DNA of 64,000 nt from a virus. Location of the stretch: IMG/VR virus record IMGVR_UViG_3300047323_000304, positions 96,001-160,000 of that record, one strand, 5' to 3'. The translations under genes were made by a program, and so were the position numbers. Under the pieces are notes generated by a model. That model saw only the letters and a list, made by a program, of their open reading frames with translations. It searched no databases and was not told the origin of the DNA. Shown here piece after piece: positions 1 to 64,000 of the stretch; within the stretch, counting starts at the first letter, position 1, and each line of letters starts with the position of its first letter.

Positions 1-816
1 ACTTAAATTTTGAATATATTTTATTTGAATAGGAGAAAGAGCCCTCCCACCTAAAGCTAAAAAATTTCTCTTACCCATTGAATCAAGTTTCATTACACTT
101 TTTTGACTTTCCACTAAATATATTGTATTACCACATAAGTTATAATAGTTTTGAGAATATCCAAACAAAGTCATTTTTTTTGAAAACTCAATTATAGGAT
201 AATATTTTAATTCATCATAATAATCATAATCTTGACCATTATATCTTCCAGTAACTCCTACCAACTCTCCTTCAAATGAAAATTCTGGGATTGTTATCCT
301 ATGTGTATTCCAATCGTATCCTATTTTGAATTTCATTTGAGTTTTTAAATTTATTCCATCTTTTTGAAATAATTCATTGCCTTTTATTTCATAGTTATTT
401 AACGTTTCAATTGGATAGGTTTTTATATTATAATTTAAACCATTGTCATTCTTTTTGTATTTATCAAACAACCCTCCAAAAATTTTAGGTTTTTCTATTT
501 TTTTAAATGTACCTTTTAAATTTAAAAAATCACAAACATATTTAAATGATTTAAAAAATTCTTCTTCACTGTATCCTAATTTATGTCTTACTGCTAAAAA
601 CAAATCACCCTCTAGTGAGTTTGAATAATCAGAATAGGATATATTGTTTTCTGATAGCTTAAACTTAATCCCTGTTGGATTCCACCCATTGTCATAAGCA
701 CATCTTATTTCTTCTCTTGTTCTATATTTTATTTCCGAAAAATCTAACTGTTCTAATAATTCTATTAACTTTTCTTGATTGTTAAATAAATAATGTTTTA
801 TTTCTAACGCATTCAA
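1..816 (-). CDS. DNA primase (DnaG-like TOPRIM), 3' end runs off the window; missing from ORF track
   Basis: TTG start at 816 after a GGTGGT RBS. The frame translated at both ends reads MNALEIKHYLFNNQ... and ...YLVESQKSVMKLDSMGKRNFLALGG (TOPRIM-like). It lies directly downstream of the helicase. Confidence 0.8.
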   Translation of the reverse strand, partial: MNALEIKHYLFNNQEKLIELLEQLDFSEIKYRTREEIRCAYDNGWNPTGIKFKLSENNISYSDYSNSLEGDLFLAVRHKLGYSEEEFFKSFKYVCDFLNLKGTFKKIEKPKIFGGLFDKYKKNDNGLNYNIKTYPIETLNNYEIKGNELFQKDGINLKTQMKFKIGYDWNTHRITIPEFSFEGELVGVTGRYNGQDYDYYDELKYYPIIEFSKKMTLFGYSQNYYNLCGNTIYLVESQKSVMKLDSMGKRNFLALGGRALSPIQIKYIQNLS

Positions 817-834
817 TTACCACCACCACATTTC

Positions 835-2409
835 TTATTTTGCTCTAGTATCTACATGAGAAACGGTACAGAAAGCTACCTCACGCCAACGATTCCAAGC
901 TCCACTAAATTCTTGAACAATGCATTTGTCATCTTCATCTGCTCTGGTTTTACATAGGAAAAATATTCTGTATTGTTTTGTAGTATCTAATTGTATGTAT
1001 TCCTTTGTTTTTAACCATTTTCCTGTTTTATCATCCTTCATAAACCTATAAGGTTTTATATCATATTTTTCTTCTGCAAATTCATCTGGAAATATCTTTC
1101 TGAATAGTACCATTTGTGTAACAACTTCTTTTACTGCTTTTGCTTCAGATAGACAACTTGAATTAGTATACCTCACGTTCTCAGTATGTATTGCACATTG
1201 CATTACTATAGTTATTGCAACTTTATATTTTTTAGCTAGTTGATGAAGAGTTTTAGAAGCTTCTATTAATTGCCCCCTACTGTTCACATCTTGCATATTT
1301 CCTGCTTTAAATGTGTCGTATATGTAATAGCCTACTCCTTGTCTAGACATTCTTCTAACTATAATCTTCATAGTGTTCATATCATAATTATCTATATCAG
1401 CAAATTTTAATTTTCCATAATAGTGTTCTCTATAATATTTTTGTGCTTGTCCTATCATGTTTTTTTGCTCTTCAGAGAACCCCCCTTGTTTTAAATGTTT
1501 TCTAGTTAATCCATAATAATCAAAATGATAAGCTAAAATCATAGGCAATATTATTGCTTTATAATCATCTATATTCATTTCATTTGCTATAATACAAACT
1601 TTTTCATTTTGATAAATAATTGGCATAACTCTTTCTGCTAATATCCAACTAGACTTGCCACATCCACTATATGCACCTATTAATTCGGTATAACCTTTAT
1701 GTATTCCTAATGTAGAAGCGTTTAATATAGGACTTCCATATATAGATTTCCCATGAATATCTGTTCCAATAATATCATAAGGTAAACCCATCATTTGTCC
1801 ACTATCACAAGCTTCAATAAATTTATCATCTAAATCTAAATCAACTATTTTTGTATTACCCATAGTCTTATCCATTGTTAATGATTGTACTCTCCAGTCG
1901 TACCATTCTGAAACTTGTGTTGAAGTCATACTATGGAATAATTCAAATGGAATTACTATTTTTTCTTTTTCTCCATCTTTTATAGTTACTTTATTAAAAA
2001 TATTAAATCCTTCATTATATAGTCCTATAATTATATTTGATTTAAAAACATCATCTATATATGAATGAATATTTGCAACGTTCATTGTATCTATTAATGA
2101 TTTAATATTTTCATATCCACCTTTAGATTCAAATTTATCTCTTAACATTTCATGTGTCTGTATATAGGTTGTTACTGTTATTTCATCAAATGCCTCATAT
2201 CCTTGTTGTGCCATCTTTTTACCTAAGGCATAGTAATATTTCCCGTCCATACTTGTAAAACACTCAGAGTTTAAGTTATTATAATCATCATACAAATCTG
2301 GATTTTTCCATAAACAACCTATAACCTTTCCTTCTTGTTCTATTCTTCCATTTAATAATCTATCATCCAAATCTTGATATTCTGTTAAAAATAAATTTTT
2401 GTCAATCAT
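835..2409 (-). CDS. Replicative DNA helicase, DnaB-like (SPbeta YorI-like)
   Basis: Walker A GAYSGCGKS, Walker B-like YYIYDTFK, and a DnaB-type C-terminal organisation. Confidence 0.85.
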   Translation of the reverse strand: MIDKNLFLTEYQDLDDRLLNGRIEQEGKVIGCLWKNPDLYDDYNNLNSECFTSMDGKYYYALGKKMAQQGYEAFDEITVTTYIQTHEMLRDKFESKGGYENIKSLIDTMNVANIHSYIDDVFKSNIIIGLYNEGFNIFNKVTIKDGEKEKIVIPFELFHSMTSTQVSEWYDWRVQSLTMDKTMGNTKIVDLDLDDKFIEACDSGQMMGLPYDIIGTDIHGKSIYGSPILNASTLGIHKGYTELIGAYSGCGKSSWILAERVMPIIYQNEKVCIIANEMNIDDYKAIILPMILAYHFDYYGLTRKHLKQGGFSEEQKNMIGQAQKYYREHYYGKLKFADIDNYDMNTMKIIVRRMSRQGVGYYIYDTFKAGNMQDVNSRGQLIEASKTLHQLAKKYKVAITIVMQCAIHTENVRYTNSSCLSEAKAVKEVVTQMVLFRKIFPDEFAEEKYDIKPYRFMKDDKTGKWLKTKEYIQLDTTKQYRIFFLCKTRADEDDKCIVQEFSGAWNRWREVAFCTVSHVDTRAK

Positions 2410-2423
2410 TTCTCAATCCTCCA

Positions 2424-2972
2424 TTAAAAGAAATTTGTAAAATCTGTTACGTCATTATTTTTGAATTGGTAATTATCCATTTCTATTTGTTTATCTTCTA
2501 TTTCTTCAATCTTTACTCTTTTAATTTGTTCCTTATTTTTTTTATATTTTATTATTTTTGATATATCTGCTATATTTGCTCTAATTACAGTAAATATGTA
2601 TCTGATCTTATTAAATTCCTTGTCTATACCTTTCATATACATATAATCACTTATATTAGTTTTATATTCTTTAAAACATTCTAGTATTTCTTCATATGTA
2701 TATATAGCTATAAATGGTGATAATTCTTTAGTTATTAAATTGAAATTAAGACATTCATAGCCTAAAATTTCATTTATTATGTTGAATATTCCCTCCTTTT
2801 CTTGTTTAGTTTTCTCTTTTTCATAAATATAGCTATCGTATTCTATCGAGTCACAATAATAATTTCTTTTCTTAGTCCCTGTTTTTGTCTCTGATATTAC
2901 ACAATAGGCTTCACTTTGTAAAATTTTATTCCCACAAATCTTGCAGGTAACTTGTCTTGCCATTTGATACAC
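2424..2972 (-). CDS. Zn-ribbon protein of the replication module (possible helicase loader)
   Basis: CKIC...YYC motif; located between the ATPase and helicase genes. Confidence 0.5.
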   Translation of the reverse strand: MYQMARQVTCKICGNKILQSEAYCVISETKTGTKKRNYYCDSIEYDSYIYEKEKTKQEKEGIFNIINEILGYECLNFNLITKELSPFIAIYTYEEILECFKEYKTNISDYMYMKGIDKEFNKIRYIFTVIRANIADISKIIKYKKNKEQIKRVKIEEIEDKQIEMDNYQFKNNDVTDFTNFF

Positions 2973-3054
2973 TTCCTTTTTATAAATTTTAATAGAAACA
3001 ATCAGCTTATAATTGCTTTTATTAAAATAGGGAGAAGAATTTCCCCCTAAATAT

Positions 3055-4245
3055 TTAATTAAGTTTTTGTAATATTTCTTCCATACCTTCTGTTAAGTTG
3101 TTTTCAACATCACTTATTTTTTCAATATTATACTTTTGCATTATCTCTTTAATATCAGCCTTCAATTCTTTTGAAGTATCTTTCCATTTTGAAGTTACTA
3201 TTTTTTGTATTTCTTTATTTCTTTCAACATTTATCTTGTTTGTTTCTTCTTCACTTGTTTTTATTTTATTTAATTCTTCCTTGATTTCATTTTTTCTATC
3301 TACTTCAGCTTTTTCTTTTAATTGTTCAAAATCTTCATCTGAAACATTCTTTCTCATAGAAGCTTTAATTCCATCTTCTATCGCTTGTATAAATCCACTA
3401 GCAGATAGTTCGACCTTTTCTACTATATCCTTAAATCTTGTTCCAGCTTTAACAAAATTACTTTCTCTGAAATATATGTATCTCTTTGTTCCATTTAATA
3501 CACCATCTTTTACATTCTTATCTATTTGTATAGTAGCAATGACGTCTGCTTTATGAGCAATAATATTATCAAGTCTGCTATCTAAGTTAGATGTAAGCAT
3601 GTTGTAAGACTCATCATCTGTCATTCCTTTTTCTTTAATAGTTTTAACTTTTGTATGTGATATTACTACAGGAGTTAATCCACAACTTCTCAATCTATAA
3701 AGTTGTTCATCTACTATTTCAGCTAATTTATCAAATCCCCCACTAAATCCTCCAAAAGCACTGTTTATACTTGATACTTTTTTAGTTGGGTTAGCATCAT
3801 TATGAAGCTTTACTACATAATTTTTTGCTATTTCACAAAGTTCGTCATATGTATCTATACCAATTATTTCAATTCCATTTTCTTCTCTCCCATCAACTAA
3901 ATCATCGATTAATTTAACAAATTCTTCCCAACCATATCCACTCTTAATTATTTTTCCTTCATTGTCTTTGATTTTAGTAATTATAATTCCATTCTTATCT
4001 TTTATATCTTGAATTACTTCATATTGAATATCAGGTAATGTTTTAAATCCATCTTCTCTCCCACATGATATTAATAATCCTTTTGATTGATCTCCATTAA
4101 ATATTTCATTTATTAAATCATAGAAAAGTGTAGTTTTTCCTGATTTTTCAACACCTCTTAAATAGTAGTAATATCCTAATATACTTGCCTTAACTTCATT
4201 TTTCTTAAAACTTCTTCTTGCCATAATTATATTTCCTTCTTTCAT
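3055..4245 (-). CDS. AAA-family ATP-binding protein (Sak4/YorG-like)
   Basis: GVEKSGKTT Walker A, IGIDTYDEL Walker B and ISHTK motif. Confidence 0.75.
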   Translation of the reverse strand: MKEGNIIMARRSFKKNEVKASILGYYYYLRGVEKSGKTTLFYDLINEIFNGDQSKGLLISCGREDGFKTLPDIQYEVIQDIKDKNGIIITKIKDNEGKIIKSGYGWEEFVKLIDDLVDGREENGIEIIGIDTYDELCEIAKNYVVKLHNDANPTKKVSSINSAFGGFSGGFDKLAEIVDEQLYRLRSCGLTPVVISHTKVKTIKEKGMTDDESYNMLTSNLDSRLDNIIAHKADVIATIQIDKNVKDGVLNGTKRYIYFRESNFVKAGTRFKDIVEKVELSASGFIQAIEDGIKASMRKNVSDEDFEQLKEKAEVDRKNEIKEELNKIKTSEEETNKINVERNKEIQKIVTSKWKDTSKELKADIKEIMQKYNIEKISDVENNLTEGMEEILQKLN

Positions 4246-4325
4246 AATTTATTATTTTTATTTTATTACTATATGAATTTGACTTCTCTGAGTTCAATTA
4301 ATTCATAGTTCTCAATTATTAATTA

Positions 4326-5648
4326 TTAAAGTAAATCCTCATCGTCATCAACAACTTCTGCTTCAGGTTCACTATTTTTAGTTGTATCCTTTTTATCTGT
4401 TGCATCTACTCTTTCAATTACGAAATCTTCCATTGTTAATTCAGTTTCTTCTGCACCATTCATAAATTCTTTGATATGAGTAGGTTTAACCAGTCTAATT
4501 TCTCTAATTCTATCTCCAAATTTGTCTCCACCTAACTCCAATATTGCGTCTTCTAATGTTATGATTCCAGACTCAACATAATCTTTTTGAGTCTCAGTTA
4601 AATCATCTATTGTTAATTCTTTCTTTTCTGCTCCATTTGCAAATTTAACTTCAAATGCTATTTGATAAATCTTTTCTTCGTCTTTATCAGTTCTACCTTC
4701 AATATGGAATCTAAAAGCATTTGCAATAGTTTCAATCAGTTTTACATGTTTAGGATTTTCAAAATCTAATCTTGATCCATCGGCTACAATATCACTTATA
4801 TTTACATAAATTTGTTTCTTTAATTGACTATCATATGTTCTTGTCCAAACATTTAAAAAGTATTTTTTACTTGTTTCAAAAGTATCTTCATTTAAGCTTG
4901 TAGAATTAAAATATAAATCTAATACTCCTGTTAATCTTAATTTTTTAGATTCTTTATCTACTGCCTTTTCAATTCTTTGAACATCAAATGACTTATACAC
5001 CTTACCCTTCCATTCAGAAAAGTTTATATTTCCTACAATTTTAAATACGGTATTAGTTCCTTCAGATGTTTTTACTAATTTTAATAAATCTTGCACCATA
5101 TCTGTTTTGTTTAGATACTCTGTCTTTAGTCCTTCAAGTCTTAATAATTCTTCTTTTAAAGTTGCAACAATATCCTTTTTATCTTCTAATGCTCTGACTA
5201 GTTCAAATTTTTCTTTAACTTCCTTTATAATGTCATCACTTACTGCATCATCTTTTAAATTTTCAATGGCTTGTCTTAAATCATATCTCTCTTTATTATT
5301 TGATAAATCTAATATGTATTTTTGATTAAAAGCAACTTTGCTAATAACAGTTTGATTTTTTCTGTCATTCCAGTTCACCTTTAAATCAGGAACTTCCTTA
5401 TAAGTACCATCTTCCAACTTCTCTTTTGCACATCTTTTTGTGAATTCATAATTGGGTTTATTGAAATAGCCATCGCTAATTAAAATTGTTTCACTATTTT
5501 CGTCAGCTCTTACGTTTAACTTTAACTCTTCTTTTACCCATTTTGAGTCATATTCTGTTTTAGTATGTACTTTGAACTTATCAGTCTCCTTTGGCATAGC
5601 AAGTCTTCCTATAAATTCGAATGTGTTGTAGATGTTAGTTTTTTGCAT
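4326..5648 (-). CDS. Putative single-stranded DNA-binding protein (YorF-like)
   Basis: N-terminal FEFIGRL motif, acidic C-terminal tail (DDDEDLL), and position in the replication module. Confidence 0.55.
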   Translation of the reverse strand: MQKTNIYNTFEFIGRLAMPKETDKFKVHTKTEYDSKWVKEELKLNVRADENSETILISDGYFNKPNYEFTKRCAKEKLEDGTYKEVPDLKVNWNDRKNQTVISKVAFNQKYILDLSNNKERYDLRQAIENLKDDAVSDDIIKEVKEKFELVRALEDKKDIVATLKEELLRLEGLKTEYLNKTDMVQDLLKLVKTSEGTNTVFKIVGNINFSEWKGKVYKSFDVQRIEKAVDKESKKLRLTGVLDLYFNSTSLNEDTFETSKKYFLNVWTRTYDSQLKKQIYVNISDIVADGSRLDFENPKHVKLIETIANAFRFHIEGRTDKDEEKIYQIAFEVKFANGAEKKELTIDDLTETQKDYVESGIITLEDAILELGGDKFGDRIREIRLVKPTHIKEFMNGAEETELTMEDFVIERVDATDKKDTTKNSEPEAEVVDDDEDLL

Positions 5649-5784
5649 ATTTTTCTCTCCTCTAATTTTAAATTTTAGCTAATCTCACTCACTTGATTTT
5701 CTCTGTCATTCTTTTTATTTTATCTTTTATGCATTAGAACTCTCTGATTCACATTAATGCAATTAAATTCTAGTTATATATTTG

Positions 5785-6096
5785 TTAATATAAGAAATCC
5801 CATTTATTAATTTTATGTATATGCTCTACTACAAATATTAGATTACTTTTAGTATTCTCAAACAACATATTACCATATGCCATAGGAATTTCTTTAATAT
5901 GTTGTTGTAGATAGCTATCAATCGTTAAATAATAGTCCTTTAATGTTTCTAATGTAACTAATTTAGCTTCACCATATTCTAGTTCTAATATAGATATTAT
6001 CTTCTCATATTTATCTTCTGTAGATTGATTTTTTAGTATAGTTTTATATTCTTCTAATAATTCCTGATATGTATTTACTCTTACCTTATCACTCAT
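5785..6096 (-). CDS. hypothetical protein
   Basis: ORF on dominant strand; no motif recognised. Confidence 0.6.
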   Translation of the reverse strand: MSDKVRVNTYQELLEEYKTILKNQSTEDKYEKIISILELEYGEAKLVTLETLKDYYLTIDSYLQQHIKEIPMAYGNMLFENTKSNLIFVVEHIHKINKWDFLY

Positions 6097-6109
6097 TTTA
6101 ACACCCTCT

Positions 6110-6406
6110 TTATTTAATTAAATTTTGAAATTTATAATCTTTTACCATATAATATTCAGAAGTATATTCCCATCCATTATCTCGCTCTACAACTACCCTT
6201 AAATGTTTTTCATCATTTATATCTGCTACAGTAATTTTGCCTTTAGGTTTCATTATTTTTTCCATAGTCCCTACAAATTCTTTCCTAATAGAATTATCAT
6301 TACTTAATATGTATTCCTTAAATTCTTCCCATTTTAAATCTTCAACTTTATACATACAACTTTGGAAATCTTCTTTGCTAATATTGTTTTGAATTATATA
6401 CATCAT
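6110..6406 (-). CDS. hypothetical protein
   Basis: ORF on dominant strand; no motif recognised. Confidence 0.6.
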   Translation of the reverse strand: MMYIIQNNISKEDFQSCMYKVEDLKWEEFKEYILSNDNSIRKEFVGTMEKIMKPKGKITVADINDEKHLRVVVERDNGWEYTSEYYMVKDYKFQNLIK

Positions 6407-6589
6407 ATCACCTTCTTTAATTAATTTATATTCTTTTTAATTTATTAAACCAATTAAAATTATTCTTTTAAGATATTGTTAAAAATCTTTTATAGATGCC
6501 TTTAAATACATTTCCTATCTTAATTCCATTTTCATATGTAGAATTTGAATATAATTTTAATGTTTCTAGTTTGCTAATATACATTTATT

Positions 6590-6799
6590 TCACTCTCCTT
6601 TTATTATAAACAACATATTTTTAACAATCTTAACTCCATCTTGAATGTCACCATCAATCCATACCTCTCGAATTATATTCATTGCTTCAAGAGTATCCTT
6701 ATATTCTCCATTTTCCTTTTTTAAGGTTTTATTGTATTTATTCATTATATCTTCTAAAAGTGCTAAAGAATATTTTACACTACTCATTTTGTTCACCAC
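6590..6799 (-). CDS. hypothetical protein
   Basis: ORF on dominant strand; no motif recognised. Confidence 0.55.
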   Translation of the reverse strand: MVNKMSSVKYSLALLEDIMNKYNKTLKKENGEYKDTLEAMNIIREVWIDGDIQDGVKIVKNMLFIIKGE

Positions 6800-6806
6800 C
6801 TTTTAC

Positions 6807-7208
6807 TTATAATTTAAATAATTTCTTAACTAATTTTCTAATACCTTTAATATCAGGATGATTTTTATACCATAACTTAATTTCTTCTGTGAGTTCTTGT
6901 TTTAATTTTTCTTTTTGTTCATTATCTTCAATGATATTAGAGCAACATTCATATAGTACATTATCTTTGGAAGTTCTTATAATTCCTCTTATTTTTACCA
7001 ATTTATTATCTTCTTCTATGTAAAAACTTTCTCCAGATTTCAATAATGGCATAGCTAAATTACATTCGAATTTATATTCTTCAGCTATTTCTTCTTGTTT
7101 GGAATGTATATACCTATTTGGCTTACTATCATCGTCATATTCTTTTTCATAAGTTTCTTTGAATTGTTTTTGTTTGAAAATACTTTTCTTTACTATAAAC
7201 TCTTCCAT
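6807..7208 (-). CDS. hypothetical protein
   Basis: ORF on dominant strand; no motif recognised. Confidence 0.6.
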   Translation of the reverse strand: MEEFIVKKSIFKQKQFKETYEKEYDDDSKPNRYIHSKQEEIAEEYKFECNLAMPLLKSGESFYIEEDNKLVKIRGIIRTSKDNVLYECCSNIIEDNEQKEKLKQELTEEIKLWYKNHPDIKGIRKLVKKLFKL

Positions 7209-7900
7209 TATTTATTTCTCCTTTATTCTCTTTATTTTATTTATTATAACTTGTACCACTTAGGTACTTCTTTAGTTTAACATAATTTTCTTTCTTTGTA
7301 AATAGTATTCTTTTTATTTTATCTTACTTAGATATTGGAGTTTCAAAAACAACTTTTATTGGTTCTTTTCCTATACTAGAAAATACTGTTCTGTCATTAT
7401 ACATTACAACTTTTGTACCTGAATTATGACTTTCTACCATAGTTGTAACTTTGTCATCTTCCATAATTACTGTTGATTTACTCATTATCATTCACTTCCT
7501 TTATTTAATTATTTAAGCTATAATTTGCTTAAAAGAACAGGCTAATTTACCATTTAGCTAATGTTCTCCGATATTAAATTTAATATCTACCCTTGAAATG
7601 TTCTATTTCTATTTGAGTATTTCTACTCTTTTAAGCAAACTGTTCTTTACTACTATCTTAGTATAATCTATCCAATTCTTATTGTCAAGTATTCTTTTTA
7701 ATTTATCTTGTTTTGATAAAACAGACTTTTTAACAACTCTTTATCCTTAAAAACTAGAGTATTTGCAAGCATTCAGTAGTATGAGTGAGGTTTAAAATTC
7801 ATATTTTTGTATTTTTATGTATTTTGACTTGTACACCTTGGCACTATTTCATTATAATGCCAAGATTATACAATATCATGTATTATTTTTATTTTGTCTT

Positions 7901-8293
7901 TTAGTTATCTAGTTCATCAATTCTTTTTTGAATTTCTTCTGCTGACATATTCTTTAAATTATCATCTTTTTTCGATGCTAGAAGTTCCAATAGTTTTTGT
8001 TTTTCTTCTCTCTTAGCTTTAGCATCAACCTTTGACTTCTCTTCTTCAAGTTTAGTTTTAACTATATATTTTACAATTTCAATTTTTATATCTAATTCTT
8101 CATCCTGTTTTGTTTTCGTATCTAATAGGCTTTCCTCTTTTACTTCTTTTAATTGTGCATTCAACCCTTTGAAAATTGTATCTAAATCTCTTACAGTTAA
8201 GTCCCACAAAGACTCTACAGATTGTAACCCCTTAAACTCGAATCTAAATTTTCCTCTTATTGCTACCTCAAACATATTTTTATCATTATTCAT
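7901..8293 (-). CDS. Conserved-looking coiled-coil phage protein, partner of the 683-aa protein
   Basis: RFEFKG...VESLWDL N-terminus and coiled-coil C-terminus; adjacent to the 683-aa gene. Confidence 0.6.
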   Translation of the reverse strand: MNNDKNMFEVAIRGKFRFEFKGLQSVESLWDLTVRDLDTIFKGLNAQLKEVKEESLLDTKTKQDEELDIKIEIVKYIVKTKLEEEKSKVDAKAKREEKQKLLELLASKKDDNLKNMSAEEIQKRIDELDN

Positions 8294-8327
8294 TTTACAT
8301 CATTCTCCTTCTTCTTTATATTATTTA

Positions 8328-10379
8328 TTAAAATTTTATTTTTAGTGTTCTTTCTGTTTGACCTTTAACCTTGACAATTAATTCATTTCTCTTTGTTGAA
8401 CTAAATCCTAATCCTGATAACTGATCTTCTACATCTTCTACTCTCATTTTACTACCTAGTGCCTCAAAAACTCTTTTATGTTTCATTAAATCTTCTTTCA
8501 AGAATTCGTTGTAAAATCCATTAGGTTGTTCTGGATTTACACAATCCTTTAACATAAACATATAATGTCTATGACCGATTCCATCTTGTTCATTCCAATA
8601 GTTAGGTGAATAACACATAACTGAAACTGGTACAAAATTATTTGTTTTTAAGTTCCATACGTCTTTTGATGATACACTTGATGGTAATTTTTCTTTAATT
8701 GTAAATCCTGTATTTTTATTAAAATTAACTTCTGCTACTTGAACATTTTCACCTTGTCTTAATTCTTTATTGTACTCAAAAGAGAATACTTGCCCATCAA
8801 ATTCAATTTCTGCTTTAAATCCTGTTCTTCCACCTCTGTTAGTAAAGTTATGAACAAAGAATTTATATGTTCCTTCTTCCATTCTATCTCTATCAGTCCA
8901 TGTTATATTTTCAACTGCTGGAACATTTCTATCTGGATTAATTATATCCACGTCTAATTGTCCTGTAGTATATCTATTTACTTTACTACTATAATAAATT
9001 TCATTTCCACTTGGTTCATAACAATGAGCGTCTAAATCATTTCCATCATATTCATTATCATTCCATTGAATTGAAAATCTTAATACCCCTTCTACATTTC
9101 CACCTGCTGATTTAACTCTGTCTTTCATTGAACTATCTGTTATATTTCCTGAATAAGCCCAACTAAAGTTGTTATCCCACTTAAACATTGTTTTACTATT
9201 TATATCTTTAGGTGCTATAAGTGATACCATATTACCACTATGTTTATTTTCTAAGTATACTTCAATTTCTTTAGCTGTTGGTAATACACCATTTACAAAA
9301 CTATCTATTGAAATTTCTTCAACTTTTGAGAATTTTTTAGGATTAGTAGATACTTCACTTAGCATTTCATCAAATACATTTGCATTAGATATTCTCTTTG
9401 CAGAATCCTTGTTAGAGAATAATATATTATTTACTGTTATATCATCTAATGTTGCATATCTTCTGCCTAATGAGTCCATATAACCAAGTTCTTGTATAGT
9501 TTTTTGTGCATCTTCTAGCATTTTCTTTGTAAATATTGCTTTTGGACGTTTATAATTGCTAGGAGCTACAATGACTTCATATTTTTTTACTGCTGTATCT
9601 AAATCCATTCCTTCGCTTACATTTATAAGTAGTGTTCCTATAGAATGATTTCTTATTCTTCCAATTGCCCCACCAGCTTTTACTGATTGTTCCCATGCAT
9701 AAATTTCTTTTTCTTCTTGTGTTTGTAATTTATCATAAACTTTCTTGTATTTAAGGAATTCAGTTAAAACACCTTTCCATTCTTCACCTTTATATAAAGT
9801 GTTTGAAGATATTAATTCTAATATAGTTAAAATTGATTCTTCTGTAATTTCATCTAAAGACCTTTTGAATACATTTCTTGTATCTCTATATCCACCTTTT
9901 ATATCACCTTCTGATCTCGCACTTGAATCAACAAATCTGTCTGGTAATTCTAAGTAGAAATGTTGCCATTCCATTATGTTTCCATTTGCTAATTGTTCAA
10001 AGTTTTTATCTGTTCCAATCTTTTTCATTTTACTAACATAAATATCTGTAATAGCTTTTGATTTAACATATTCAGATAATGCATCTGCCACAGGTTGGAA
10101 AGTTGTACTATTTGTTTCAAAATCCCATATTGTAGTAACCGTATTGTCTTTAACAACAACTGCATTTCCAAGTGTTTTTATAAATTGTCTGCAACAACTA
10201 CAATCATATTCTCTTCTTTCTCTGTAAAGTTCATTAGTACCTTCTGGGAAGCTATCCAAGTATAAGTTCCATAATTCGTCTTTGTCTACATTCACCTCAA
10301 ATAACTTGTCTGCATCTTTTGATACCTTTGCAAAATTTTCTTGTAATCCTTTTTTAAATTGTTTGAATTGATCTTCCAT
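8328..10379 (-). CDS. Large phage protein with a YfaP/DUF2135-like C-terminal domain
   Basis: RFSIQW...DLDAHCYEP...LDVDIINP...VENITW motif series and N-terminal DCSCC. Confidence 0.6.
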
Positions 10380-10758
10380 AATAACATCTCCCTTTATTTT
10401 ATGTATTTAATTATTTTTAATTTATCAAATATACTTTAATATATTTGTTTATAAGCACCAGTTAAGATGTTCATAAACCTACATATTATTTTGTTTACTT
10501 TCTGTTATTAGTATAAACTTTCCATTATTGAATGTCAATACTTTTTAACATTATTTTTAATTTATTAACTTAAAACATACCTTTTACTTGCTTTTTGTAA
10601 TTTTAGAATGGGGCTATTACTAGGTTGTAGCTTTTAAGTTTTTATCATTTTTCTTTTATGTAAGTGGTAAAGTTGTGATTCTTTACCACTTGTTAAATTA
10701 AGTTTATCATAATGCTTTTTGTCTATATTCTCTTTATTTTATTTTTAATTATATTTCA

Positions 10759-10986
10759 CTATACTACTTCTAAGTATTCACACCCATATCCACCTAAATT
10801 TAATTCTTCAATAATCTCCTCTAATCTTTTATAGTTTTCTGAGAACTTAGTATTTTCTTTTAAATCTTCTTTGTCAAAATAAATCATTAAACTATTAAAT
10901 TCTGGATTTATTTTTGCTTTAAATTTTCCTCTATATGTTTCTTTTAAACCTTGTTCAATTTCATTTTCATATTTTGTATAATTCAT
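10759..10986 (-). CDS. hypothetical protein
   Basis: ORF on dominant strand downstream of a sigma-A promoter. Confidence 0.6.
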   Translation of the reverse strand: MNYTKYENEIEQGLKETYRGKFKAKINPEFNSLMIYFDKEDLKENTKFSENYKRLEEIIEELNLGGYGCEYLEVV

Positions 10987-11274
10987 AACTATTCTCTCAT
11001 TTAATTATATTTTGTCCACTTGGTATATTTATATATTACTACCAATCATTTCATCTGTCAACACTTTTATTAATATTATTTTTATTTTATCTCTTAGGTG
11101 TACATTTCTGCATTCTAGTCATTAATTCAGCTAATGTCACATTTTCTCCTTTTGTATATAATCCTAATTCAATAAGCATTTGCCCTATTGTTTTATTAGA
11201 TTTAAAATTTATTTTATTTAATAATTCATTTACCATATCTTTTTCACTGATATTCATTGTTTATAATTACCTCC

Positions 11275-11496
11275 TTAAAAGTCTTCAATTTCCCATTCAT
11301 CTCTCAACTTTAAAATATCTTTTATTGCTTTAGAATTATTGTTTAAGAACTTTTTAGCATATTTATCAGCAGACTTTTCATCTGTATATCCATTAAGCAT
11401 TATATCATCTCTATGTTTGAGTTCATGTAATAAAACACCTATACCATATAGCCTTTTATCTTCAATATTACCTTCTAGATTATAAAGCTTTATCAT
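11275..11496 (-). CDS. hypothetical protein with HELxH metal-binding motif
   Basis: LLHELKH motif. Confidence 0.5.
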   Translation of the reverse strand: MIKLYNLEGNIEDKRLYGIGVLLHELKHRDDIMLNGYTDEKSADKYAKKFLNNNSKAIKDILKLRDEWEIEDF

Positions 11497-11716
11497 TACC
11501 TTATCAAACTCTTCGTTATAAGATCCTTCACAATTATAAGTTAGAATAAAACGAATATAATCAATTATACTTTTAGATTTAATATATCTATTTTCTTTTC
11601 CAGTACTATTAAATTTACTTCATCTAGATCTCTAAACTTAGTCAATTTTAATACTTTATATAGTTGTTTATTAGTTATAATATTTTGATTATTAATTATT
11701 CTCATAAACTACACCT

Positions 11717-12265
11717 CTATACATATTTCCATACTAGTTTATACACTGTTCCATCATCAAGAACAATTTTCCCTGATGATTTAAGTTCACTTTTACAACA
11801 CTTATTTATACTTCCAGCATTTACATTATAATATCTACTAGCATCAGTAACACATTTAAATTCTTTGTTAGTAGTTGTACATATTACTGGTTGTTTATCT
11901 TTTTTATATGTCTCTATTAATTTGGGTATATTTCTTGAAAATACATATAAATTTTCTGGTTTGTTATCCTCTCCTTTATTATTTTTGTGACGAATTATCA
12001 AATCATTATTATAGATATCAAATTCAGGATTAAACGCCTTATAAACTAATCGAGCTAGTGAATAGGTTATTTTAATACCATCTTTAGATAAATTCACTTT
12101 AGCTATCCCATATGTATCTAATCTAGCATTTAATAATCTTTCTTTAGTAAAATACTTTTTTCCTTCAATTGTATGTATTATTCGATTAAGGCTTTTAATA
12201 TTACCTAGATTAGATACTTTATAAATCCCTTCATATTCAAAAACATCTTTCCAAATTTCTTTCAT
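11717..12265 (-). CDS. NUMOD4/HNH-type homing endonuclease with NUMOD1-like C-terminus
   Basis: EIWKDVFEYEGIYKVSNLGNIKS (NUMOD4), HNH-like segment, and C-terminal ASRYYNVNAGSINKCC. Confidence 0.8.
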   Translation of the reverse strand: MKEIWKDVFEYEGIYKVSNLGNIKSLNRIIHTIEGKKYFTKERLLNARLDTYGIAKVNLSKDGIKITYSLARLVYKAFNPEFDIYNNDLIIRHKNNKGEDNKPENLYVFSRNIPKLIETYKKDKQPVICTTTNKEFKCVTDASRYYNVNAGSINKCCKSELKSSGKIVLDDGTVYKLVWKYV

Positions 12266-12373
12266 ACTATAGAATCACTTCCTTATTTATAGTATAACAA
12301 ATATATAGTATTTTAATCAATTATAAATACTATATTAAGACCCTCTAAAAGACATCTTTTAACAAGACAGAGA

Positions 12374-12999
12374 TTATAGAATTACTTTATCCAACATGTC
12401 TACTTCAACAATTTCATAATCTCTGTAGCCATAATTATTTAATATATACTCTCTAATTAAATCTTCATCATCTGCTCCATTAGGTATATCTATTTGTTCT
12501 ACTTTAATTCTAATATTGTCTACATATTCTCTATTACTAAATACTATACAATAATCACGATATACTTTATTTTCGTATGTATTATCACTCATTATGGAGT
12601 GTCGCCAACAAAACCGACAAAACCCACGCTAAGACAAAAAATTGGGTATAAATTAGAGTTTTTACCTACGTTAATCCATTTATAATCGCAAATAAGTATC
12701 ATAAAGGTTAAATTCAAGTTGTTTTGATACTTTGTTTTTGGTAATAGTTTTGGAGCTGAAAATTAGTTATAATCCCACAGTTTTAGAGACTTTAAAAATA
12801 GTGCTAAAAACGAGGGTTTATGGAACTATATACCTTAGCGTGGGATTTGTCGGAAATGTTGGCTACACCCCATAATATCTTTAATTAATAAATCCAATTT
12901 TTCTTCATCGTCAGTGCTTAATTTATATTTTTGAGTCATATCATCTAGACTCTTTTGACATTCTTGTTTTATATGTTCAAATAACTCATCTATATCCAT
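12374..12999 (-). pseudogene. Hypothetical gene (114 aa when restored) split by the MITE
   Basis: ATG at 12999 with GAGGTG RBS. Removing 12596-12871 plus one 5-bp duplication joins it in frame to ORF 12374..12592. Confidence 0.7.
12596..12871. mobile_element. Tn3-family miniature inverted-repeat element (276 bp)
   Basis: 38-bp imperfect terminal IRs (12596-12633 and 12834-12871; GGGGTGTAGCCAACATTTCCGACAAATCCCACGCTAAG, 6 mismatches between ends) with the Tn3 GGGG...ACGCTAAG signature. Flanks are ATTAT/ATAAT; no transposase. Confidence 0.85.
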
Positions 13000-13003
13000 A
13001 ACA

Positions 13004-13261
13004 TTACACCTCACTATTTAATAAATTAACAATTTCTAAAACTTTAATTCTTGCAGAGTTTTCAGTTAGTTTAGTATGAAAATCATATTCCCTATCTTCT
13101 AAAATACACAAAGCTTCAATCCAACCTAATCCACCACGTTCTGCCAACCTTTTTAATGTTTGACTATGATTTCTAATTGCTTGTTTTTCATGTGGTTTTA
13201 CTATATCTAATGGAATATATTCTTTTGGATTTGAACCTAGTATTGGAAATTTATGTTCCAT
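13004..13261 (-). CDS. hypothetical phage protein
   Basis: ORF on dominant strand; HEKQAIRNHSQTLKRLAERGGL segment. Confidence 0.65.
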   Translation of the reverse strand: MEHKFPILGSNPKEYIPLDIVKPHEKQAIRNHSQTLKRLAERGGLGWIEALCILEDREYDFHTKLTENSARIKVLEIVNLLNSEV

Positions 13262-13738
13262 TTAATCTTCACTTCTTTCAATATTTAACTTTTCTAATAT
13301 TTTACTTACAGTTAATTCCTTTAAATCATCAAAGTCAGAATACATTCCTTCATTTATTTTATATTCAAATAATAAATATTTCTTACTTCTTTCTTTAGAT
13401 TGGTCATAGACATACATCTTACAACTGTCTTCATCTTTTTGTTGATAATCTATTCTTAATGGGCAATATGATGATTTATTCTTGTCCACTTTAAATACTA
13501 CTGCTAAAAATACTTGATTATCTGTCATTATATTATCTGAGCCTGTAATTGTTGGAATATCTAAAAATAAACCACTTTTACTAAATCTATCTTTAGGTAA
13601 TTCTTCCAAGTCAAAGAAGTTATCAGGTACAACTTGACTCAATACAGATAAACCTCTAAAACAAAATTTATCTATTGTAGATTTATCATAACTCTTGTTT
13701 TCTTTTAATTCTTTTATTATTGTTGATATATTTTTCAC
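13262..13738 (-). CDS. hypothetical protein
   Basis: ORF on dominant strand. Confidence 0.6.
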   Translation of the reverse strand: MKNISTIIKELKENKSYDKSTIDKFCFRGLSVLSQVVPDNFFDLEELPKDRFSKSGLFLDIPTITGSDNIMTDNQVFLAVVFKVDKNKSSYCPLRIDYQQKDEDSCKMYVYDQSKERSKKYLLFEYKINEGMYSDFDDLKELTVSKILEKLNIERSED

Positions 13739-13825
13739 TTATATCATTCCTTTCTTTTTTACTTAATATAATTTATTAACTTACAATAAAATACATTTTT
13801 TAAATGCTTGTCTAAGATTACGCAA

Positions 13826-14020
13826 TTATATTTTTTCTAAGTCTAATCCTATCAATATTAATTTAGTAATACAGTCACTAATCTTATTTGTTTCATAAAA
13901 TACCTTTTTAATTAAATAATTTTTGCCATCAAATATGATATCCTCGTCTTTTCTTGGCACTATTGGACTTTCAAAGCAACCAATACAACGCTCATTATAA
14001 TATAAGTTTATTTTTAACAT
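13826..14020 (-). CDS. hypothetical protein
   Basis: ORF on dominant strand. Confidence 0.55.
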   Translation of the reverse strand: MLKINLYYNERCIGCFESPIVPRKDEDIIFDGKNYLIKKVFYETNKISDCITKLILIGLDLEKI

Positions 14021-14068
14021 AACATATAATCCTCCCTTAATTACTGTGTAAAATCTACACAGTACAAA

Positions 14069-14251
14069 TTAATACTTTTTAATTTCTTTATTTAATTCTT
14101 TAATTTCATCTTTGCATTTTTGAATTTGATTTGTAATCCATTGTGCTTCTATATAATCATCTTCTGTTAGATATAATACATCTTCTTGAAAACTTTTTAT
14201 TTCCTCTGTTAGTATTTTAATTTTCTCAACAATTAATCTTCTTCCATCCAT
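14069..14251 (-). CDS. hypothetical protein
   Basis: ORF on dominant strand. Confidence 0.55.
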   Translation of the reverse strand: MDGRRLIVEKIKILTEEIKSFQEDVLYLTEDDYIEAQWITNQIQKCKDEIKELNKEIKKY

Positions 14252-14690
14252 ACTCTTATCCCCTTTTTACACATTATCTCCTGATACAATACATTTTTTT
14301 ATATAGTAATTAATTTTCTTTTCTTCATTTCTTTTAAACATAATTTGCAAGTGACTTTTTCTTTATTTAAAGTTGCCTCTTGTCTTTGATAACCACAAAT
14401 AGTACCACTTCCTATTCTGTAATCATTTGGTATTTTAGAATCATGGTCTAAATCTAAATAATGAATTTTACTCAAATTAATTCACCCTCTTTAATTAATT
14501 TACTCTATTATAAAATTTTATAAATTCATGTTTTAACATTTTAAATTCGTCACTATTTAATTGTTTGAACTGTTCTTTGTTTAATTTCTTTTCAATAATT
14601 AACCATTCATAAAAGAAATACTCTATTTGATTCATAATACGTTCCCCCTTCTTACTAATTTGTTGATAAAACTAATATTTGATTTAGATT

Positions 14691-14924
14691 TTATCCTTCA
14701 TATTCTATATTCAATTCTTTTGCTAATTGTTTAAAAATTCTTTCTAAATCTTCTATGTCATCTTGTTCCTCATCAAATTGAAACGTAAAATATGATTGAC
14801 TTCCGTCGTCTAAAAACCATGTAAAAGGAAATCCAAAAGTTTTTATAGTCCAACTATATGTTGGAGTTTTATTTTCCACATAATATTTCATTAATAAAAA
14901 AGTTTTAAAATTTAAACTATCCAC
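14691..14924 (-). CDS. hypothetical protein
   Basis: ORF on dominant strand, coupled to upstream gene. Confidence 0.55.
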   Translation of the reverse strand: MDSLNFKTFLLMKYYVENKTPTYSWTIKTFGFPFTWFLDDGSQSYFTFQFDEEQDDIEDLERIFKQLAKELNIEYEG

Positions 14925-15220
14925 TATTCTTCCTCCTCAAACCAAATAATTTGAAAATGTTCTTTGAATTTCGCATCTTGATACCAGTCTTGGTCATGCC
15001 ACATTATTCCATCAGAGCCTTTAAAATCACCATCCTTATTTTTTCTAAAGTCTTTAAATTCTTTTGTTGGATTTATTGTAGCTAATACATATTCATAATA
15101 ATTGTGATAATATACTAGATATATTGTATCTTTATTGTTTTCATTACATTCAACCTCATATATGTATCCCGTTTTAAATATTTCATGGTCTTTTATACAT
15201 TTAATTTTATTACTATACAT
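14924..15220 (-). CDS. hypothetical protein
   Basis: ORF on dominant strand. Confidence 0.6.
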   Translation of the reverse strand: MYSNKIKCIKDHEIFKTGYIYEVECNENNKDTIYLVYYHNYYEYVLATINPTKEFKDFRKNKDGDFKGSDGIMWHDQDWYQDAKFKEHFQIIWFEEEE

Positions 15221-15234
15221 CTTCTTTTTCTCCT

Positions 15235-15630
15235 TTATTCTTCTAAAATTTTATATATTAATATAGATTCTTTTAAGTCCTTCATCTTTTTATACATTAT
15301 TAATAATTGCTTTTGTATTTTTGTTTTAGTTTTCTTTTCTTCTAACTTTTTGATATTATTATTTAATGTATTTATATCCTCTATAATTTTTTCTTTAGTG
15401 GCTTTCTTAAAGCTATCACTCATTACATTGTCCAGCATATCATCATATTCTTTGTACTTTTTATCTAAATTACCTATAAGTTCGTCAACTATTCTACTAG
15501 ATGATATCACATTACTAAAATATAATTTTAATAAGTCCTTATCTATATCTTGATTAGAACAATACATGTCTGAAATTTTACTTATAGAATAACCTAGATC
15601 ATTATTTATTTCTATTAATTTATTACGCAT
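15235..15630 (-). CDS. hypothetical coiled-coil protein
   Basis: ORF on dominant strand. Confidence 0.6.
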   Translation of the reverse strand: MRNKLIEINNDLGYSISKISDMYCSNQDIDKDLLKLYFSNVISSSRIVDELIGNLDKKYKEYDDMLDNVMSDSFKKATKEKIIEDINTLNNNIKKLEEKKTKTKIQKQLLIMYKKMKDLKESILIYKILEE

Positions 15631-15681
15631 TCAATACACTCCTTCTAATTCTTAATAATATATTCCTTTCATGCAAACTTA

Positions 15682-15942
15682 CTAACTAATAGTTAGCTCA
15701 AATTCCTTACTAATATCTTCATTTGTTTTTAAACAATATCCTTCAAATTCAAGTTCTGAATCATCTAATGTCCAATCTATCATTCTAATCATTGCCAAAC
15801 CACCATATATAAATTTACAATATTCTTCATCGTTAAAGACTTTATTTGCATTGTCATTCATCATAGTTACTAATTCTTTTAATCCTTCAGATAATTCTGC
15901 TCTTTGTTTAATTATTAAATCTTTATTCTTCAATGTGTTCAC
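15682..15942 (-). CDS. hypothetical protein
   Basis: ORF on dominant strand. Confidence 0.6.
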   Translation of the reverse strand: MNTLKNKDLIIKQRAELSEGLKELVTMMNDNANKVFNDEEYCKFIYGGLAMIRMIDWTLDDSELEFEGYCLKTNEDISKEFELTIS

Positions 15943-15949
15943 TCCTTAT

Positions 15950-16192
15950 TTAAAATAATTTATACCATAACGCTTTTAATGTTTTCTTCCATTTTCCTTT
16001 TATAAGTTCATATCCATCAATGTATACTTTTCCATTTATTTGAGTTGAATTATTACCTTTCATATTATCATTCCACTTATATTCTATTCCATCAATACTT
16101 GTACTTCTTTTGGTTGAACTAGAAATACAAGTATGTCCATTTTGCATTTGAATATTCAATTTTATTAACCTCCTATAAGTTGTTAAAAACAT
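15950..16192 (-). CDS. hypothetical protein
   Basis: ORF on dominant strand. Confidence 0.55.
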   Translation of the reverse strand: MFLTTYRRLIKLNIQMQNGHTCISSSTKRSTSIDGIEYKWNDNMKGNNSTQINGKVYIDGYELIKGKWKKTLKALWYKLF

Positions 16193-16351
16193 TAACTTAT
16201 CGTCTTTTAATCATTAACATCTAGAATTTGTATATTACTAACGCCTACTGCTGAACTATCCATACATTCTTTTATATAATCTTTTATATCCGAATCATCG
16301 GAAATACCTTCTTCATCTATAAATAAATCAAATTTGACTGTATATGTCATA

Positions 16352-16678
16352 TTACTTATCCTCCTCTTTACTATCTATAACTACTTTATATGTATAGCCT
16401 TTCTTATCATAATTCCAATCACTGTTTAAGTTCCATTTAATCTTGTTTTGATTTAAGATATCTATGCATTTAATTTGATCTTTAGATAAAGAATTAAATT
16501 GTTCGGCTAAACTATTTGCAAATTTATTACACTTTTCACTTAAATCTTCTATGAATTTTTCGATGTCTTTAGTATCTAAATTATTATTCTCTAATTCTTC
16601 TTTTATGTATTTAAAATCCTGTAAACTAAAATTTTCATACCCCACAAATCTATTTATTAATTCTAGAAATTCATTCAT
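16352..16678 (-). CDS. hypothetical protein
   Basis: ORF on dominant strand. Confidence 0.6.
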   Translation of the reverse strand: MNEFLELINRFVGYENFSLQDFKYIKEELENNNLDTKDIEKFIEDLSEKCNKFANSLAEQFNSLSKDQIKCIDILNQNKIKWNLNSDWNYDKKGYTYKVVIDSKEEDK

Positions 16679-16739
16679 TTTTATATCCCCTTTATTATTC
16701 TTTATATTTTATTAATATCCTTTTAAAATCAAGAACTTA

Positions 16740-17411
16740 TTAACTTATGTCTATATCTTCTTCATCAGATAAATACCATTTACCTTCTTTAATTACTGTT
16801 TTATATTCTCTTGCATTAAAGAATCCCATCACTACGTCCATGAGTAAATTAAGTTGTAAGTAGCCTTTATTGCTATACTCTAGAAACCACTTATATTCTA
16901 ATTCATCATTATTAAATTCTTTTAATGTTATATCTGAATTTAATAAATCGTTCATTAATTCATGCTCAACCTTACATTTCTTATTTGACTCAACTACTTC
17001 CATAAAACCAACTGGTTGTGGAATTGGTATAAATACTCCATTGATTAAATAATCATATGGTTTCATAAAAGTATATTGGGGATGGCATTTCCAATCCATA
17101 TGTTTATCTTTATCCCCTTTATCCCCTTCAAGACTTCTATAAATTATCATTGTATTATTTTCTATATGTTCTCCATTGAAGATAACTTTAAATTCTGTTC
17201 CTACAGGCATTCTCATAGCTTCAATTATATTTAAGCCTTTCTTTTCTTCTATTTCTTCAAATCTTTCACTTACAAATTCATAAGCATCTCCTATGTCTTC
17301 TAAAATATATCTTCTATTTATTTCTTTTGCAACAGTATATATTTTATTTTCTTCTAATCTATTTTCAAATCCCAAATTATTTATACATCTAACTTTTTTC
17401 ATTCTATTCAC
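16740..17411 (-). CDS. hypothetical protein, paralog of 32753..33205
   Basis: Shares PV(G/S)FMEVV...CKV and (E/K)GKWYL with the 150-aa ORF. Confidence 0.65.
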   Translation of the reverse strand: MNRMKKVRCINNLGFENRLEENKIYTVAKEINRRYILEDIGDAYEFVSERFEEIEEKKGLNIIEAMRMPVGTEFKVIFNGEHIENNTMIIYRSLEGDKGDKDKHMDWKCHPQYTFMKPYDYLINGVFIPIPQPVGFMEVVESNKKCKVEHELMNDLLNSDITLKEFNNDELEYKWFLEYSNKGYLQLNLLMDVVMGFFNAREYKTVIKEGKWYLSDEEDIDIS

Positions 17412-17457
17412 TCCTTAATATTCCAAGTAAAATTTCCATTTGATTGGGATTTTTAAT

Positions 17458-18030
17458 TTATGTATAATACCCTTTATTCCCATTCTTTCTACTTCCTCTA
17501 ACCAACCTCGGTAAAGGTTCTAAATTTAAATTTCTCCATTTTTTACCTCCTACTATTAAAGATACTTCAGATGGAACTATGTTGTATAATTCTGCTATTT
17601 CTTTGTATAACATGTTAGTATTCTTACACAAATCATATATTTCTAATACTTTTTCTTCTGTTAATGTGCTATAATAACAATCTCTTCCAACTCTTTTACC
17701 CAAAGTATAACTAGCATGTATTTGGTTTTCTTTTTTACTAACCCATTCTAAATTGTCATCATAATTGTGGCTTTTTACTCCATCCTTATGATTAACCTCT
17801 TGTCCATCTAATGGTTTGCCTATGAATAAATATGCCACTGCTCTATGTAAACTTCCTGCATGAAACCCATCCTCAAAAGTTATATTACATTGTAAATATC
17901 CATCTTTATTAGGGGTACAGTTTAATAGCTTTCCCTTTTTACCAATAATCCTACCTTTATTTGAAATTTCATATCCATTATTTATTATCCATATTTCATC
18001 TTCTAAACTTTCTATGTGTTCTTTTCTCAT
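17458..18030 (-). CDS. HNH homing endonuclease with C-terminal HTH
   Basis: LHRAVAYLF...VNHKDGVKSHNYDDNLEW. Confidence 0.85.
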   Translation of the reverse strand: MRKEHIESLEDEIWIINNGYEISNKGRIIGKKGKLLNCTPNKDGYLQCNITFEDGFHAGSLHRAVAYLFIGKPLDGQEVNHKDGVKSHNYDDNLEWVSKKENQIHASYTLGKRVGRDCYYSTLTEEKVLEIYDLCKNTNMLYKEIAELYNIVPSEVSLIVGGKKWRNLNLEPLPRLVRGSRKNGNKGYYT

Positions 18031-18166
18031 TTAAAACCTCCTTATTTTAATCTTTTCGTAAATATTCTTTTTATTTTATCTAATATACTATTTTATATTA
18101 AATCTTTAGTTTATAATTTTCTATTCTTAAGTTATAATTTATTTATGTATTAATATTAATCAAATT

Positions 18167-19093
18167 CTACCTATATGTATTATTTATGTATTTCATTCTG
18201 CTATCTGCCCAAGTATTATCATTGGCACATGGATAAAATAACATATGTGTGTTGGGATAGTATTCTAAAATATGTTGCCATTCATTTAATATTATGTCTT
18301 TGTTTTTATGTTTACTTCCTGCTACGTTAAAGGTTAAATCATCATCATGACTAAGACTCCAGCGTACAGTATCATTTTGAGGTAATGTGGTAGGTGTATT
18401 TACACCGACTTTAGTATATTTACCATATCTATTTATTAACTCATCACTTGAATATATAACTTCCCCGTATATAAATAGCGTGTCTTTATTTGGTATGCTT
18501 CCTAATACCCTGTCCCAATAATCTGAACCACAATTAGGATCGTCAGGTAGCTCAATATGTCTCATCGCATCTATTCTAAATCCATCTACATTTGATGATA
18601 AGAGTTGCTTTAAGTAATTAATATGTAAGTCCTGTAAATCGTGACTGGCAGTATTTAAATCTGGAAGTCCTATGCAACCTTGAGTACATTCATCTCTATT
18701 TTCATAATCCTTTATTTGAAATGGTGAATGGAAGAAATCTGGTCTTAATCTTATTTCATCTTCTACTTCTATACTAGGTATTAGTTCTTGATTTCCTCCT
18801 CCATTATTTCCTACATGATTAAAGACTACATCAATTATTATTTTAATATTATATGTATGCGCTAAATCACAAAGTTCTTTTAACTCTTCCTTTGTTCCTA
18901 ATCTATTTCCGATTTTATAATTAGTTACTTGATATGCTAAATACCATGTAGGATTGTGCTTTTCTTTATGTTGTTGTAATGGACTCAATTGAATAATATT
19001 AAAACCTTGTTCAGCGATTTTAGGTAAGTTTTCTTTAACTCCTTGTATAGTCCAATTAAATGCTTGAAAAATTAATTCTCTCTTTTTATTCAT
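18167..19093 (-). CDS. Alpha-amylase, GH13 catalytic domain (AmyE-like), no signal peptide
   Basis: QAFNW, IQLSP, IIIDVVFNH, DGFRIDAMRH (nucleophile D), YGEV (acid/base E) and SHDD. Confidence 0.9.
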   Translation of the reverse strand: MNKKRELIFQAFNWTIQGVKENLPKIAEQGFNIIQLSPLQQHKEKHNPTWYLAYQVTNYKIGNRLGTKEELKELCDLAHTYNIKIIIDVVFNHVGNNGGGNQELIPSIEVEDEIRLRPDFFHSPFQIKDYENRDECTQGCIGLPDLNTASHDLQDLHINYLKQLLSSNVDGFRIDAMRHIELPDDPNCGSDYWDRVLGSIPNKDTLFIYGEVIYSSDELINRYGKYTKVGVNTPTTLPQNDTVRWSLSHDDDLTFNVAGSKHKNKDIILNEWQHILEYYPNTHMLFYPCANDNTWADSRMKYINNTYR

Positions 19094-19223
19094 ATTATTT
19101 ATTATCTCCTCTTAATTTATTATTAGTTATCATCTCCTTTATTTAATCTTTGGTTTATAACTTTATGTCCTATGTATAAACGTAATATATAACTTAGTTT
19201 ATAATTTATTTTATTTATGTAAT

Positions 19224-19511
19224 TTAAACAAGTCCTTTTTTAATCTTATTTAATATTGATATGTATCTATCAACAATTCCTAATTCTTCAAGATACTCGG
19301 TTATATTCCACTTTCCATTTTCTTTTGCTTGTAGAACAATGTTTACACCCCATTCTGATTGATATATATCAGAAATCTTTTCATAAAACTCTGAAATATT
19401 TAGATTATTTTCATTACAATATTCTTCTATAAGAATTATTAAATACTCTGATTTCATTAATAACACATCCTTCTTTTGATTTCTCTTAAATTCTTCAAAC
19501 CATTTATCCAA
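19224..19511 (-). CDS. hypothetical protein
   Basis: ORF on dominant strand. Confidence 0.55.
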   Translation of the reverse strand: MDKWFEEFKRNQKKDVLLMKSEYLIILIEEYCNENNLNISEFYEKISDIYQSEWGVNIVLQAKENGKWNITEYLEELGIVDRYISILNKIKKGLV

Positions 19512-19942
19512 TCTTCAACTGTTGTAGGATAGTCAGCCTTATTTAGACCAGCTATATCTATTGAAAAATCATTTTTACAATTATCTTGTTTATTATCATT
19601 ACTCATAGTATATATTTTATGTACTGCTATTCTATATGTTTCTTGGTCTAAATAGATTCGGCTTGTATTTACTTTTATATCATTACTTACTTTATCAATT
19701 ATGTCCCCTTGTTCTACTAGTAGTGTTTTTACCTCTTTAGTTTTAATTAAGATAGGAATTTCAAAATATGGTTTCTTATCCTCTAGATCAGATTCCCATT
19801 TATTCTGAGCCTTTTCAATTTCAACTAATTCCATGTTTATTCTTTCTGTATTTTCTTTTAACCTTTGTTGTAATTTTTCATTTTTGCTATTTTTAAGTTC
19901 TTGTGCTGATTTCATTTTAAATCTTTCCTTTCTTTTTAACAT
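19457..19942 (-). CDS. hypothetical protein
   Basis: ORF downstream of a sigma-A promoter; probable start at MKSAQ. Confidence 0.55.
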   Translation of the reverse strand: MLKRKERFKMKSAQELKNSKNEKLQQRLKENTERINMELVEIEKAQNKWESDLEDKKPYFEIPILIKTKEVKTLLVEQGDIIDKVSNDIKVNTSRIYLDQETYRIAVHKIYTMSNDNKQDNCKNDFSIDIAGLNKADYPTTVEDWINGLKNLREIKRRMCY

Positions 19943-20388
19943 TATCTTTAATTTATTTTACTCTTGTTATTATATTACAACTTGTGAATATGTTTGTCAA
20001 TTATTATTTTTAATTTATTTAATTAGTTATGTAAAAAATTCCTAGTAGTAATAACACAAAAACAATTAGAAATAGATTAAAACTAAACGTTACTATTAGA
20101 GATAAGATTACTACTATTGGTATTGAAATTAATATTAATAATCCAATTATAAAAAAGCTTCTCAAAAAATCACATAATTTTGCCAAATTACTTACCTCCT
20201 TTTAAAATTAAATTTTTATTGTTTCTCAAATTTTCTTTTAAGAAATTCACATTTTTCATTATCATCATCAATGACGTAATAAAAATAGTCATTTTCTTCA
20301 ATTAACTCATATAATTTATTCTTTGTTATATTATTACTAAAGCCAACATATAAGCACTTAATAAATGTCATCATTATCTGTTCCTTTC

Positions 20389-20583
20389 TTATTGATTTAC
20401 TACTGGCTCATAATATTTAGCACTTCTAGTTATCCATTTACCATCCTCATAAAAAGTAAAGAATGGATATCCATGTTTATATTGAACCGAATAAACTTTC
20501 TTTTTTCTTCTAGTACTTGAGGCTTCATCACAGTATGTTTCTGGCTTTTTGCTATATACATAAAACATTATTCTTCCTCCCAC
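20389..20583 (-). CDS. hypothetical protein
   Basis: ORF on dominant strand. Confidence 0.55.
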   Translation of the reverse strand: MGGRIMFYVYSKKPETYCDEASSTRRKKKVYSVQYKHGYPFFTFYEDGKWITRSAKYYEPVVNQ

Positions 20584-20769
20584 TCTATAAAATCATTTTT
20601 ATCATCTATATTTGCAATACAATCACATTCTTCATTTGAACAAGCATAAATCCAATAACCAAGTATTTCATTAGAATCAATTAAATCCATTTCTGAGTTG
20701 CATTTTTTACAATTCATATTTATCTCTCCTTATATTTTATTCAACTCTTGATAAAGCTAAAGTTTTAGT

Positions 20770-21738
20770 CTAACTTTTGAAATATTTATATAAGTCATCT
20801 CCAAGTTTATATAAAGCATGATTTGCAATGTCCATTGACGAAAAATATACTTGTCCATATTCTTTACCTCTGTTTCTCCATTCAATTCTTAAATTATTAT
20901 TTTGAAAAGCTATATAATATTTCATTTGTTCTTTATTATCCCAATCAATTTCTTCTTCATTATTTAAATCAGCAAATTGTTGTATTCTTCTATGTAATAA
21001 TTGTTCAAATGCAACTCTTTCTGCTTCTTCTTCAGTTTTATAATAATTTAAATTTTTAATTATATTATCACTTATCTTATCATGTCCATAATATATATTC
21101 ATACTAGGAATTCCTTCTGAATTTATTACCCAAATTAAATATCCTTCTTTAGGAGTCCACAATTTCTTTTTATTATCTTCTTTCTCAATTTCCCTTTGTA
21201 ATAATTCCATCTTTTTAGCTAATTCCTTTTGTTGATTTTTAATCACTTCCATAGTTTCTAATATTTTTTGTTTATCCATTTTAAGTTCATTCTCCTTTTT
21301 GGTTATTTTAACATAGTAATCATAATTATTTACTGTTAATGTTTTTATAGCGTTCTTCCTTACTCTAAATTTATTATTGTTTGAATAATTAACTATTCTT
21401 ACTATAGACTCTCGAACATCGATTAATTTTCCTTTAAAGATATCTCCATCAATAGTTGTCACCTCTATTTCAAGTCCAATAAGTTTATCTATTGTTTTTA
21501 TAATACTTTCATTATTATCAAATATATTATAACTCATTTTTATTTTATTCTCCTTTTTTGTTAATTTTAAATTAAAGTTTTGCCAAACATAATTTATACC
21601 TTCAACAGTATAAAAAAATCTATTACCATCATCATAAATATTTACTATTTTTCCTTTATGTCCTATGAATTGTTTCTTATATTCTTCTGCGCCATAATAG
21701 TTGTTAACTATTTCAACTTCGTCATTTAATTCTAACAT
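20770..21738 (-). CDS. hypothetical multi-domain protein
   Basis: ORF on dominant strand; SH3/Sm-like beta segments and a central coiled coil by eye. Confidence 0.6.
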   Translation of the reverse strand: MLELNDEVEIVNNYYGAEEYKKQFIGHKGKIVNIYDDGNRFFYTVEGINYVWQNFNLKLTKKENKIKMSYNIFDNNESIIKTIDKLIGLEIEVTTIDGDIFKGKLIDVRESIVRIVNYSNNNKFRVRKNAIKTLTVNNYDYYVKITKKENELKMDKQKILETMEVIKNQQKELAKKMELLQREIEKEDNKKKLWTPKEGYLIWVINSEGIPSMNIYYGHDKISDNIIKNLNYYKTEEEAERVAFEQLLHRRIQQFADLNNEEEIDWDNKEQMKYYIAFQNNNLRIEWRNRGKEYGQVYFSSMDIANHALYKLGDDLYKYFKS

Positions 21739-21790
21739 CGTCTAACCCTTCCTTTTGTTATTTATTTCCAAATAAAAATATTTTAGTGGT

Positions 21791-22117
21791 TTAATATCCA
21801 ACAACTGTTAATATTTCTTTATCTTTCATAAAGTGAACTAATCTACTTCTCTGTATAGTTAAGTTAATATCTTTACCTATATTGTCAGTACAATATTCAT
21901 ATGTATCTCTATCTGTATTTATAGTGTGTATCCATCCATCATGAGTATTCATTTTTACCCTGTTGCTTTCGCCTTTTCCAGAACTACGATGAGTATCTAA
22001 TATAGTTACAGTTTCAACTTTAGTAGAAATAGGTTCTTCTCTAATAAGTTCAAAAAGACCTCGTATACCAACTATTATCATTAGTATAACCATTATTATT
22101 ATAATTTTATTTTTCAT
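21791..22117 (-). CDS. hypothetical membrane-anchored protein
   Basis: N-terminal hydrophobic helix IIIIMVILMIIVGI. Confidence 0.6.
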   Translation of the reverse strand: MKNKIIIIMVILMIIVGIRGLFELIREEPISTKVETVTILDTHRSSGKGESNRVKMNTHDGWIHTINTDRDTYEYCTDNIGKDINLTIQRSRLVHFMKDKEILTVVGY

Positions 22118-22163
22118 TATTCACCTCCTAAAGACACGATAAAAGAAGTATCTTATCGTCTTT

Positions 22164-23405
22164 TTAATTTCTAAATGGATCATTATCTTCAGTATCAATA
22201 TCCACCCATTTAATCCATTCTTCCTTTTCCACAATTCTAACTGGCTTAACTTTTTTAAATGTAATTGTATTATCATCTACACTTACAATGTCTTTATATT
22301 CTACTTCTAATTCTAATAATTTTCTATTTTCATTATCTTTAGAATAATATGAACTGCATTCAATACTATCATTATAGTTGCAGTATATTTGTTTATCTCC
22401 AATAGTTGCCATTATTTCTTCATTTAATTTATATTCAAATTCTTGCCTATTCCATTTATAACAACTAATTAATTTACCATCTTTTGAATCAACAAACTTA
22501 TAGAATTTTTTATCTTTAAAATATTCTTCTGCTGAAACTTCTTCATACTCCCTATCCTTTTTCTCATGCAAATCATCTAAATGTTTATATGCATTAATCT
22601 TATATTTGTTTTCATTAATTTTTATGTATTTAATAGGTTTGCCTAATATTGATTCAATTAAATCATCTACATCATCAAATTCTATCTTCTCATCTTCTGA
22701 TATCCCTTTGAAATAATCTTCTTCTAAGTATAAATCTTTTAATTTGTTTACTACTTCTACTAAATCAACTTGTCCATCTTCTTTAATCTCAACATCTTTT
22801 AATATCTTGCTGAAGTCTAATCCATACATTCCTCCCAGTTGTTCCTTTAATTCTTCTATTGTATTGATTTCTAAATTCATACAAGTTAATAAGACTCTTA
22901 TAAACTCCGATTTTGAGATGTTATAACCTTTATTTTTATACTTGTCAACTCTTAACATAGACATGATTGGATAATCTGTATTACTATTAAAATTTAATAT
23001 ACCTTGTATATTATCTAATAAGAAGTCATCATGTAAAATAAACTCCTCAGTTTTAAAATCAAACGCTCCCATGCATACAGTAAAATCAAATGTATCAAAT
23101 ATTTCTTGTGCATTTTTAAATCTTTTAAAATGAATTAATTGCACTAACTTTTCTCCCTTTTTAAATAAAGTAGCTTTCTTTGTATGTGCTAAAATCCAAT
23201 TAGAATCATAAACATCAGCTACAACATCTACTAAATCATCATCACTTCTAAAATAAACATCAATATCATTAATATCTTTATTAGTAAAAATACTATTAAT
23301 ACAACCCCCAGCAATAATAACATTACCATTTTTAAATGTCTCTACTAATCCCTTTCCTAAATAATTATATAATTTTCTTTTTTGAAATTCATAATTTGTA
23401 CTCAT
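22164..23405 (-). CDS. Nucleotidyltransferase-fold protein (poly(A) polymerase/CCA-like head)
   Basis: IIAGGCINS...INDIDVYF signature; VQLIH...FDTFDFTVCMGAF. Confidence 0.75.
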   Translation of the reverse strand: MSTNYEFQKRKLYNYLGKGLVETFKNGNVIIAGGCINSIFTNKDINDIDVYFRSDDDLVDVVADVYDSNWILAHTKKATLFKKGEKLVQLIHFKRFKNAQEIFDTFDFTVCMGAFDFKTEEFILHDDFLLDNIQGILNFNSNTDYPIMSMLRVDKYKNKGYNISKSEFIRVLLTCMNLEINTIEELKEQLGGMYGLDFSKILKDVEIKEDGQVDLVEVVNKLKDLYLEEDYFKGISEDEKIEFDDVDDLIESILGKPIKYIKINENKYKINAYKHLDDLHEKKDREYEEVSAEEYFKDKKFYKFVDSKDGKLISCYKWNRQEFEYKLNEEIMATIGDKQIYCNYNDSIECSSYYSKDNENRKLLELEVEYKDIVSVDDNTITFKKVKPVRIVEKEEWIKWVDIDTEDNDPFRN

Positions 23406-23593
23406 TATTTATTACCTCCAAACTTTTTAATAAACTCTTCAAATGTGTATCCTATTTTAGTTTCAACTTCACCTATGTAAAAACTTGATGGGTCTTTCCA
23501 TTGAATATCATCTAATACTTTTTCTACTGTTTCATATTCTCTTAATACCTCGCCATCATATCCACAAACCAATGCAAATTTCATATCTTTCAT
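23405..23593 (-). CDS. hypothetical protein
   Basis: ORF coupled to the downstream gene. Confidence 0.55.
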   Translation of the reverse strand: MKDMKFALVCGYDGEVLREYETVEKVLDDIQWKDPSSFYIGEVETKIGYTFEEFIKKFGGNK

Positions 23594-23664
23594 TCAATTA
23601 AAATCTCCTTTACTTTTAATTTTATTTTATTTAATTCCATGTAAATTGACAATCTTATGGTCTT

Positions 23665-24021
23665 TTAACTCATATCTATTTCAGAATATCCTTCATCTTC
23701 AACAAACCATTTACCATATTTAAAGCCAATTATATTTAGATCAATTTTCCCGTCCTCTATATTTTTATTAAATTTATCTTCAGAAACTCCACATTGTAGA
23801 AATACATTCTTAACTTCATCATCAATTACGATATATACATAATTACAATATTCATCAATATCAATATCCTCAGATTTTATTTTAGGTATCAATGTATTTA
23901 TCAATTTCAATTTTTCATCCACACAATTGTCACATATGTCATCTTGAATTGTGAAATCATAGTAATAATATTCGTGTCCACATTCCCCACACACTTTCTT
24001 TTTTAATTCCGATGTATTCAT
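23665..24021 (-). CDS. hypothetical Zn-finger protein
   Basis: CGEC...CDNC. Confidence 0.6.
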   Translation of the reverse strand: MNTSELKKKVCGECGHEYYYYDFTIQDDICDNCVDEKLKLINTLIPKIKSEDIDIDEYCNYVYIVIDDEVKNVFLQCGVSEDKFNKNIEDGKIDLNIIGFKYGKWFVEDEGYSEIDMS

Positions 24022-24415
24022 TTTTCTTCTTCCTCCTTAATATCTAATATAGCCTATTTTACCAGTTTGAATGTTTTTAACTTTATAATCATTACAATCT
24101 TTTCCTATGTATTCATATTTATTACTATCATATCCTTGTACTTGCAAGAATGATTTAAATTGTTCTGACATTATTGATTTCTTCATAATTTATTGCTCCT
24201 TTAATATTATTAATTTATTATTTATCTAAACAATGTAGTATTATATCGTTTCCCAATAAAGCGTACCCTACTAAATATCTTTTCTCATTAATAAATATAA
24301 TTTGATTATTGTTGAGTTTTAATGATTTCTCTTTATTTTTAAAAATTCTAAACATATTTATCATCTCCTATTCGACTAAAATCTTCATTTTACTTGTTTA
24401 TAATTTATTATTATA

Positions 24416-24607
24416 TTAGCCATCATTAGAGTTTTTAGTTAAGATCTGCTCTATATTTAAATCAACTTTCTTAGCTATAATCCAAGTACCATATTCCTTA
24501 CTTGCTAATTTTATTGCTCTTTCTTCCGTTTCAGCTACTATAGTTTGTTCAATATATTCATCATAACCATAGTCATCTTCTCTTTCTAAGACATACACAT
24601 TTAACAT
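24416..24607 (-). CDS. hypothetical protein
   Basis: ORF on dominant strand. Confidence 0.55.
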   Translation of the reverse strand: MLNVYVLEREDDYGYDEYIEQTIVAETEERAIKLASKEYGTWIIAKKVDLNIEQILTKNSNDG

Positions 24608-25092
24608 TATTTCACCTCATTCAAAATATATTTTAAAACTTTAATATTCTTTAAATCAATTTTACCAGTAACCCCTTGATAATCATCATCGTCAAAAGTA
24701 AATTCAAATTCCATTAATTTATCTACCTCAAACAACATTTCCCAATCTTCTTCTTGATTAATCCCTTCAATATCATCTGAAAAATATCCATCGTTTAATA
24801 TAACATGCCAAGCATCAAATTTAGATAATAATACTTTATCTTCTGGTAATTCAACTTCTAATAATACATAATCATCGTCTAGTGTACTTTCAATATGAAC
24901 GTGGTCTAATGATAACCATAACCATATAGGATACTCATTATTATAATCTTCTAATCTTTTATACATTTGATTCATCATCCATTTATAATATCTTTGAAAT
25001 TCTGATATAGCATATTGTTCATTTCCTACTAGATAATCTTTTTCTTTTGCTTCATTCCATGCCTGTAATGTTTGTAATGTATAATACTTCAT
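24607..25092 (-). CDS. DUF3841-like protein
   Basis: Y.WMM.QM...YPIWLW...VLLEVELP...VLLSKFDAWH.ILN pattern. Confidence 0.65.
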   Translation of the reverse strand: MKYYTLQTLQAWNEAKEKDYLVGNEQYAISEFQRYYKWMMNQMYKRLEDYNNEYPIWLWLSLDHVHIESTLDDDYVLLEVELPEDKVLLSKFDAWHVILNDGYFSDDIEGINQEEDWEMLFEVDKLMEFEFTFDDDDYQGVTGKIDLKNIKVLKYILNEVK

Positions 25093-25116
25093 AATATTAA
25101 TCCTTTCATTATTGTT

Positions 25117-25368
25117 TTAACTATTTTTAGATTTTCTCAAATATTCATCTATACTTCTTTGAAAATGCTCAAGATCAACAAAGTCTGCATTTGTTATATT
25201 TCCCATAACATCCTCAAATTCTGTGTCAGTTACATCTATATTTCTTTCAATAAACCACTCTAATATACTATCTTCTATTCTTCTTTGTTGTTTTTGTAAA
25301 TCTCTTATCTTTAATGTCTTTACATATAAATGTTTAGGTATTTTTATTTCATAAGGCATTTTATTCAT
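25117..25368 (-). CDS. hypothetical protein
   Basis: ORF on dominant strand. Confidence 0.6.
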   Translation of the reverse strand: MNKMPYEIKIPKHLYVKTLKIRDLQKQQRRIEDSILEWFIERNIDVTDTEFEDVMGNITNADFVDLEHFQRSIDEYLRKSKNS

Positions 25369-25591
25369 TAAATATCTTCTCCTTTCATTATAAAATTATT
25401 GATTTAACTATTTGTCTCTTATTACTTTTCTATTCTCTCCCCAAACTTCATGGCACTTAGAACATTGATATTCTCCACCTTCATCATCATATCCAAACCA
25501 TTCTACTTTTCCTTCGCAATAAGGACATACATAATAACTATCTTTAAATATTTTTAATTCTCTATGCTTAGACATATTCTTTCACCTCATA

Positions 25592-25813
25592 TTAATAATC
25601 TTCGTCAAATATTATAGTTGCACGTATTTGTTTATTATCTTCAAAATAGCCAACTTTTTCTGTTTTTCTACCACCAATAAATTCTTTTATTTCTAAAGTT
25701 ATTAAATTCCTATCAAATGTATTAGTATTCTCCTCAAGAATATAACTTAATATTTTTACTTTGCTTGATTCATCTATTATTTTCTTTACCATTTCTATTC
25801 GCCTCACTTCCAC
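25592..25813 (-). CDS. hypothetical protein
   Basis: ORF on dominant strand. Confidence 0.5.
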   Translation of the reverse strand: MEVRRIEMVKKIIDESSKVKILSYILEENTNTFDRNLITLEIKEFIGGRKTEKVGYFEDNKQIRATIIFDEDY

Positions 25814-25831
25814 TAAAAGATAGATTTTAGA

Positions 25832-26329
25832 CTAAATTTCTCGCTTTACTTTTGTATATTCTGCAATTTCATCTTCTATTTCTTCTTTGTTTGCTATTTC
25901 AAATCTAGAACATATTTCATCTATTTTTAGATAAATTGGTTCAACAGATTCATATTTATACTTATAAAATGGAATTGTAGTAGTTTCTGTTCTTAATTGT
26001 GATGACTCTATACACACATCTCTATTTGATAATTTCAACATTTTAGAATAATATACTCTTATTTTAATATTATTCTTCCTATCATCTCTAGTGTTTTCTA
26101 CTCCTATTCTATATTCTTTTATGGACTTACTTGGTAAAACATCATATTGTATATTCCTTCCTAATTCTTCACATAAATATTGCAATGCTTCTAATTCATT
26201 ATTTGAATAATTATCAGATATATTTTTAATGAAATTGTAATAAGAAGGCAATTCTTTTAATGCATCGCTATATCTTTCTTCTCTAGAAATTATTTCTGTT
26301 AAAATTGTTTCTATCTCTAAATTTTTCAT
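25832..26329 (-). CDS. hypothetical protein
   Basis: ORF on dominant strand. Confidence 0.6.
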   Translation of the reverse strand: MKNLEIETILTEIISREERYSDALKELPSYYNFIKNISDNYSNNELEALQYLCEELGRNIQYDVLPSKSIKEYRIGVENTRDDRKNNIKIRVYYSKMLKLSNRDVCIESSQLRTETTTIPFYKYKYESVEPIYLKIDEICSRFEIANKEEIEDEIAEYTKVKREI

Positions 26330-26376
26330 AATTTTATTCCTCCTAAATTTTGTTAAAATATAGTTTTTACTTGCTT

Positions 26377-26634
26377 TTACAATTTTTCTAAAATATCCAT
26401 GAATTGTTCATCTGTTAAATCCCAAATGTTAGTATCTTCGCAAAGTATTTTATTACTGAAATCTTCTTTAAGTTGCAATATAACAGATTCCTCATCTCCC
26501 ATATAATCTTCACCTAATATTTTCTCCATGACCTCGGTATCTGTAGTAACAAATTCAAAGTATTTTCCTTGTGGATAGGTATTTAATTCAAATCCTTTTG
26601 ACAGTAATAATTCTTTTGATAACATCATAAACAC
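26377..26634 (-). CDS. hypothetical protein
   Basis: ORF downstream of a sigma-A promoter. Confidence 0.6.
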   Translation of the reverse strand: MFMMLSKELLLSKGFELNTYPQGKYFEFVTTDTEVMEKILGEDYMGDEESVILQLKEDFSNKILCEDTNIWDLTDEQFMDILEKL

Positions 26635-26795
26635 TCCATTTCATTATTTTAATTATATCCTAACTATGTGTATCTGTCATTCCTTTATCTGTTAATATAA
26701 TTATAAATCTTACCATTTAATAAGTCAAACATTATTTTTAATTTATTTAATTATTTTAAAGTTTATCAAGATTTAATCTTTAGTATTTAAATTAT

Positions 26796-27104
26796 TTAAC
26801 TATTATAATCTCTATCCCATGTACTTGTTTCATCCGTAAGTACAAAACATTTCTTCATTCCTATAAGAACATCAAAATATTTGAATTCTAGATTTTCTAT
26901 TTTAAATATTTTTTCTTTCTCTTTAAAAAAATTATCTATGTCATTGAATAAAACTTCATCCTCGATCTTTTCTATTATTCTTTCAAAATTTTCAACATCA
27001 TTTATAGTATACATTAAAAATCTGTAGTTTTCTTTAGTAATAAAGTTAACGCAGTCTACGCCTCTCATTGGAAATACTGGAGTATGTGTGATTTTATTTT
27101 CCAT
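26796..27104 (-). CDS. hypothetical protein
   Basis: ORF on dominant strand. Confidence 0.6.
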   Translation of the reverse strand: MENKITHTPVFPMRGVDCVNFITKENYRFLMYTINDVENFERIIEKIEDEVLFNDIDNFFKEKEKIFKIENLEFKYFDVLIGMKKCFVLTDETSTWDRDYNS

Positions 27105-27120
27105 AATTAATTCTCCTTAA

Positions 27121-27396
27121 TTATTCTTCTACTACAATTTCAATTGTTTTATTTTTAAAATCTAACTTTATATCAGGTACGAACTCACAAACTAATTCTC
27201 CTGAATCTTCATCTACAAATCCTTCACGCAAAGCACCAGTGAACCCAAATGTTGTAGTAATAAACCATGTTATAAAATCTTCTAACTCGTAGTCTCTTTG
27301 ATATTTCTCACTTGAATTATAGATATTTTCTAAATAATCAAATAAATTTTCCATTAATAAAAACTCCCTTGCATCTTTATACTTTAATATATGCAA
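27121..27396 (-). CDS. hypothetical protein
   Basis: ORF on dominant strand. Confidence 0.5.
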   Translation of the reverse strand: MHILKYKDAREFLLMENLFDYLENIYNSSEKYQRDYELEDFITWFITTTFGFTGALREGFVDEDSGELVCEFVPDIKLDFKNKTIEIVVEE

Positions 27397-27807
27397 AGGA
27401 GTTGTAAATATTACTATTTAATTTTATATTTTATTTAAAAGACAACAAGTTTAGAAATTTACTTTCTTATTCTTCATATTTAAAATTTTCGCAATCTCCA
27501 TCTTCTACTATCCCTTGCTCTGGAATATTCTCTTGTGTTACATCGCATATCCACTCTCCACTAAATATTGGTCTACAATTCGCACAGTCAAAACAATCGT
27601 TCTTATTTATCATAAGCTATTCCTCACTTTCTAATTCAAAATTATCTTCAGCATCTTCATTTTGGTCGTATATGAATCTACTGCAAATAGCAAAACATTT
27701 AAAATCATTATCTCTATTTTTACATCTCCCTTGACTTTCACAAATCATATGTATTCTCCTTTCAACTTCCAATTAAACATTTATTTTATTTTAAAATCCA
27801 TATTTTA

Positions 27808-28740
27808 TTAAAATGATATATTATCTGCAATATTTTTTATTACTTGATAGTGTTCATTTTCTTTTATTTTTTCTTGCAATTCCCTTTGATTTCTTTCTTT
27901 TTCTATTTTAGACATTAAATCATTAGTTTCTTCTATACACAATACTAATGTGTCTCTATGATATTTTTTAACTTCTTCTATTGTTGTACCATTTAGAATT
28001 ATCTTTTTACCACTGATTGAAGCAATACTAGGTCTGTGCATAGAAGAAAATTGTGATGGATGATTCCATTTTTTAACAAAGATTGTTTTCCATTCATTAT
28101 TAGGATAATTAGATAATTCGAATGGAATTGTATATAAAGCACATCCTTTACTACCATCCATTCTAGGTGTAGTAACTTCATTAATTAATATTTTATTTAT
28201 CTTTATGGGAATAAAACTATTTTTTTGTATATTACTACTATTTTTAAAAGCTTTAAGTTTCTCTATAGGTGGTTCTTGAACTGGTGGAATATCTTCTTTG
28301 ATATCTAATATGCAGGCACACAAATCATTAAACATATTATCATAATTTTTAGAATATATATCATCACTTAAATCAAAATAATATTTCCCCAATAAATTTG
28401 TAGGTGCTGAATTAATCCATATTCCTTTTCTTAATATAAGTATAAATTTTTTATCATTTTGATTATTGAATAACTCTGCTGATATTATATCTCCCTCATA
28501 TCCTACACCACCTATTCTATTATTAGACTTTTCTTTATATTTCGGTGTGCATATAATTAATACAAAGTCATTATCTCTAATTTCTTTTTCCATAAAAAAT
28601 GGTAGTTTATCCCCTCCGCTTAAATTCCATGCATCTAGTCTACTCTCTATTCCATAATTTCTTAAATCAGTAGCGAGTTTTTTAACCCATGTTTTATGAT
28701 CTTCATCTTCCCAACTATACGATATAAATACTTTTTTCAT
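27808..28740 (-). CDS. TIR/SEFIR-domain protein with an unknown C-terminal domain
   Basis: KVFISYSW...WVKKLATDL...RLDAW...FVLIICTPKY...GVGYE. Confidence 0.85.
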   Translation of the reverse strand: MKKVFISYSWEDEDHKTWVKKLATDLRNYGIESRLDAWNLSGGDKLPFFMEKEIRDNDFVLIICTPKYKEKSNNRIGGVGYEGDIISAELFNNQNDKKFILILRKGIWINSAPTNLLGKYYFDLSDDIYSKNYDNMFNDLCACILDIKEDIPPVQEPPIEKLKAFKNSSNIQKNSFIPIKINKILINEVTTPRMDGSKGCALYTIPFELSNYPNNEWKTIFVKKWNHPSQFSSMHRPSIASISGKKIILNGTTIEEVKKYHRDTLVLCIEETNDLMSKIEKERNQRELQEKIKENEHYQVIKNIADNISF

Positions 28741-28783
28741 AGTATTTTACCTCCTTTAATTTTATTTACTTAAAATTCATCAT

Positions 28784-29176
28784 TTAAAGTCTTTTAAAAA
28801 TCTTCTTATCTTCTTCGCTAACACACTCATCACATAGAATATTCCCATCATTGTCTAAATAAAAATCACATTCATCTACACCTAATGTTTCTTCGCATTT
28901 GCCACATGTATATCTTATATAATTTAATGGATTATACCCACTAATACTTGATCCTAGAATTTCTTCCATCTCTTTTATTGTGGTTTCTGATACTTTTACC
29001 TCTGTAATATCTGCTTCCTCTAAAATTCCATAAACCTCACTATGTTTTCCTAATATTTCACCAAAATATACTTCTTGTCCCATAGCTAATTTGACTGCCT
29101 TTTCATCTGCAATAAACATTCCTTCTACATCACCTTGTCTTCTACAATCCCAATAAAATTTATATAATTTCTTCAT
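28784..29176 (-). CDS. hypothetical protein with C-terminal Zn finger
   Basis: GEILGKHSEVYG segment; CGKC...CDEC. Confidence 0.65.
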   Translation of the reverse strand: MKKLYKFYWDCRRQGDVEGMFIADEKAVKLAMGQEVYFGEILGKHSEVYGILEEADITEVKVSETTIKEMEEILGSSISGYNPLNYIRYTCGKCEETLGVDECDFYLDNDGNILCDECVSEEDKKIFKRL

Positions 29177-29233
29177 TACTTAACACTCTCTTTCTTTATT
29201 TTTAATTTATTTAATTACCATCAAACTAACTTT

Positions 29234-29620
29234 TTATCTAGACTTGTCTTCTATCGCTATAATTTCAACATTGTATTCATTACAGAACTCTTCTATTAAA
29301 GTATCCGAATATATGCAAGTATAATCAAACATATACCATTTAGATAATTCTTGATTCCTCCAATAGTCACTCAATAAAATTAAAGTTTGTCTTTCTTTAT
29401 AATTCTCAACTATAACAGTTTTAATAATTTCTTCGTCTTCATCTTTGAATGTTATTTCTGTCCCAACTGGTAAAACAGATTTTACACCTTTTTCAAGTCT
29501 ACAAATAGTTTGTTTTAATTGGTCTATCTCATGTTTAATTTCTATTCCATTTTTAATATTTTCTTTATATTCTTCTTTCTTGCGATCTAATGCCTTTTGA
29601 TATTTTTCCAAATCTGACAT
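29234..29620 (-). CDS. hypothetical protein
   Basis: ORF on dominant strand. Confidence 0.6.
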   Translation of the reverse strand: MSDLEKYQKALDRKKEEYKENIKNGIEIKHEIDQLKQTICRLEKGVKSVLPVGTEITFKDEDEEIIKTVIVENYKERQTLILLSDYWRNQELSKWYMFDYTCIYSDTLIEEFCNEYNVEIIAIEDKSR

Positions 29621-29636
29621 CTTTTATTTCTCTCCT

Positions 29637-29879
29637 TTAACAATTAATTAATACTTTTCCTGTGCATTTACAATTAATACATTGAAATTCTTTACCTACT
29701 GGTATTTCTTTTTCGTAATCAAAGAAATCTTTAGGGTAATAATCCCATATACCAGTACCTTCACATTCAAAACAAGGCACATAAGCATAACCTCTTTCAG
29801 TATCTTGTTCAGTAACTTCAACCTCTATTGGCGTTGTACTCCAAAATCCTACATATGCTATAGCTTTTATATTTATCAC
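29637..29879 (-). CDS. Small DnaJ-type Cys-rich Zn-finger protein
   Basis: CFECEGTG and CINCKCTG. Confidence 0.65.
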   Translation of the reverse strand: MINIKAIAYVGFWSTTPIEVEVTEQDTERGYAYVPCFECEGTGIWDYYPKDFFDYEKEIPVGKEFQCINCKCTGKVLINC

Positions 29880-30079
29880 CTCTTTATCTTACTTTGCATG
29901 AAACTTAACTTTCATGCAAACTTTAAAACAACTCTATGTATTTTACTTTAACAGTTCCATCATTCAATATATTAAGTCCTACCATTCTAAATGCATCATT
30001 GAAACTATTTTGACTACTAATCCATGCATTATAGCTACCAATATCATCAAATAATTTTTCTTTTTCTTCTCTAGCCATA

Positions 30080-30382
30080 CTACTCACCAACCTTAATATC
30101 AAATATTGTATTTATACTGGATACTTGCTTATATATATTAGAATACAAACTCTCACAATCTTTAAAGTCATTATTTTCAAATTTACTATCATCAGAATCA
30201 CATTCACTTTCAATATCTAAACATAGTATTTTCCCTTTATAATTTCCTAATCCATAAGGTAGCTTTTCTTTAAATCTTCGTATGTCTTCTTTTAATGCCT
30301 CAGTTATAGAGTAACACTTAACTTCTCCTACTATAATTACCTCTTTTAAATTGTCTTTTAATATTTTATTCATCTTAATCAT
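30080..30382 (-). CDS. hypothetical protein
   Basis: ORF on dominant strand. Confidence 0.55.
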   Translation of the reverse strand: MIKMNKILKDNLKEVIIVGEVKCYSITEALKEDIRRFKEKLPYGLGNYKGKILCLDIESECDSDDSKFENNDFKDCESLYSNIYKQVSSINTIFDIKVGE

Positions 30383-30474
30383 TTCTCCTTCATTCTTTTT
30401 AATTTATCTTTATTCGGTCATAACTACCATACAAAATAGTATTAATGTAGTTGCTAATGCAAACATTCCACCCA

Positions 30475-30669
30475 TTACTTTAATTCCTTTAACTTATCTA
30501 TTTCAATTTTTATTTTAGTCAATAAATCCTTGTCCATTTCTAAATATTTATTATTGTCTTCTTTATACTTATCTATTGTTTCATCTTCATTATACGCATT
30601 CCTACTTGCAGAAATTAGATTTAATCCTAAAGCTAATTCTTTTAATTCTTCTAGTGTTAAATTTTCCAT
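30475..30669 (-). CDS. hypothetical protein
   Basis: ORF on dominant strand. Confidence 0.55.
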   Translation of the reverse strand: MENLTLEELKELALGLNLISASRNAYNEDETIDKYKEDNNKYLEMDKDLLTKIKIEIDKLKELK

Positions 30670-30671
30670 TG

Positions 30672-31211
30672 CTACTCCTCCATAATTTTAAATATTGATT
30701 TTATTAAATGCTTCTGTTCAAAATAATCATATAAATCATTACTATTTTTAAATTCTAAATCACCTTTAAATCCTTTGAACTCTTTTCTATCTAATAATAA
30801 TCTGTTAATGATATCTTTTAGTTTATCTTCACGCTTAAACATATTAATCATTCTAATATACCAATGTGATTTAATAAATAATATTTTAACTTTCTTATTA
30901 ATTCTACTATAGTCAAATGAGTTAACTCCTTGTACGTCTATAACATAGAAATCAGACTCTTCTAAATCTTCTATCGTTGTATAATATCTATATCCATTAT
31001 AGTTAGTCTTTGCAACTGCGTTATCAAATTCTTTATCTGCAATATCATCAGTTACAAATTTATGACCGATTTCTCCTTCATATCTAGCTTTTCTAGTTGT
31101 TCTGCTATTAACTTGTTTCATATTAAATTGTTGACAAATTTTATTTATTATATAAGTCTTACCGCTTCCCGACTTTCCTACTATCAGCCACAATGTTTTT
31201 TTATTATTCAT
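30672..31211 (-). CDS. gmk: Guanylate kinase-like protein
   Basis: GKSGSGKT P-loop; SRTTRKARYEGE; YNGYRY. Confidence 0.85.
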   Translation of the reverse strand: MNNKKTLWLIVGKSGSGKTYIINKICQQFNMKQVNSRTTRKARYEGEIGHKFVTDDIADKEFDNAVAKTNYNGYRYYTTIEDLEESDFYVIDVQGVNSFDYSRINKKVKILFIKSHWYIRMINMFKREDKLKDIINRLLLDRKEFKGFKGDLEFKNSNDLYDYFEQKHLIKSIFKIMEE

Positions 31212-31226
31212 AATTTATATCTCCTT

Positions 31227-32180
31227 TCAATCTGTTATTTCAACTTTATATAGATATAAAGCATTGTATAATTTTTGTGGAATTTTACTCCTATAATCAT
31301 CTGCAATTTGTTTTATGTATTTTTCTTTTTCTATTTTATATACCTCAAAAGCTTGGAGTGAAGTATTAAATGATCCTAAATACTTTTGACTTTTTCCATT
31401 CTTACCTAGCATGCTAAGTTGTGATGCAAACTTATTACTAGATTTTTTAAAATAAACTCCAATTGGATATTTTCCCCTAACCTTATCTGCTTTAGTAAAC
31501 AATACATTTATTCTACTAGGTACAAACACACAAGTTTCAGGACTATATATTTTATTTCCCTTATGTAATATATCCTTATCAATTTCCATTCTTTCATCCT
31601 TAATTTTATACCAGTTTTTATGAAACCACTCTGCGAAGTTCTGAAAATTCAGCCATTCTTCACATACTTCGCAATCTATATATGTGGGATATTTACACCT
31701 ATGTTCTTCATCGTAACATCTTTTCATCATATATATCCAATATTCATAATCTTTTGTTCTATTTTTATTAACACTTGATACATATTTCCCTGTACCTAAA
31801 TATCCTATTCCATACACAGTTTTGTCATAAGGATTTGATACCGACCCATTTTTAAATTCTTTATATGCACTTTTCGCTTTGTATCCATTTTCAAATTCAA
31901 CCACTATATCTTTTGCACTGTTATATTTAATTATAGTCATTTTATTTCCATATTCATTATAATTTATTTCTCCTGTTCTATCTTGAAGCATTGAATATTG
32001 AAAATTAGGATTTTTAATTCTTCCTTTTATAAAATCTCCATAATTTCTATTATATGATGTATACCCATCTTCAAATTCTATATCAATAGATAATGAACCT
32101 CTATACTCCCTTATCCACATTTTTAATCCTTGATTATTATACTGCGTTTCCCCTGTTCTATTTTTTATTGTTGTACCCAA
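31227..32180 (-). CDS. Putative homing endonuclease (repeated N-terminal modules, AP2-like C-terminus)
   Basis: Duplicated RTGE..YN..G..M.I...IEFEDGY modules; EWLNFQNFAEW; IDKDIL...YSPETCVFVP; GSFNTSLQAF. Confidence 0.75.
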   Translation of the reverse strand: MGTTIKNRTGETQYNNQGLKMWIREYRGSLSIDIEFEDGYTSYNRNYGDFIKGRIKNPNFQYSMLQDRTGEINYNEYGNKMTIIKYNSAKDIVVEFENGYKAKSAYKEFKNGSVSNPYDKTVYGIGYLGTGKYVSSVNKNRTKDYEYWIYMMKRCYDEEHRCKYPTYIDCEVCEEWLNFQNFAEWFHKNWYKIKDERMEIDKDILHKGNKIYSPETCVFVPSRINVLFTKADKVRGKYPIGVYFKKSSNKFASQLSMLGKNGKSQKYLGSFNTSLQAFEVYKIEKEKYIKQIADDYRSKIPQKLYNALYLYKVEITD

Positions 32181-32183
32181 TAT

Positions 32184-32513
32184 CTATATTTCACCTACAA
32201 TTTCAAATAACTTATCTAAGTCATTCTTTTCTCTAGTGTTGATATAAATGTGTGCTTTACACTTCTTTCGACTACAACCTACTTTAATTATTTCATTACC
32301 TTTTCTATATATGTATAAATTGCCATAAGCTCTAAGTTCAATTTCATCTGAATTATCTATTGATATATTGCATCCGAGAATAAAGTTTCTAGTTAATTTC
32401 TTTTGGATAATTTCATCAGAATCGTTCCAATTTCCTCTTATAAACCTTTTATACTGATTCTTTGCATAGTCACTTACATTTAATAATTCTACTTGTCCAA
32501 ATTTTGTTTCCAT
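32184..32513 (-). CDS. hypothetical protein
   Basis: ORF on dominant strand. Confidence 0.6.
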   Translation of the reverse strand: METKFGQVELLNVSDYAKNQYKRFIRGNWNDSDEIIQKKLTRNFILGCNISIDNSDEIELRAYGNLYIYRKGNEIIKVGCSRKKCKAHIYINTREKNDLDKLFEIVGEI

Positions 32514-32752
32514 ATTTATTCACCATTCTTTCTCTTTAATTTATTAAACCATTGTTAAAATAATCTATTTATTTACTTCTAGTATCATTATTTATTCTTC
32601 TTCACTTTCTGATGCTTCGATTCTATAAACTAATTTAAAAAAGTTTTGAACTCCTTCGAGTTTTCCATCATCCCAAAATGTATTATATTGAGTTGGCTTT
32701 TCTTCTTTATTTGTTCTAGTATCTAAAACCATTATTTTTATATTAAACATTT

Positions 32753-33205
32753 TTATTTGACCTCACTTTCCAAATACCATTTTCCTTTAGCAATAATTTC
32801 TTTGAATGCTATTGTATTAAATTCTCTTGATAAAGTATTCATGATGTTATCTAAGTTTTGATATTGTGTTAACCATTCAAATCCTGAATCTTCTTCCTCA
32901 ATTAATTCATTAATTCTATAATAATCTACCTTGCATCTTCTATCAGAATTAACTACTTCCATAAAACTTACTGGTTTTAGCAATTTTTCTACTTTAATAA
33001 AGGTTGCTTGTGACATTTTTTCAGTTATAGTTACTTCCTCATTGAATTCTTCATCTCCACTATCCCATTCTAGATATTTTCCACGGTCATCCTCATGTTT
33101 TTGAACAGTTATGTAACTAATATCTGTATTACCATCTTTGTATTTAACTTCAAATTGTGTATTAATATCTTCTTCTAAAAGTTCATTAAAATTATACTCT
33201 CTCAT
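32753..33205 (-). CDS. hypothetical protein, paralog of 16740..17411
   Basis: PVSFMEVV...CKV...KGKWYL shared. Confidence 0.65.
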   Translation of the reverse strand: MREYNFNELLEEDINTQFEVKYKDGNTDISYITVQKHEDDRGKYLEWDSGDEEFNEEVTITEKMSQATFIKVEKLLKPVSFMEVVNSDRRCKVDYYRINELIEEEDSGFEWLTQYQNLDNIMNTLSREFNTIAFKEIIAKGKWYLESEVK

Positions 33206-33926
33206 AACCTTTCAACTCCTTAAAAATATATTTCATCTTATCATTTAATTTATTATATGCTTTTCTAGTTCCTAATTTTTGTATATGTATTTCTCTTTCT
33301 TCTTTGGTCATTTCATAACTAAATTTCATTTTTATTCCTCCATTTCTATTTCATAGTATCATAAACATATTTGCTTGTCTATCTTTATTTTTAATTTATC
33401 TAACCTCTTTTTTATTTTATATTTTCTACCAATTCTTTAATTATATCTTTTACCGTCCAGTCTTTGTAGCATTCTAAAGTCTTTTTTAATTCTAATGCTT
33501 GACTATAAACACATCCATATATAAAATACAATTTTTCATTATCAGTCATAATTTTATACCTTCTTTCTAATTGATAATCAATTGCAGTAAAACACGTCTT
33601 TTACACTAATTTTATTTCTTCTTACGTATTAATTCTTTTAATTCATCGTAGTCACAATTATAAATAATACTAGTCAATCTTAAAGCCATATCATTTGTTA
33701 ATAATTTTAAACCAATTAGACAAATTACAATAATAATTAATGTTAATACTATGTACATATTTATCACCCTTCCATTCTATAACTATTCATATTACCTTCA
33801 ACACAAGTTTCTGGAACTTCACAACCATTTTCCTTATAATAAGGACACCCATAACAAATACTATCCTCGTCTAGAAAATATCTAGGTTCATCAGCTTCGT
33901 ATAATTCTCCATCTATAACTACCATA

Positions 33927-34406
33927 TTAATTTACCCCACTTTCAATATAATTCTTAATATTAAATTTATAATGATCTTTAAAATATAATACATCTCTAA
34001 GATCTATATTATCACCACAATTAAAGAACTCTCTTCTATACCATTTAATCTCATAATTATCATCTATAATTAATAAGTCTCCATATTTCCAGCCACTATC
34101 CCATGCAATTACATTATATATTTTACCTTTAATTAAATATCTATCATCAATACATTTTAATTTTAAATGATTAACTTTCTCTAATAACTTATCAACTATA
34201 TTTTTATTATCATTTAACCATTTTTCATCATCTCTATGTAAAAATACTCTTAACTCTTTACAAATACCATAGTAATCTTTACCTACAATAATAATTCCAT
34301 GTAATGTTGAATCAACTGCCATTGTGTTATCAAACCTTGTTTTCAACTCATCTATTAAATCTACTAGATTAAAACTATCATAACTTATCCATTGTCCTCT
34401 GCTCAT
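33927..34406 (-). CDS. hypothetical protein
   Basis: ORF on dominant strand. Confidence 0.6.
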   Translation of the reverse strand: MSRGQWISYDSFNLVDLIDELKTRFDNTMAVDSTLHGIIIVGKDYYGICKELRVFLHRDDEKWLNDNKNIVDKLLEKVNHLKLKCIDDRYLIKGKIYNVIAWDSGWKYGDLLIIDDNYEIKWYRREFFNCGDNIDLRDVLYFKDHYKFNIKNYIESGVN

Positions 34407-34491
34407 CTTTTATTTCTCCTTTATAATTAAATTTATATTATTTTTTAATTTATTTACTCTCGTTAAAATCGACTTTTTATGACAAATTATT

Positions 34492-34725
34492 TTATATCCA
34501 TTTATCTATTTCTTTCCAATATTTATAATTAACCCATTGAAAATTTTCTATTCCTATCTCACAAAGTAATTCATATTGAATAAAGTATCGTTCTAACCAA
34601 ATAATAGTTGTTGAATTAATCTTGACTGGAAATATTGCAAACTTATTAATTATTTTCTTATCTCCAATTTTAGGTTTTATTTTTTCTTTAATATTAAACA
34701 CCATAAACTTACCTCCTACCTTCAT
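34492..34725 (-). CDS. hypothetical protein
   Basis: KFAIFPV...IIWLERY motif seen in small phage proteins. Confidence 0.55.
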   Translation of the reverse strand: MKVGGKFMVFNIKEKIKPKIGDKKIINKFAIFPVKINSTTIIWLERYFIQYELLCEIGIENFQWVNYKYWKEIDKWI

Positions 34726-34766
34726 TTATAATATCACTCTTATTTATAATTTATCTAAACATCACC

Positions 34767-35555
34767 TTACCCAACAATATTTATTGGTATCCAATATTCT
34801 CCTTTCTCTATTAGCCACAAATAACTTATATATCCATCAACTATAATATATTTCTTTCCTCGTTGTTCTACTTCTATCGCTTTTTCTATGCCATTATTTG
34901 CTTTATATTTATTATATTTGTTTAATCTTTTACTCTCTTTGGGTCTACTATTAACCATTACATGTGGGATTATTAACTTATTATATTGAATATACTTCTC
35001 CATATCTATTGGTTGCTTAGTTAATATTTTCCTAGCATCAACATCTTTAGGCTTCTTCCTTTTCTTAGACTTATTATTCATTCCATTTAATTCATTAGTT
35101 AACATTCTAGCTGTTTTTCTTGCTAATTTATCTACAACATTATTATGTATGCTATATTCTGAGGGATTTTTAGAGTTATGAGCTTTTATCCATTTAAGTG
35201 ATATTTTCAATCCTACCGTTTTTATTAAACCAAGAACCTCATCGTATATTTCCCTAACTTTAGCTTTAATCTTTCCTTCAGTTATAAAATCATTTATAAT
35301 ATTTACTACACTTTGACAATCAGATAAAATAATAACTTGTACATCTTCTAAATCATTTTTTAAGTTGTTTAAATGTAATAATAATTGTTTTATAGCTTCA
35401 ATCTCCATTAAATTGCTTGTTGTTTCTATTTGCGTACCACAATTAATATAACTATCCTCATTTATAATTATTTTATAAGCCCATGCACCAACTCCAACTT
35501 TTTTATATTTTTCTTCTTGCAGACAACTTCCATCAGTAAAACATTTGATTTCCAT
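34767..35555 (-). CDS. rnhA: Ribonuclease H with C-terminal extension
   Basis: CFTDGSC, TSNLMEIEA, ILSDCQSV, WIKAH and NNVVDKLA. Confidence 0.85.
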   Translation of the reverse strand: MEIKCFTDGSCLQEEKYKKVGVGAWAYKIIINEDSYINCGTQIETTSNLMEIEAIKQLLLHLNNLKNDLEDVQVIILSDCQSVVNIINDFITEGKIKAKVREIYDEVLGLIKTVGLKISLKWIKAHNSKNPSEYSIHNNVVDKLARKTARMLTNELNGMNNKSKKRKKPKDVDARKILTKQPIDMEKYIQYNKLIIPHVMVNSRPKESKRLNKYNKYKANNGIEKAIEVEQRGKKYIIVDGYISYLWLIEKGEYWIPINIVG

Positions 35556-35760
35556 TTATTATCCTCCTACTTATTTTATTACAACTATAATTTATTTACC
35601 TTAGCTGTTAAATTAAGTATATATCTTCCACAAATCAAAGTCAATACTTTTTAAGTATTCTTTTTAATTTATTTTATATAATTCTTATATGACAATATTT
35701 TACAATAAAATGCAAATTTTAAATGGTTTTTGATACCTTATAATCAAGAAAAGGATGACT

Positions 35761-36471
35761 TTAATCATCCTTTAACTTTCTATTTTTCTTGAATTCATTA
35801 TTATACCATTTAAGAAAATTCCCATGTAATTTTAGTTCTGCTTCTTCTCTTGCTTTGGTAGCTTCTTCTTTTGTAAAATGTCTACCTAAATTATAAGTTT
35901 TCTTTTGAAATTGAATGGTAGCCCTATATTTACCTTTTTCAAAAATAACACCTCTAATACCTGTTTTACTATTTTTAAAAGCTTTATTATTATTTATAGT
36001 ATCCATTCTTGTATTAGCAATATATTTATTATTTATAAATTTAGAGATGTTTTTAGGGGCATTTCCTTTTGCAATTTCACTATTTCTACAACCACAACTC
36101 AAGGTATTTCCTGTGGTTAAATTAGTTAAACTTACATATACATCATCTTTACCACAATCACATTTGCATAGCCACATTATATGACCATTATCTCGTTTAC
36201 TAGTAGATTTTATGGCAGTAAGTTTACCAAATTTTTGTCCAGAAATATTTCTTGCTTTTAACTTTCCTATATTGGCTAATTTCTCATCACGCAAACAACC
36301 GCAACTTAAAGTTTGCCCTGCATTAAGTGTGTTACCTGCAACAAAAGTTTCATTTCCACATATACATTTACATTTCCATATAACTGAACCTTGTGATGAT
36401 CTTTTTACTGTTGGTTCAGTAGCAGTTAATTTAGCAAATGTTTTTCCAGTTAAATCTTTAATTCTACCCAA
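35761..36471 (-). CDS. AP2-domain putative homing endonuclease
   Basis: Repeated DLTGKTFAKL...WKCKCICG...SCGC modules; C-terminal TGIRGV...YRATI...LGRHFTKEEA..AR. Confidence 0.8.
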   Translation of the reverse strand: MGRIKDLTGKTFAKLTATEPTVKRSSQGSVIWKCKCICGNETFVAGNTLNAGQTLSCGCLRDEKLANIGKLKARNISGQKFGKLTAIKSTSKRDNGHIMWLCKCDCGKDDVYVSLTNLTTGNTLSCGCRNSEIAKGNAPKNISKFINNKYIANTRMDTINNNKAFKNSKTGIRGVIFEKGKYRATIQFQKKTYNLGRHFTKEEATKAREEAELKLHGNFLKWYNNEFKKNRKLKDD

Positions 36472-36577
36472 AGTAATACTCCTTATGATAAATAAACTTT
36501 ATTCTTATTGTTAATTGCTATTATACCATATTATTTAATTTTATAAATGACAAAAATTTATTTTGATTAATAAAACC

Positions 36578-36624
36578 TGTGGATAACTTTGATTACATTT
36601 AAAAATTATGTTGACTTATCCACA
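36578..36624. promoter_or_regulatory. Two perfect DnaA boxes in inverted orientation
   Basis: TGTGGATAA at 36578-36586 and TTATCCACA at 36616-36624, in AT-rich intergenic DNA. Confidence 0.6.
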
Positions 36625-36659
36625 ATTTTTCATTAAAATAAATACATAGGAAAAATTCA

Positions 36660-36765
36660 AAAATAAAAAGTCCTTTCAACACTTATTCAGAATCCCCATT
36701 CTGGACAAGCTAGGAACTTAAATGGTACGTCAATACCAAGAAAGTAACGAAAGAACTTATTTAAT
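36660..36765 (-). ncRNA. Candidate small structured RNA (~100 nt)
   Basis: Minus-strand TTTACA/TATAAT promoter (36800-36772), 10-bp closing stem with a G-U pair on this strand, two internal hairpins and a U-rich tail; no start codon or RBS. Confidence 0.45.
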
Positions 36766-37084
36766 ATCTTAATTATATATTATAATTTTATCATTGTAAA
36801 TATATAATTTAAGAAACATAAGTAAGATTTTTACAAGCTTTATTGGTATTAAATACTGATAAAGCTTTTTATTTTTTTGTAAATTTGGGTAAATAAAAAA
36901 AGAAAGTTACTATCAATAACTTTCCAACATTTAACCTACCTATAAAAAACTTTATATAGAATTATTATTCTTATATACTTCCGTTTAATATAAGTAAAAT
37001 TTATCTCGCAAATTTATTTTACCACAGATTTTTTAAAAATGGAAGTGTTTAGGCTTAATAAAGTCAACCTTTTTTAGAGTAATA

Positions 37085-37710
37085 TTGAGGATTCCCATAT
37101 TTACAGGGATGAGCAGTACAAATATACTTTAATTAATAGATAAATATACAATTATTCTAAAATACTAAAGGTGGCTTCAAAGTGTTGAAAAGGCTAATCA
37201 CATTAAAATAACCTGCCGTAAAAGGTGCTACGTCCTCACGCATTGAAAAAAGTATGCAAAGAGCGAGGTATAATTCTATACTTTTTGACTATATACAAGA
37301 AGTATAAATCCCCTGTGTTCATAGTAAGGTGAAACTCCGTACAGGGTTATCAAAAATGTGAGGCGATAAGAATGACCAACTCTTATCATTTTGGAAGTCC
37401 TAACGTAGAAATACGTGGCAATATCATAGTAATACTTTTATAGTAGTTGTGTTAGGGTAGGAATGACATAATTAAAACTATGATTCTTATATAGATGTGA
37501 AGATACAATTCCCGAAAACAAAGCATAATATTCACATAATATCTCTTATTGCTTCTCAGCATTAAGGGGTTTTATGTTCAAACGTGTCCACCCTCCTCAA
37601 AGCATATCCTTTGGCATATATCAAAGTCAAGTAGTAAATTCAATTAAGTATGCAAGTTTGATTATAACTAGAGTGATAACTCAAAGTAAGCAATACACTC
37701 TAGTTATAAT
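37085..37710 (+). ncRNA. Candidate large ornate ncRNA (ROOL/GOLLD-class architecture)
   Basis: ORF-free and visibly richer in G+C than its surroundings. Many helices, a long-range closing helix (37085-91 with 37594-600), a GNRA tetraloop and G-U pairs that favour the + strand. Confidence 0.6.
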
Positions 37711-37716
37711 ATTTAA

Positions 37717-38037
37717 TTAGGATATCTTAGCAGAAACTTCAACATTTAAATTATATTTATTGATTAAATATTTAGCACATTCTAAATCAGTTTCAAATAC
37801 TTCAAAATCATTACCATCTGAACTACATTCTTTAGTTTTTGGATTTCTATAATCATATCCTGCTATACCATCATTATCAATATAATAAAAAGTTTCATAT
37901 TCTGCATTTTCTTTTTCACAAATGTTTTCTTCTAAATCTTGATACACAATCCTTGTCACATCATAAATTTTGTTTTTAGTTACACCTTGTACCATTTCAT
38001 TTAATATTAATATTTTCATAATAAATCTCTCCTCCAT
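37717..38037 (-). CDS. hypothetical protein
   Basis: ORF downstream of a sigma-A promoter. Confidence 0.6.
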   Translation of the reverse strand: MEERFIMKILILNEMVQGVTKNKIYDVTRIVYQDLEENICEKENAEYETFYYIDNDGIAGYDYRNPKTKECSSDGNDFEVFETDLECAKYLINKYNLNVEVSAKIS

Positions 38038-38183
38038 ATTTTATTTTATGTATTCCTTGTTGATATAACTATCATATCATTTATAATTTTAGTTGTCAAT
38101 ATTATTTTTAATTTATTTATCTATTACTAAAATGTGAATTTTATTAACTGTTAAAAAGGAACAAAATCAATTGTTCCTCATAA

Positions 38184-38762
38184 TTATCTTGTATTGTATA
38201 AATTCTTGACCAAAAATTGTAACTCTTCAGTAGAGTCTATACTACTAATACTTATTATTCCACTAATTAAATCATTCCACTTATCTATATATACCTTTAT
38301 AAAGTCGTTAGGAGTATTGATGCCATTAGGATATATATTTTCTAGTATTGAGTATCCCCTATCCTCAGAACCCCCATCTGTACCTTTTAGTAATATTAAT
38401 AGGTATTTAGATAACTCTGATTCAAGTCTTAACGTTACTCCCCATTCTAAAAATGACAAAGGAATTGCAAAACATACCTCATTTAAATTTGCATAATGGA
38501 AACCATTTACTTTAATAGATGTTATTATTATATTGCTTATTACTGTCATTATCCCTTTTTCATTAGTTTTACACTGATACTGTAACCAGTCAGTAAAATA
38601 TTTTATATTTTCTACCTCAAAACATTTATCTTCATTATTATAGCACTTTTCAAATAATTCAATATTCAATGTATTTAATAATTCATCTCTGAAATTATCT
38701 TGTATATCCCACGGATGATCTCCACCCATTGGTTTATTTAACCAATATCCCATATTTATCAT
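38184..38762 (-). CDS. hypothetical protein
   Basis: ORF on dominant strand. Confidence 0.6.
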   Translation of the reverse strand: MINMGYWLNKPMGGDHPWDIQDNFRDELLNTLNIELFEKCYNNEDKCFEVENIKYFTDWLQYQCKTNEKGIMTVISNIIITSIKVNGFHYANLNEVCFAIPLSFLEWGVTLRLESELSKYLLILLKGTDGGSEDRGYSILENIYPNGINTPNDFIKVYIDKWNDLISGIISISSIDSTEELQFLVKNLYNTR

Positions 38763-38896
38763 AACCTTTCAATAATATTATACTAATATTATATCCGTGA
38801 TTTAAAAATCATATACGTATTTTTTAAGTATTTGTTTATAATTTATTTAATCGTAAATACTAAAACATTTCTGTAATAATATTTACGATTACCAAT

Positions 38897-39256
38897 TTAT
38901 TGTTGTATAAAATTAACTTCACAATTTTTAAATTTAGTCATAACCATTTCATTCCAAAACCCTTTCTTAAATGTTTGTATTAGTACAAAATGCCTCTCTA
39001 ATGAATCTTCTCTAGACATTACGTCTGAAACAATACTTTCAAAGTTTTCTTTAAAGCTTTCTTCTGTAAGAACGTCATATAATTCTTTTACACTATCATA
39101 TATAAAAGTTAAACAATCTGTTTCTTCGGTTTCTTGTACTAAACAAAAATAATTAATTGCTTTCAAATTCTTATCGTAAAATACTTTATATATCATATCT
39201 TCTATTTTTATTGTTTTAATAAACTCCATACTAATTATCTCCTTTCTTTTATGCAA
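38897..39256 (-). CDS. hypothetical protein
   Basis: ORF on dominant strand. Confidence 0.55.
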   Translation of the reverse strand: MHKRKEIISMEFIKTIKIEDMIYKVFYDKNLKAINYFCLVQETEETDCLTFIYDSVKELYDVLTEESFKENFESIVSDVMSREDSLERHFVLIQTFKKGFWNEMVMTKFKNCEVNFIQQ

Positions 39257-40055
39257 ATCTTCTTCTTCCTTGATTTCCTACTTTATAATAATTCCCATCA
39301 TTATAACTTATTATAACGTTTCTAACTTTACTAGTGTAAAAATCTACTAATTGTCCACAACATTGTTCTAAATCACCTTTTTCCATCAATGCTATTTCTT
39401 TTGGAGCATTCTTAGCTCTTTCTCTTATATACTCACTATCATAAAAATCAGAAACATATAATTTTAAAAATGCTCTAACAAATGCTTGACTTCTAAAGTT
39501 TTCATTTTCCTTAAATAAGTATAAATCATGTAAAAAATTTATTATTTCCAATTCATTTTCTATATTCAATTTTCCTTGTTTAAATAATTTTAATCTTCCT
39601 GATTGTCCTAATTGCTCTTTTGATAATTCATCCATTACTACAATCAAATCACTAATATTTAATTTATATTTTTTTATCATATTATTTAATGTTACATACA
39701 TTGGTAATTGTCTACTAACACCAGATGATAAATAATCCTCTAGTTTCCAAGTATTAGCCTCACTATTCATTAAAAGCATTTCGTTAAATCCTGCTCCTTC
39801 TTGTATGTAATATCTAATAGGTTTACCAGAAGCTTTCCATGCTGAAAATCTATGTTGTCCGTCTATTATTTCACCTTTTTCATTTATCATAATCATTGGT
39901 AACATTTCATTCCCTGATAATATGTAATTAATTATTTCTTGAACATGACATAAATCTATTGGTCTATTTCCCTCTATTAATTTGAAATTTTCATAATCTG
40001 TTGAATAACAATTTACACCTAATACTCCATCACATCTAATAACTTTATTTTCCAT
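39249..40055 (-). CDS. ParB/Srx-like N-terminal domain protein
   Basis: GNRPID...IMINEKGEIIDGQHRFSA. Confidence 0.75.
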   Translation of the reverse strand: MENKVIRCDGVLGVNCYSTDYENFKLIEGNRPIDLCHVQEIINYILSGNEMLPMIMINEKGEIIDGQHRFSAWKASGKPIRYYIQEGAGFNEMLLMNSEANTWKLEDYLSSGVSRQLPMYVTLNNMIKKYKLNISDLIVVMDELSKEQLGQSGRLKLFKQGKLNIENELEIINFLHDLYLFKENENFRSQAFVRAFLKLYVSDFYDSEYIRERAKNAPKEIALMEKGDLEQCCGQLVDFYTSKVRNVIISYNDGNYYKVGNQGRRRFA

Positions 40056-40056
40056 T

Positions 40057-40557
40057 TTACTCTTCTCCTTTTATTATAAATTTTCTATCTAAATTTTTGT
40101 TTAAACATTTTTTACATTTATTTGATAATCCGTCTTTTGTACTAACATTAATTATAAACATTGATACGTCTAATTTTTCTCCACAACATTCACATACTTT
40201 TAGTTTGTTGATATTATTGTCTTTAATTTGTTTTTTCTTTTTATCTCGTTCTATTTTTATTTTCTTTTGTGCGATTCTGCATTCATCTTGATACCCACTA
40301 GGCTTGTTTTTATTTAAATTAAATGCATCTAACGGATGAAATTTATTACAATGCCAACACCATTTCCTACCATCATCTGTTATAAGTTGTCTGTTTGATG
40401 TTTGTCTTTGTTTTTTAAAACCACATTCTGATCTCACTTTTTTTACTTCTGCCTCTTTTAATCCTAATTCTTCTGACATTTCTTTATCACTTTTAAATCT
40501 AAAATTATTTTCTATGTAATCAACTTGTTCTACTGTTAACTCTTCATATTTGCTCAT
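40057..40557 (-). CDS. Putative DNA-binding protein (HTH plus two Cys-rich modules)
   Basis: SDKEMSEELGL HTH-like; CWHC...ECR and CECC...CKKC. Confidence 0.6.
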   Translation of the reverse strand: MSKYEELTVEQVDYIENNFRFKSDKEMSEELGLKEAEVKKVRSECGFKKQRQTSNRQLITDDGRKWCWHCNKFHPLDAFNLNKNKPSGYQDECRIAQKKIKIERDKKKKQIKDNNINKLKVCECCGEKLDVSMFIINVSTKDGLSNKCKKCLNKNLDRKFIIKGEE

Positions 40558-40739
40558 TTTCGTCTCCTCCTATCATGTTTCTTTACTTTACATACATATA
40601 TCGAATCCAATCTCAGTTTTCTGCTTTCATATTCCAAGTCTTTTGTTTTTCTAAATTCTAAATAACTTTCACAAATACTGTGACATCCTAATTCTCTATT
40701 GGTACAATTCTTACAACTCACTTTGTTTTCTCCTTTCAT
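40554..40739 (-). CDS. small Cys-rich hypothetical protein
   Basis: CKNCTNRELGCHSICESY. Confidence 0.6.
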   Translation of the reverse strand: MKGENKVSCKNCTNRELGCHSICESYLEFRKTKDLEYESRKLRLDSIYVCKVKKHDRRRRK

Positions 40740-40829
40740 TTTCTTTTATATATTATCTTTAATTTATTAACTTGTCTACATTTACTATTATATTCTTATC
40801 TTTCCATTATGTCAAACATTATTTTTAAT

Positions 40830-41288
40830 TTATTTAACATATTTAAATTCTTTCAATCTATCTAACAACCATTCTTGACCTTCTTTAGTTATACTTATTC
40901 TTATAGTTTGTATTCCTGCATCTTTGTCTTTGATTGGCATAAAATTGCTTTCAGTAAAATAACCTTTATCTAAAAATTGTTGTTTAATTCTCTTTTTATT
41001 TAATGTTTCATCTAAATAAGTTACTCCATGATCAAATAATATTTTATGAATTTTATTTCCACCTATATTTTCATAATCCTCAACAACATCTTTTAAGCTT
41101 CTTATATAAGCTGAAATACTTATATGTTTCTTTGAACTATAATTATATTTAAAATCTTCTAATATATCATCCACTTCAAAATTATCCATATACTCTTTTA
41201 GATGCTTCATATATGCATCTGTTCCACTAATATAATCCCTTAACTTACCTTGATATTCTAAATCTTCTATATCTTTTAATTTCATCAT
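40830..41288 (-). CDS. Antirepressor KilAC/ANT-like domain protein
   Basis: C-terminal QQFLDKGYF...IRISITKEGQEWL. Confidence 0.6.
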   Translation of the reverse strand: MMKLKDIEDLEYQGKLRDYISGTDAYMKHLKEYMDNFEVDDILEDFKYNYSSKKHISISAYIRSLKDVVEDYENIGGNKIHKILFDHGVTYLDETLNKKRIKQQFLDKGYFTESNFMPIKDKDAGIQTIRISITKEGQEWLLDRLKEFKYVK

Positions 41289-41381
41289 TCTTTCTCCTAT
41301 CTTTAATTATATTTTATCTATATTAATATTAATTATTTTCAATTTTAGGGAAGCTATATAACTTCCCAGTATTGATATCTT

Positions 41382-41822
41382 TTATATGTTTATTTTTAAC
41401 TTTTCTAAATTTGCTTTCACAATTTTAAATCTATCATATTTTAAATTATTCTTTTTATGATATTGTTCATTTCTATTATCTATAAGCCACCTAGAATAAG
41501 TATTTAAACCATGTGTAAAGTATCCTTCATGCTCATAAATTACTTTATCTTCTTTATAATATCCTAATGGTGTGAGTAACCCTTCATAAAAATGAATAAG
41601 TTTTTGTCTTTTAATCTCTTTATATTCAGCAGAGAACCACTTTAGATATTTATTGTATTCTTTTTTATCTAATTCACTATACTCGTTATCACAATCTAGT
41701 AAACTTGCATCATATAACTTATTGCACTTAGCACAATAATAAAGTCCTATAATATCATCATCAACATTTAAAATACTGTTATCCTCATATTGAAGATTAT
41801 TTCCACACATACAGTTACTCAT
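41382..41822 (-). CDS. hypothetical Zn-binding protein
   Basis: CMCG...YCAKC. Confidence 0.55.
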   Translation of the reverse strand: MSNCMCGNNLQYEDNSILNVDDDIIGLYYCAKCNKLYDASLLDCDNEYSELDKKEYNKYLKWFSAEYKEIKRQKLIHFYEGLLTPLGYYKEDKVIYEHEGYFTHGLNTYSRWLIDNRNEQYHKKNNLKYDRFKIVKANLEKLKINI

Positions 41823-41869
41823 TTTAAATCACCTCATTTCTTTACATTATTTTTAATTTGTTATATGTA

Positions 41870-42424
41870 TTATAAATTTCTACGAGTTCCTTGTCGTATC
41901 TTCTTTAGTGGTGGTAGTCCCAGATGTCTCCAATCAGCACCAGTAGCTATACGAGATATTGCTGAAGGTTCTGTATTATATAATTTACCTATATCTTTAT
42001 ATTTCATAGTTCCACTTTTACACAAATTATATATTTCAATAACTATTTCATTAGTTAGTTTATTATGATAGTTGTTTTCTCCACCTCTTTTCTTCAATAT
42101 TAAAGCTTCGTGGTCTTGATTTTCCTTTTTAGTACACCATTCCAAATTTTCAACATAGTTATGTGTCTTGATCCCATCAATATGATTTACTTCAGGTAGA
42201 TTATTTGGGTTAGGTATAAATACATGAGCAACCGCCCTGTGAGCATTTCTAGCAATAAAACCGTCATCAAACTCCAAATGTGCTGACACATATCCATGTT
42301 TAGTAAGTTTTCCTTTAAATAATTTTCCAAGCTTAGTGATTATCCTACCTTTATTAGATATCTCATATCCACTATCTTTAATCCATACTTCACCTTCTAA
42401 ATCTTCTATTATTTCTTTTCGCAT
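41870..42424 (-). CDS. HNH homing endonuclease, paralog of 17458..18030
   Basis: AHRAVAHVF...VNHIDGIKTHNYVENLEW; GYEISNKGRII shared with the paralog. Confidence 0.85.
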   Translation of the reverse strand: MRKEIIEDLEGEVWIKDSGYEISNKGRIITKLGKLFKGKLTKHGYVSAHLEFDDGFIARNAHRAVAHVFIPNPNNLPEVNHIDGIKTHNYVENLEWCTKKENQDHEALILKKRGGENNYHNKLTNEIVIEIYNLCKSGTMKYKDIGKLYNTEPSAISRIATGADWRHLGLPPLKKIRQGTRRNL

Positions 42425-42545
42425 TATAATTTATCCTTTCCTATATTTTTCAATTTTAAAAATTGTCGTAAAATAGCCATTTTATACCAATTATTAAGAG
42501 CTACAAGCTAGTCGTAGCCCTATTTTAAATTAAACTAATTTACTT

Positions 42546-42950
42546 TTAAGCCATAATAAATTCATCTTGTTGAGCCTTTATTAAATCTTCGTGCCACTTA
42601 AGGGCTTCTTCGTATGTATCAAACAACTTTCCATCGTACTTTTCGATATTATCTTCAGTAATTTCCATATCTTTTTCTTTTAATTTTTTGATTATTAAAT
42701 CTCTTTCCCATTGTTTTTTAATTTCTATTGCTTTTAAATCATTTCTAAATTCTACGCAATCATGACCAATATCAAATCTTGCTTGGAACTCATCATCTGT
42801 TATATATGGTCTAAAATCACCACCAAAGGTTAATCCTTTAGAATCTAGCCATTCTTTAAAATCTACTAATAACTTATCTCTATCTATTTTATCTTTGTGA
42901 TTACATATAAATTCACCTTTTATTTTTAATACATCATCTAAATGTGCCAT
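42546..42950 (-). CDS. hypothetical protein
   Basis: ORF on dominant strand. Confidence 0.6.
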   Translation of the reverse strand: MAHLDDVLKIKGEFICNHKDKIDRDKLLVDFKEWLDSKGLTFGGDFRPYITDDEFQARFDIGHDCVEFRNDLKAIEIKKQWERDLIIKKLKEKDMEITEDNIEKYDGKLFDTYEEALKWHEDLIKAQQDEFIMA

Positions 42951-42952
42951 AT

Positions 42953-43282
42953 TTACTCAATTCCTTTCTTCTTTTTAATATCATTAATTAACCATTCTAA
43001 TTTACCATCTGTAATATATCCTTTATCTTTAGATTCCTTATTATACTTATCTATTGTTGTTTTAGCATAACATATATCATCTTCAGTAAGCTCTATTACT
43101 TCCATAATCCCAGCTAATACATTGTCACAGCTTGGACATATAATGTGTTTAATATGTCTACCATAACCATCTCTAGGATTAACCCATGTTGTCAGTTCTC
43201 TTTCTTGTTTAGGATTCTCAAATTTAAAATTCTCTTCATACTTCCCACATTTGGGGCAATAAAATATATTTTTCATTATCAT
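42953..43282 (-). CDS. hypothetical Zn-ribbon protein
   Basis: CPKC...CPSC. Confidence 0.6.
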   Translation of the reverse strand: MIMKNIFYCPKCGKYEENFKFENPKQERELTTWVNPRDGYGRHIKHIICPSCDNVLAGIMEVIELTEDDICYAKTTIDKYNKESKDKGYITDGKLEWLINDIKKKKGIE

Positions 43283-43349
43283 ACATCACCTCTTTTTACT
43301 ATTTATTAAAGTTCTTATAAAAGTCCTCTTTTACCTTATTATCTATAAT

Positions 43350-43568
43350 TTATTTGTTTGTGTCTTTTAATGGAGTAAAACGAATGTCACCATCGGAATT
43401 TCTTAATATCATTTCTTCTATAAATTCACCATTTTCTTTACTTATAACCACTTTTACACTTTTAGCAGTGATATTTGCTTTACTGATATCACTCAAATTA
43501 TTTATTTCTAATCTATTTCTATTTTCGTCATAAAAATTTACATCTACTTTCATTTTATCAATCTCCAT
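43350..43568 (-). CDS. hypothetical protein
   Basis: ORF on dominant strand. Confidence 0.55.
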   Translation of the reverse strand: MEIDKMKVDVNFYDENRNRLEINNLSDISKANITAKSVKVVISKENGEFIEEMILRNSDGDIRFTPLKDTNK

Positions 43569-43832
43569 TCTTTTATTATTTTTATTTTATTTATTACTAA
43601 CTGTTTGCCAAACTTGTCCATTAAATTTAGCTACTATTGGTTTAGATTGTTTTGTATTGCCTAATGTGTAATAAATTTCTACTGTATTTTCATCTATGTA
43701 TACTGGTTCTTCAAAGTGAACCTTTATTGATAATTTACTTGTATCCATCATTCTCACCTCCTTCTATTATAGAATACTTTTTATTTTATCTAATGTCAAT
43801 ACTTTCTTTGGATTATTTTAGTAAATATTTAT

Positions 43833-44240
43833 TTACTTAGTTTGATTATTTATATTTAATAAAAAGATTCTCTCAATTTCTTCTATGTCTTTTTTAAGTT
43901 GTTCATCATCATAAATATCTCCACTATTACATATGTTTATTAAAGGAGCTATGTCTCCTTCTTTATCATTAGTATTTTCATAAAACAAATCTGAATTTAA
44001 TCCATACTCATTTTTAAGCATATCGTCAAATTCTTCAGTTAATTCACATACTTTTCTTGCAGTATTGTTAATTTGTATTAATTTTCTCTTTAATTTTGTG
44101 GGCAATTTCTTTGTTATTATGATATCCACCTTCTTTTTAGTTCCATTATTTGTATCATTAATCTTAATCTTTTTCACACCGAATGACTCTAAAATCCTTA
44201 TAGCAATCTGAACACTCATAAAAGTCATTAGATTCACCAC
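43833..44240 (-). CDS. hypothetical protein (true start probably internal)
   Basis: ORF on dominant strand; 5' end overlaps the upstream ORF. Confidence 0.45.
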   Translation of the reverse strand: MVNLMTFMSVQIAIRILESFGVKKIKINDTNNGTKKKVDIIITKKLPTKLKRKLIQINNTARKVCELTEEFDDMLKNEYGLNSDLFYENTNDKEGDIAPLINICNSGDIYDDEQLKKDIEEIERIFLLNINNQTK

Positions 44241-44349
44241 TGGGTTTCAAATTATATAGTACTTTTCCACAGTAAGGGCAACTATTTTCAGTTTCATCAT
44301 AATACATATAAAAATATCTAATATCCTCCATTAATTTCCCTCCAATCAT
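44164..44349 (-). CDS. small Zn-ribbon protein
   Basis: CPYC...CSDC. Confidence 0.55.
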   Translation of the reverse strand: MIGGKLMEDIRYFYMYYDETENSCPYCGKVLYNLKPSGESNDFYECSDCYKDFRVIRCEKD

Positions 44350-44678
44350 TAATTATCACTCATATGAATCATTCCAGAAATAGTCGCTATAGCTGAATCT
44401 GCATCATATTCTACTTTAAAATCATCCTCACAACCCCAACAAGTAACATGTTTTTTAAAATGTTTATCATTAATATTTATCTCATGTTTTTTACCACAAT
44501 ATGGACAACATACAAAAATTACACCCATACTATTTCCCCCTAAAATTATATTTATTAATATTATACCATAATTTAGGAACTATATACATTTATTTATTGA
44601 TTTTTTGGATTTAAAAACCCAATAAAATTTCCCATTTAAGACATTATGCTATATTTTATTATTAGAGAACTAAGTATA

Positions 44679-45275
44679 TTAATTCTCTTTTGTTTTCTTT
44701 ACATTATAAACAAATTCTAAATAATGCTTTCTACAATAGCCTTTAGCATAATATTTTCTATTACAATTTTCAGTTATGCAACTATTGGCTTTCATATATA
44801 AAGGATCGCTGTATATATGAAACTTTCTATAATGACTTTCACAATATCCATTAGAATATGATTTGTCATTACATTCATCTACTTGACAAACTTTCGGATA
44901 TTGTATCCTTTTTTCTACTTGCGTTACTTCTCCATATCTTTGTATTTGTGCATAATGTCTTTTACAATATCCCTTTGCTATAACCAAATCATTGCAACCA
45001 TCCACCTTACAAATAGAAATATCTTTTAAGCCTAATTTAAGATCCTTTTCTATTTTCAGTTTTCTTTGTGAAGTCCAATGAGACTTACATAAATTTTTAG
45101 CATAAGTAATTTTATCACAGCCATCTACTGAACATATTGTTTTTTCTCTTCCTAATTCTCTTTCTGGAGTCAATCTACCATGACGTATTATTTGGGTATG
45201 GTGTTTACTTCAATATCCATCATTTGTATGCCTTTCTTTATTACAACCTTCAACTTTACATGTATCATTTGTCAT
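44679..45275 (-). pseudogene. Cys/His repeat (C..DGC...GYC..HY) Zn-finger protein with an in-frame TGA at 45210-45212
   Basis: ATG at 45275 with GAGGTG RBS. It reads MTNDTCKVEGC...DGY*SKHH...RLTPERE, continuing in frame into the track ORF. Confidence 0.7.
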
Positions 45276-45334
45276 TTATATCTCACCTCGCAATTATATT
45301 ATTTGCTTAGTGTTTCAATTTTATACATACTATT

Positions 45335-45517
45335 TTATCCTAACTTTTTACCAATATAATAACCTATTACCAAAATTATAATACCCAATACAACCAACTT
45401 AATCATCCTAATTATATAGTATGTCCAAAAATATATCTTAAACATAAATGATGATACTATTCCACATACTATTAATATTAAGAATAATAATAGTGACCCC
45501 TTAATTATGTACTTCAA
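45335..45517 (-). CDS. small two-helix membrane protein
   Basis: Two hydrophobic stretches. Confidence 0.55.
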   Translation of the reverse strand: MKYIIKGSLLLFLILIVCGIVSSFMFKIYFWTYYIIRMIKLVVLGIIILVIGYYIGKKLG

Positions 45518-46040
45518 TTGATTTCTCCTCCTTTTTATCTTTTCTTATAAGCTAATTTAAAGTCACTGGCATAATGTCCTTAAATTAACCCACAATGGGC
45601 ATTAGCATTTGTTTATTATTAATTTTATCACATCTTTCTATGTATTAGTTATTGTTTTGCAATTCGTCCAATCTTTTTAACATATAATCAATCTCTTCTT
45701 GGGTTATAACTGTAGAAGAATAATTTTCTTCATTTGTTTGATCGTTATTTGAAAATATATCTTTAAATTTGTTTTTTATATTGGCTAAAAACATTTTTAT
45801 ATCACCTCCCTTCAATAACTCTTTAAATCCTCAATTTAAATTAAACTTATTCTCTTTATTTTATTATTTTTAATGCTTCTTGAATTTCTATATCAATATA
45901 ATCCGATTGCGTATGTATTCCTGTTAGCTTATTTAATATAATTAGACTTACTGCAAATATTATTACTTTTATCATTAAATTCACCTCTTTATTTTAGTTT
46001 ATTTATAATTAATTTTATATTGTTTCTAAGTTTATTTTTA

Positions 46041-46070
46041 AAGAGTAGACAAAATTATATGTCTACTCTT
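46041..46070. terminator. Hairpin downstream of the peptide gene (probable terminator)
   Basis: AAGAGTAGACA / TGTCTACTCTT, 11-bp perfect inverted repeat. Confidence 0.6.
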
Positions 46071-46089
46071 TCTTTGTCTTATGTATTTA

Positions 46090-46182
46090 TTACCCTCTAG
46101 TTGATGTTCCAGCCATTGCTACAACACTTGATAAAATCATAGTTGCAGTAATGATGAACATAATTAATGTTGCTTTTTTCAT
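46090..46182 (-). CDS. Secreted signalling pre-peptide (AimP/Phr-like), 30 aa; predicted mature GTSTRG; missing from ORF track
   Basis: MKKATLIMFIITATMILSSVVAMAGTSTRG*, with GAGGTG RBS. Basic N-region, hydrophobic H-region and an A-M-A signal peptidase site before the C-terminal hexapeptide. Confidence 0.8.
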   Translation of the reverse strand: MKKATLIMFIITATMILSSVVAMAGTSTRG

Positions 46183-46270
46183 TCGTTTCACCTCTTTCAT
46201 ATATGTATTATTAATATAGAGTTTTTTAATTATATCTATATTAACTTATACATATATGAAAGTGATTTTA

Positions 46271-46927
46271 CTATATAGCTTGTATTATATTACTTTGTTT
46301 TAATAACAATACCTTATTATATAATAATTCATTGACCGTTTTTATTTCTTTTATCAACTCATTAAATTTTTTTTCATATTCAGTATTGTTATTATGTAAA
46401 ATGTCCTCAAGTATCTCAAGGACTATGCTAAAATTTTCTTTTGCTAAATTTAGATCAAACTTTGCTACTAACTTATTTAAATATCCATTATCATTTTTAT
46501 CTTCAATATTTTCATAAATATGATAGCAAAATTCATAACCTTCTATTATTTCTTTTCTCGTCAATTCTTTCTTATGACTTTCAATATAATTAATTAATAC
46601 CCTAGCATATAAACAAGCATTATCCCCTTCTTTATAGCCTATTTCATTATCCATATCATTCTTTAATATTGATGTATAAAATTTTACTTGGCTCATTTCG
46701 TATACTTCTAATCCGTTTTTTCGTCCTATTTCTATCTCTGCTACAATCAAATTATGAAGTATCAATCTTCTTTCTTCTATATAAGTTAACATATCATATT
46801 CACTAAAATACATTTTTTTCAATTTATCTCTTGCCACTTCCACACCTTTATTATCCCAGTCATCAAAAATTTCTCCCAATACTCTTTTTTTTATAGTTTT
46901 CTTTTTTACCATCCTAAATTCACCCAC
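46271..46927 (-). CDS. Putative TPR-like (RRNPP/AimR-like) peptide receptor lacking an obvious HTH
   Basis: Amphipathic helical pattern with Asn/Tyr/Ala periodicity; directly upstream of the pre-peptide gene; fold inferred, not confirmed. Confidence 0.5.
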   Translation of the reverse strand: MGEFRMVKKKTIKKRVLGEIFDDWDNKGVEVARDKLKKMYFSEYDMLTYIEERRLILHNLIVAEIEIGRKNGLEVYEMSQVKFYTSILKNDMDNEIGYKEGDNACLYARVLINYIESHKKELTRKEIIEGYEFCYHIYENIEDKNDNGYLNKLVAKFDLNLAKENFSIVLEILEDILHNNNTEYEKKFNELIKEIKTVNELLYNKVLLLKQSNIIQAI

Positions 46928-46939
46928 TTCATAATTTAT

Positions 46940-47713
46940 TTACATAGCTATTTTTTCCTCTTTCTTTTCATACATTTTATAGTAATCTCTATAATTTAAT
47001 TTATTATCTTCACAAAACTTTTGTAGTGACCATAAAAACGCTTCTCTTTGTTCAAGTAGATTCTTTATTAAACTTTTATTTTTTGCTTTACTTAAAGCCT
47101 TTTCGTATGTGTATATATCATCTAGTATTTCCTCTATATTATCTTGCATATATTTTGGTAATCTCTCTAATGGAGTCTTTGGTTTTAATCTACCATTTTG
47201 TATTCTAATTGCTTGCTCAACTTGCTCCATTATATCCTCAGTCACAGTACCTATTTTATATTTAAATTGTGTTTTTTTATCTATTGGACATAACGTTTCT
47301 GCTAAAATAACTGATTTTTTCTTTAATCCACATTCTTCAAAATTATCTATTTCCACATGTATAGGTAACTTTGATTTACCTAATTGAGACGTAATTGCAC
47401 ATCCACTAATATTTGGACTATATCGGTTGTTTAATTCGTTCGAGGTAACTAAAAAAGGTCTAATTCCACCCTGAATAGAATGTCTTCCTGCTCCCAAATC
47501 AACTTGCCATATTTCATATTGTTTTATTTCTAAAGGTCTATTTACACTTTCCTTATAATTTATTTCCATAGTAACTTGAACTTTATCATTTTCAAGTTTA
47601 TTACTATGTACATTAATTGTCATCTTATCGTTATTTAATTTATTATCCACTTTAACCTCTTGTTCTTTTAACATTTGTAAAGCGTTCATACTTTTTTCAT
47701 TTAAATCTAACAC
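46940..47713 (-). CDS. mazF: MazF/PemK-family endoribonuclease with N- and C-terminal extensions
   Basis: Core EIWQVDLG...QGGIRPFLVTSN...NRYSP...CAITSQ..K.KLPIHVEID...SVILAE...IDK closely tracks B. subtilis MazF. The catalytic Arg and Thr equivalents are retained. Confidence 0.9.
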   Translation of the reverse strand: MLDLNEKSMNALQMLKEQEVKVDNKLNNDKMTINVHSNKLENDKVQVTMEINYKESVNRPLEIKQYEIWQVDLGAGRHSIQGGIRPFLVTSNELNNRYSPNISGCAITSQLGKSKLPIHVEIDNFEECGLKKKSVILAETLCPIDKKTQFKYKIGTVTEDIMEQVEQAIRIQNGRLKPKTPLERLPKYMQDNIEEILDDIYTYEKALSKAKNKSLIKNLLEQREAFLWSLQKFCEDNKLNYRDYYKMYEKKEEKIAM

Positions 47714-47773
47714 AGGTTTACCTCCTATAATTTAACTAGTTATTATTTTTATTTTGTTTCATCTGATAATCTA

Positions 47774-47890
47774 ATATTACCATGTCATTCCATTGTTGTC
47801 AATAACTTTTTAAATTATTTCTTTCATTATTTTTAATTTATTTGTTTCTTCCAATGAGTTAATAATACTATATATGGATTTATAAGTCAA
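47774..47890 (-). promoter_or_regulatory. Sigma-A promoter(s) upstream of mazF, with copies of the AT-rich phage motif
   Basis: TTGACA (47802-47797)-17-TAATAT (47779-47774), a second TTGACT at 47890-47885, and a TAAATTAAAAATAA copy near 47827-47843. Confidence 0.65.
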
Positions 47891-47948
47891 TACTTTTTGT
47901 TAAATATTTTTAATTCTTTTTATTTTATTATACACAGACAAAAAAGAA

Positions 47949-47972
47949 AGGGTTAGATATATTCTAAACCCT
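47949..47972 (-). terminator. Intrinsic terminator after the MrpR-like gene
   Basis: AGGGTTTAGA-loop-TCTAACCCT stem followed by a U-rich tract on the minus strand. Confidence 0.6.
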
Positions 47973-49218
47973 AGTTATTATATAATGTTTCATCTAATTC
48001 TACTATTGTATTATCTTGGGTAGGTGGACTTGCTTCTTTCAATATGACTCCATCTGAATCGACTTTCATACCATCGACTTCTTGTATTTCTTTATTTTCA
48101 AACTTTTCTTCCCCATTAATAAATTCTTGATATCCAATTGCTTCAATAATGTCTTCAACTACCTGTTTTGAAGCTGGATCTTTTAAAGGTTCTAATAATC
48201 TTCTAGCATTATTTCGATATACAATTTTATCTTTAGTTAATGATTGATAAAATTCTACTAAAGCAATCGTAATTTGTGGAGTATGAACTCCTTTAAAATT
48301 TAATTGCACCCATTGAATATCATCAATAGATAATTTTCTTTCTTTTCTCATATCAAGTAAATAATCCATATATCTAGATTTTAATAAATCTCCAATTGCA
48401 ATTCTTGGTACTTCCGCACCTTCACAAGCAAGGTATATTCTTGTATCAATTGTATGTCTACTAATAAGTAAACTACTATCATTTTGATTTTTCTTAGGTT
48501 TCTTTAATACATATCCAAAATCTTCTTCGTCAGTATCTAAACTAAGTTTATATTTATCTATCTGTTTAATAAACCTATCATCCACATCTAATATTCTTGG
48601 AGCTTTACCACTTTCTACAATACTTACTTGTTTCTTTTCATAATTTATATCATCCCATTGTAAACTTCTCATTTCAATTAATTCTTTACCTATTATTCCG
48701 TATCTAGCTAATAATAAAGGTATTGTATGACTTAGCTGTGACGTTTGTTCTATTTTAACTAATAGATTATAAAACTCTCCTAGTCCCCAAACTTTATTAA
48801 TTAATACGTTAACCATACTTTTAGTTGTGCTTTTTCTATCCATAGCTTTCACAGAATTATGTTTTATTTGTTTATTACTGACTCCCCAGTTTTTATATTG
48901 ACTAATGAAATTTATTATTTGATCTTTCATTGCAGGAGAATATTTAAATTTAGTTGCAATAACTTCATCAACTTCTATATTACTAAAAAACATTGCTTCT
49001 TTTCCTAATTGTATTTCATGCTCATTAATATGATTATTATAACATGACCACATGCTTTTTACTGTTACTTCATTATCATACAATTCATTTAAGAATTTAA
49101 GTTTATTGCCTTTTGTTTTATCATAATCTTTTAAAAAGTTTTCATAATCATGTTTTGATTCAGTAGTGAGAATTTTTGAATTATCAAGTTCATCAACAAT
49201 AAAATATTTATTCTTCAT
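47971..49218 (-). CDS. MrpR/YopR-like degenerate tyrosine-recombinase-fold regulator
   Basis: LLLARYGIIGKELIEMRSLQWDDI (box I-like, catalytic Arg absent) and IGDLLKSR (box II-like, H-x-x-R absent); follows a YopQ-like gene as in SPbeta. Confidence 0.6.
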   Translation of the reverse strand: MKNKYFIVDELDNSKILTTESKHDYENFLKDYDKTKGNKLKFLNELYDNEVTVKSMWSCYNNHINEHEIQLGKEAMFFSNIEVDEVIATKFKYSPAMKDQIINFISQYKNWGVSNKQIKHNSVKAMDRKSTTKSMVNVLINKVWGLGEFYNLLVKIEQTSQLSHTIPLLLARYGIIGKELIEMRSLQWDDINYEKKQVSIVESGKAPRILDVDDRFIKQIDKYKLSLDTDEEDFGYVLKKPKKNQNDSSLLISRHTIDTRIYLACEGAEVPRIAIGDLLKSRYMDYLLDMRKERKLSIDDIQWVQLNFKGVHTPQITIALVEFYQSLTKDKIVYRNNARRLLEPLKDPASKQVVEDIIEAIGYQEFINGEEKFENKEIQEVDGMKVDSDGVILKEASPPTQDNTIVELDETLYNN

Positions 49219-50629
49219 TAGAAACCACTTCCTTTGCTATTTTTTCAAAGAAATTATACACATTCTTTACACTAACACCTTTATTAATTAATTTCAATGG
49301 AATTAGTTCTTCTTCAGTTAATGATATTATTTTATTAGAAATTTTCATTAATACATCATCATAATTTTTTAGTTCATGTAGTATATTCGCAACTGCTAAA
49401 TAGCCTATGAAAATGTTAATATCGGCTAAATGTGTTTTATTTATTAAATTATGCATTGTTCCATACTTCATTATAAATGATTCAAACAAATCATCAATTA
49501 CCATTGCCATTTTCCCAGCAGTCATTCGTCTGTTTAATCTGTTGTTAACTTGAATATTAGTACACATTTTTTCTATTGTTTCACTCAAAATAGCTGAATA
49601 AGTTAAATGCCCTTGGTTAGCAAAATAAGATTCATAACTTTTTGATACCTTCTCTTTCAATGTTTCTGATTGTTCAATTAATGCTTCAATAAACATATTG
49701 TAATCACTATTTTCCAATTGACTTAACCAATCTGCTGAAGTGTCTGTTCTTTTAAATATTTGATTTACAATATTCTTACTACCTTGTAAATCTCTTATAG
49801 TTAATTTCAAAGGAAATCCTTTTTTATCAAGTGTTTTGCCCATTTTATAAGCTTCTTCATAAGCTAAAACTCCAGCTAAGGTTCTATGCATACCATCTAA
49901 TGGATTTACTACAGTATAATTATTAGAAGTTCTATCATAGTTTGGCGTAACTTCTACATCACAAATAGTCTCAGTACCATATTTTAGTGTTTCTCTTACT
50001 TGTAAAACATTTTTAGAATTCTCTTGATTTAAAACATTATATATTAACATATCTTCTTCATATGTTCCAGCAATAATAGATTTTGCTATTTCCATTTTAG
50101 CTTTATCATTTATTGAATAAGTTTCAAAGGTTATTTTTTTATCTCCAGTTCCAATAGTTTGATAAACTGGCTCTCTTTGTGCTTCAAAATTATAGATTAA
50201 TAATGTGTTACTATACCAATTATATATGTCAGATATTGGAGCGTAGCCCAAGTAATTATAATCATCAATTTTTATTGCATCTTTTATGAATATAGAATTG
50301 ACTTCTTTTATTTCTTTAACTGCACTATCATATCTAACTAATACGTCATCAGAGAACCATTTGTTAATATCTAATATCTCCATATCAGGAAGTCCATCAT
50401 GTGCTCCATCAACAAAAGCAATTTTTTCATATTCAGATAAGGTTTGCCATTGCTTTTCGCCACCAAATAACGAAGACATTAATCTTATGTTAAGATTCTT
50501 TTCTCTAAATTTCTTAGTAATTGCATCTGAGAGTTTTTTATTTTTATATTGTTCTTTTAATATTTCATTTATAACCTCGAATTGTTTTTCTTCAGGTACT
50601 AAGTCTTTTATATTTTTAATTTCATTCAT
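49208..50629 (-). CDS. YopQ-like protein with a ParB/DndB-type DGxHR motif
   Basis: NPLDGMHRTLA; YNFEAQR; 473 aa; coupled to the MrpR-like gene. Confidence 0.55.
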   Translation of the reverse strand: MNEIKNIKDLVPEEKQFEVINEILKEQYKNKKLSDAITKKFREKNLNIRLMSSLFGGEKQWQTLSEYEKIAFVDGAHDGLPDMEILDINKWFSDDVLVRYDSAVKEIKEVNSIFIKDAIKIDDYNYLGYAPISDIYNWYSNTLLIYNFEAQREPVYQTIGTGDKKITFETYSINDKAKMEIAKSIIAGTYEEDMLIYNVLNQENSKNVLQVRETLKYGTETICDVEVTPNYDRTSNNYTVVNPLDGMHRTLAGVLAYEEAYKMGKTLDKKGFPLKLTIRDLQGSKNIVNQIFKRTDTSADWLSQLENSDYNMFIEALIEQSETLKEKVSKSYESYFANQGHLTYSAILSETIEKMCTNIQVNNRLNRRMTAGKMAMVIDDLFESFIMKYGTMHNLINKTHLADINIFIGYLAVANILHELKNYDDVLMKISNKIISLTEEELIPLKLINKGVSVKNVYNFFEKIAKEVVSNEE

Positions 50630-50754
50630 AATTCTTCACCTCATAATTATATTATTAACTTAATTTATTAAATTATAACACAAAATAAAATTAAACGCAA
50701 TAAAAAAGTAGGAAAATTTACCTCCTACTTAAAATATTTTTATTTATATATATT

Positions 50755-51015
50755 TTATTCACGATACAACACATTATAATCACCATTTGTATATAGGACT
50801 TTAACTGTAATCATATTTTCTATGTAATAAATTTCTTTAATTTCAGACTCATTTAATTCGTTTAGTATTTCATCATAAGGAACATCTCTTCTTATAAATC
50901 CTTTTGAATCAACAACTTTTAAACCTTCAATACTTTGTTTTAGAAAATTGTTTTCAAAATCACTCCTTGTTATTTCTTGTCCTATTTCTTTAAACTCATG
51001 TTTTTGCATCTCCAT
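50755..51015 (-). CDS. hypothetical protein
   Basis: ORF on dominant strand. Confidence 0.55.
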   Translation of the reverse strand: MEMQKHEFKEIGQEITRSDFENNFLKQSIEGLKVVDSKGFIRRDVPYDEILNELNESEIKEIYYIENMITVKVLYTNGDYNVLYRE

Positions 51016-51266
51016 AATATTCTCTCCTCATTTTTTAATATTTGTAATAAATTAAAAATAATCAACTCATTACATTTTCAGTATATAATAAAATAAAAAT
51101 AATATCAATCTATTTTTATATTTATTTTCCATAATTTTAATATGAATAATCATTCTTACCTATCCCGTCTTAATCCGAATATCGGATATTTTAAACTAAA
51201 ATCGGATTCACTTTTTAAATATTGTGTCAAGATTATCCAATATAGTTTAAAATAGAGACAAAGGAG

Positions 51267-51485
51267 TTGAAAATTGCACAAATGGTTAAAATGAAACTAC
51301 ACATGTTGCTTGCTGAACATGGCATCACACAAAAACAACTATCTACTGCTACAGGTATACGACAAGGAACTATAAGTTCATACGCATCAAATAATTTTAA
51401 GCATCTAGTAAGAAATCATATTAATATACTTTGTACATATTTTAACTGTGATGTTTCAGACTTAATACAATTTAAGAAAGATTAA
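51267..51485 (+). CDS. XRE/Cro-C1 HTH transcriptional regulator
   Basis: ITQKQLSTATGIRQGTISSY...LCTYFNCDVSDL; GGAG RBS. Confidence 0.9.
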   Translation: MKIAQMVKMKLHMLLAEHGITQKQLSTATGIRQGTISSYASNNFKHLVRNHINILCTYFNCDVSDLIQFKKD

Positions 51486-51793
51486 AGATTGGATATTTAA
51501 TAGTAATGTCTAGTCTTTTTTATTTTCCATATTTTAGTACGAATGTTTGTTCTGCCTATAGTTATATTCTACTACCAAATGTTTGTTTGGTCAATAGCTT
51601 TTTATCGGTTTTAATGATATTTTTATATTAGCTATTGGTGTTTTAATTTTCATGTTTATATTGTTCAACTCTGATATTCATTATTATACATCTATTATCA
51701 CCTTATAAGAAACACAATGGGTAAAGATTTTCTTTATATTTTTTAAGTTTTCCATATTTTATGTGTTGATTTGACATCCACACGCTTGATATA

Positions 51794-52174
51794 ATGTACA
51801 TACGTGCATTTTTTGTCGAAAGAAGGGTGATAATTATAAACAAAAGAATATTAAAAGAACCAGAGCGTGGACAATATGAAATACTTTTTAAACATTTTAG
51901 AAATTTTAGACATATGACACAAGAAGAACTGGCTTTTTTAGTTAAAATTGCTCCTAGTTATCTTTCAATGTTTGAACAGAATAATACTACTAGAACTCGT
52001 TCTCCTAAATTGAATTTAATTAGAGATGTTGCTTTTGCCCTGAATGTTTGTCCAAATGATATAATATATTTTCCTTGCAAAACCTGTGAAATGAAGGATA
52101 GTTGTGTAAGAAAAAAACAGGTCATTGATGATGACCATAACTTTGAAAATATTATTAATTACTACCTTGAATAA
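51794..52174 (+). CDS. XRE HTH regulator with C-terminal Cys cluster
   Basis: MTQEELAFLVKIAPSYLSMFE...VAFALNV; CKTCEMKDSC. Confidence 0.85.
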   Translation: MYIRAFFVERRVIIINKRILKEPERGQYEILFKHFRNFRHMTQEELAFLVKIAPSYLSMFEQNNTTRTRSPKLNLIRDVAFALNVCPNDIIYFPCKTCEMKDSCVRKKQVIDDDHNFENIINYYLE

Positions 52175-52247
52175 GTATTAAAAAAAGAAATGAATGATTC
52201 TTAAAATTACAAAAATAAAGGATTATTCATTTCTTTTTTTAATACTT
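52173..52247. terminator. Long hairpin, probable bidirectional terminator
   Basis: 23-bp perfect inverted repeat (52173-52195 / 52225-52247) between convergent genes. Confidence 0.7.
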
Positions 52248-52471
52248 TAAAATATTCATTTGATTAGAATTATTATTTCTCGTACAAATCACTAATATAA
52301 GCATTAACTAATCCTGTTCTATCTTCGTTCACCCTTATAATCGCTACATCTCCAAATCCCACTATATGTTCTACCTTGCCTTGAATCTCATTCCCTTTAA
52401 AATCCACACCTTGAACTAGGCTATCTTCTCGTATCATTAAAAACACCTCACATTAATATTATTTTAATATT

Positions 52472-52726
52472 TTAGCATATTTTAAATGATATTTCTCTAG
52501 TTTCTTTATTAGAACCACAGAATATAATATCAAACATGCTATCACATATGGTAGATAACAGTATTTTCTCATTCTTTTTATATGTCTTCTTGAATTTAAA
52601 TAAGTCTTCTAAATGTTCTTGCAATTCATATCTATTAACTCCAACTATGTTTCCTTTGTCAACCTTAACATTAATTCCATTTTTCATTTTAATTATATCT
52701 ATCATTATTACATATCCTTCTTTCAC
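52472..52726 (-). CDS. hypothetical protein
   Basis: ORF on dominant strand. Confidence 0.5.
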   Translation of the reverse strand: MKEGYVIMIDIIKMKNGINVKVDKGNIVGVNRYELQEHLEDLFKFKKTYKKNEKILLSTICDSMFDIIFCGSNKETREISFKIC

Positions 52727-52993
52727 ATAATTGTTTTTATTTTATTATTCTTATGTATTCTATTAGAATAAAAGAAGTTCATCTAAAAGTAACATTTTAA
52801 GCAAACACTACTCTCTATACTCTTTTAACAATCCTAATTTATAATTTAACTCATATAATTTTTCTTGTTTTAGGACTATTTCTTCTTCTAGTTCTATGAT
52901 ATCTTCTTGAATATCATATATTTCTTCTTCAGTTTCATTAATCATATCTTCTTTACTCATTTTAATACCTCCTAACTTTATAAATCTAAGATT

Positions 52994-53245
52994 TTAAGAA
53001 CCTTCTGTTTGAAATTCTTTTTTCCATTTTTTAAAACACTTTTGGCAAATTGTATCAGGTCTTTCATAAGCTACACATGATTCTTCAACTGAATTAATAA
53101 TATATCCATTATACTTATTATTACAAAGACTTATTGAATCCACAAAACAATGTAGCTTATTTGTTCTTATGTTTTTAGGTAATGCCCATTTTGGAGTTAT
53201 TCGTTCCATTATAAATTTTTCATCCCATTCAGGAAAACCACTCAT
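52994..53245 (-). CDS. hypothetical Zn-binding protein
   Basis: HCF...SLC...CQKC. Confidence 0.6.
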   Translation of the reverse strand: MSGFPEWDEKFIMERITPKWALPKNIRTNKLHCFVDSISLCNNKYNGYIINSVEESCVAYERPDTICQKCFKKWKKEFQTEGS

Positions 53246-53310
53246 TATTCTCTCTTCCTTTCAATTAATAATTATTTTCAATAATACAGTAAAATCAGAT
53301 TTTTAAACTA

Positions 53311-53658
53311 TTATTTAGCACTATGCATATTTAACAATTTAAGTAATTCATCATAGGTTAATGTATTAGCATATTTTATACATTCAACTGATTTTTTCAC
53401 CGCTTCATCAGTTAATTTTATTAGAATCTTATTAATTCTTTCTTGGTCTATTATCATACCAGAACCTTCTTCATCATATATAAATATATTCCCTTTATCC
53501 TCATCATACATAATAGTATTCTTTTTATATACACCACAATCTAATATATTTAATATTTCTTGTAAATTAAATTTAAAATCTTTTGAGCTTAATTTTTTCA
53601 TCATTATTTTAGTATTTTCTGATATATCTTTATCAGTTCTATTTAATATTTTTAACAT
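53311..53658 (-). CDS. hypothetical protein
   Basis: ORF on dominant strand. Confidence 0.55.
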   Translation of the reverse strand: MLKILNRTDKDISENTKIMMKKLSSKDFKFNLQEILNILDCGVYKKNTIMYDEDKGNIFIYDEEGSGMIIDQERINKILIKLTDEAVKKSVECIKYANTLTYDELLKLLNMHSAK

Positions 53659-53691
53659 TAATATTCCTCCTATCCTGTTAAAGTTCCTATT

Positions 53692-54048
53692 TTACTTAAA
53701 TATTTCCTCATTCTTTTTCTTTTCATTTTTCATAAAGTTTTTTAATATTCTTTCTCCGCTTCCTTCTGTCAAATCTTCACCATAATCAAATAAAAAATCT
53801 ACAAATTCTTCAACACTAGTTTTTCCAACTACATATATTTCTGAAAAAGTTTTCTCCAATTGTTGTTCCTTTAACCACTCTTTTAATTTCTCAACTAAAT
53901 TATTTTCATCAATCCAGTCTTTGAAATTAATTTTATTAATTAAATTACTATCTATTTTTAATAGTTTTTTAAAGTCTTTCATTTCAAATTTTTTATCATT
54001 AGTATTCTCATATATAAACATTTTTCTTATTAATTCTATATCAAACAT
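53692..54048 (-). CDS. hypothetical protein
   Basis: ORF on dominant strand. Confidence 0.55.
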   Translation of the reverse strand: MFDIELIRKMFIYENTNDKKFEMKDFKKLLKIDSNLINKINFKDWIDENNLVEKLKEWLKEQQLEKTFSEIYVVGKTSVEEFVDFLFDYGEDLTEGSGERILKNFMKNEKKKNEEIFK

Positions 54049-54053
54049 TATAA

Positions 54054-54296
54054 TTACTCCTTAATTATATTTTTAATTTTATTAATTTCTCTAGAGTTAT
54101 TGTTATTTATGTTAATTGCAGTATTTATTAATGCATTGTTTTCCTTATTTATATCTGATAACTGTTTACATGATTCAGATATATCTTTAAATATATTACT
54201 CATTCTGTCTAAAACTTCTAAAACCTTATCCATATTAATCACTCCCCTATTTGTTATTATATCATAATTTTTATTTCCTAATCTATCTAAGAACAT
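54054..54296 (-). CDS. hypothetical protein
   Basis: ORF on dominant strand. Confidence 0.5.
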   Translation of the reverse strand: MFLDRLGNKNYDIITNRGVINMDKVLEVLDRMSNIFKDISESCKQLSDINKENNALINTAININNNNSREINKIKNIIKE

Positions 54297-54308
54297 AAAA
54301 GATTTATT

Positions 54309-55256
54309 TTACAATCTGTTCAATGGATTATTGATAGCCATATCTCTTAATTCTTCCTCATCAACTCTTAAATAACGTTCTGTAGTTTTTATTGAACTAT
54401 GACCTAATGCACGTTGTATTTGTCTTATATTCGCACCTGCATTATGATTCAATGTAGCAAATGTTCCTCTTAGTTTGTGTGGTGTATATTTTTCGTCTGT
54501 TAATTCTGCTATATTTAAATACTTTTTAACCATTGTTCTAATAGAATCTGTACTTATTTTTGTTTTATAAGTACGTGATAAAAATAAGTATTGTTTTACA
54601 TTCTCAGGATAATCTTCATCAAACCTATAGTTTAAATTATCTTCTATAACTTTTTTGCAAGTATCATCAAGATATACAAATCTTTCTTTTGCTCCTTTTC
54701 CCCATATTTTAATTTTATTATCTTTTATATCTTTTATTTTTATATTTGCAAGTTCTGATATTCTTAAACCACAATGTAGAAATATATTTAAAATACATTT
54801 ATCTCTATAATAGTTAATAGAACCTTTATCTAATGATTCAAGCAATTTTATAGATTGATTTAAGTTTAATGTTATTGGTTCAGTTTTAGGTTGCTTAGGA
54901 CTTTCTAACTCATAAGCTGGATTAAAAGTAATTAATCTTTCTTTGTTTTGTAGATAGTCAAAATAGGCTTTTAAAGTTGCAACTTTCCTACATCTTGTAC
55001 TTGCTTTATTATCACATTCTTTTATTAAATAATTCATAAAATTATGTAGGTGTTTCAACTTAATAGTTTTTATATATTTATCATTAATAGCGTGTCTATC
55101 TTTTCCTCTATTATCTTTAAGGAATTTTACGAACATCTTTAGATCATTCTCATATCCTAATGCAGTTTTTTCTGAAAGACCTTTAATATTTCTGCAATAG
55201 TTTAAAAAATTTATAACACTTTCAGGTAATTCTATATTAATTTTCTCTCTTACCAT
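54309..55256 (-). CDS. XerC/D-family tyrosine recombinase, catalytically intact
   Basis: HCGLRISEL, WGKGAKER, PHKLRGTFAT and LGHSSIKTTERY. Confidence 0.92.
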   Translation of the reverse strand: MVREKINIELPESVINFLNYCRNIKGLSEKTALGYENDLKMFVKFLKDNRGKDRHAINDKYIKTIKLKHLHNFMNYLIKECDNKASTRCRKVATLKAYFDYLQNKERLITFNPAYELESPKQPKTEPITLNLNQSIKLLESLDKGSINYYRDKCILNIFLHCGLRISELANIKIKDIKDNKIKIWGKGAKERFVYLDDTCKKVIEDNLNYRFDEDYPENVKQYLFLSRTYKTKISTDSIRTMVKKYLNIAELTDEKYTPHKLRGTFATLNHNAGANIRQIQRALGHSSIKTTERYLRVDEEELRDMAINNPLNRL

Positions 55257-55378
55257 TCTTAATCACTCCTTAATTCGTTTAATCATTGTTTTTAATTTAT
55301 CTTATATATCCATTATAATACTACTTTATGAAGATTACAAGTAAAATATTCCTGTAATCTCTAAAAATATTATTTAAT

Positions 55379-55597
55379 TTATTTAGCTTCAATTTTATCT
55401 AATTTTAGTCTTTCTGTTCGTTGCTTGAATAATAATTCTTCTTCAACTGTATTATTTACCACATAAGCTATTTCTTCAATTGTCATTCCTTCATTATAGT
55501 ATTTCAATAATACGTCTTTAATATTTTTATTAATATCATCACTTAGTTCTTTTGCTTGTTCTGTCCATCCACCTAATTTTTTATTAAATACTCCCAT
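55379..55597 (-). CDS. hypothetical protein
   Basis: ORF on dominant strand. Confidence 0.55.
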   Translation of the reverse strand: MGVFNKKLGGWTEQAKELSDDINKNIKDVLLKYYNEGMTIEEIAYVVNNTVEEELLFKQRTERLKLDKIEAK

Positions 55598-55840
55598 TTA
55601 ACATTGCTCCTTTATATAATTGTCTATTGAATCATAAAATTTCTTTCTAGTAAGATTCAGTAATTCTAAGTAAGTTAATCCTAATGCTTCTTCCTTAGTT
55701 GGCATTAGATTGTTTATATGATAGTGAAATGTATGTACCTTTCCAGTCTTCATAATAACATCAAAATGTTTATAATCATACTTTGTTGGTGGTTCATTGT
55801 TAAATCTAATGTCTACAATTGTATTTTTCATCAATAACAC
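55598..55840 (-). CDS. hypothetical protein
   Basis: ORF on dominant strand. Confidence 0.55.
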   Translation of the reverse strand: MLLMKNTIVDIRFNNEPPTKYDYKHFDVIMKTGKVHTFHYHINNLMPTKEEALGLTYLELLNLTRKKFYDSIDNYIKEQC

Positions 55841-55877
55841 TCCTTATAATTTATTTACTCTTTTTAAAATGATAGGT

Positions 55878-56360
55878 TTACTCATTTATTTTAATTGTTT
55901 TATTTTCTCCAAAAAACATTAGTTGCATTTCTTCAGTATTACTAAATTGTTTTTCTAAATAATCGTATTTAAATTGTCTATATTCCATTTCTATAGAATA
56001 ATCATTATTATAATAATCAAACTTTATCCTTCTATTCCATTCAACAGGTAATAGTCGTCCAGTTATATTGCTAATTTTAAAAATGTTTTCCATGCTTAAT
56101 TTATGTTTAATACATTTTGTCCTAATAAACATTTCAATATATTCTAATTCTTGGATACAAGTATCATTTGGTTTCTGTCTTTTATTGTTTATATTAAATA
56201 TTGTTATTTTAGATAATTCTACATTAATTTCCCTATATTTATTTATATACCAATGCAATAATTTCAAATCTTCTTCACTAACTATTTCATTCTCTTTATA
56301 ATTTATACACTCTGTATAGTTATTATACTCTGAAACGTAGTCTTCTGTTTTTTCGTTCAT
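55878..56360 (-). CDS. hypothetical protein
   Basis: ORF on dominant strand. Confidence 0.55.
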   Translation of the reverse strand: MNEKTEDYVSEYNNYTECINYKENEIVSEEDLKLLHWYINKYREINVELSKITIFNINNKRQKPNDTCIQELEYIEMFIRTKCIKHKLSMENIFKISNITGRLLPVEWNRRIKFDYYNNDYSIEMEYRQFKYDYLEKQFSNTEEMQLMFFGENKTIKINE

Positions 56361-56416
56361 AATACTACTCCTTTATACTTAATTTCTATTTTATTAATTA
56401 ACATAAATCAATGTTT

Positions 56417-56752
56417 TTAACAACTTTTTATTTCTTCTAAAATATCTTCTAATAATTCTTTTTCAATACCATATCTTACAATATCGTAATCAATAAATGA
56501 ATTATTCCATTTTTCTTCAGCTATATTTAATCTTCTCTTTATTATTTCAACGTAATTATTATTTATAGTATTTTTAATTTCTCTTTGAATTATTTCTACT
56601 GTTGTCATCATACCTATTAATTTAGTTCTCAATTCTGTAGCTCTACAAGAGCCAATTTTGCCATTAAGTTCATCTTTTAATATCTCATCTTTTTTATTTA
56701 AATATTCATTGCAAATTATTGTTCTTATATCTTCTAATGTTTGTTTATCCAT
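56417..56752 (-). CDS. hypothetical protein
   Basis: ORF on dominant strand. Confidence 0.55.
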   Translation of the reverse strand: MDKQTLEDIRTIICNEYLNKKDEILKDELNGKIGSCRATELRTKLIGMMTTVEIIQREIKNTINNNYVEIIKRRLNIAEEKWNNSFIDYDIVRYGIEKELLEDILEEIKSC

Positions 56753-56798
56753 TTTTATTACCTCACCCTTCTTAATAAATTTATGAATTTATCAACTT

Positions 56799-57083
56799 TT
56801 ATAAATTTTCTTCTATAAAGTTTTTTATCTCTCTTAATTCATACATGTTGCAACCACTATCCCAGCATATTAAATTATCTATGTTACTCTTAGCATTACT
56901 CTTATTGTTTTTGTATATTTTAATATTAGTATCCCACCCTAATTTATAAGCCATCAATGATATTATATTACTTTTTAATAAACTTATTTCTCTTTCTACA
57001 TGAATGGTCAATTCATTATCTTCACCTAAATTGTTAATTGTACTTTTTATATTAATCCATTTTTCATTCATATATTGTATCAT
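56799..57083 (-). CDS. hypothetical protein
   Basis: ORF on dominant strand. Confidence 0.55.
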   Translation of the reverse strand: MIQYMNEKWINIKSTINNLGEDNELTIHVEREISLLKSNIISLMAYKLGWDTNIKIYKNNKSNAKSNIDNLICWDSGCNMYELREIKNFIEENL

Positions 57084-57130
57084 CTCCTTTTTTCAATTAT
57101 AACATAGTTCCAATAAGATCAATATTTTAA

Positions 57131-57370
57131 TTACACTTCTTCTAACCAGCCTAAACCAATTTCTATCATATTTCCAACTTTCCATGTATTCATATGATAA
57201 TTAAATCTTTTACTAAAATCACAACTCGTTTCTATTAATTTTATTGTCACAACATTATCTTTATTTATATCTAATACTTCACCATCTAAAATTTTTTCAT
57301 GATATAGTGGTTCATACATTTTATTCTTATACTCTTCTGTAGTTTTGACATGACTTCCTATTTGTATCAT
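57131..57370 (-). CDS. hypothetical protein
   Basis: ORF on dominant strand. Confidence 0.55.
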   Translation of the reverse strand: MIQIGSHVKTTEEYKNKMYEPLYHEKILDGEVLDINKDNVVTIKLIETSCDFSKRFNYHMNTWKVGNMIEIGLGWLEEV

Positions 57371-57992
57371 TTCATACCCTCCTTTTACTATCTAATTTAT
57401 TTCTACTTGTTCAACATCATTTATATCCAATCTCAATCTTCTTCCGTATGTAAAAAGTTCAACCACATTTCCTTTTATAAATCCAATAAATATACCTTTT
57501 AATTTATCATCATTCTTGACTTTAAATACTCCCATAATCATCGTTTCCTCCTAATAATATAATCTTAAATCTAAATTTCTATTTTTAACTTCATTCCATA
57601 AATTATTAAATAAGTGTTCTTTACTATTGTCCGACAGTATTATAAATAACATTCTAATAGATTTATATTCTCTCATTAAATCATTATTACTTAGTTTTTG
57701 GATATTCATAACTATCACTCCTCTTATTTAATTTATTTGTTTTATTGATTATTATATGTATTTGCTATAAGTTGGAATAGCAATCTTTAGTTGTGCCGAT
57801 TGGCTTAGAAAATGTATCTTCTATAGTTATTATTTTACTACTGTTATTACTTAAAGTCAATAATTATTTAATAAAATAAAAAGAATATCTTAGTAATTAT
57901 ATTTTCATAATCCATAAAAATATGTATCATATTATTTACATAAGTGTTATAATATACATACACTCTTGCCAAGCAAAAAGGAGAGTGAAAAG

Positions 57993-58067
57993 ATGAAGAT
58001 TAAGAAATTAAAATTCATGTTAAATATCATAGCTTTTCTTAAGTTATCACTAGAAATAGAAAGATAA
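57993..58067 (+). CDS. 24-aa peptide (type I toxin-like), missing from ORF track
   Basis: MKIKKLKFMLNIIAFLKLSLEIER*, with AAGGAGAG RBS, extended -10 upstream and a strong terminator at 58084-58120. Confidence 0.55.
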   Translation: MKIKKLKFMLNIIAFLKLSLEIER

Positions 58068-58083
58068 TTTAAGTCTTGGTAAG

Positions 58084-58120
58084 AAAAAGGGAAGTAATGA
58101 CGGTATATACTTCCCTTTTT
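58084..58120. terminator. Bidirectional intrinsic terminator
   Basis: AAAAAGGGAAGTA / TACTTCCCTTTTT. Confidence 0.75.
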
Positions 58121-58204
58121 TAATCGTATTAAATTACCGAATTTATCAACTTGTACAAAACAAAAGAGTATAAATTACAAATATACTCTTTTAAGCTTTT
58201 TTAT

Positions 58205-58510
58205 TTAATTTTCTTCTTCGATATTAGAATATATAAATGTTCCTTTATTCCATATGCTAACATAATAAAAATCTTTATAATCAATAAACTCATCTACTCT
58301 TTCTTTTGCCTCAGCTATATCTGTATAAACTTCTATCAATAGTCGTTCTGCATTAATGGCCTCATCATTACATATCAATTCTAAGTCTTCAATATCTTTT
58401 CTAGGACTTCCTACTCCACTTGGTTGTATAAATACTGAAATTTCTTTTATTGTCTCACTTATTGTTGATAATATATTGTCATTGGAAAATATTACACTAT
58501 GTTCTAACAT
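58205..58510 (-). CDS. hypothetical protein
   Basis: ORF on dominant strand. Confidence 0.55.
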   Translation of the reverse strand: MLEHSVIFSNDNILSTISETIKEISVFIQPSGVGSPRKDIEDLELICNDEAINAERLLIEVYTDIAEAKERVDEFIDYKDFYYVSIWNKGTFIYSNIEEEN

Positions 58511-58695
58511 TTTTTCTCCTCCTCACTATTTAAAAGTTGTAATCCACCTAAAGCGGAAAGCAAATTATTTTTAACTGTTTCTAATATTTTAATATTCGAT
58601 TCATTTTTATAATCATCTTTTATATTATCTACTAATTTAATTGTACTCATTATATTTTCCTCAATTAATTTCATATTAATATTCCTCCTATTCAT
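58504..58695 (-). CDS. hypothetical protein
   Basis: ORF on dominant strand. Confidence 0.5.
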   Translation of the reverse strand: MNRRNINMKLIEENIMSTIKLVDNIKDDYKNESNIKILETVKNNLLSALGGLQLLNSEEEKKC

Positions 58696-58725
58696 TTAAA
58701 TTAACTCTTTTAAGCAGATATTAAT

Positions 58726-59040
58726 CTACCATATAACTTTTATAGAATCTGGAGTTCCATAATCAAGTAATTCTCTTGAATCTCCTAATTCACCCTTTAC
58801 AAATTCTACAGTATAACCCATTTCTTCAGTTTCTAATTCTATTTTTATATTTTGAAAAATTTTATCTTTATAAAGAGCCATATTATTCTCAAATTCAACT
58901 TTTACAAAATTTTTATCCTTAGCTTTTCTTATTTGGGTGTCAATTTTATCAATCATTATTTTTACATACTCTTGTATTTTTTCATCTTTTGCTACATTAT
59001 TTAATTCCCTTGCTTCACTTGCTTTTATCATATTACACAT
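58726..59040 (-). CDS. hypothetical protein (similar architecture to 63027..63341)
   Basis: KA.E.R...ELE..GY...C-terminal W. Confidence 0.6.
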   Translation of the reverse strand: MCNMIKASEARELNNVAKDEKIQEYVKIMIDKIDTQIRKAKDKNFVKVEFENNMALYKDKIFQNIKIELETEEMGYTVEFVKGELGDSRELLDYGTPDSIKVIW

Positions 59041-59071
59041 CTCCTAACTTTTTCTAAAATAACTTTTTATA

Positions 59072-59254
59072 TTAATCATATCTGTCATTTTCTCCAAGCA
59101 CCCATAATAAAGTGGCTATAGTTGAAGAACAATCTAGAATTTGGCTTTTCATAACATCTCTTGGTATCTCACTATTTTTATAAGCATTTCTATAATTTTC
59201 TATGGTCTTTTTGGTTGCTTCTATTTCGTGTCTTATTTCTTTCTCTGTTTTCAA
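59072..59254 (-). CDS. hypothetical protein
   Basis: C-terminal ATLLWVLGE motif. Confidence 0.6.
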   Translation of the reverse strand: MKTEKEIRHEIEATKKTIENYRNAYKNSEIPRDVMKSQILDCSSTIATLLWVLGENDRYD

Positions 59255-59324
59255 TAATTCACCTTCTTTTTTTAATTGATAATCACTTTCAATAAGCTTT
59301 TAAAACTCTTGATTTACTTGGTTA

Positions 59325-59885
59325 TTAATGGAAATCTACTGCACCATGTTGTGACGCATATTCAAAAGCTTCTTTCCAATCTTGATATTTTACAAACCAA
59401 TATCCATCATCCTTTAAATTTTTTGAGAATTCTTCTGCTTTTTCTTCATTGTCTACAAAATCTTTATATAATTTTTTAGCTACAATATATCCTATTACAC
59501 CTTCATTGTCAGCAAAATTAATCAATTCTTCAAATAAGTTTTTATTATTTACACCTACTAGACCTACATTTCCATTGCTATCACATTCAAATTTAATTGG
59601 TAATATTGTTTTTGCAAATGCTTCTAACGTATTTCTCCATGCTCCATATCCCGAATAACTTCCTGCTCTGAATCCAATACTATCTTCCCAAGTATAAACT
59701 GTATTTGGATTGATTCCTTCCCCTCTACCTTTAAAATGCTTTTCTGACCATTCCATACTTACTCCAGCTTTCCATTCTGTTTCCCAGTTTATCAATTCTC
59801 CTTCTTCATCAATTTGTGGATTTTCAACCACCTTTAAATTTTTATATGCTGTTATATCTAATCCCATTGTACTTCTCTCCTTCAT
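59325..59885 (-). CDS. hypothetical phage protein (probable start MGLDITAY)
   Basis: FRAGSYSGYGAWR...ELINFADNEGVIG segments. Confidence 0.65.
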   Translation of the reverse strand: MKERSTMGLDITAYKNLKVVENPQIDEEGELINWETEWKAGVSMEWSEKHFKGRGEGINPNTVYTWEDSIGFRAGSYSGYGAWRNTLEAFAKTILPIKFECDSNGNVGLVGVNNKNLFEELINFADNEGVIGYIVAKKLYKDFVDNEEKAEEFSKNLKDDGYWFVKYQDWKEAFEYASQHGAVDFH

Positions 59886-59948
59886 TAATTTTTTTATTTA
59901 TAATGTTTACTTTATTTTCTAGGTAAAAGAACTATTTTGTTTAAACTT

Positions 59949-60302
59949 TTATTCTTCTAAGTCGTCTATAAAAAATTTATTATCTAATCCAAAATCTTTG
60001 AATTTATTTTGTGTGCCATTAAGAACAATTTTATTCCTTTGATTTAATACAATAGATATCATATCAAATTGAATTCTATATTGGTTTTTCAAACCATATA
60101 ATAAACCTAACTTATTTTTACTATCTTCAGTTAACTCATTCCATTTTGTGTGGTCTGGATTAATTATATTAATCTCACTATCAATCATTTTCATTTTTTC
60201 TATTAATTCTCTACCTAACTTTTTTATAACCGTTATACTTCTAATGTCATCTTTTAACGTTTCTTCCATAACATCATAAATATCCATAGCTTTCATATCC
60301 AT
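59949..60302 (-). CDS. hypothetical protein
   Basis: ORF downstream of a TAGACA-17-TATAAT promoter. Confidence 0.6.
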   Translation of the reverse strand: MDMKAMDIYDVMEETLKDDIRSITVIKKLGRELIEKMKMIDSEINIINPDHTKWNELTEDSKNKLGLLYGLKNQYRIQFDMISIVLNQRNKIVLNGTQNKFKDFGLDNKFFIDDLEE

Positions 60303-60578
60303 TTTAACACCATCCTCTATTTATATATGTATTTTTCTTAACTCTTATCTTAATTACATTATATATCATTTACCAAACATTGTCTATATGTTTTTAATAT
60401 TCTTTTTAATTTATTTTTAAACCAAACAATCTAAATTATTTAATATCCATTCCAATGAAGTACCACGCTTTAATAATTCCTGTACTTTTCCCACAAAACT
60501 TAAATTAATATTGATATTTTCCTTTGTGCATTGCTTAACTATTTTACTATAAATATTATAACTCATTATGTATTCCTC

Positions 60579-60953
60579 CTATTCTAAAATCTCAATCTCT
60601 TCTAACGTTAACCATTTATAACCATCCAAATACTTATCTTCTTCATCAATAAAATTACAGTATATTTGTGTTACTTCATCATTATTAGAATTTTTATACC
60701 TTACTATTGGATTGTTTATATAAATAGGATTTTGTCCAAAATGATCCCACTTAAAATCATCTATTATTTCTTTTTGAAACTGTTCTTCAGATAATAATTC
60801 ATTATCTTCATTCTCTAATGTTATTTCATTCATATATTGTCTTTCTAATTTATTTCTTTTATCTAATATAGTCTTATGGTTAATTGAAATTATTTCTGTT
60901 GTATTGCTATTGCCGTTTTCACCAATTGTTAATTTATATCCTATCATTGTCAT
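60579..60953 (-). CDS. hypothetical protein
   Basis: ORF on dominant strand. Confidence 0.6.
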   Translation of the reverse strand: MTMIGYKLTIGENGNSNTTEIISINHKTILDKRNKLERQYMNEITLENEDNELLSEEQFQKEIIDDFKWDHFGQNPIYINNPIVRYKNSNNDEVTQIYCNFIDEEDKYLDGYKWLTLEEIEILE

Positions 60954-61000
60954 TCCTCCACTTTTAATAAAATTTGATTTTTATCTTAATTATAATTTAT

Positions 61001-61546
61001 TTAATATTCATCTGTAAAATCATTATTTCTCAGATAGTTCATAAAACTATATAGTGAATATATTTGTAATTTAATTAGCATGTCATAAGCACCCTCATAT
61101 GAATTTCCATCGTTATCAATTAATATATAATTGTGCGTTAGTGAATCTGACATTCCCTTGAACCATGTTTGCTTAAAAGAATGAAAAATTTTATTATATT
61201 GAGGAACTTTATAACTACATTCATATACAAAACTTTCATCAATTATATTACTATATTTTTCTTTATTATTATTTATATATTTCTCTAATTCTTCTACGTT
61301 ATCCCTGTTGATTTTACATTTATGCTTTATATCAATTCCTAAAGAAGTATTAAGTAAAAAGTGATTACTTTTAGTTTCTAATATCAATTTAACAAAAGAT
61401 GAAACATTATCAAATCCACTATTGTTTAATTTTTCTATACTTTCTTTTGATATGTATTTCAATAAAAAATTTCTTTGTTTATCTGTCATATTATTACCTT
61501 CTTTCAATTTATTAACAATTAATATAATACTTTTATAAACATTCAT
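61001..61546 (-). CDS. hypothetical protein
   Basis: ORF on dominant strand. Confidence 0.55.
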   Translation of the reverse strand: MNVYKSIILIVNKLKEGNNMTDKQRNFLLKYISKESIEKLNNSGFDNVSSFVKLILETKSNHFLLNTSLGIDIKHKCKINRDNVEELEKYINNNKEKYSNIIDESFVYECSYKVPQYNKIFHSFKQTWFKGMSDSLTHNYILIDNDGNSYEGAYDMLIKLQIYSLYSFMNYLRNNDFTDEY

Positions 61547-61579
61547 TTACTGAAATAAGATCATATTATCCAATTAATA

Positions 61580-61927
61580 TCACCTTCTTATTAATCTATT
61601 ATTACTTAATTCAATAAACATATTTTCAATATCACTTTCAATAATGTTGTCTGATATAAATACTGTCATAATATTATCTTCTTTAGATTTAATTATAGCA
61701 ATTAATTTTATTACCAAGTTATCTAAAGCATATTCAGAAAAATCTTCTATTAATTGTATTGGTCTTTCTTGATATCCTACATCTTGAAAATAAATCCCAT
61801 CTCTTTGTAACGCAATTCTCGCACCTGTTTCAATTTGTCTAATAATTAGGCAAGTCCAGTTAAAAACTTTGTCTTCTTCAATTATCCACTTCATTCCTAT
61901 AGATTTAAAAATTCTCATATTTAACAC
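61580..61927 (-). CDS. hypothetical protein
   Basis: ORF on dominant strand. Confidence 0.55.
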   Translation of the reverse strand: MLNMRIFKSIGMKWIIEEDKVFNWTCLIIRQIETGARIALQRDGIYFQDVGYQERPIQLIEDFSEYALDNLVIKLIAIIKSKEDNIMTVFISDNIIESDIENMFIELSNNRLIRR

Positions 61928-62056
61928 CCATCTTTCATAACAATTTATATATATTATACATATAGAATAATCAAAAAGAAATAAAATATTTTAATTAATA
62001 AAAAATATCACTGTAAAATGCAAGATTGATTGTCTTTTTAATTTCTCTATTATGTA

Positions 62057-62881
62057 TTAACAAGCTATATTACTTAATTCTTCTATTACTTGTTCTAATG
62101 GTTTATTAAATACTTTTCCATCTTTAACTAGTTTCTTATATATGTATGTAATTCCTTTAGGTCTTATTAGCGTTTTATAGTCTGTTCTATGAGTATACTT
62201 ATTAACTACTGGAATAACTTTAAAATAATCAATATACGCTTGATATGGTACATTATTATCCATTAGTATTTTACTATCTCTTAACCATGTGAACAATCTA
62301 GTTCTTCCTAATTCTTTAGACTCTAGTATTTTTGCATATGTACCTACATCATAACAACCATTTGCATTAATAAACTTGTCCATTAAACTTACAATAGGTT
62401 TCATCTCAGCATTTTCATCTTTTAGTAATAAATTTTCTTCTTTTAATCTTGTGACTTTATTTTGTAAAATAGTCATGGCTTGAAGAACAAATTCGTCATC
62501 TGACATCTCACCACTTACAACTTTTTCTTCTCCGTTTATGTATGCTCCATCTTTTCTAATTGCAGGTATAACTACTCCTGTAATCCATTTTTTAAAATCT
62601 TTCGCTATCTTATATCTTTCTGGATTTCTTTTAGTTATAGACAATACTGAATTATATAATCCACTTTCATTAATTACTAGACATTCTTGTTCTCCTCCAA
62701 GGGTAAGCAAAGTTTGCGTATCCTTCTCATCATCATCTAAATTCCTTGTCATATCAGTAGCTTTATCATATTGCAATACTTTTGCCACGTCTGAACCCAT
62801 AAACCAAATTACATTATTAATTTCAATTGCTCTTACTCCACCAAACCTTTCATTTAAAAATTCTTGTACCTTATTACTCAT
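62057..62881 (-). CDS. BRO-N / KilAC phage antirepressor
   Basis: GGVRAIE...WFMGSDVAKVL...INESGLY...FKKWITGVVIPAIRKDGAY; C-terminal RTRLFTWLRDSKIL. Confidence 0.9.
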   Translation of the reverse strand: MSNKVQEFLNERFGGVRAIEINNVIWFMGSDVAKVLQYDKATDMTRNLDDDEKDTQTLLTLGGEQECLVINESGLYNSVLSITKRNPERYKIAKDFKKWITGVVIPAIRKDGAYINGEEKVVSGEMSDDEFVLQAMTILQNKVTRLKEENLLLKDENAEMKPIVSLMDKFINANGCYDVGTYAKILESKELGRTRLFTWLRDSKILMDNNVPYQAYIDYFKVIPVVNKYTHRTDYKTLIRPKGITYIYKKLVKDGKVFNKPLEQVIEELSNIAC

Positions 62882-63026
62882 TAAACATCTCTCCCTTTTA
62901 TTTTTTTATTTTGGCATTTAATATGCTTACATAAAGATACCTATTAGATATCTTTAAATTTGCATACTGTTTATATTCTCTTTAATTTATTACTATAGAT
63001 AAAGTGAGTATTTGATTGGAACTTAA

Positions 63027-63341
63027 CTACCAACTAATATTAACAAATTCGCCTTGTTGTGCATCTGAATATGAAAATTTATATCCTAAACTCTCTAGTT
63101 CTGTTTTAACTTTATCTCTTAAATATTTTACATTAATCCAATAACAACCTTGTTTTGTTTCTGATAACTTATCATTGTATTTTATTGTAATACTGTTACA
63201 TCTGCATTGTGCTTGCCTTTTTAATCCTTCAAATAAAGTTTCTTTAAACTCTTCCCAAAACTCATTAGCTCCTTTAATTTCTGATTCCTCAGTGATCTTT
63301 CTCATTTCTTCTGCTTTCATTTTAATACATCCTTCTTTCAT
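63027..63341 (-). CDS. hypothetical protein
   Basis: ORF on dominant strand; resembles 58726..59040. Confidence 0.55.
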   Translation of the reverse strand: MKEGCIKMKAEEMRKITEESEIKGANEFWEEFKETLFEGLKRQAQCRCNSITIKYNDKLSETKQGCYWINVKYLRDKVKTELESLGYKFSYSDAQQGEFVNISW

Positions 63342-63495
63342 TAATTATTTTTATTTTCCAGTTCTTGTAAAATTCATGTTTTATAACCTTTTTAATTTAT
63401 TTAAAATATAAGTTTTATAAACTCTTTAATATAGTAATTAATACTTTATTATAATAAAAACAGGTGTTTTTAAGTCACCTGTTTTATAAGGGTGT

Positions 63496-64000
63496 TTACC
63501 TAACTTCAACAACATAAAATCCTTCAGCATTAGCTTTATCTATCAATTCAATGTTATCTATGTGCATACAATAAACTCTTTCTCTAAACTCTCTAGGAAC
63601 TAACTCACAAAGTTTTCTTAATGATGTATGAACATTTCCATCATAATCAGCTAAACAACAATCAGTATATACAATTCCATTTGCATCAAGAACTGTTTTC
63701 ATATTTCTATTTCCTGTTGTATCTCCTGTATATAATGTTGGTATATTATTTTTTGTTAAAACGTATGAGTACGATGGTATTTCTTTAACATGAAGTGTTT
63801 TTAAAGATGTAATGCCAATTTCATACTTATCTTTAAATATTCTTAAATCTAAAATATTGTATAGTTCACCTAATTTACATCCAGTACAATCTAAAAATGT
63901 TCTTAATTGATATTCTTCAGGATAGTATACATTGGCTTTAATCCCCTTACAATAGAAACAATACATTATAAGACTACTCAGACTTCCACAATGGTCACTA
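63496..64000 (-). CDS. Metallo-beta-lactamase-fold hydrolase (RNase Z-like), 5' end outside the window
   Basis: The frame stays open to the window edge and gives ...SDHCGSLSSL; also TLHVKEIPSY, LYTGDT, YTDCC, HTSL and MH motifs. Confidence 0.75.
   Translation of the reverse strand, partial: SDHCGSLSSLIMYCFYCKGIKANVYYPEEYQLRTFLDCTGCKLGELYNILDLRIFKDKYEIGITSLKTLHVKEIPSYSYVLTKNNIPTLYTGDTTGNRNMKTVLDANGIVYTDCCLADYDGNVHTSLRKLCELVPREFRERVYCMHIDNIELIDKANAEGFYVVEVR

Follow-up and report, generated by a model that had tools for sequence, protein, structure and literature searches.

The window analysed here, a 64,000-nt stretch of a viral genome (positions 96,001 to 160,000 of IMG/VR record IMGVR_UViG_3300047323_000304), contains a 1.24-kb gap (36472-37716) in which no open reading frame of at least 60 aa is present under translation table 11. 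Neither code 4 nor the reading of TAG as Q opens this gap, and the frames obtained with TAA read as Q, which extend to 189 aa, are heavily recoded (~12 recoded stops), as is typical of AT-rich DNA. A recoded gene was rejected on these grounds, and the earlier claim that the region is ORF-free is retained under four genetic codes. The gap is flanked by a gene for an HNH homing-type endonuclease (35761-36471, minus strand; phrog_374, 3e-48) and by a convergent gene at 37717-38037. An RNase H gene, which may work together with the element described below, lies two genes away (34767-35555, minus strand; PF00075, 3.9e-15), and a ParB-like gene is found 1.5 kb from the element. No close kin of the RNase H or of the flanking 106-aa protein were detected among viral contigs. 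A search of the available 78% of the phage genome revealed no ParA; the search for ParM was silent in the phage and in all 14 control genomes and is hence uninformative.

Inspection of the gap reveals a module of ~1.1-1.2 kb (~36,578-37,715) that is inverted relative to all neighbouring genes, in agreement with the preliminary description, and that is followed by no gene on its own strand. That description placed the element at 37085-37710, which proves too short, given that homology to the Clostridium botulinum element pCBI begins ~500 nt upstream, at window position 36598. The module presents, in order, inverted DnaA boxes over a plus-strand promoter, a leader facing a strong convergent promoter, a terminator-like hairpin and a GC-richer region of ~650 nt. 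The DnaA boxes form an inverted pair of perfect matches (TGTGGATAA at 36578-86 and TTATCCACA at 36616-24; feature 36578-36625, plus strand) and occur nowhere else in the gap. The second box sits between the hexamers of promoter-like site P1 (TTGACT, 17 nt, TAAAAT; 36611-36639, plus strand), which would start a leader transcript near 36646 and which is conserved in pCBI and in the IMG/VR contig L134 as TAGACT or TTTACT followed by TATAAT. The same arrangement of DnaA boxes is seen in pCBI, L134 and a sister element, L318, and is absent from members of the C. perfringens type.

The leader itself (36646-36830, plus strand) contains conserved hairpins and is homologous to the leaders of pCBI and L134. 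It is opposed by a minus-strand promoter-like site (TTTACA, 17 nt, TATAAT; 36772-36800) that agrees with the consensus at 11 of 12 positions and would yield a short RNA antisense to the leader, making the leader the likely target of that RNA. Downstream, a terminator-like or attenuator-like hairpin of 15 pairs followed by a T-run (36835-36877, plus strand) is conserved in pCBI and L134; in L318 its equivalent stands ahead of a rep-like ORF, and in pZ27_4 ahead of the large RNA. The alignment further reveals a second conserved hairpin, GAAAGTTA...TAACTTTC (36893-36918, plus strand), which corresponds to GAAGGTAA...TTACCTTC in pCBI and GAAGGTTA...TAACCTTC in L134, where the changes between the stems, as read by eye, are compensatory.

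The large region opens with a motif conserved among homologs, GGAAGTGTTTAGGCTTAAT and then ACCTTTTTTAG (37041-37078, plus strand). Because this motif lies just downstream of a weak, conserved promoter-like stretch (TTTATT, 15 nt, TAAAAA), we regard it as the probable 5' end of the RNA, the promoter assignment being a reading of the sequence. The 5' end first noted, 37085, falls ~45 nt inside the unit, since the conserved 5' motif occupies 37041-59. GC content rises to 0.33-0.37 at 37200-37600, compared with 0.20-0.25 in the surroundings. The core (37085-37600, plus strand) is a predicted multi-helix domain, indicated by its fold and the GC rise and closed by the helices 37085-91/37594-600 and 37170-74/37588-92.

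All of the pairings listed in the preliminary description are found in the sequence, and the minimum free energy (MFE) structure computed with RNAfold for 37085-37710 contains most of them. These comprise 37085-91/37594-600, 37277-87/37296-306, 37311-17/37340-46, 37365-71/37381-87, the hairpin ACGTA-GAAA-TACGT at 37403-16, 37423-30/37477-84 and a 15-bp stem, 37661-75/37696-710. Two pairings, 37234-40/37357-63 and 37495-501/37531-37, are present as complementary strands and are alternatives that the MFE structure does not use. The predicted fold surpasses its shuffled controls, with z -3.4 on the plus strand and -2.2 on the minus strand (100 dinucleotide shuffles, 37085-37710); an initial estimate of -5.4 was based on 20 shuffles only, and the larger sample gave the weaker value. 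Core positions 37166-37600 yield z -3.0 on the plus strand and -2.2 on the minus strand. The z of the window copy is thus moderate, and the minus strand also scores -2.2.

Several hairpins of the large region can be placed beside those of relatives. At 37240-37257 (plus strand), GCAT and ATGC enclose TGAAAAAAGT, a loop resembling the conserved AGCCAATG-N-AAAAAGT found in hairpin 1 of p21-D-5a, pZ27_4, L134 and the pOS1_3 subfamily; the correspondence to hairpin 1 is tentative because the register differs and covariance model R2 misses the hairpin. The 11-bp hairpin at 37277-37306 (plus strand) matches in position a 10-13 bp hairpin of the relatives, all of whose stem sequences differ; helices 2 and 3 covary in the pOS1_3 subfamily, and their correspondence to this window hairpin was made by eye. 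The GNRA-capped hairpin ACGTA-GAAA-TACGT (37403-37416, plus strand) has equivalents in pCBI (GTC-GCAA-GAC) and p21-D-5a (GTTA-GAAA-TAAC). The hairpin ATGTGA...TCACAT (37495-37537, plus strand) has a loop that opens with the conserved AAGATACAATTC, and its equivalents, with different stems, are AATGTTACT/AGTAATATT in pCBI and AGTAATACT/AGTATTATT in p21-D-5a.

Toward the 3' side, a conserved motif, AAACGTGTCCAC, together with the C-rich strand CCACCCTCC (37580-37600, plus strand) would close the long-range helices, and helix 5 of the pOS1_3 subfamily likewise includes a C-rich 3' strand. A 15-bp terminal hairpin with the conserved GTAAGCAATACACT in its loop (37661-37710, unstranded) probably forms the 3' end or terminator of the RNA; it also immediately follows the stop of the convergent gene. 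Pairing of AAGTGT..GCTTA in the 5' motif with TAAGC..ACACTT in the 3' motif, which would form a long-range helix, is not supported; the sequence of this helix is kept in the window and pCBI, and in L134 the helix is broken without compensation. The plus-strand call made at the outset is borne out by the orientation of homologous modules, by the GNRA loop, which is readable on the plus strand only, and by conserved G-U pairs in a related subfamily.

Comparison with known RNA classes was uniformly negative at the level of models. Rfam cmscan returned no match at gathering score in the whole window, and a scan of 36400-38100 at E up to 10 returned snoRNA and miRNA noise only, with a best E of about 6. 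Seven homologous loci gave no Rfam match either. The suggestion that the RNA belongs or is akin to ROOL or GOLLD is not upheld because no covariance model matches, and the context, a plasmid-type module, differs as well; the alternative offered alongside it, a new class, agrees with a structured RNA for which Rfam holds no family. OLE, raiA and group I and II introns were rejected, as none has an Rfam match, and an intron is further contradicted by a complete RNase H N-terminus, by a 106-aa ORF that has its own stop and by an HNH gene on the strand opposite the RNA. ColE1-type RNAI and RNA II matched neither the window nor the seven homologous loci, and the window yielded no tRNA genes. In searches of the literature, neither this RNA nor any Rep-less clostridial replicon turned up. 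The gap probably encodes a large structured non-coding RNA on the plus strand, of a class absent from Rfam.

To place the module, we compared it with plasmids and viral contigs. With blastn, window 36598-37059 aligns to L077 2707-3119 at 66% identity (E 7e-22), and under custom scoring the left half of the module matches C. botulinum pCBI with E 8.9e-42 and L134 with E 2.8e-47. Between the right half and pCBI, five words of at least 11 nt are shared in collinear order; shuffled controls shared 0.26 on average and 2 at most, none of 300 reached the observed count, and the reverse strand shared 0. The window therefore has both the layout and the collinear conserved islands of the pCBI module. 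pCBI and p21-D-5a have 288 nt of the large region in common (5e-23), p21-D-5a is in turn similar to small C. perfringens plasmids, and more than 100 large C. perfringens plasmids carry a 133-nt piece of the region too. Members of the pOS1_3 type are carried by plasmids of C. chauvoei, C. beijerinckii, C. tyrobutyricum, C. gasigenes and P. sordellii. The homologous loci are ORF-free gaps in pCBI and, via this chain of similarity, in many Clostridium plasmids, and their carriers range from 3.6-kb cryptic plasmids to C. botulinum phage-plasmids.

Inspection of the carriers reveals what surrounds the module elsewhere. In plasmids it directly follows partition genes, ParA in pCBI and ParM in p21-D-5a. 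Plasmids of 3,584 bp, 3,941 bp and 6.48 kb carry it with few ORFs, none of which has a Rep domain; these same carriers still encode small HTH or RHH ORFs, and a C. chauvoei plasmid has a 168-aa ORF with a weak HTH just downstream. Such small RHH/HTH proteins, found just downstream in most of the plasmids, could be unrecognised initiators, an observation that runs against a replicon. Running in the same direction are the carriers with replication-type proteins, such as pCPCPN17a_2 with a DnaC-like ATPase and a REP_ORF2-G2P protein, and the missing DnaA boxes of the C. perfringens-type members. On the other side, an ORF with an RNase H1 hybrid-binding domain (PF01693, 6e-12) directly follows the RNA in C. 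beijerinckii pNF1, which together with the RNase H gene near the window module favours a replicon; tblastn of the window RNase H found no match in the family loci. In L318, the DnaA-box, promoter, leader and hairpin architecture leads into a 313-aa HTH_36 ORF with internal 27-nt triple repeats. A decayed rep gene was considered and rejected, tblastn of the L318 Rep having found no match in the family.

Searches for closer kin of the window copy returned little. Direct BLAST of the 626-nt region against phages and 45 viral contigs sharing a 683-aa protein gave chance matches only, and those contigs are not true kin because they are without the RNase H and ParB-like neighbours. A scan of genome contigs with the 5' motif produced 56 chance matches, and the 5' motif combined with CTTTTTTAG had 0 matches in metagenomes. 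The DnaA-box pair pattern matched over 120 loci in each collection, most of them unrelated, and L318 alone was informative.

Covariation was assessed in the pOS1_3 subfamily, where alignment A5 has 84 predicted pairs, 32 of them with compensatory change. Paired states fill 95.8% of the cells, and many G-U pairs are invariant. None of 500 shuffles reached the observed level, and slid controls gave at most 9 such pairs. The plus strand folds better than the minus strand in every case in this related subfamily, by 10-25 kcal/mol. The pOS1_3 region is an RNA, and it represents a new, strongly covarying large RNA family. How far this extends to the window copy was addressed with models. Covariance model R1, built from pCBI and p21-D-5a, found its own seeds only and not the window. 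R2, run with filters off, matched pZ27_4 (E 0.057), p21-D-5a (E 0.37) and L134 (E 1.5), each where predicted, with no match in the window or pCBI, and nhmmer with the A5 profile found no match in the window's module. The window copy is tied to the covarying subfamily indirectly because neither covariance model nor sequence profile detects it; that is to say, its putative link to the proven structure is a chain of pairwise similarities joined to by-eye correspondences. For the window's own RNA the searches brought up no near relative, and its helices are therefore not backed by covariation. Covariation in homologs, the test put forward in the preliminary description, came out positive in a related subfamily.

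We interpret 36.58-37.72 kb as a self-contained plasmid-type replication or maintenance module in an AT-rich clostridial phage, opposite to its genes, the main product of which would be a folded plus-strand RNA of ~650 nt; our confidence in this reading is evenly balanced. It builds on the anatomy of the locus, the homology to plasmid modules, the RNA structure of the related subfamily and the tiny carriers in which no Rep genes are recognisable. In Clostridium plasmids the module most likely sits in place of a replication-initiator gene and is most likely the only plausible replicon of some of the tiny plasmids. Its transcription and its antisense control are inferred, and the role in replication and the mechanism of priming most of all. 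In the proposed working, the promoter overlapped by the DnaA-box pair would start the leader, and a short antisense RNA from the convergent promoter, together with the terminator hairpin, would limit read-through and so control copy number, in the manner of pIP501, pT181 and ColE1. A weak second promoter may contribute as well. The large non-coding product, predicted to fold on the plus strand from about 37041 to 37715, would take the role held by a Rep protein in sister elements. It might act as a pre-primer or R-loop former processed by RNase H-type enzymes, as in ColE1, or alternatively as a scaffold that recruits host initiation proteins. A broader proposal, which we put forward tentatively and consider rather less than an even bet, is that a widespread, hitherto undescribed class of large structured RNAs (about 350-650 nt) is the initiator of a Rep-less replicon in Clostridium and Paraclostridium plasmids and phage-plasmids, an independently arisen Gram-positive counterpart of ColE1 RNA II. 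Such a class would give this ~200-kb phage plasmid-like persistence and may explain the pLS20 origin.

Other explanations bear on different parts of this reading. A structured RNA of a plasmid and phage-plasmid family might serve some purpose other than replication, as a regulatory leader for the DNA-binding gene that follows, a stability or incompatibility determinant or an anti-defence RNA, with the tiny plasmids replicating via other ORF-free DNA sites or small proteins. An RHH (CopG or NikA-like) or HTH gene does follow on the same strand in most plasmids, the tiny plasmids have ORF-free regions (1.3-2.2 kb) longer than the RNA, and Rep-type proteins exist in some carriers. The window copy, however, is without such a downstream gene, the leader, antisense promoter and attenuator fit replication control, as does the rep-like ORF that L318 has at the same place, and two carriers that are unrelated to each other have RNase H-related genes close by. 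We consider this explanation unlikely, yet worth keeping in view. Quite unlikely, in our judgement, is that the phage captured a decaying or inactive remnant that makes no functional RNA and whose helices are partly chance in AT-rich DNA. What argues against decay is that over 1.1 kb the promoter, the attenuator, the two DnaA boxes and five conserved islands in collinear order are intact; the raised GC, the hairpins located where relatives have hairpins and the retained GNRA loop argue against it too. Consistent with a remnant are the standing of the window copy as the most divergent member, missed by R1, R2 and the nhmmer profile, the lack of the hairpin that in pCBI and L134 comes first after the 5' motif, z values of just -3.4 and, on the minus strand, -2.2, the inversion relative to all neighbouring genes and the flanking HNH gene.

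That the region acts purely as DNA, an origin or control region with DnaA boxes, an unwinding element, protein-binding sites and cruciforms and with no functional RNA, we rate as improbable. The precedent is oripLS20 as described, a 1.1-kb Rep-less origin with DnaA boxes (PMC8557374), and the perfect DnaA boxes, the lack of ORFs and the adjoining par genes of the plasmids agree with it. The conserved G-U pairs of the subfamily helices and the constant 10-25 kcal/mol advantage of the plus strand speak against it because a DNA cruciform would not show them; the GNRA loops are likewise strand-specific, and most family members are without the DnaA boxes. Size, ornate fold, phage context and the adjacent HNH endonuclease gene would suit a divergent ROOL, GOLLD, OLE or raiA RNA, or a group I or II intron carrying that HNH gene. 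Against this stand the lack of any Rfam match in the window or the seven loci, even locally at E up to 10, the absence of an evident split host gene, the HNH gene on the other strand and plasmid homologs without HNH genes, so that a known class or intron appears highly improbable.

Were the replicon interpretation to be true, many Clostridium plasmids would replicate through an uncatalogued RNA, and the persistence of plasmids without a Rep gene would be explained. Plasmid typing and incompatibility in these species would gain a handle, Clostridium genetics a new minimal replicon, and the pLS20-type origin, the mechanism of which has been open since 1995, a testable model. For the phage, a plasmid-prophage lifestyle would be suggested. 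Whatever its function, the pOS1_3 subfamily is suited to Rfam and to structural work.

Four known systems frame the comparison. ROOL and GOLLD are ornate multi-helix RNAs of 500-800 nt from Firmicutes phages and mobile elements, with a biochemical role that is unknown. The window RNA resembles them in size, ornate multi-helix fold and occurrence in phages and mobile elements, and differs in its plasmid replication-control layout, its presence mainly on plasmids and the lack of detected tRNA genes in the window. In pIP501 (RNAIII), pAMbeta1, pT181 and the RepA_N plasmids (pSK41), a promoter and a leader opposed by an antisense promoter are followed by a terminator hairpin and a rep gene. L318 has exactly this attenuated-rep layout, of the pIP501 and pT181 type, ahead of its rep-like ORF, whereas the window family has an ORF-free structured RNA downstream of the attenuator instead of a rep ORF.

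ColE1 and pMB1 are Rep-less; their positive factor is RNA II, a folded RNA of ~550 nt, with convergent antisense RNA I near its 5' end and processing by RNase H. The window element has no sequence or Rfam relationship to ColE1, and the hosts of its module are Gram-positive Clostridia. Its antisense unit, unlike that of ColE1, lies in a separate leader with a terminator hairpin, an attenuation-like arrangement, and primer formation here would follow ColE1 by analogy. Similar in layout is oripLS20, the 1.1-kb Rep-less theta replicon of Bacillus subtilis pLS20 (Meijer et al. 1995, as cited in PMC8557374), which has DnaA boxes, lies beside a partition operon and is reported in Bacillus only (PMC8557374). 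The account given in PMC8557374 proposes no RNA, and blastn at word size 7 of the pLS20 and pBatNRS213 origin regions against the family yields no meaningful alignment. The core of oripLS20 is GC-rich and appears structured. The two share an ORF-free extent of ~1.1-1.3 kb, the lack of an initiator gene, a consensus DnaA box and many dyad symmetries, and the window conforms to the oripLS20 layout with its 1.24-kb gap and two perfect DnaA boxes, as do the pCBI and p21-D-5a modules placed after ParA and ParM operons.

The candidate RNA lies in an ORF-free gap of 1.24 kb (window 36472-37716) on a viral contig of 193.9 kb with an estimated completeness of 78% (IMG/VR), of which the window spans bases 96,001-160,000. 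GC content is ~24% across the window and climbs to 0.33-0.37 inside the candidate region, where all pairings listed in the preliminary description are present, most of them within the minimum-free-energy fold. Comparison with 100 dinucleotide shuffles gives z-scores of -3.4 on the + strand and -2.2 on the - strand; an initial value of -5.4 rested on 20 shuffles and shrank to -3.4 with the larger set. The structured region is real and better than chance, and is not overwhelming by itself. A recoded gene was rejected: code 4 and TAG=Q leave the gap closed, and TAA=Q yields nothing but frames with many recoded stops. The proposed likeness to ROOL and GOLLD is unsupported, since an Rfam search returned no match at gathering score or at E up to 10. 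Membership in ROOL, GOLLD, the intron families and ColE1 RNAI was rejected for want of a model match, and seven homologous loci of the family described below likewise gave no Rfam family matches. The unit has the + strand orientation initially assigned to the RNA and is larger than the extent first given (37085-37710).

A weak BLAST match pointed to pCBI, a plasmid of C. botulinum 202F. With short-word BLAST, window 36598-37059 aligns to the unannotated gap after the pCBI ParA operon at 66% identity (E 7e-22), and the same region is found in L134, a 39.7-kb IMG/VR contig. Inspection of the three copies reveals six common features, in 5' to 3' order along the + strand module: two perfect DnaA boxes in inverted orientation, with the second placed inside a + strand promoter, between its hexamers (TTGACT, 17 nt, TAAAAT); a leader whose hairpins are conserved; a strong - strand promoter that converges on it (TTTACA, 17 nt, TATAAT; 11/12 matches); a hairpin resembling a terminator, with a T-run (36835-77, +); another hairpin, in which the changes are compensatory; and the motif GGAAGTGTWTAGGCTTAAT (37041-59). 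DnaA boxes are confined to the type represented by the window, pCBI and L134. BLAST alignment of the window with its relatives ends downstream of GGAAGTGTWTAGGCTTAAT. In the right half of the module, five words of at least 11 nt (ACCTTTTTTAG, ATAGATAAATA, AAGATACAATTC, AAACGTGTCCAC and GTAAGCAATACACT) occur in collinear order in both the window and pCBI, where dinucleotide shuffles yield a mean chain of 0.26 and a maximum of 2 (0/300 match the observed chain) and the reverse strand yields 0. These words exceed the shuffles, and the ~650-nt GC-richer region is therefore homologous to pCBI as well. Judged from sequence, such conserved islands within fast-diverging surroundings are a pattern typical of structured RNA.

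Three links extend the family to other plasmids. In the 3' half of its large region, pCBI aligns with C. perfringens p21-D-5a (288 nt, 5e-23), where the aligned region follows a ParM/ParR operon; an insertion sequence, with its transposase gene on the - strand, and the C-terminal fragment of a resolvase lie between that operon and the RNA module (L148:2290-3300). The p21-D-5a leader and 5' end match small C. perfringens plasmids, the large regions of which match many further records. One of the small plasmid records, NZ_CP148637.1 (12,964 bp), contains a 6,482-bp plasmid twice, as a perfect head-to-tail dimer. A 133-nt piece that shares 87% identity with the 5' portion of the large region in plasmid pZ27_4 occurs in more than 100 pCW3-like C. 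perfringens plasmids, within a 2.26-kb unannotated gap (for example, L402:2700-4961, pCPF5603, NC_007773.1). Further carriers are plasmids of C. baratii, C. estertheticum, C. chauvoei, C. beijerinckii (pNF1), C. tyrobutyricum, C. gasigenes and Paraclostridium sordellii.

Evidence for an RNA is strong, on comparative grounds, in the well-sampled pOS1_3 subfamily. Alignment A5 covers the pOS1_3-type region from nine plasmids of six species at 73% mean column identity. RNAalifold predicts 84 pairs in 11 helices, with pair-keeping two-sided changes in 32 pairs and standard pairing in 95.8% of cells. None of 500 shuffles reaches the observed pairing, number of compensatory pairs or covariation score, and when the 3' partners are moved by 1-3 columns, pairing falls to ~40-45% and 2-9 compensatory pairs are left. 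Several G-U pairs do not vary among the members, and in all members tested the + strand fold is better than that of the - strand by 10-25 kcal/mol; the helices therefore belong to an RNA in the orientation of the leader and not to DNA cruciforms. Among the predicted elements are a hairpin whose 16-nt loop (AGCCRAYGCAAWAAGT) is conserved, a hairpin in two tiers that ends in a C/U-rich loop, a hairpin of 24 bp and a long-range helix using a C-rich 3' strand.

Of all the family members, the window copy diverges most. Covariance model R2, built on the first 100 nt of the pOS1_3 subfamily and searched with filters off, finds the places predicted by eye in pZ27_4 (E 0.057), p21-D-5a hairpin 1 (E 0.37) and L134 (E 1.5), and has no match in the window or pCBI. 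The A5 nhmmer profile misses the window, and model R1, built from pCBI and p21-D-5a, recovers only its own seeds. Putative element correspondences between the window and its relatives were matched by eye and include a counterpart hairpin whose loop reads TGAAAAAAGT (37240-57); an 11-bp hairpin (37277-306), at whose position the relatives form hairpins of 10-13 bp with stems unrelated in sequence; a GNRA-capped hairpin (37403-16), matched in place by GTC-GCAA-GAC in pCBI and GTTA-GAAA-TAAC in p21-D-5a; a hairpin (37495-537) with a loop that starts with the conserved AAGATACAATTC and a stem that is different from plasmid to plasmid; and the AAACGTGTCCAC motif and C-rich strand that close long-range helices. 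The earlier suggestion of a new class of large RNA is thus supported for the family, and the window copy probably belongs to it, with covariation support that comes from the related subfamily and not from the window helices.

What such an RNA might do is suggested by its smallest carriers. A 3,584-bp C. perfringens plasmid encodes only MazF-like, 202-aa, CopG-like and 85-aa proteins and holds the RNA inside 1.2-1.3 kb of ORF-free DNA; in a 3,941-bp C. chauvoei plasmid no ORF exceeds 168 aa; and a 6.48-kb C. perfringens plasmid encodes a resolvase besides its small ORFs. No Rep domain was found in any ORF of these three plasmids. In larger plasmids (pCBI, p21-D-5a), the module is placed after the partition operon. 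In L318 (1638-2950, -), a 16-kb IMG/VR element, an inverted pair of DnaA boxes, a promoter, a leader hairpin (here with CGGCAA as its loop) and a terminator-like hairpin are arranged as in the window module and followed by a 313-aa ORF with an HTH_36 domain and three tandem internal 27-nt repeats, on account of which it resembles a replication initiator with intragenic iterons. The large regions of the family occupy the place of this rep-like ORF; its protein leaves no trace in them by tblastn, and a decayed rep gene was rejected on that ground. Directly 3' of the RNA in pNF1 of C. beijerinckii DSM 6423 (L398:1236-1637, +), an ORF encodes a 133-aa protein with an RNase H1 N-terminal RNA-DNA hybrid-binding domain (PF01693, 6e-12) and no catalytic domain.

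Most carrier plasmids have a gene for a small RHH or HTH protein just downstream of the RNA, which could be an unrecognised initiator, or the large RNA could be the leader of that gene. One carrier (pCPCPN17a_2) encodes DnaC-like and RCR-type Rep proteins. In the C. chauvoei plasmid, an unlisted 168-aa ORF downstream of the RNA spans the start of the circular record (L395:3759-3941 joined to 1-324, +) and has a weak, sub-threshold N-terminal HTH match; its product might serve the replicon as a small DNA-binding factor. The best-supported explanation is a putative replication role, on the basis of the tiny Rep-less carriers, the par-adjacent position, the L318 layout, the antisense-control layout and the RNase H links. 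Under copy control, the large RNA would take part in replication as a pre-primer, as an R-loop former or as a scaffold for initiation, and in the phage the module would serve as a plasmid-type maintenance replicon.

All credible genes of the window are on the - strand, and the module is inverted relative to all of its neighbours. It abuts an HNH endonuclease gene (35761-36471, -; phrog_374, 3e-48), beyond which, two genes from the module, lies an RNase H gene (34767-35555, -; PF00075). On the opposite side of the gap is a 106-aa ORF of unknown function, with a ParB-like gene 1.5 kb past it. Inverted and adjoining an HNH gene, the module may have arrived as, or beside, a mobile cassette. ParA was not found in the 78%-complete contig, and a ParM search gave no match there but was equally silent in 14/14 control genomes. 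Close relatives of the phage were not found in the collections searched, apart from matches to a 683-aa protein (window 8328-10379, -; phrog_1735, function unknown). This protein is 70% identical to its homologue in Bastille-like Bacillus phages and shows 60-78% identity among Bacillus, Clostridioides and many metagenomic phages, which have no other neighbour genes in common with the window contig; it is encoded by a single gene that is highly mobile or highly conserved.

The combination of promoter, antisense promoter and terminator is the layout of antisense-controlled rep attenuation in pIP501 and pT181, and in the module it also recalls RNA I and RNA II of ColE1. The pLS20 origin is a 1.1-kb, Rep-less, DnaA-box-bearing region whose mechanism is still unknown, and it lies after the partition operon, the same position as the module in larger plasmids (PMC8557374). 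Its core (L156:3030-3460, NC_015148.1) is GC-rich and hairpin-dense, with a GNRA-capped stem, a long terminal hairpin and no Rfam match; it resembles a structured RNA and might be an analogue of the clostridial one. The window module and its relatives are not members of the oripLS20 sequence family; the module is like ColE1 and oripLS20 in logic and layout, and is not a family member by Rfam or sequence. The literature we covered, which did not extend to older plasmid work, yielded no paper on Clostridium plasmids that describes either a large conserved RNA or a replicon without Rep. We rate the finding as a putative RNA-dependent, Rep-less, antisense-controlled replicon, of a kind already known, that would be built on an RNA class new to the catalogues.

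Follow-up and report, generated by a model that had tools for sequence, protein, structure and literature searches.

An extended MazF, a TPR-like protein and a predicted hexapeptide precursor form a conserved cassette beside YopQ/MrpR-like genes in a large AT-rich phage

The window analyzed here is the whole 64,000-nt stretch, taken from a 194-kb IMG/VR phage record (positions 96,001 to 160,000 of IMGVR_UViG_3300047323_000304). Just after the genes of a YopQ-like and an MrpR-like protein, its minus strand carries a unit that comprises, in order, tandem promoters, an extended MazF, a TPR-fold protein, a long hairpin, a pre-peptide and a terminator-like hairpin (Table 1). The three open reading frames are present at 46940-47713, 46271-46912 (or -46927) and 46090-46182. 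An earlier note on this DNA had proposed the extended MazF, a 218-aa helical protein, a 30-aa signal-peptide ORF ending in GTSTRG, a sigma-A promoter belonging to the unit, a hairpin after the peptide gene and an adjoining pair of YopQ-like and MrpR-like genes. We find this outline to hold apart from two details: the middle ORF is real but more likely encodes 213 aa, and the promoter-like sites are two in tandem and not a single one.

Table 1 Features of the unit and its neighborhood, in window coordinates
Feature	Position	Strand	Remark
YopQ-like protein, 473 aa, DGMHR motif	49208..50629	-	phrog_5732 at 3.4e-25; context gene, putative SPbeta-type lysogeny module
MrpR/YopR-like protein, tyrosine-recombinase fold, 415 aa	47971..49218	-	context gene
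Terminator-like hairpin and T-run after the MrpR-like gene	47940..47970	-	read from sequence
17-nt repeat element ATAAAATAAAAAGAATA, one copy	47909..47925	-	repeated in the phage record
Two tandem sigma-A-type promoters, predicted	47774..47890	-	consensus match only; each 10/12 positions
PemK/MazF nuclease domain, residues 64-171 of 257 aa	47201..47524	-	Pfam PF02452
MazF C-terminal extension, residues ~178-257	46943..47182	-	helical hairpin and tail ending IA[MIL]
TPR-like protein, 213 aa (218 if GTG 46927)	46271..46912	-	candidate receptor for the peptide and partner for MazF
Two-tier hairpin (15 + 11 bp), 77 nt	46190..46266	-	between TPR stop codon and peptide gene
30-aa pre-peptide	46090..46182	-	predicted signal-peptidase site between AMA and G leaves GTSTRG
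Terminator-like hairpin closing the unit	46040..46071	-	12-bp stem

The MazF-like ORF (257 aa) starts at a GTG at 47713, with an AGGAGG ribosome-binding site ahead of it. The TPR ORF is open from GTG 46927, giving 218 aa, and from ATG 46912, giving 213 aa; the latter is probably the start, since it encodes the Met with which every homologue starts, and the protein-collection entry has 213 aa. The best start for the pre-peptide is ATG 46182, seven bases after GAGGTGA, which yields a 30-aa product composed of MKKATLIMFIITATMILSSVVAMA followed by GTSTRG (codons at 46093-46110). Independent metagenomic contigs show this gene order and peptide design again, at receptor identities as low as ~25%, and we rejected a chance ORF or artefact on account of this conservation.

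Promoter 1 reads TTGACT-17-TATTAT (47890-47862) and promoter 2 reads TTGACA-17-(TG)TAATAT (47802-47774), with an extended -10 TG. The design AAAAAGTrTTGACA-N17-TAnnAT occurs two to three times at the same site in most of the ten relatives compared, and once in L008, the locus with the shortest spacer. The hairpin and T-run standing between the MrpR-like gene and the MazF unit are found at the same place in ten other loci; a consensus terminator scan made no call for this hairpin. At the other end of the unit, only about three U follow the closing hairpin on the transcribed strand, and relatives have a hairpin likewise positioned after the peptide gene, with a variable T-tract. The 13-nt core of the repeat element, AAATAAAAAGAAT, has 18 copies in 193.9 kb, most of which extend to the 17-mer. 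Several copies are followed within a few bases by a TTGACA box; comparison with relatives gave no sequence-level counterpart of the element, which is not conserved.

The two-tier hairpin precedes the pre-peptide so closely that its 3' arm reaches into the ribosome-binding site of the peptide gene, GAAAGAGGTGA. The folding energy of this segment is -27.7 kcal/mol, and the 261-nt stretch that includes the hairpin, the peptide gene and the post-peptide hairpin has z=-7.4 relative to shuffled sequences (0/200 as good). The hairpin is kept in L001, L002, L003, L005, L008 and L017, with 29 pairs predicted by RNAalifold, 10 of them showing compensatory changes, and a search of Rfam with it gave no match. 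It is absent in L009, L011 and L020, yet MazF, TPR protein and small ORF are all kept there. The pentamer UACAU, the cleavage site of B. subtilis MazF, occurs in the 3' arm at four of seven loci and is missing at the other three.

The MazF-like protein matches PF02452 (PemK_toxin) over residues 64-171 (2.4e-20, 73.2 bits vs a 23.1-bit cut-off), and matches EndoA/YdcE and S. aureus MazF in the PDB at ~2e-18. Its model aligns with MazF-mt1 (Z 18.1, rmsd 2.3 over 113 residues) and with S. aureus MazF (Z 17.5). Residues R85 and T108, invariant in 12 family members, align with R25 and T48 of EndoA, the catalytic Arg and Thr of that enzyme. The phage thus encodes a MazF-family protein of its own, as the earlier note had it, with both catalytic equivalents intact. 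Residues 1-60 are variable, of low complexity and modelled with low confidence; the N-terminus also matched NatCom phages across two annotated genes, a match that we set aside as low-complexity.

The C-terminal extension of ~80 residues forms two helices, at 187-209 and 213-236, with a pLDDT of ~90. A fold search with it returned generic helical-hairpin and coiled-coil matches only, with no resemblance to a solved antitoxin. We observe this extension only in the present MazF subfamily and in CST027 of Clostridium phage c-st, and tblastn against the plasmid collection gave no match. Across the 194-kb record, which is 78% complete, no PF04014 (MazE/AbrB-type) domain was detected, while control genomes were positive; in place of MazE, the neighbors of mazF are the TPR gene and the MrpR-like gene. 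Given that no MazE-family gene is seen and that mazF stands behind conserved near-consensus promoters, some neutralizing partner is to be expected.

The AlphaFold2 model of the middle protein (pLDDT 91) has ten helices arranged in five TPR-like repeats, and its top fold matches are all TPR proteins: 3gw4 (Z 12.5), KLC (Z 12.4-12.5), RapI (Z 12.4) and NprR (Z 10.5). The RapI alignment is limited to residues 134-372, the TPR domain of RapI. The best Foldseek E-value is 7e-3, to the TPR of KLC, and a viral structure library gave weak rows of generic TPR or Sel1 proteins only. In the model, TPR-like helices fill the whole 213-aa chain, which has neither an HTH nor a Rap-type three-helix bundle as effector domain; HTH families likewise gave no match at threshold to the 44 TPR-family members. 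The prediction of a TPR fold lacking an HTH is therefore borne out at the level of the model.

No family was assigned to this protein by Pfam, PADLOC or PHROGs, and a 44-sequence profile run against Pfam and PDB sequences at E up to 10 found no Rap, NprR, PlcR, PrgX, Rgg or AimR. A language-model atlas pointed to DUF6707 (score 0.92), but the HMM of DUF6707 matches no member of the family, and we retain it merely as a lead. The family comprises 46 clusters at 50% identity, all of ~200-229 aa, and a length-free search of 1.8 billion representatives revealed no free-standing or fused TPR forms. Profile searches of genome contigs and metagenome contigs with the TPR alignment found nothing, tblastn against phage and plasmid collections gave no match, and the search of viral contigs returned the already known locus plus, through the MazF alignment, L020. 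With no sequence homology, five repeats in place of about nine and no effector domain, the RRNPP label is an analogy only, RRNPP receptors having a roughly nine-TPR architecture (PMC12700828). A complex prediction of two MazF copies with the TPR protein, run without controls, scored 0.00 and speaks neither for nor against binding.

The small ORF begins ~40-100 nt downstream of the receptor stop codon and has the features of a Sec-type pre-peptide, from which signal-peptidase cleavage is predicted to free a hexapeptide. All nine related small ORFs have two to four K/R among residues 1-10, a hydrophobic core with a Kyte-Doolittle hydropathy of 2.2-2.9 over 12 residues, and an [AVI]x[AS] motif exactly six residues from the C-terminus. 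Their tails are GTSTRG, GTTSRG, TTSSRG, GSIGRG, TGSSRG, SGSPRC, GPPTHG, SGGGWG and SGNGWG, and the classes xxxxRG, SGSPRC, GPPTHG and SG[GN]GWG broadly follow the receptor tree. Receptor residues W24-D25 are confined to loci whose peptide contains Arg. At the distant loci L011, L012 and L016, the downstream small ORFs misfit the signal-plus-hexapeptide design. A conserved 39-aa ORF comes after the post-peptide hairpin in the window and in L002, and lies one to several genes away elsewhere.

The two genes upstream of the unit resemble the SPbeta-type lysogeny module. The YopQ-like protein shows weak full-length similarity to CST029 of c-st, annotated as a YopQ homologue (E 6e-4), and a gene of 459-487 aa occupies its position in all loci that have context. 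The MrpR-like protein scores 25.2 bits against Pfam MrpR_N_CB, just below the 27-bit cut-off, and matches the phrog_5830 integrase (7e-13) and CST030, the annotated yopR homologue of c-st (E 3e-9); its orthologues in relatives match both MrpR_N_CB and MrpR_C_cat. As a precedent, MrpR governs the arbitrium promoter of SPbeta (PMC10516654).

The TPR gene follows an extended MazF/PemK gene by 10-31 nt in all 13 loci with upstream context, among which receptor identities range over ~21-70%. The expectation that the three genes would stay together in relatives is thus upheld, with 13/13 MazF-TPR pairs and nine loci with the peptide design, as is the expectation that peptide and receptor co-diversify, the mature-peptide class broadly tracking receptor phylogeny. 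What is new here is that the C-extension of MazF, and not its PemK core, co-varies with the TPR protein: pairwise identities of the extension and the TPR protein give a Mantel r=0.92 (p=1e-4), compared to 0.20 for the PemK core, 0.22 for the MrpR-like protein and 0.49 for the YopQ-like protein (the last a plain correlation over 36 pairs). Computed in sliding windows, correlation with the TPR protein climbs from <=0.33 to 0.8-0.94 at MazF residues ~170-190, and it is still 0.89 at the far end of the TPR protein.

The same boundary is found in the DNA. Blastn blocks shared with L005, L001 and L002 have a common start at window position 47180, which corresponds to MazF residue ~178. They end at 46040 (L005) and 46033 (L002), at the post-peptide hairpin, and at 46187 for L001, just before the pre-peptide start. 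The C-extension, the TPR gene and the peptide gene behave as a single block in inheritance and exchange, with a history that differs from those of the nuclease core of MazF and of the YopQ/MrpR genes upstream. The breakpoint common to the three comparisons may reflect a single event in the lineage of the window, and co-inheritance of adjacent DNA can arise by recombination at a domain linker without protein contact.

Conservation and co-inheritance lend support to a peptide-TPR module that would be coupled to MazF through the C-extension, which we propose as the adaptor to the TPR protein. We hypothesize that the cassette couples peptide signalling directly to a MazF encoded by the phage itself, in large AT-rich phages with a putative SPbeta-type lysogeny module, a reading whose chances we put at slightly less than even. 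The hexapeptide would be secreted and build up with the number of infections; the host oligopeptide permease would re-import it, and the concave TPR face would bind it. The TPR protein would grip MazF via the cognate C-extension and thereby set its activity, acting by protein contact relieved by the peptide, as Rap proteins do, and also like the MazF inhibitors AimX and YosL of phi3T. In its peptide-free state it would restrain MazF, and the peptide would release MazF, leading to lysogeny or dormancy, or to a superinfection block.

The earlier note had taken as its premise that phi3T arbitrium works via host MazF, and this is correct: AimX and YosL inhibit host MazF, and lysogeny needs MazF activity (PMC10769878; bioRxiv 10.1101/2023.04.27.537455). 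The direction of the switch, in which the peptide frees MazF, is favored as a guess by analogy with phi3T, where MazF activity favors lysogeny once the arbitrium signal is high. In its most specific form, the proposal is that a minimal five-repeat TPR protein serves as a peptide-switchable antitoxin on a phage MazF via a co-evolving adaptor, which would make it the first pheromone-gated toxin module; we regard this as possible, and advance it tentatively. Import of the phage hexapeptide would then either loosen or lock the hold of the TPR protein on MazF. If it is true, the phage would count infections and decide between lysis and lysogeny or dormancy with its own toxin, and not with host MazEF as phi3T does, and adaptor-TPR-peptide cassettes could be swapped from one MazF core to another, defining 'pherotypes'. 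TPR folds are generic protein-binding scaffolds, which we count against the reading as a signalling unit coupled to MazF.

The TPR protein and the peptide could also be a genuine communication pair whose target is not MazF but the MrpR-like repressor, the YopQ-like protein or a host factor. The TPR protein might then act as a peptide-relieved anti-repressor, like Rap_pLS20 on Rco_pLS20, and MazF would have a separate function in lysogeny or defence within the same operon. The YopQ/MrpR pair is invariably the immediate neighbor of the unit, c-st has an extended MazF with neither TPR protein nor peptide, and HTH-less Rap receptors have varied protein targets, including the pLS20 repressor (PMC7641744). 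Nevertheless, we consider this reading unlikely: the TPR protein tracks the MrpR-like (r=0.22) and YopQ-like (r=0.49) proteins far less closely than the C-extension (0.92), a terminator-like hairpin and separate promoters divide the unit from the MrpR-like gene, and the cassette boundary falls inside mazF and not between genes.

Alternatively, MazF and the TPR protein might be an ordinary toxin-antitoxin, addiction or superinfection-exclusion pair, in which the TPR protein serves as an unconventional antitoxin or chaperone and the small ORF encodes a membrane-embedded micro-protein or some secreted peptide that the TPR protein would not sense. MazF is an orphan here: its catalytic residues are intact, a MazE gene was not detected and the partner gene lies close by (10-31 nt), which is consistent with such a pair. 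An addiction module would also be plausible in phage c-st, which is maintained as a plasmid prophage, and the unrelated 218-aa protein in the partner position of c-st fits antitoxin swapping, a known theme of toxin-antitoxin promiscuity (PMC10440598). This reading is improbable in our estimate, given that all nine small ORFs keep a signal-peptidase-type site at six residues while their hexapeptides diversify by receptor clade, that two of the three DNA comparisons place the peptide gene inside the co-inherited block, and that a conserved hairpin links this gene with that of the TPR protein.

It is highly unlikely that the MazF-like protein chiefly processes the phage's own transcripts, for example at the pre-peptide hairpin, with the TPR protein as scaffold and the cassette regulating peptide production and not the reverse: the conserved long hairpin does overlap the peptide ribosome-binding site and carries UACAU in its 3' arm at four of seven loci, but the pentamer is missing at three, the hairpin is absent from three loci that have MazF, TPR protein and small ORF, and stems are generally known not to be substrates of MazF enzymes, which cut single-stranded RNA. 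For 3T and SPbeta, phage transcripts reportedly contain MazF sites in excess, which would fit such processing (bioRxiv 10.1101/2023.04.27.537455).

The literature searched contains no description of a mazF-TPR-hexapeptide layout. The one case of phage peptide communication that is, to our knowledge, understood in detail is arbitrium of Bacillus phages, in which inhibition of host MazF was recently identified as the step connecting the signal to the decision. A peptide-signalling cassette wired to MazF would extend this mode of communication to uncultured large AT-rich phages resembling clostridial phages, and would suggest a much shorter circuit, in which a single operon supplies the receptor, the signal and the executing toxin, the last bearing a swappable adaptor domain. 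Existing RRNPP detectors may well miss this receptor family, because the protein is short and has no TPR Pfam match and no HTH. If the proposal is true, the cassette would offer a testable model of toxin-antitoxin biology merging with quorum sensing, and a compact peptide-controlled RNase switch as a potential tool.

Among known systems, Clostridium phage c-st (NC_007581) shares with the window an extended MazF, CST027 (29% identity over residues 55-257, including the C-terminal region), followed by a 218-aa protein, CST028, directly beside YopQ/YopR homologues. It differs in that the CST027-CST028 pair lies upstream of yopQ-yopR, whereas the unit is downstream in the window, in having no signal-peptide ORF after CST028, and in the partner protein itself: at an hhalign probability of 0.25, we rejected CST028 as a divergent TPR-family member and treat it as unrelated. 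The extension is therefore not dependent on the TPR protein or the peptide, as c-st combines an extended MazF with an unrelated partner and no peptide gene. With the MazEF/PemIK systems (B. subtilis EndoA-EndoAI, S. aureus MazEF), the unit shares the PemK fold (Z 17.5-18.1), the PF02452 match and the invariant Arg and Thr. It departs from them in that no MazE gene is present, the adjacent partner being the TPR protein, and in that the toxin gene comes first and its product has N- and C-terminal extensions.

Rap-Phr systems (phi3T Rap-Phr, pLS20 Rap) have, as here, an HTH-less TPR receptor, and the protein contact relieved by an imported peptide that we propose would be a further likeness; the fold search also places RapI near the top (Z 12.4). 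The differences are that a Rap protein is far larger (the RapI structure has 359 residues), that it shows no sequence homology to the TPR protein, and that its TPR repeats are preceded by an N-terminal effector domain, a three-helix bundle, which is missing here. In addition, Phr pro-peptides require extra processing, whereas the present peptide would need none.

Relative to arbitrium (AimR-AimP-AimX of SPbeta/phi3T-type Bacillus phages), the receptor here has 213 aa, five repeats, no HTH and no detectable AimR homology, so that the locus has no AimR-type HTH-TPR antiterminator or DNA binder. MazF is phage-encoded with a dedicated C-terminal domain, there is no consistently placed downstream AimX equivalent, and the peptide would be freed by signal peptidase directly, with no pro-region. 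The gene order is yopQ-mrpR-mazF-TPR-peptide, in contrast to that of SPbeta, which is aimR-aimP-aimX, then yopM through yopR. Both systems are nevertheless phage-encoded, with a receptor of TPR-like repeats, a Sec-type pre-peptide giving a C-terminal hexapeptide with small penultimate or last residues (here xxxx[RWH]G), and a locus beside a YopQ/MrpR(YopR) lysogeny module, which here is a putative one. A further likeness would lie in the output, which in phi3T runs via inhibition of the MazF toxin, with MazF activity favoring lysogeny (PMC10769878; bioRxiv 10.1101/2023.04.27.537455).

The three ORFs reported in the earlier note are all present on the minus strand, downstream of what had been taken for one sigma-A promoter of the unit's own and is, more precisely, a pair of tandem promoter-like sites. 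For the middle ORF, which is real, the start at ATG 46912 is preferred because all homologues begin there, giving 213 aa rather than the 218 aa previously assigned. In every locus with upstream sequence, the gene order is the same: divergent XRE gene(s), a gene of ~85-105 aa, YopQ-like, MrpR-like, extended PemK, TPR, and small ORF. In the window, two XRE/Cro-C1-type HTH genes diverge from the YopQ-like operon, whose first gene encodes 86 aa, and this layout of XRE and small genes is the same in relatives. A 164-aa protein, also encoded in the window, is built from three copies of a Cys-rich zinc-finger-like unit. Its matches are phrog_5351 'HNH endonuclease' (6e-35) and Pfam DUF5763 and Zf_WRKY19; it has the look of a repeat protein that binds DNA, not of a complete HNH nuclease.

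Coordinates of features in the window and in related loci (L-numbers; L015 is Clostridium phage c-st)
Feature	Position	Strand	Remark
XRE/Cro-C1-type HTH genes	51267-51485; 51794-52174	plus	divergent
86-aa gene	50755-51015	minus	first in operon
YopQ-like gene	49208-50629	minus	MrpR/YopR-like gene follows
MrpR/YopR-like gene	47971-49218	minus	hairpin with T-run after gene
MrpR-like/MazF intergenic regions	window 47714-47970; L001:3871-4150; L005:3652-4014; L011:3883-4170; L016:2857-3146
17-nt element	window 47909-47925	minus	its 13-nt core also at e.g. window 7319, 5720, 18076, 57874, 66552
Two tandem near-consensus sigma-A-type promoters	47890-47862; 47802-47774	minus	5' of mazF
MazF ORF	46940-47713	minus	257 aa
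Two-tier hairpin, 77-nt	46190-46266	minus	spacer between TPR and peptide genes; runs into peptide ribosome-binding site
3' arm of this hairpin, with UACAU	46193-46215	minus
Pre-peptide ORF	start ATG 46182	minus	preferred start, GAGGTGA in front
Closing hairpin, 12-bp	46040-46071	minus	3' end of unit
38-39-aa micro-protein	window 45856-45975 (minus); L002:6016-6135; L001:7936-8055; L005:6705-6824; L009:4592-4711; L003:7622-7738
164-aa protein	44679-45173	minus
c-st CST027-CST028	L015 5977-7506

The first ORF is identified as MazF by its sequence and predicted structure. Pfam PemK_toxin matches residues 64-171 at 2.4e-20, B. subtilis EndoA/YdcE and S. aureus MazF match at about 2e-18, and the model superposes on MazF-mt1 over 113 residues (Z 18.1, rmsd 2.3). 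R85 and T108, invariant in the family, align with R25 and T48, the catalytic residues of EndoA. Residues 1-60 are variable and of low complexity, and residues ~178-257, the C-extension, form a conserved helical hairpin and a tail ending in IA[MIL]. No MazE/AbrB-type gene was found in the IMG/VR virus record (193,897 bp, 26% G+C, 78% complete as estimated by CheckV). An intact MazF behind conserved, strong-looking tandem promoters, with no such gene, would need some inhibitor, for which the TPR protein is the obvious candidate.

In most loci, the mrpR-like/mazF intergenic region carries AAAAAGTrTTGACA-N17-TAnnAT promoters, two or three in tandem; L008, where the spacer is shortest, has one. Between the promoters of L001, L005, L011, and L016 lies a G+C-rich hairpin (e.g. 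GGTTGAGGGA...CTCAACC), a possible sign of regulated read-through or of an operator. A 13-nt core, AAATAAAAAGAAT, occurs 18 times in the 193.9 kb, most copies extending to the 17-nt ATAAAATAAAAAGAATA. Several copies stand 2-6 nt ahead of a -35 box resembling TTGACA. This element, which is not shared at the sequence level with the related loci, may be an UP-element. Alternatively, it may be recognized by a phage regulator, much as MrpR in SPbeta binds the repeated SPBRE element, with the aimR promoter among its sites (PMC10516654).

The middle protein has no family that we could find in Pfam, PHROG, or PADLOC. Its AlphaFold model, built with 13 homologues supplied, consists of ten helices (pLDDT 91), and the top-scoring folds in both searches all belong to TPR proteins (kinesin light chain, 3gw4, and BtubC, Z 12.4-12.5; RapI, Z 12.4 for its TPR domain only; NprR, Z 10.5), with which an ESM Atlas shape search concurs. 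The description "TPR-like, HTH-less" therefore holds at the level of the fold. Membership in RRNPP, to which the protein had been likened, is not demonstrable, as even a profile of 44 sequences revealed no homology at the sequence level, and as the protein has five repeats and no effector domain, whereas RRNPPA receptors have roughly nine repeats (PMC12700828). A word-indexed search returned 13 relatives and an exhaustive profile search 46 clusters at 50% identity, all of 229 aa or less and hence none of them extended or fused. The TPR gene begins 10-31 nt after the MazF gene in 13 of 13 cases. The collections of isolate phages and of plasmids that were searched contain no member of the family, metagenomes being its only known source, and the contigs that carry it include viral contigs of 115-135 kb, a size within the range of SPbeta-like phages.

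The pre-peptide reads MKKATLIMFIITATMILSSVVAMA followed by GTSTRG, and the earlier reading as a signal-peptide ORF gains from comparison, since the predicted Sec-type pre-peptide plus hexapeptide design is common to nine small ORFs, this one included, from loci whose receptors share about 25-70% identity. Among the first ten residues of each are 2-4 Lys/Arg; all have a hydrophobic core and carry [AVI]-x-[AS] exactly six residues ahead of the stop codon, where predicted signal-peptidase cleavage would directly free the hexapeptide. The tails GTSTRG, GTTSRG, TTSSRG, GSIGRG, and TGSSRG belong to one receptor clade, GPPTHG to a long branch beside it, and SGSPRC, SGGGWG, and SGNGWG to the other clade, so that peptide class tracks the receptor phylogeny in broad terms. 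W24-D25 of the receptor occur exclusively in loci whose peptide contains Arg. The design is not universal in the family, as the downstream small ORFs of three distant loci (L011, L012, and partial L016) do not fit it.

The hairpin ahead of the peptide gene, within a 261-nt stretch with a folding z of -7.4, is kept in seven loci and absent in L009, L011, and L020; RNAalifold gives 29 pairs, ten with compensatory changes, and Rfam gave no match. Acting either as RNA or as a DNA palindrome, it probably affects how the peptide cistron is translated or processed. In the window, L002, L005, and L008, its 3' arm includes the pentamer UACAU, the cleavage motif of B. subtilis MazF, immediately ahead of the ribosome-binding site of the peptide gene; the pentamer is absent from the hairpin of L001, L003, and L017, and may be a coincidence of AT-rich sequence. 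A conserved micro-protein, hydrophobic in its N-terminal half and carrying E-LKIIK as a C-terminal motif, is encoded directly after the peptide-gene hairpin in the window and L002, and one to several genes farther in other loci. Unlike arbitrium aimX, it has no consistent placement of that kind.

We compared pairwise identities across 11 loci (55 pairs) by Mantel tests, except for YopQ-like, where plain correlation over 36 pairs was used. C-extension identity follows TPR identity closely (r=0.92, p=1e-4), whereas TPR identity is related only loosely to the PemK core (r=0.20), MrpR-like (0.22), and YopQ-like (0.49). In 30-residue windows sliding along MazF, the correlation with TPR is at most 0.33 up to residue ~190, 0.64 at 171-200, and 0.82-0.94 beyond; the distal third of TPR correlates with the C-extension at 0.89. 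For example, the window and L001 share 41% identity in PemK, 81% in the extension, and 69% in TPR, against 70%, 33%, and 34% for L001 and L009. The sole long stretches of DNA homology that the window shares with L005, L001, and L002 all begin at 47180, corresponding to MazF residue ~178, and at ~75-76% identity reach 46040, 46187, and 46033, respectively; with L005 and L002 this end is the post-peptide hairpin, with L001 a point just before the pre-peptide start. By co-variation and DNA blocks, the extension, the TPR, the hairpin, and the peptide thus act as a single cassette that can be exchanged, and its 5' edge falls at the junction of the two domains within mazF. A simple decay of linkage with distance does not account for coupling that is missing 30-100 bp upstream of the junction and present 600 bp downstream. 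Selection for a cognate extension-TPR(-peptide) set does explain this pattern, which supports a putative interaction indirectly.

Phage c-st (NC_007581) encodes an extended MazF, CST027, with 29% identity to the window MazF over residues 55-257, including the extension, and immediately adjoining annotated YopQ and YopR homologues, which lie directly downstream of the CST027-CST028 pair. The gene after CST027, CST028, encodes 218 aa unrelated to the TPR family and without a Pfam family, and no signal-peptide ORF was found after it. The link between extended MazF and the lysogeny module thus reaches beyond loci with the TPR-peptide pair, what occupies the partner position appears exchangeable, and CST027-CST028 may be a second, TPR-free MazF-partner pair tied to an SPbeta-type lysogeny module.

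The system proposed in the earlier note stands as an observation, in its ORFs and gene order, and its interpretation stands in part. That the cassette is a real, conserved functional unit we regard as nearly certain, and the small ORF very probably gives a secreted hexapeptide. The TPR protein is a putative hexapeptide receptor, which we consider fairly likely, and its partnership with MazF via the C-extension is slightly favored. The full model, in which the hexapeptide would modulate MazF through the TPR protein and C-extension, with either direction of the switch, is tentative.

In phi3T, AimX and YosL bind host MazF and inhibit it; at high AimP signal, aimX is off and MazF activity favors lysogeny (PMC10769878; bioRxiv 10.1101/2023.04.27.537455). 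MazF is not mentioned in two RRNPP surveys (PMC10075063, PMC9765709), a structural phylogeny (PMC12700828), or a preprint on viral quorum-sensing systems, and no description of a MazF-TPR-peptide layout was found in the literature searched on arbitrium/quorum sensing and MazF/toxin-antitoxin. Tested for membership, the unit falls outside RRNPP, arbitrium, and MazEF proper. It would represent phage peptide signaling with an unusual receptor and output, resembling arbitrium or Rap-Phr merged with a toxin-antitoxin pair.

Follow-up and report, generated by a model that had tools for sequence, protein, structure and literature searches.

Peptide communication between phages is known mainly from two systems of Bacillus phages, arbitrium and the phage-borne Rap–Phr pairs, the receptors of which control transcription or host regulators. 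The SHP and PrgQ precursors of the Rgg and PrgX systems are approximately 21–23 amino acids long and nearly all signal-like, and their active peptide is the extreme C-terminus. The hexapeptides matured from known AimP precursors include GMPRGA, SAIRGA and GIVRGA (PMC13220667), and the arbitrium system of phage phi3T works through the host MazEF system (PMC10769878). The RNase activity of MazF is also reported to be modulated in a density-dependent manner by extracellular death factor (EDF) peptides, among them EcEDF (NNWNN) and a Bacillus subtilis hexapeptide (PMC3668371). In RRNPP systems the propeptides comprise 21–50 amino acids and the validated receptors 285–473 amino acids; the RRNPP signature consists of five criteria, including an adjacent propeptide of 10–100 amino acids, its Sec export as predicted by SignalP, a receptor of 250–500 amino acids and a match to a TPR HMM (PMC10075063).

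In this study, we analysed a 64,000-nucleotide stretch of viral DNA (the window), which corresponds to bases 96001–160000 of the 193.9-kb IMG/VR virus record IMGVR_UViG_3300047323_000304, a record with an estimated completeness of 78%. The G+C content of the window is approximately 25% and nearly all of its genes are carried by the minus strand; PHROG matches to primase/helicase, ParB-like, HNH and integrase-like families confirm that it belongs to a large phage. The original prediction, made from the letters of the window, had singled out a 30-codon open reading frame (ORF) as the gene of a phage pheromone akin to the arbitrium peptides. Having compared this ORF and its neighbours with their relatives, we lean towards the view that a secreted hexapeptide is sensed by a TPR protein without a DNA-binding domain, which would gate the phage's own MazF.

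Genomic setting and gene order

A rhizosphere metagenome, which may be the source of the record, is the only sequencing run that contains the region. Cultured phage records gave no match either to the region by megablast or to the TPR-like and YopQ-like proteins by tblastn. A search for related loci with profile A1 returned one relative only from IMG/VR, lying on the same contig as locus L007, and none from genome contigs or metagenome contigs. The loci compared here are the contigs of ten members of the TPR-like family and one truncated case, all of them metagenomic phage contigs. The genes that concern us in the window are the following.

49208–50629, minus strand: YopQ-like DGxHR protein (phrog_5732, 3.4e-25), adjoining the recombinase-like gene upstream
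47971–49218, minus strand: MrpR/YopR-like protein with a tyrosine-recombinase fold (Pfam MrpR_N_CB, 25.2 bits for a cut-off of 27; PHROG integrase match)
46940–47713, minus strand: extended MazF/PemK-family RNase, 257 amino acids (Pfam PemK PF02452; PDB MazF/EndoA; AF2)
46271–46912, minus strand: TPR-like protein without a DNA-binding domain, 213 amino acids (AF2 fold), or 218 amino acids if translation starts at the GTG at 46927
46090–46182, minus strand: pre-peptide ORF, 30 codons and TAA (translation, orthologues and synonymous change at R-G)

This order (YopQ-like DGxHR, MrpR/YopR-like, extended MazF, TPR-like, small ORF) is constant in all loci that are sufficiently long. The genes 3′ of the small ORF vary from locus to locus, and the small ORF is therefore taken as part of the MazF–TPR unit, being the last gene of this conserved operon. 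PADLOC gave no match for any of the four cassette proteins.

The YopQ-like protein shares 20% identity with SPbeta YopQ over 315 amino acids (E 6e-6). Orthologues of the MrpR/YopR-like protein match MrpR_C_cat or MrpR_N_CB; the protein itself has no BLASTP match to SPbeta YopR and no PDB sequence match. The two genes, the first of which encodes a DGMHR motif, overlap by 11 nt, and the pair always lies directly 5′ of the MazF–TPR–peptide unit. These features suggest an SPbeta-type repression module outside Bacillus, the similarity to the SPbeta proteins being weak.

The pre-peptide ORF

The GAGGTG ribosome-binding site and the 30-residue ORF of the original prediction are present, on the minus strand, and the translation reads as had been claimed, ending in A-M-A followed by exactly six residues, GTSTRG. 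The parts of the ORF are as follows.

46189–46194, minus strand: Shine–Dalgarno sequence GAGGTG, 6 nt 5′ of the ATG (46182–46180), kept in all related loci
46111–46182, minus strand: codons 1–24, signal-peptide-like, ending A-M-A
46093–46110, minus strand: codons 25–30, predicted hexapeptide GTSTRG

The encoded product thus begins with MKK and continues with approximately 21 uncharged residues, A-M-A and GTSTRG before the stop codon TAA. An alternative in-frame ATG lies 18 nt further upstream, at 46200, and would give a product of 36 amino acids. The 30-residue form is the likely product, since relatives that lack the upstream ATG (L004, L008 and L012) nevertheless retain GAGGTG and the downstream ATG. 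The gene callers of a public protein collection have also called the ORF (P0071 and its orthologues). Taken alone, an ORF of 30 codons is unremarkable, because 90 ORFs of at least 25 amino acids occur in 12 kb of this DNA with 25% G+C.

Conservation of the pre-peptide

Together with those gained from a profile search with the orthologous peptides, 13 distinct orthologous pre-peptides were available for comparison. In every close locus the small ORF lies directly 3′ of the TPR gene, on the same strand and at a distance of 41–96 nt. The pre-peptides are 30–34 amino acids long from the conserved start and, as called by gene callers, up to 40 amino acids where there is an in-frame upstream ATG. 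Their signal-peptide anatomy was judged by a rule of thumb (Lys/Arg, an uncharged stretch, [A/V]-x-A). All 13 begin with an N-terminus containing 2–5 Lys/Arg, followed by a hydrophobic core of 17–25 uncharged residues, and in all of them, strongly diverged cores included, the hydrophobic stretch closes precisely with [A/V]-x-A (AMA, ASA, AVA, AFA, ALA, VFA, VLA or VWA). After this motif come exactly six residues of the pattern [GTSA]-x-x-x-R-G and a stop codon, again in 13 of 13. The tails are GTSTRG (twice), GTTSRG, GTSPRG, GTMGRG, GTIGRG, GSIGRG, TTSSRG, ATSSRG, TGSSRG, TGGPRG and SGSPRG (twice), that is, 11 different hexapeptides. The original prediction had looked to related loci for a conserved signal and a variable tail; ORF and signal pattern are indeed present in every close locus, and within the tail positions 1–4 vary and the terminal RG is invariant.

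Three codons (AGA, CGA and CGT) are used for the invariant Arg and all four GGN codons (GGG, GGT, GGC and GGA) for the invariant Gly, and pN/pS of the ORF is approximately 0.5 in the close group. Judged from its codons, the frame is translated and under selection at the protein level, because those of the invariant Arg and Gly vary synonymously. The h-region and the tail are equally conserved among close relatives. From this anatomy, the product is probably exported and a six-residue C-terminal peptide ending in Arg-Gly is probably released.

Two loci of distant family members (25–31% identity) have an ORF of 30 or 38 amino acids in the same place, with MKK and a hydrophobic stretch; their tails differ from [GTSA]-x-x-x-R-G and are longer. 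One encodes a 38-residue pre-peptide with a Cys-containing tail of 17–19 residues (L016:4181-4297). The other encodes a 30-residue pre-peptide ending in GGGWG (L017:4185-4277), the likely cleavage region of which has Pro at +1. These sequences suggest several peptide 'dialects', possibly with different processing. The sole locus without an evident signal-like small ORF is L015, where the ORF 3′ of the TPR gene (TPR protein P0027) starts acidic and non-hydrophobic (L015:3649-3729); the contig ends 81 nt past the TPR gene.

RNA and DNA elements of the operon

Three further elements were found around the coding regions.

47774–47802, minus strand: promoter-like site TTGACA-17-TAATAT with TG, 5′ of the MazF gene (a consensus match only)
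46190–46266, minus strand: hairpin of approximately 30 bp and −27 kcal/mol (fold) that separates the TPR gene from the peptide ORF, the 3′ arm of which pairs with part of the Shine–Dalgarno sequence
46040–46071, minus strand: terminator-like hairpin with a 12-bp stem, 19 nt after the stop codon, at the end of the operon

The hairpin upstream of the ORF recurs in eight close loci with approximately 30 bp and −27 to −38 kcal/mol, its 3′ arm pairing with part or all of the Shine–Dalgarno sequence, and is absent from both distant loci folded (L016 and L017). Compensatory changes affect 12 of the 30 pairs in the alignment fold. The presence of G-U pairs on the coding strand speaks for an RNA structure rather than a DNA operator. 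It may limit translation of the peptide, and it could also be an RNase III processing site. In each of the ten loci folded, a hairpin equivalent to the terminator-like one, mostly with a T-run, lies 3′ of the small ORF. A promoter within the loop of the upstream hairpin was also considered, since the loop contains TATAAT in the window; it was rejected because relatives do not share the sequence of the loop.

The TPR-like protein

The protein encoded just upstream of the peptide ORF belongs to a family of small proteins. It has 12 homologues with 41–70% identity to the 218-residue form, and a collection of 1.84 billion proteins contains 46 cluster representatives of the family, none of them longer than 230 amino acids, with full-length relatives of 196–229 amino acids. 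A search for longer, fused forms found none, which is weak evidence. The protein has no match in Pfam, PHROG, NCBIfam, PADLOC or, with the family profile, PDB sequences, and TPR HMMs of Pfam (E <0.1) and NCBIfam do not match it. A lead from a protein atlas to DUF6707 (score 0.92) was unconfirmed by the Pfam HMM.

The AF2 model (pLDDT 92, pTM 0.87) consists of ten paired helices, and its structural matches by Foldseek and VIA-align are all TPR proteins. A search independent of Foldseek found PlcR–PapR (Z 12.3), NprR–NprX (Z 10.7), phi105 Rap (Z 10.5) and RapI (Z 9.9) among generic TPRs. In a second structural look, the best match was the pheromone-bound phi3T Rap (8rsv), with 190 residues aligned at Z 14.1 and an rmsd of 5.8; RapF, RapI, NprR and PlcR–PapR came next with Z 12.3–12.8. 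The margin of these matches over the TPRs of kinesin light chain and NASP is 1–2 Z units, and a Z of approximately 13 is common for helical repeats. On the model, the fold class of a TPR solenoid is firm; kinship to the RRNPP sensors is not, because the margins over generic TPRs are so narrow. The protein is a candidate peptide sensor and, from the predicted complex described below, a candidate clamp of the MazF tail. The suggestion that the adjacent protein might sense the peptide accordingly gains from the comparison, as its predicted fold is a TPR solenoid and Rap, NprR and PlcR are among its top structural matches.

The extended MazF and its predicted complex with the TPR-like protein

The MazF protein comprises a disordered N-terminus (residues 1–59), a MazF core (residues 61–172) and a conserved C-terminal helical hairpin (residues 187–236), as delimited by alignment and the AF2 model. 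The core matches PF02452 (2.4e-20, 73 bits) and EndoA/MazF in the PDB (1.7e-18), with B. subtilis EndoA the closest, and the gene is the only one with a PemK domain in the phage record. No MazE-like gene is evident beside it, the 257-nt gap upstream holding only a 26-residue ORF, and the antitoxin families of Pfam and NCBIfam do not match the TPR-like protein.

Complex prediction of the extended MazF with the TPR-like protein gave an ipSAE of 0.80, compared with 0.01 for the best control. Of 80 solved complexes 58 attain this mark, as do two of 110 mismatched pairs, counts that are only rough because our own alignments were used as input. At least 94% of the contacts are common to the three runs, and the partners have a pLDDT of at least 86. 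The predicted interface is formed by residues 196–233 of MazF and residues 12–24, 53–61, 96–104, 132–146 and 178 of the TPR-like protein, which line its concave groove. The groove residues are more conserved than the whole protein in 11 of the 12 homologues, and across approximately ten pairs their variation followed no clear specificity pattern with respect to peptide identity. To our knowledge no similar MazF–TPR complex is known, so the score is unlikely to reproduce a known one. The prediction supports a model in which the C-terminal helical hairpin of MazF sits in the TPR groove.

Small genes downstream of the cassette

The phage region around the cassette is dense in micro-proteins. A second conserved small ORF, encoding 38–39 amino acids, lies in the window at 45856–45975 (minus strand); in related phages, too, it follows the peptide ORF, at a distance that varies. 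It has its own Shine–Dalgarno sequence, and its product has a hydrophobic N-terminal half and an acidic amphipathic C-terminal half that mostly ends in ELKIIK. Its copies in the related loci are located as follows.

L004:5936-6055
L005:4826-4945
L007:4016-4135
L008:5622-5738
L010:5663-5782
L011:3063-3182
L012:1469-1588

Just downstream of the cassette there are also two ORFs with good Shine–Dalgarno sequences on the minus strand, one for a two-helix membrane protein of 60 amino acids (45335–45517) and one for an acidic protein of 56 amino acids (45645–45815). Beyond them, a 164-residue protein (44679–45173, minus strand) contains repeated Cys-rich, zinc-finger-like units and matches DUF5763, WRKY19-type proteins and a PHROG 'HNH endonuclease' family; in L008 and L016 as well, HNH-type genes lie 3′ of the cassette.

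Proposed mechanism and alternative explanations

In the mechanism that we favour, the first 24 residues of the pre-peptide would function as a type I signal peptide of Gram-positive bacteria, and a cut after A-x-A would free the C-terminal hexapeptide, GTSTRG here and [GTSA]-x-x-x-R-G in the relatives. The hexapeptide would build up extracellularly as infected or lysogenic cells become denser, would be re-imported by a host oligopeptide permease and would bind the 213-residue TPR protein encoded just upstream. As long as the peptide is absent, the TPR groove would hold the C-terminal helical hairpin of the phage MazF; in the presence of the peptide this hold would change, so that MazF activity would track the peptide concentration and would bias the lysis–lysogeny or maintenance decision of the adjacent YopQ/YopR-like module. 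The hairpin over the ribosome-binding site would restrict translation of the peptide from the operon mRNA. We infer export, the cleavage site, import and peptide–TPR binding, as well as the way in which MazF and the phage life cycle would be affected. As the tail directly adjoins A-x-A, signal peptidase could free the hexapeptide without a further protease. The conserved anatomy of an exported pre-peptide and the TPR neighbour speak for the phage pheromone that had originally been proposed; the system is not arbitrium. A more specific form of the mechanism, which we offer tentatively and regard as somewhat doubtful, is that a phage-to-phage hexapeptide, once re-imported, competes with the MazF hairpin for a minimal TPR groove or loosens it allosterically and thereby switches the RNase for lysis–lysogeny or plasmid-prophage maintenance. 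Such a signal would be read wholly post-translationally, in a communication system that has no transcription factor, and the large clostridial-type phages using it would also possess an SPbeta-like YopQ/YopR module. Against the favoured mechanism it counts that the candidate receptor, with 213 amino acids, falls short of the length of every validated RRNPP receptor and matches no TPR HMM, as do the acidic start of the ORF in L015 and the Pro at +1 in L017.

The main rival explanation, which we consider rather unlikely, holds that the ORF encodes an uncleaved single-pass membrane micro-protein, with its N-terminus inside and the six-residue tail outside, that takes no part in signalling, is merely co-transcribed with MazF–TPR and acts on, for example, a host transporter, a kinase or the lysis machinery. 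The hydrophobic stretch of approximately 21 residues is long enough to span a membrane and fits an uncleaved anchor as well as it fits a signal peptide; the region has other conserved small hydrophobic ORFs, such as the 39-residue one ending in ELKIIK, and the h-region of close relatives is conserved as much as the tail. However, the position of [A/V]-x-A at the very end of the hydrophobic stretch in all 13 orthologues, whatever the divergence of the core, and a tail fixed at six residues, invariant in RG and variable at positions 1–4, are expected of a processed signal and have no obvious reason in an anchor. The ORF is, moreover, tightly linked to the TPR-fold protein across 25–70% identity.

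It would also be conceivable, although improbable in our estimation, that the peptide is exported and cleaved and acts on another target (a host receptor, competing phages or something extracellular), with the TPR protein serving as a non-canonical antitoxin or chaperone of MazF. The TPR protein could be an antitoxin because a MazE-like gene is missing, and it may need no peptide ligand because, in the predicted complex, the MazF tail already occupies its groove. Arguing for a connection between peptide and TPR protein instead are the co-inheritance of their genes within one terminator-bounded operon, the receptor-then-propeptide order, which is that of RRNPP systems, and the enrichment of the top fold matches in the peptide-sensing domains of Rap, NprR and PlcR. 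That the ORF is untranslated and its conserved sequence is an RNA element or the 3′ UTR of the MazF–TPR operon can hardly be credited. Short ORFs are common in this AT-rich DNA and a conserved RNA hairpin does lie just upstream, but all loci preserve the reading frame as well as the Shine–Dalgarno box at its proper spacing, three codons are used for the invariant Arg and four for the Gly, and pN/pS indicates constraint on the protein; on this codon evidence, a non-coding reading is excluded for practical purposes.

If the favoured mechanism of a secreted hexapeptide acting through the TPR protein on MazF is true, large AT-rich, probably clostridial phages wire a sensor much smaller than those of Bacillus phages directly to their own MazF RNase. 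The themes of arbitrium and host MazF, which phi3T links only indirectly, would thereby be joined directly. Peptide specificity would be testable with synthetic peptides, as the peptides are short, need no pro-region processing and are available in at least 11 natural variants, each with its own TPR partner.

Comparison with known systems

The arrangement resembles the EDF peptides in that a short extracellular peptide would modulate MazF RNase activity. EDFs, however, are reported to bind MazF itself and have no dedicated pre-peptide gene in the mazEF operon, whereas a dedicated peptide gene and a TPR intermediary are found here. With the SHP and PrgQ precursors the pre-peptide shares its very short, nearly all signal-like sequence, but the mature peptides of those systems are hydrophobic, PptAB-exported and Eep-cut, in contrast to the hydrophilic tail after a classical A-x-A site in the present case. 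The small adjacent propeptide of the RRNPP signature is present, as is, in the AF2 model, a TPR-type peptide-binding fold (Rap, NprR and PlcR, Z 12.3–14.1); receptor length and TPR HMM match, two of the five RRNPP_detector criteria, fail for the protein. The RRNPP_detector search rules exclude such a design, and similar systems may be systematically missed, since the receptor is smaller than 250 amino acids and matches no TPR HMM. On the MazEF side, the MazF/PemK RNase domain is present. A literature search found, under the terms used, no paper describing this MazF–TPR–peptide system.

Several features recall arbitrium: a phage-encoded short pre-peptide gene directly 3′ of the gene of a TPR-fold protein, a candidate mature product that is a C-terminal hexapeptide with an R-G core, an adjoining YopQ/YopR-type module and a functional tie to MazF. 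Kinship to arbitrium nevertheless does not stand. AimR has 386 amino acids with an N-terminal HTH and TPRs, whereas the neighbour here has 213 amino acids, no HTH and no similarity to SPbeta AimR (hhalign of the family profile A2 against SPbeta AimR gave a probability of 0.3%). Arbitrium has the output transcript aimX; here a terminator follows in all loci, the genes downstream are variable and there is no aimX-type unit. The 14-residue pro-region that separates signal and hexapeptide in SPbeta AimP is absent, the peptide ends in RG instead of RGA, and MazF is encoded by the phage itself, with the TPR protein as its predicted direct binding partner.

In phage Rap–Phr (phi3T and phi105; PDB 8rsv and 8rte), a TPR sensor without a DNA-binding domain holds a target protein and is antagonised by an exported, re-imported peptide of 5–6 residues encoded just downstream, much as proposed here. 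Structurally, too, this system comes closest, the TPR domain of phi3T Rap matching with Z 14.1. Rap, however, has approximately 375 amino acids with an N-terminal helical bundle; the protein here has no such domain, roughly equals the C-terminal TPR domain of Rap in size, aligns only to residues 168–373 of phi3T Rap and shows no sequence similarity to it. Rap targets Spo0F or ComA, whereas the predicted target here is the MazF tail, and the maturation of Phr peptides involves extracellular proteases that excise them from a pro-region. Of the known systems, Rap–Phr is the closest analogue in its working, and arbitrium the closest by context, because the peptide is phage-encoded, a hexapeptide with an R-G core and set in a YopQ/YopR-type neighbourhood. 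Since the arbitrium tests and two of the five RRNPP_detector criteria failed, the MazF–TPR–peptide cassette is best placed as a variant of peptide–TPR signalling outside any described family.

Follow-up and report, generated by a model that had tools for sequence, protein, structure and literature searches.

Introduction

How might a phage control a MazF-type toxin that it encodes without a neighbouring MazE? The question is raised by a gene in a 64,000-nt stretch of viral DNA (hereafter the window; bases 96001–160000 of the 193,897-nt IMG/VR virus record IMGVR_UViG_3300047323_000304), which has ~25% G+C and carries nearly all of its genes on the minus strand. The record, estimated by CheckV to be 78% complete, is that of a large, SPbeta/c-st-like phage of the clostridial type. 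The sequence-only reading of this DNA had described the gene as an orphan mazF whose product bears extra residues on both sides of the toxin core. We re-examined the gene together with its neighbours, and the following features are considered here:

49208–50629 (minus): gene for a 473-aa YopQ-like protein; it overlaps the beginning of the MrpR-like gene (phrog_5732, E = 3e-25)
47971–49218 (minus): MrpR/YopR-like recombinase-fold protein, 415 aa (Pfam MrpR_N_CB, relatives, CST030 of c-st)
47714–47973 (minus): regulatory gap upstream of mazF (terminator, tandem promoters, Shine-Dalgarno sequence)
46940–47713 (minus): mazF, encoding the 257-aa protein MazF-long (PF02452 match, phrog_35650, Foldseek, 16 full-length relatives)
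46271–46912 (minus): gene for a TPR-fold partner, 213 aa from the ATG at 46912 (AlphaFold2 model; no Pfam family)
46188–46265 (minus): long, near-perfect hairpin separating the TPR and pre-peptide genes (RNA fold)
46090–46200 (minus): 36-aa pre-peptide gene, with the ATG at 46182 as the likelier start, giving 30 aa (eight other loci have orthologues)
46040–46071 (no strand assigned): terminator-like palindrome closing the three-gene operon (sequence)

Results

MazF-long has a MazF core with its catalytic residues retained

The open reading frame at 46940–47713 on the minus strand was borne out as encoding a MazF core: PemK_toxin (PF02452) matched residues 64–171 of MazF-long with an E-value of 2.4e-20 and 73.2 bits, against a Pfam cut-off of 23.1. 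The protein divides into an N-extension (aa 1–63, 47525–47713), the core (aa 64–171, 47201–47524), and a C-extension (aa 172–257, 46943–47200). Extra residues on both sides of the core had been noticed earlier, with the tail called helical; by the Pfam bounds they number 63 at the N-terminus and 86 at the C-terminus, and the tail is helical in the AlphaFold2 model. A second family, phrog_35650, which PHROGs labels as a MazF-like growth inhibitor, covers aa 55–254, C-extension included. The AlphaFold2 model, built on 19 sequences, contains a confident MazF barrel of the SH3-like type, and Foldseek matched it to 1ne8, 4mdx, and 4mzm at E-values of ~1e-11 with TMt of 0.85–0.88. Foldseek gave the core 38% identity to the MazF proteins of B. 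subtilis and S. aureus.

The GGIRP and AITS motifs reported by the sequence-only reading are real and had been read correctly. They occupy aa 82–86 and 106–109, and phmmer alignments to 1ne8 and 4mdx place R85 and T108 opposite R25 and T48 of B. subtilis MazF, which we take, after the structural work on 4MDX, to be the catalytic residues of that enzyme. The catalytic Arg and the Thr-Ser are retained in all ten loci described below despite divergence of the core to about 40% identity, and we argue on this ground that catalysis has been retained. Our best reading of the 257-aa protein is that it is a catalytically competent MazF-type endoribonuclease, an RNase activity that we infer from its fold and residues.

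The core also varies in ways of its own. Between most of the ten loci it is 33–62% identical, while the attached tail reaches 81–91%, and some cores have a 3-aa insertion beside the catalytic Arg (SEQASDSCGRP). To judge from these alignments, the cores appear to have been swapped or to be under diversifying selection for RNA specificity. UACAU is the site of B. subtilis MazF. On the sense (minus) strand of the window, this pentamer was in mild excess, at 125 occurrences against 104 expected (z = 2.0), with z-scores of 3.2 for UACAUA and –3.0 for UACAUU, counts to be read with the caveat that the site of the phage MazF may differ.

The N- and C-extensions differ in definition and conservation

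Translation of mazF starts at a GTG (47713) with an AGGAGG 7 nt upstream. Six relatives have an ATG at the matching start, preceded by GGTGGT or GGAGGT, and their proteins begin MLDL or MLAL. We consider the N-extension to be translated because of the AGGAGG 7 nt upstream of the GTG and the alignment of this codon with the ATG starts of the relatives. Its frame is open for 30–90 codons in every locus despite a DNA of about 75% A+T. Nevertheless, the N-extension is the least conserved part of MazF-long (23–38% identity), and AlphaFold2 defined it poorly (pLDDT about 40–55). Conservation is confined to the first helix, plus HSN and INYN motifs in the closest subfamily; the N-terminal helix is kept across the wide family. 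Searches of the N-extension against PDB sequences returned only noise, with no resemblance to any known antitoxin. Two apparent matches were discarded: a tblastn similarity of aa 2–60 to the C-terminus of a gene preceding mazF in Heliusvirales gut phages was not significant by direct comparison (E = 1.2), and a match labelled ‘Enterococcus phage’ was in fact a chromosomal alr-mazF locus.

The C-extension comprises a conserved linker motif, PKTPLERLP (K-T-P-L-E-K-L in the family), followed by a helical hairpin that AlphaFold2 modelled with confidence (H187–209 and H213–236, pLDDT about 90). Homologues of this region occurred solely on PemK proteins in a region-restricted homology search. It matched no Pfam family, a PDB profile search gave coiled-coil noise only, and an ESM Atlas feature search was without a usable match.

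The gap upstream of mazF holds promoters and a terminator, not an antitoxin gene

MazE (PF04014) had zero matches in the whole 193,897-nt record, in which PemK matched once. The gap between mazF and the gene upstream had been said to hold only promoters and a terminator, and this was confirmed: in the 257 nt at 47714–47970 we found no ORF longer than 28 aa, counting every table-11 start codon. The terminator of the MrpR-like gene lies at about 47939–47973. Two sigma-70-like promoters follow, TTGACT-17-TATTAT at 47890–47862 and TTGACA-17-TAATAT with an extended TG at 47802–47774, and then the mazF Shine-Dalgarno sequence AGGAGG at 47726–47721. This architecture is kept in six relatives, with two to three copies of an invariant AAAAGTnTTGACA box. 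Both in the window (47774–47890, minus strand) and in the relatives, each copy of the tandem promoter has a AAAAGTnTTGACA box and then a GA(A/G)ACAAAtTAA-like element; these elements may be operators for the MrpR-like repressor.

The 415-aa product of the gene upstream of the gap is the presumed master repressor of the phage. Its own match to MrpR_N_CB (E = 2.7e-5) falls just under the Pfam cut-off, and its orthologues in the relatives match both MrpR_N_CB and MrpR_C_cat. The counterpart in Clostridium phage c-st is CST030, which carries the annotation of a YopR homologue; CST029 of that phage is labelled a YopQ homologue, and a YopQ-like gene is found in the relatives as well. About 4 kb beyond the YopQ/MrpR-like pair, at 54309–55256 (minus strand), lies a tyrosine integrase gene (phrog_1, E = 6e-52), so that in addition to its recombinase-fold repressor the phage carries a true integrase. 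On the other side of the locus, 44679–45173 (minus strand) encodes a 164-aa protein of repeated CxxC...H zinc-finger units with DUF5763 and WRKY19-type matches, which resembles the N-terminal parts of phage ‘HNH endonuclease’ PHROGs and is without the nuclease part.

mazF is the first gene of a conserved operon

A search of 5.8 billion proteins yielded 16 full-length relatives of MazF-long (245–291 aa, 37–59% identity). Surrounding DNA was available for ten loci, namely the window, L004/L005, L006, L007, L013, L014, L015, L016, L017, and L019, two of which were reached only via a profile search with the TPR protein. All ten have the same order: an MrpR/YopR-like gene, a promoter gap, a MazF with the C-extension, and then a TPR protein of 202–220 aa. 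A YopQ-like gene is upstream in every locus whose contig extends far enough, and the TPR gene directly follows the PemK gene in each locus examined. The operon in the window runs from the tandem promoters through mazF, a 27-nt spacer, the TPR gene, the hairpin, and the pre-peptide gene to the terminator. The label ‘orphan’ is hence misleading, since mazF is the first gene of a conserved MazF-TPR-prepeptide operon (ten loci, with the peptide in nine). Judged by gene order and sequence, this MazF-TPR-hexapeptide operon is situated at a putative lysogeny switch. The sequence-only reading had tied the gene neither to the signal peptide nor to the MrpR/YopQ lysogeny module.

The module has a narrow distribution. 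We found no relatives of the TPR protein and the MazF tail in GTDB species genomes, GenBank phages, or PLSDB plasmids, and an IMG/VR search added only one further locus. The C-extension itself also occurs outside the module. In L008/L009, a MazF with the C-extension is followed only by small membrane ORFs and is without a TPR neighbour, and CST027 of c-st has a C-extension and neither a TPR neighbour nor a pre-peptide. A more distant MazF with the C-extension (223 aa, no N-extension) was seen in L010 (5001–6427), after a catalytically intact tyrosine integrase. Downstream come an unrelated protein of 203 aa that is TPR-like and a peptide of 40 aa with ...MIDPPGM at its end, and the locus may be an independent version of the MazF/TPR/peptide design.

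The second gene encodes a TPR-fold protein

The ATG of the second gene (46912) sits 27 nt past the mazF stop; a mechanically called ORF from the GTG at 46927 would give 218 aa instead of 213. AlphaFold2 modelled the 213-aa protein with a pLDDT of 91.9 and a pTM of 0.87, as ten helices in TPR-like pairs. Its structural neighbours are TPR domains, including PlcR-PapR (Z = 12.2), NprR-NprX (10.7), the phi105 Rap-peptide complex (10.4), and RapI (9.9). In an exhaustive alignment, these Z-scores for PlcR, NprR, and Rap were equalled by many generic, unrelated TPR proteins. The modelled fold is thus compatible with an RRNPP-type receptor and does not identify one.

By sequence, the protein had no match in Pfam, PHROGs, NCBIfam, or PADLOC. 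A profile search of 1.84 billion representatives returned 47 clusters, all of 69–229 aa, and there was no HTH-fused long form among them. A fold search in BFVD was uninformative. DUF6707, an Atlas feature neighbour (score 0.92), was rejected as its family when the HMM did not confirm it, and CST028 of c-st proved not to be a homologue.

The C-extension is predicted to dock on the TPR protein

The sequence-only reading had suggested that the extensions might be docking sites for the downstream protein. For MazF-long and the TPR protein, the predicted complex reached an ipSAE of 0.77 (0.78, 0.77, and 0.73 in individual runs) versus 0.01 for the best of three controls. In the calibration of the tool, this level was attained by 58 of 80 solved complexes and by 2 of 110 mismatched pairs, counts that are rough given the custom alignments. 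The runs shared at least 91% of their contacts, and partner pLDDT was at least 86. We consider the model unlikely to be recall because no homologous complex has been solved.

In the modelled interface, MazF residues 196–233, mainly of the second hairpin helix, face TPR residues 8–24, 53–61, 96–104, 132, and 141–146, which come from five different helices of the repeat. Ligands of TPR receptors sit in a concave groove, and we read the model as placing the MazF tail in that of the TPR protein. The linker motif K-T-P-L-E-K-L lies outside the predicted interface. The interface also misses the MazF core and active site, so inhibition by the TPR protein is not explained structurally. Interface residues were not more conserved than the rest: the TPR side gave p = 0.02 in the close family and was less conserved at the interface in the wide family, and the MazF side was neutral.

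Independently of the model, pairwise identities across the ten loci correlated strongly between the C-extension and the TPR protein (r = 0.93, Mantel p < 2e-4), a value that could be obtained without binding through a shared recombination history, the tail DNA being contiguous with the TPR gene. By contrast, the correlation between the MazF core and the TPR protein was low (r = 0.19, p = 0.22), and the partial correlation of C-extension and TPR protein given the core was 0.93. The window and L014, for example, are 42% identical in the core, 81% in the C-extension, and 64% in the TPR protein. Therefore, tail and TPR protein travel and change together, and the core is exchanged or evolves separately. 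Of the docking proposal, the part concerning the C-extension gained support (ipSAE of 0.77 versus 0.01; r = 0.93, against 0.19 for the core). Collectively, the model and the identities suggest that the TPR protein docks on the C-extension.

The third gene has the layout of a secreted signalling peptide

The third gene of the operon encodes, in order, a signal peptide, A-M-A, GTSTRG, and a stop. In nine of the ten loci there is a comparable ORF of 30–40 aa whose N-terminus is basic; a hydrophobic core comes next, then a small-x-small motif for cleavage (AMA, ASA, ALA, AWA, VFA, or AFA), and in all nine the stop falls exactly six codons past this motif. No pre-peptide ORF was present in L019, a distant locus. 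The predicted hexapeptides are as follows:

Window: GTSTRG
L014: GTTSRG
L015: GTSPRG
L004/L005: GSIGRG
L006: TGGPRG
L007: TTSSRG
L016: TGSSRG
L013: TGSPRG
L017: SGSPRC

They conform to a consensus of xxxxRG, with SGSPRC as the sole exception. As read from these ORFs, a variable, putative specificity part with a fixed R-G end is the layout of AimP and Phr pre-peptides.

The hairpin at 46188–46265 precedes this gene. It has a folding energy of –27.7 kcal/mol (z = –7.3), and 0 of 200 shuffled sequences folded as well. On its 3' side it reaches up to the Shine-Dalgarno sequence of the pre-peptide gene, and the stem contains the first in-frame ATG (46200). The hairpin may gate translation of the peptide or be a processing site.

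Beyond the module, every close locus has a conserved ORF of 38–42 aa at a variable distance. Its N-terminal helix is hydrophobic, and its C-terminal motif reads ...(D/K)EL(K/T/I)II(K/R). It is found at the following positions:

Window: 45856–45984 (minus)
L004: 7812–7931
L006: 10105–10224
L007: 9786–9905
L013: 3953–4072
L014: 4826–4945
L015: 5663–5782
L016: 5622–5738

The product of this ORF could be a small effector akin to AimX, a type I toxin, or a peptide of the holin kind.

The module resembles known systems in part

With MazF/PemK (EndoA/YdcE) of Bacillota, MazF-long shares the fold, the catalytic Arg and Thr, and 38% core identity. It differs in having no MazE, in carrying the 63-aa N-extension and the 86-aa C-extension, and in being phage-borne, as the leading gene product of an operon that also specifies a TPR protein and a putative secreted peptide, beside a presumed lysogeny repressor. 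A close named counterpart is CST027 of c-st, a member of phrog_35650 in which a MazF core is joined to a helical tail homologous to that of MazF-long (29% identity, E = 9e-24, aa 55–257). Like the phage mazF, CST027 adjoins YopQ and YopR homologues. However, it is without the N-extension and lies upstream of yopQ-yopR, whereas the phage mazF lies downstream; next to it is CST028, a protein of 218 aa with no relation to the TPR protein, and downstream there is no pre-peptide.

Phr peptides bind Rap, and AimP binds AimR, a protein of about 380 aa with an N-terminal HTH and a TPR domain. The receptor candidate in the phage operon has about 210 aa, no HTH, and no sequence match to AimR. In other respects, the module recalls the arbitrium system (AimR-AimP-AimX) of SPbeta-like Bacillus phages. 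It has a signal-sequence pre-peptide with a C-terminal hexapeptide containing R-G, and in nine loci the pre-peptide gene, whose processing is predicted, directly follows the receptor-candidate gene, an arbitrium-type feature. No AimX was identified; a terminator follows the peptide gene, and the conserved membrane ORF lies beyond it at a variable distance. Further likenesses are a TPR-fold receptor candidate, yopQ-yopR nearby, and a functional link to MazF (PMC10769878; 10.1101/2023.04.27.537455). Arbitrium of phage phi3T acts through host MazF, which is blocked or released, and high AimP leaves host MazF active and favours lysogeny (PMC10769878; bioRxiv 10.1101/2023.04.27.537455). In arbitrium, host MazF is controlled via a transcribed antitoxin; here, MazF is phage-encoded and, according to the complex model, apparently contacted directly. 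With no AimR-type receptor and no AimX identified, the module is not arbitrium by membership.

We propose that the module works most like Rap-Phr, in which the hold of a TPR protein on its target protein is modulated by a short peptide that is secreted and taken up again. The modelled TPR fold resembles RapI and the Rap of phage phi105 (Z about 10). Unlike Rap, the TPR protein is half the size, is without the N-terminal three-helix bundle, and has no sequence similarity; and the target of Rap is a response regulator, whereas the candidate target here is a toxin tail. In our literature search, no paper came up that links a MazF encoded by a phage to a TPR protein and a peptide.

Discussion

A phage-borne MazF may be controlled by a peptide receptor

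To account for the operon, we propose a phage-borne MazF controlled by a Rap/arbitrium-like peptide receptor at a lysis-lysogeny locus, a proposal to which we would give about an even chance of being right. The TPR-only protein (roughly 210 aa) would be the control element in place of MazE, its concave groove clamping the second helix of the C-terminal hairpin of MazF. The pre-peptide would be exported by Sec, and a signal-peptidase cut after AxA would leave the hexapeptide, GTSTRG here; once re-imported, this peptide would bind the TPR protein and alter its grip on the MazF tail. RNase activity would then follow the density of related phages or lysogens, and its output would bias the lysis-lysogeny decision. 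We consider such an output the most likely one because the operon is directly behind the MrpR-like repressor and phi3T arbitrium acts via host MazF. By analogy, we favour the TPR protein as the inhibitor and the peptide as the signal that would release MazF.

A more specific form of this proposal is possible, and we hold it only tentatively. The secreted hexapeptide would compete with the phage MazF tail for a minimal TPR receptor, or displace the tail allosterically, such that phage density would gate an RNase acting on lysis versus lysogeny. The module would then be an internalised, protein-level counterpart of the arbitrium-to-host-MazF circuit, evolved in clostridial SPbeta-like phages.

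The same operon could be read in other ways. We think it unlikely, if worth serious attention, that mazF and the TPR gene form a two-gene toxin-antitoxin system in reversed order, in which the TPR protein is a novel antitoxin, the pair stabilises a plasmid-like prophage or excludes other phages through abortive infection, and the small ORF has nothing to do with it, encoding some secreted or membrane peptide. The mazF and TPR genes are closely linked, only 27 nt apart, and always paired; their products are modelled as binding; and L019 has no peptide. The c-st-like phages persist as plasmids, which would suit a stabilising role, and MazEF is a phage defence in B. subtilis (PMC10769878; bioRxiv 10.1101/2023.04.27.537455). 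However, nine of ten loci keep a signal peptide and exactly six residues with a variable xxxxRG tail, the signature of a diversifying signal and not of a random ORF. The module is also fixed beside the MrpR-like repressor and not among accessory genes, there is no PADLOC match, and the TPR protein is without the DNA-binding domain for autoregulation that is typical of type II antitoxins.

Alternatively, and close to the intramolecular antitoxin suggested by the sequence-only reading, the C- or N-extension might be a cis-acting autoinhibitor, as in CapRel and other fused toxin-antitoxin proteins. Binding of the TPR protein would then pull the tail off and activate MazF, and the peptide would switch MazF off. 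That no trans antitoxin contacts the MazF core in the complex model speaks for this idea, as do the conserved linker outside the TPR interface and the N-terminal helix conserved across the wide family. But neither extension is seen over the RNA groove in the structural evidence, the N-extension is of low confidence and has no antitoxin similarity, and the polarity would be opposite to the phi3T precedent; we regard autoinhibition as rather improbable, though still a serious competitor. Least convincing to us, with only a slim chance of being correct, is an action on host MazEF, also raised by the sequence-only reading, whereby the phage protein would pair with host MazF in heterodimers or sequester host MazE and would not itself be an RNase. 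It has a precedent in phi3T, whose proteins target host MazE and MazF (PMC10769878), and the core is 38% identical to the Bacillus-type MazF. Against it, the catalytic Arg and Thr are kept in ten of ten loci despite about 40% core identity.

Implications

In 2023–24, phi3T arbitrium was shown to steer lysogeny through the host MazF toxin; the module described here points to a separate phage lineage with an RNase of its own, physically coupled to a peptide receptor. If peptide control of MazF-long holds true, this would be the first peptide-signalling system with a toxin as its direct output, in place of a transcription factor or a phosphatase target, and the TPR-fold protein would be a new MazF-neutralising or MazF-controlling partner. 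The combination of swapped or fast-evolving cores with matched tails and TPR proteins offers a natural set of variants for studies of specificity. Lastly, phage-phage communication would extend past Bacillus to phages of low-GC anaerobes related to c-st.
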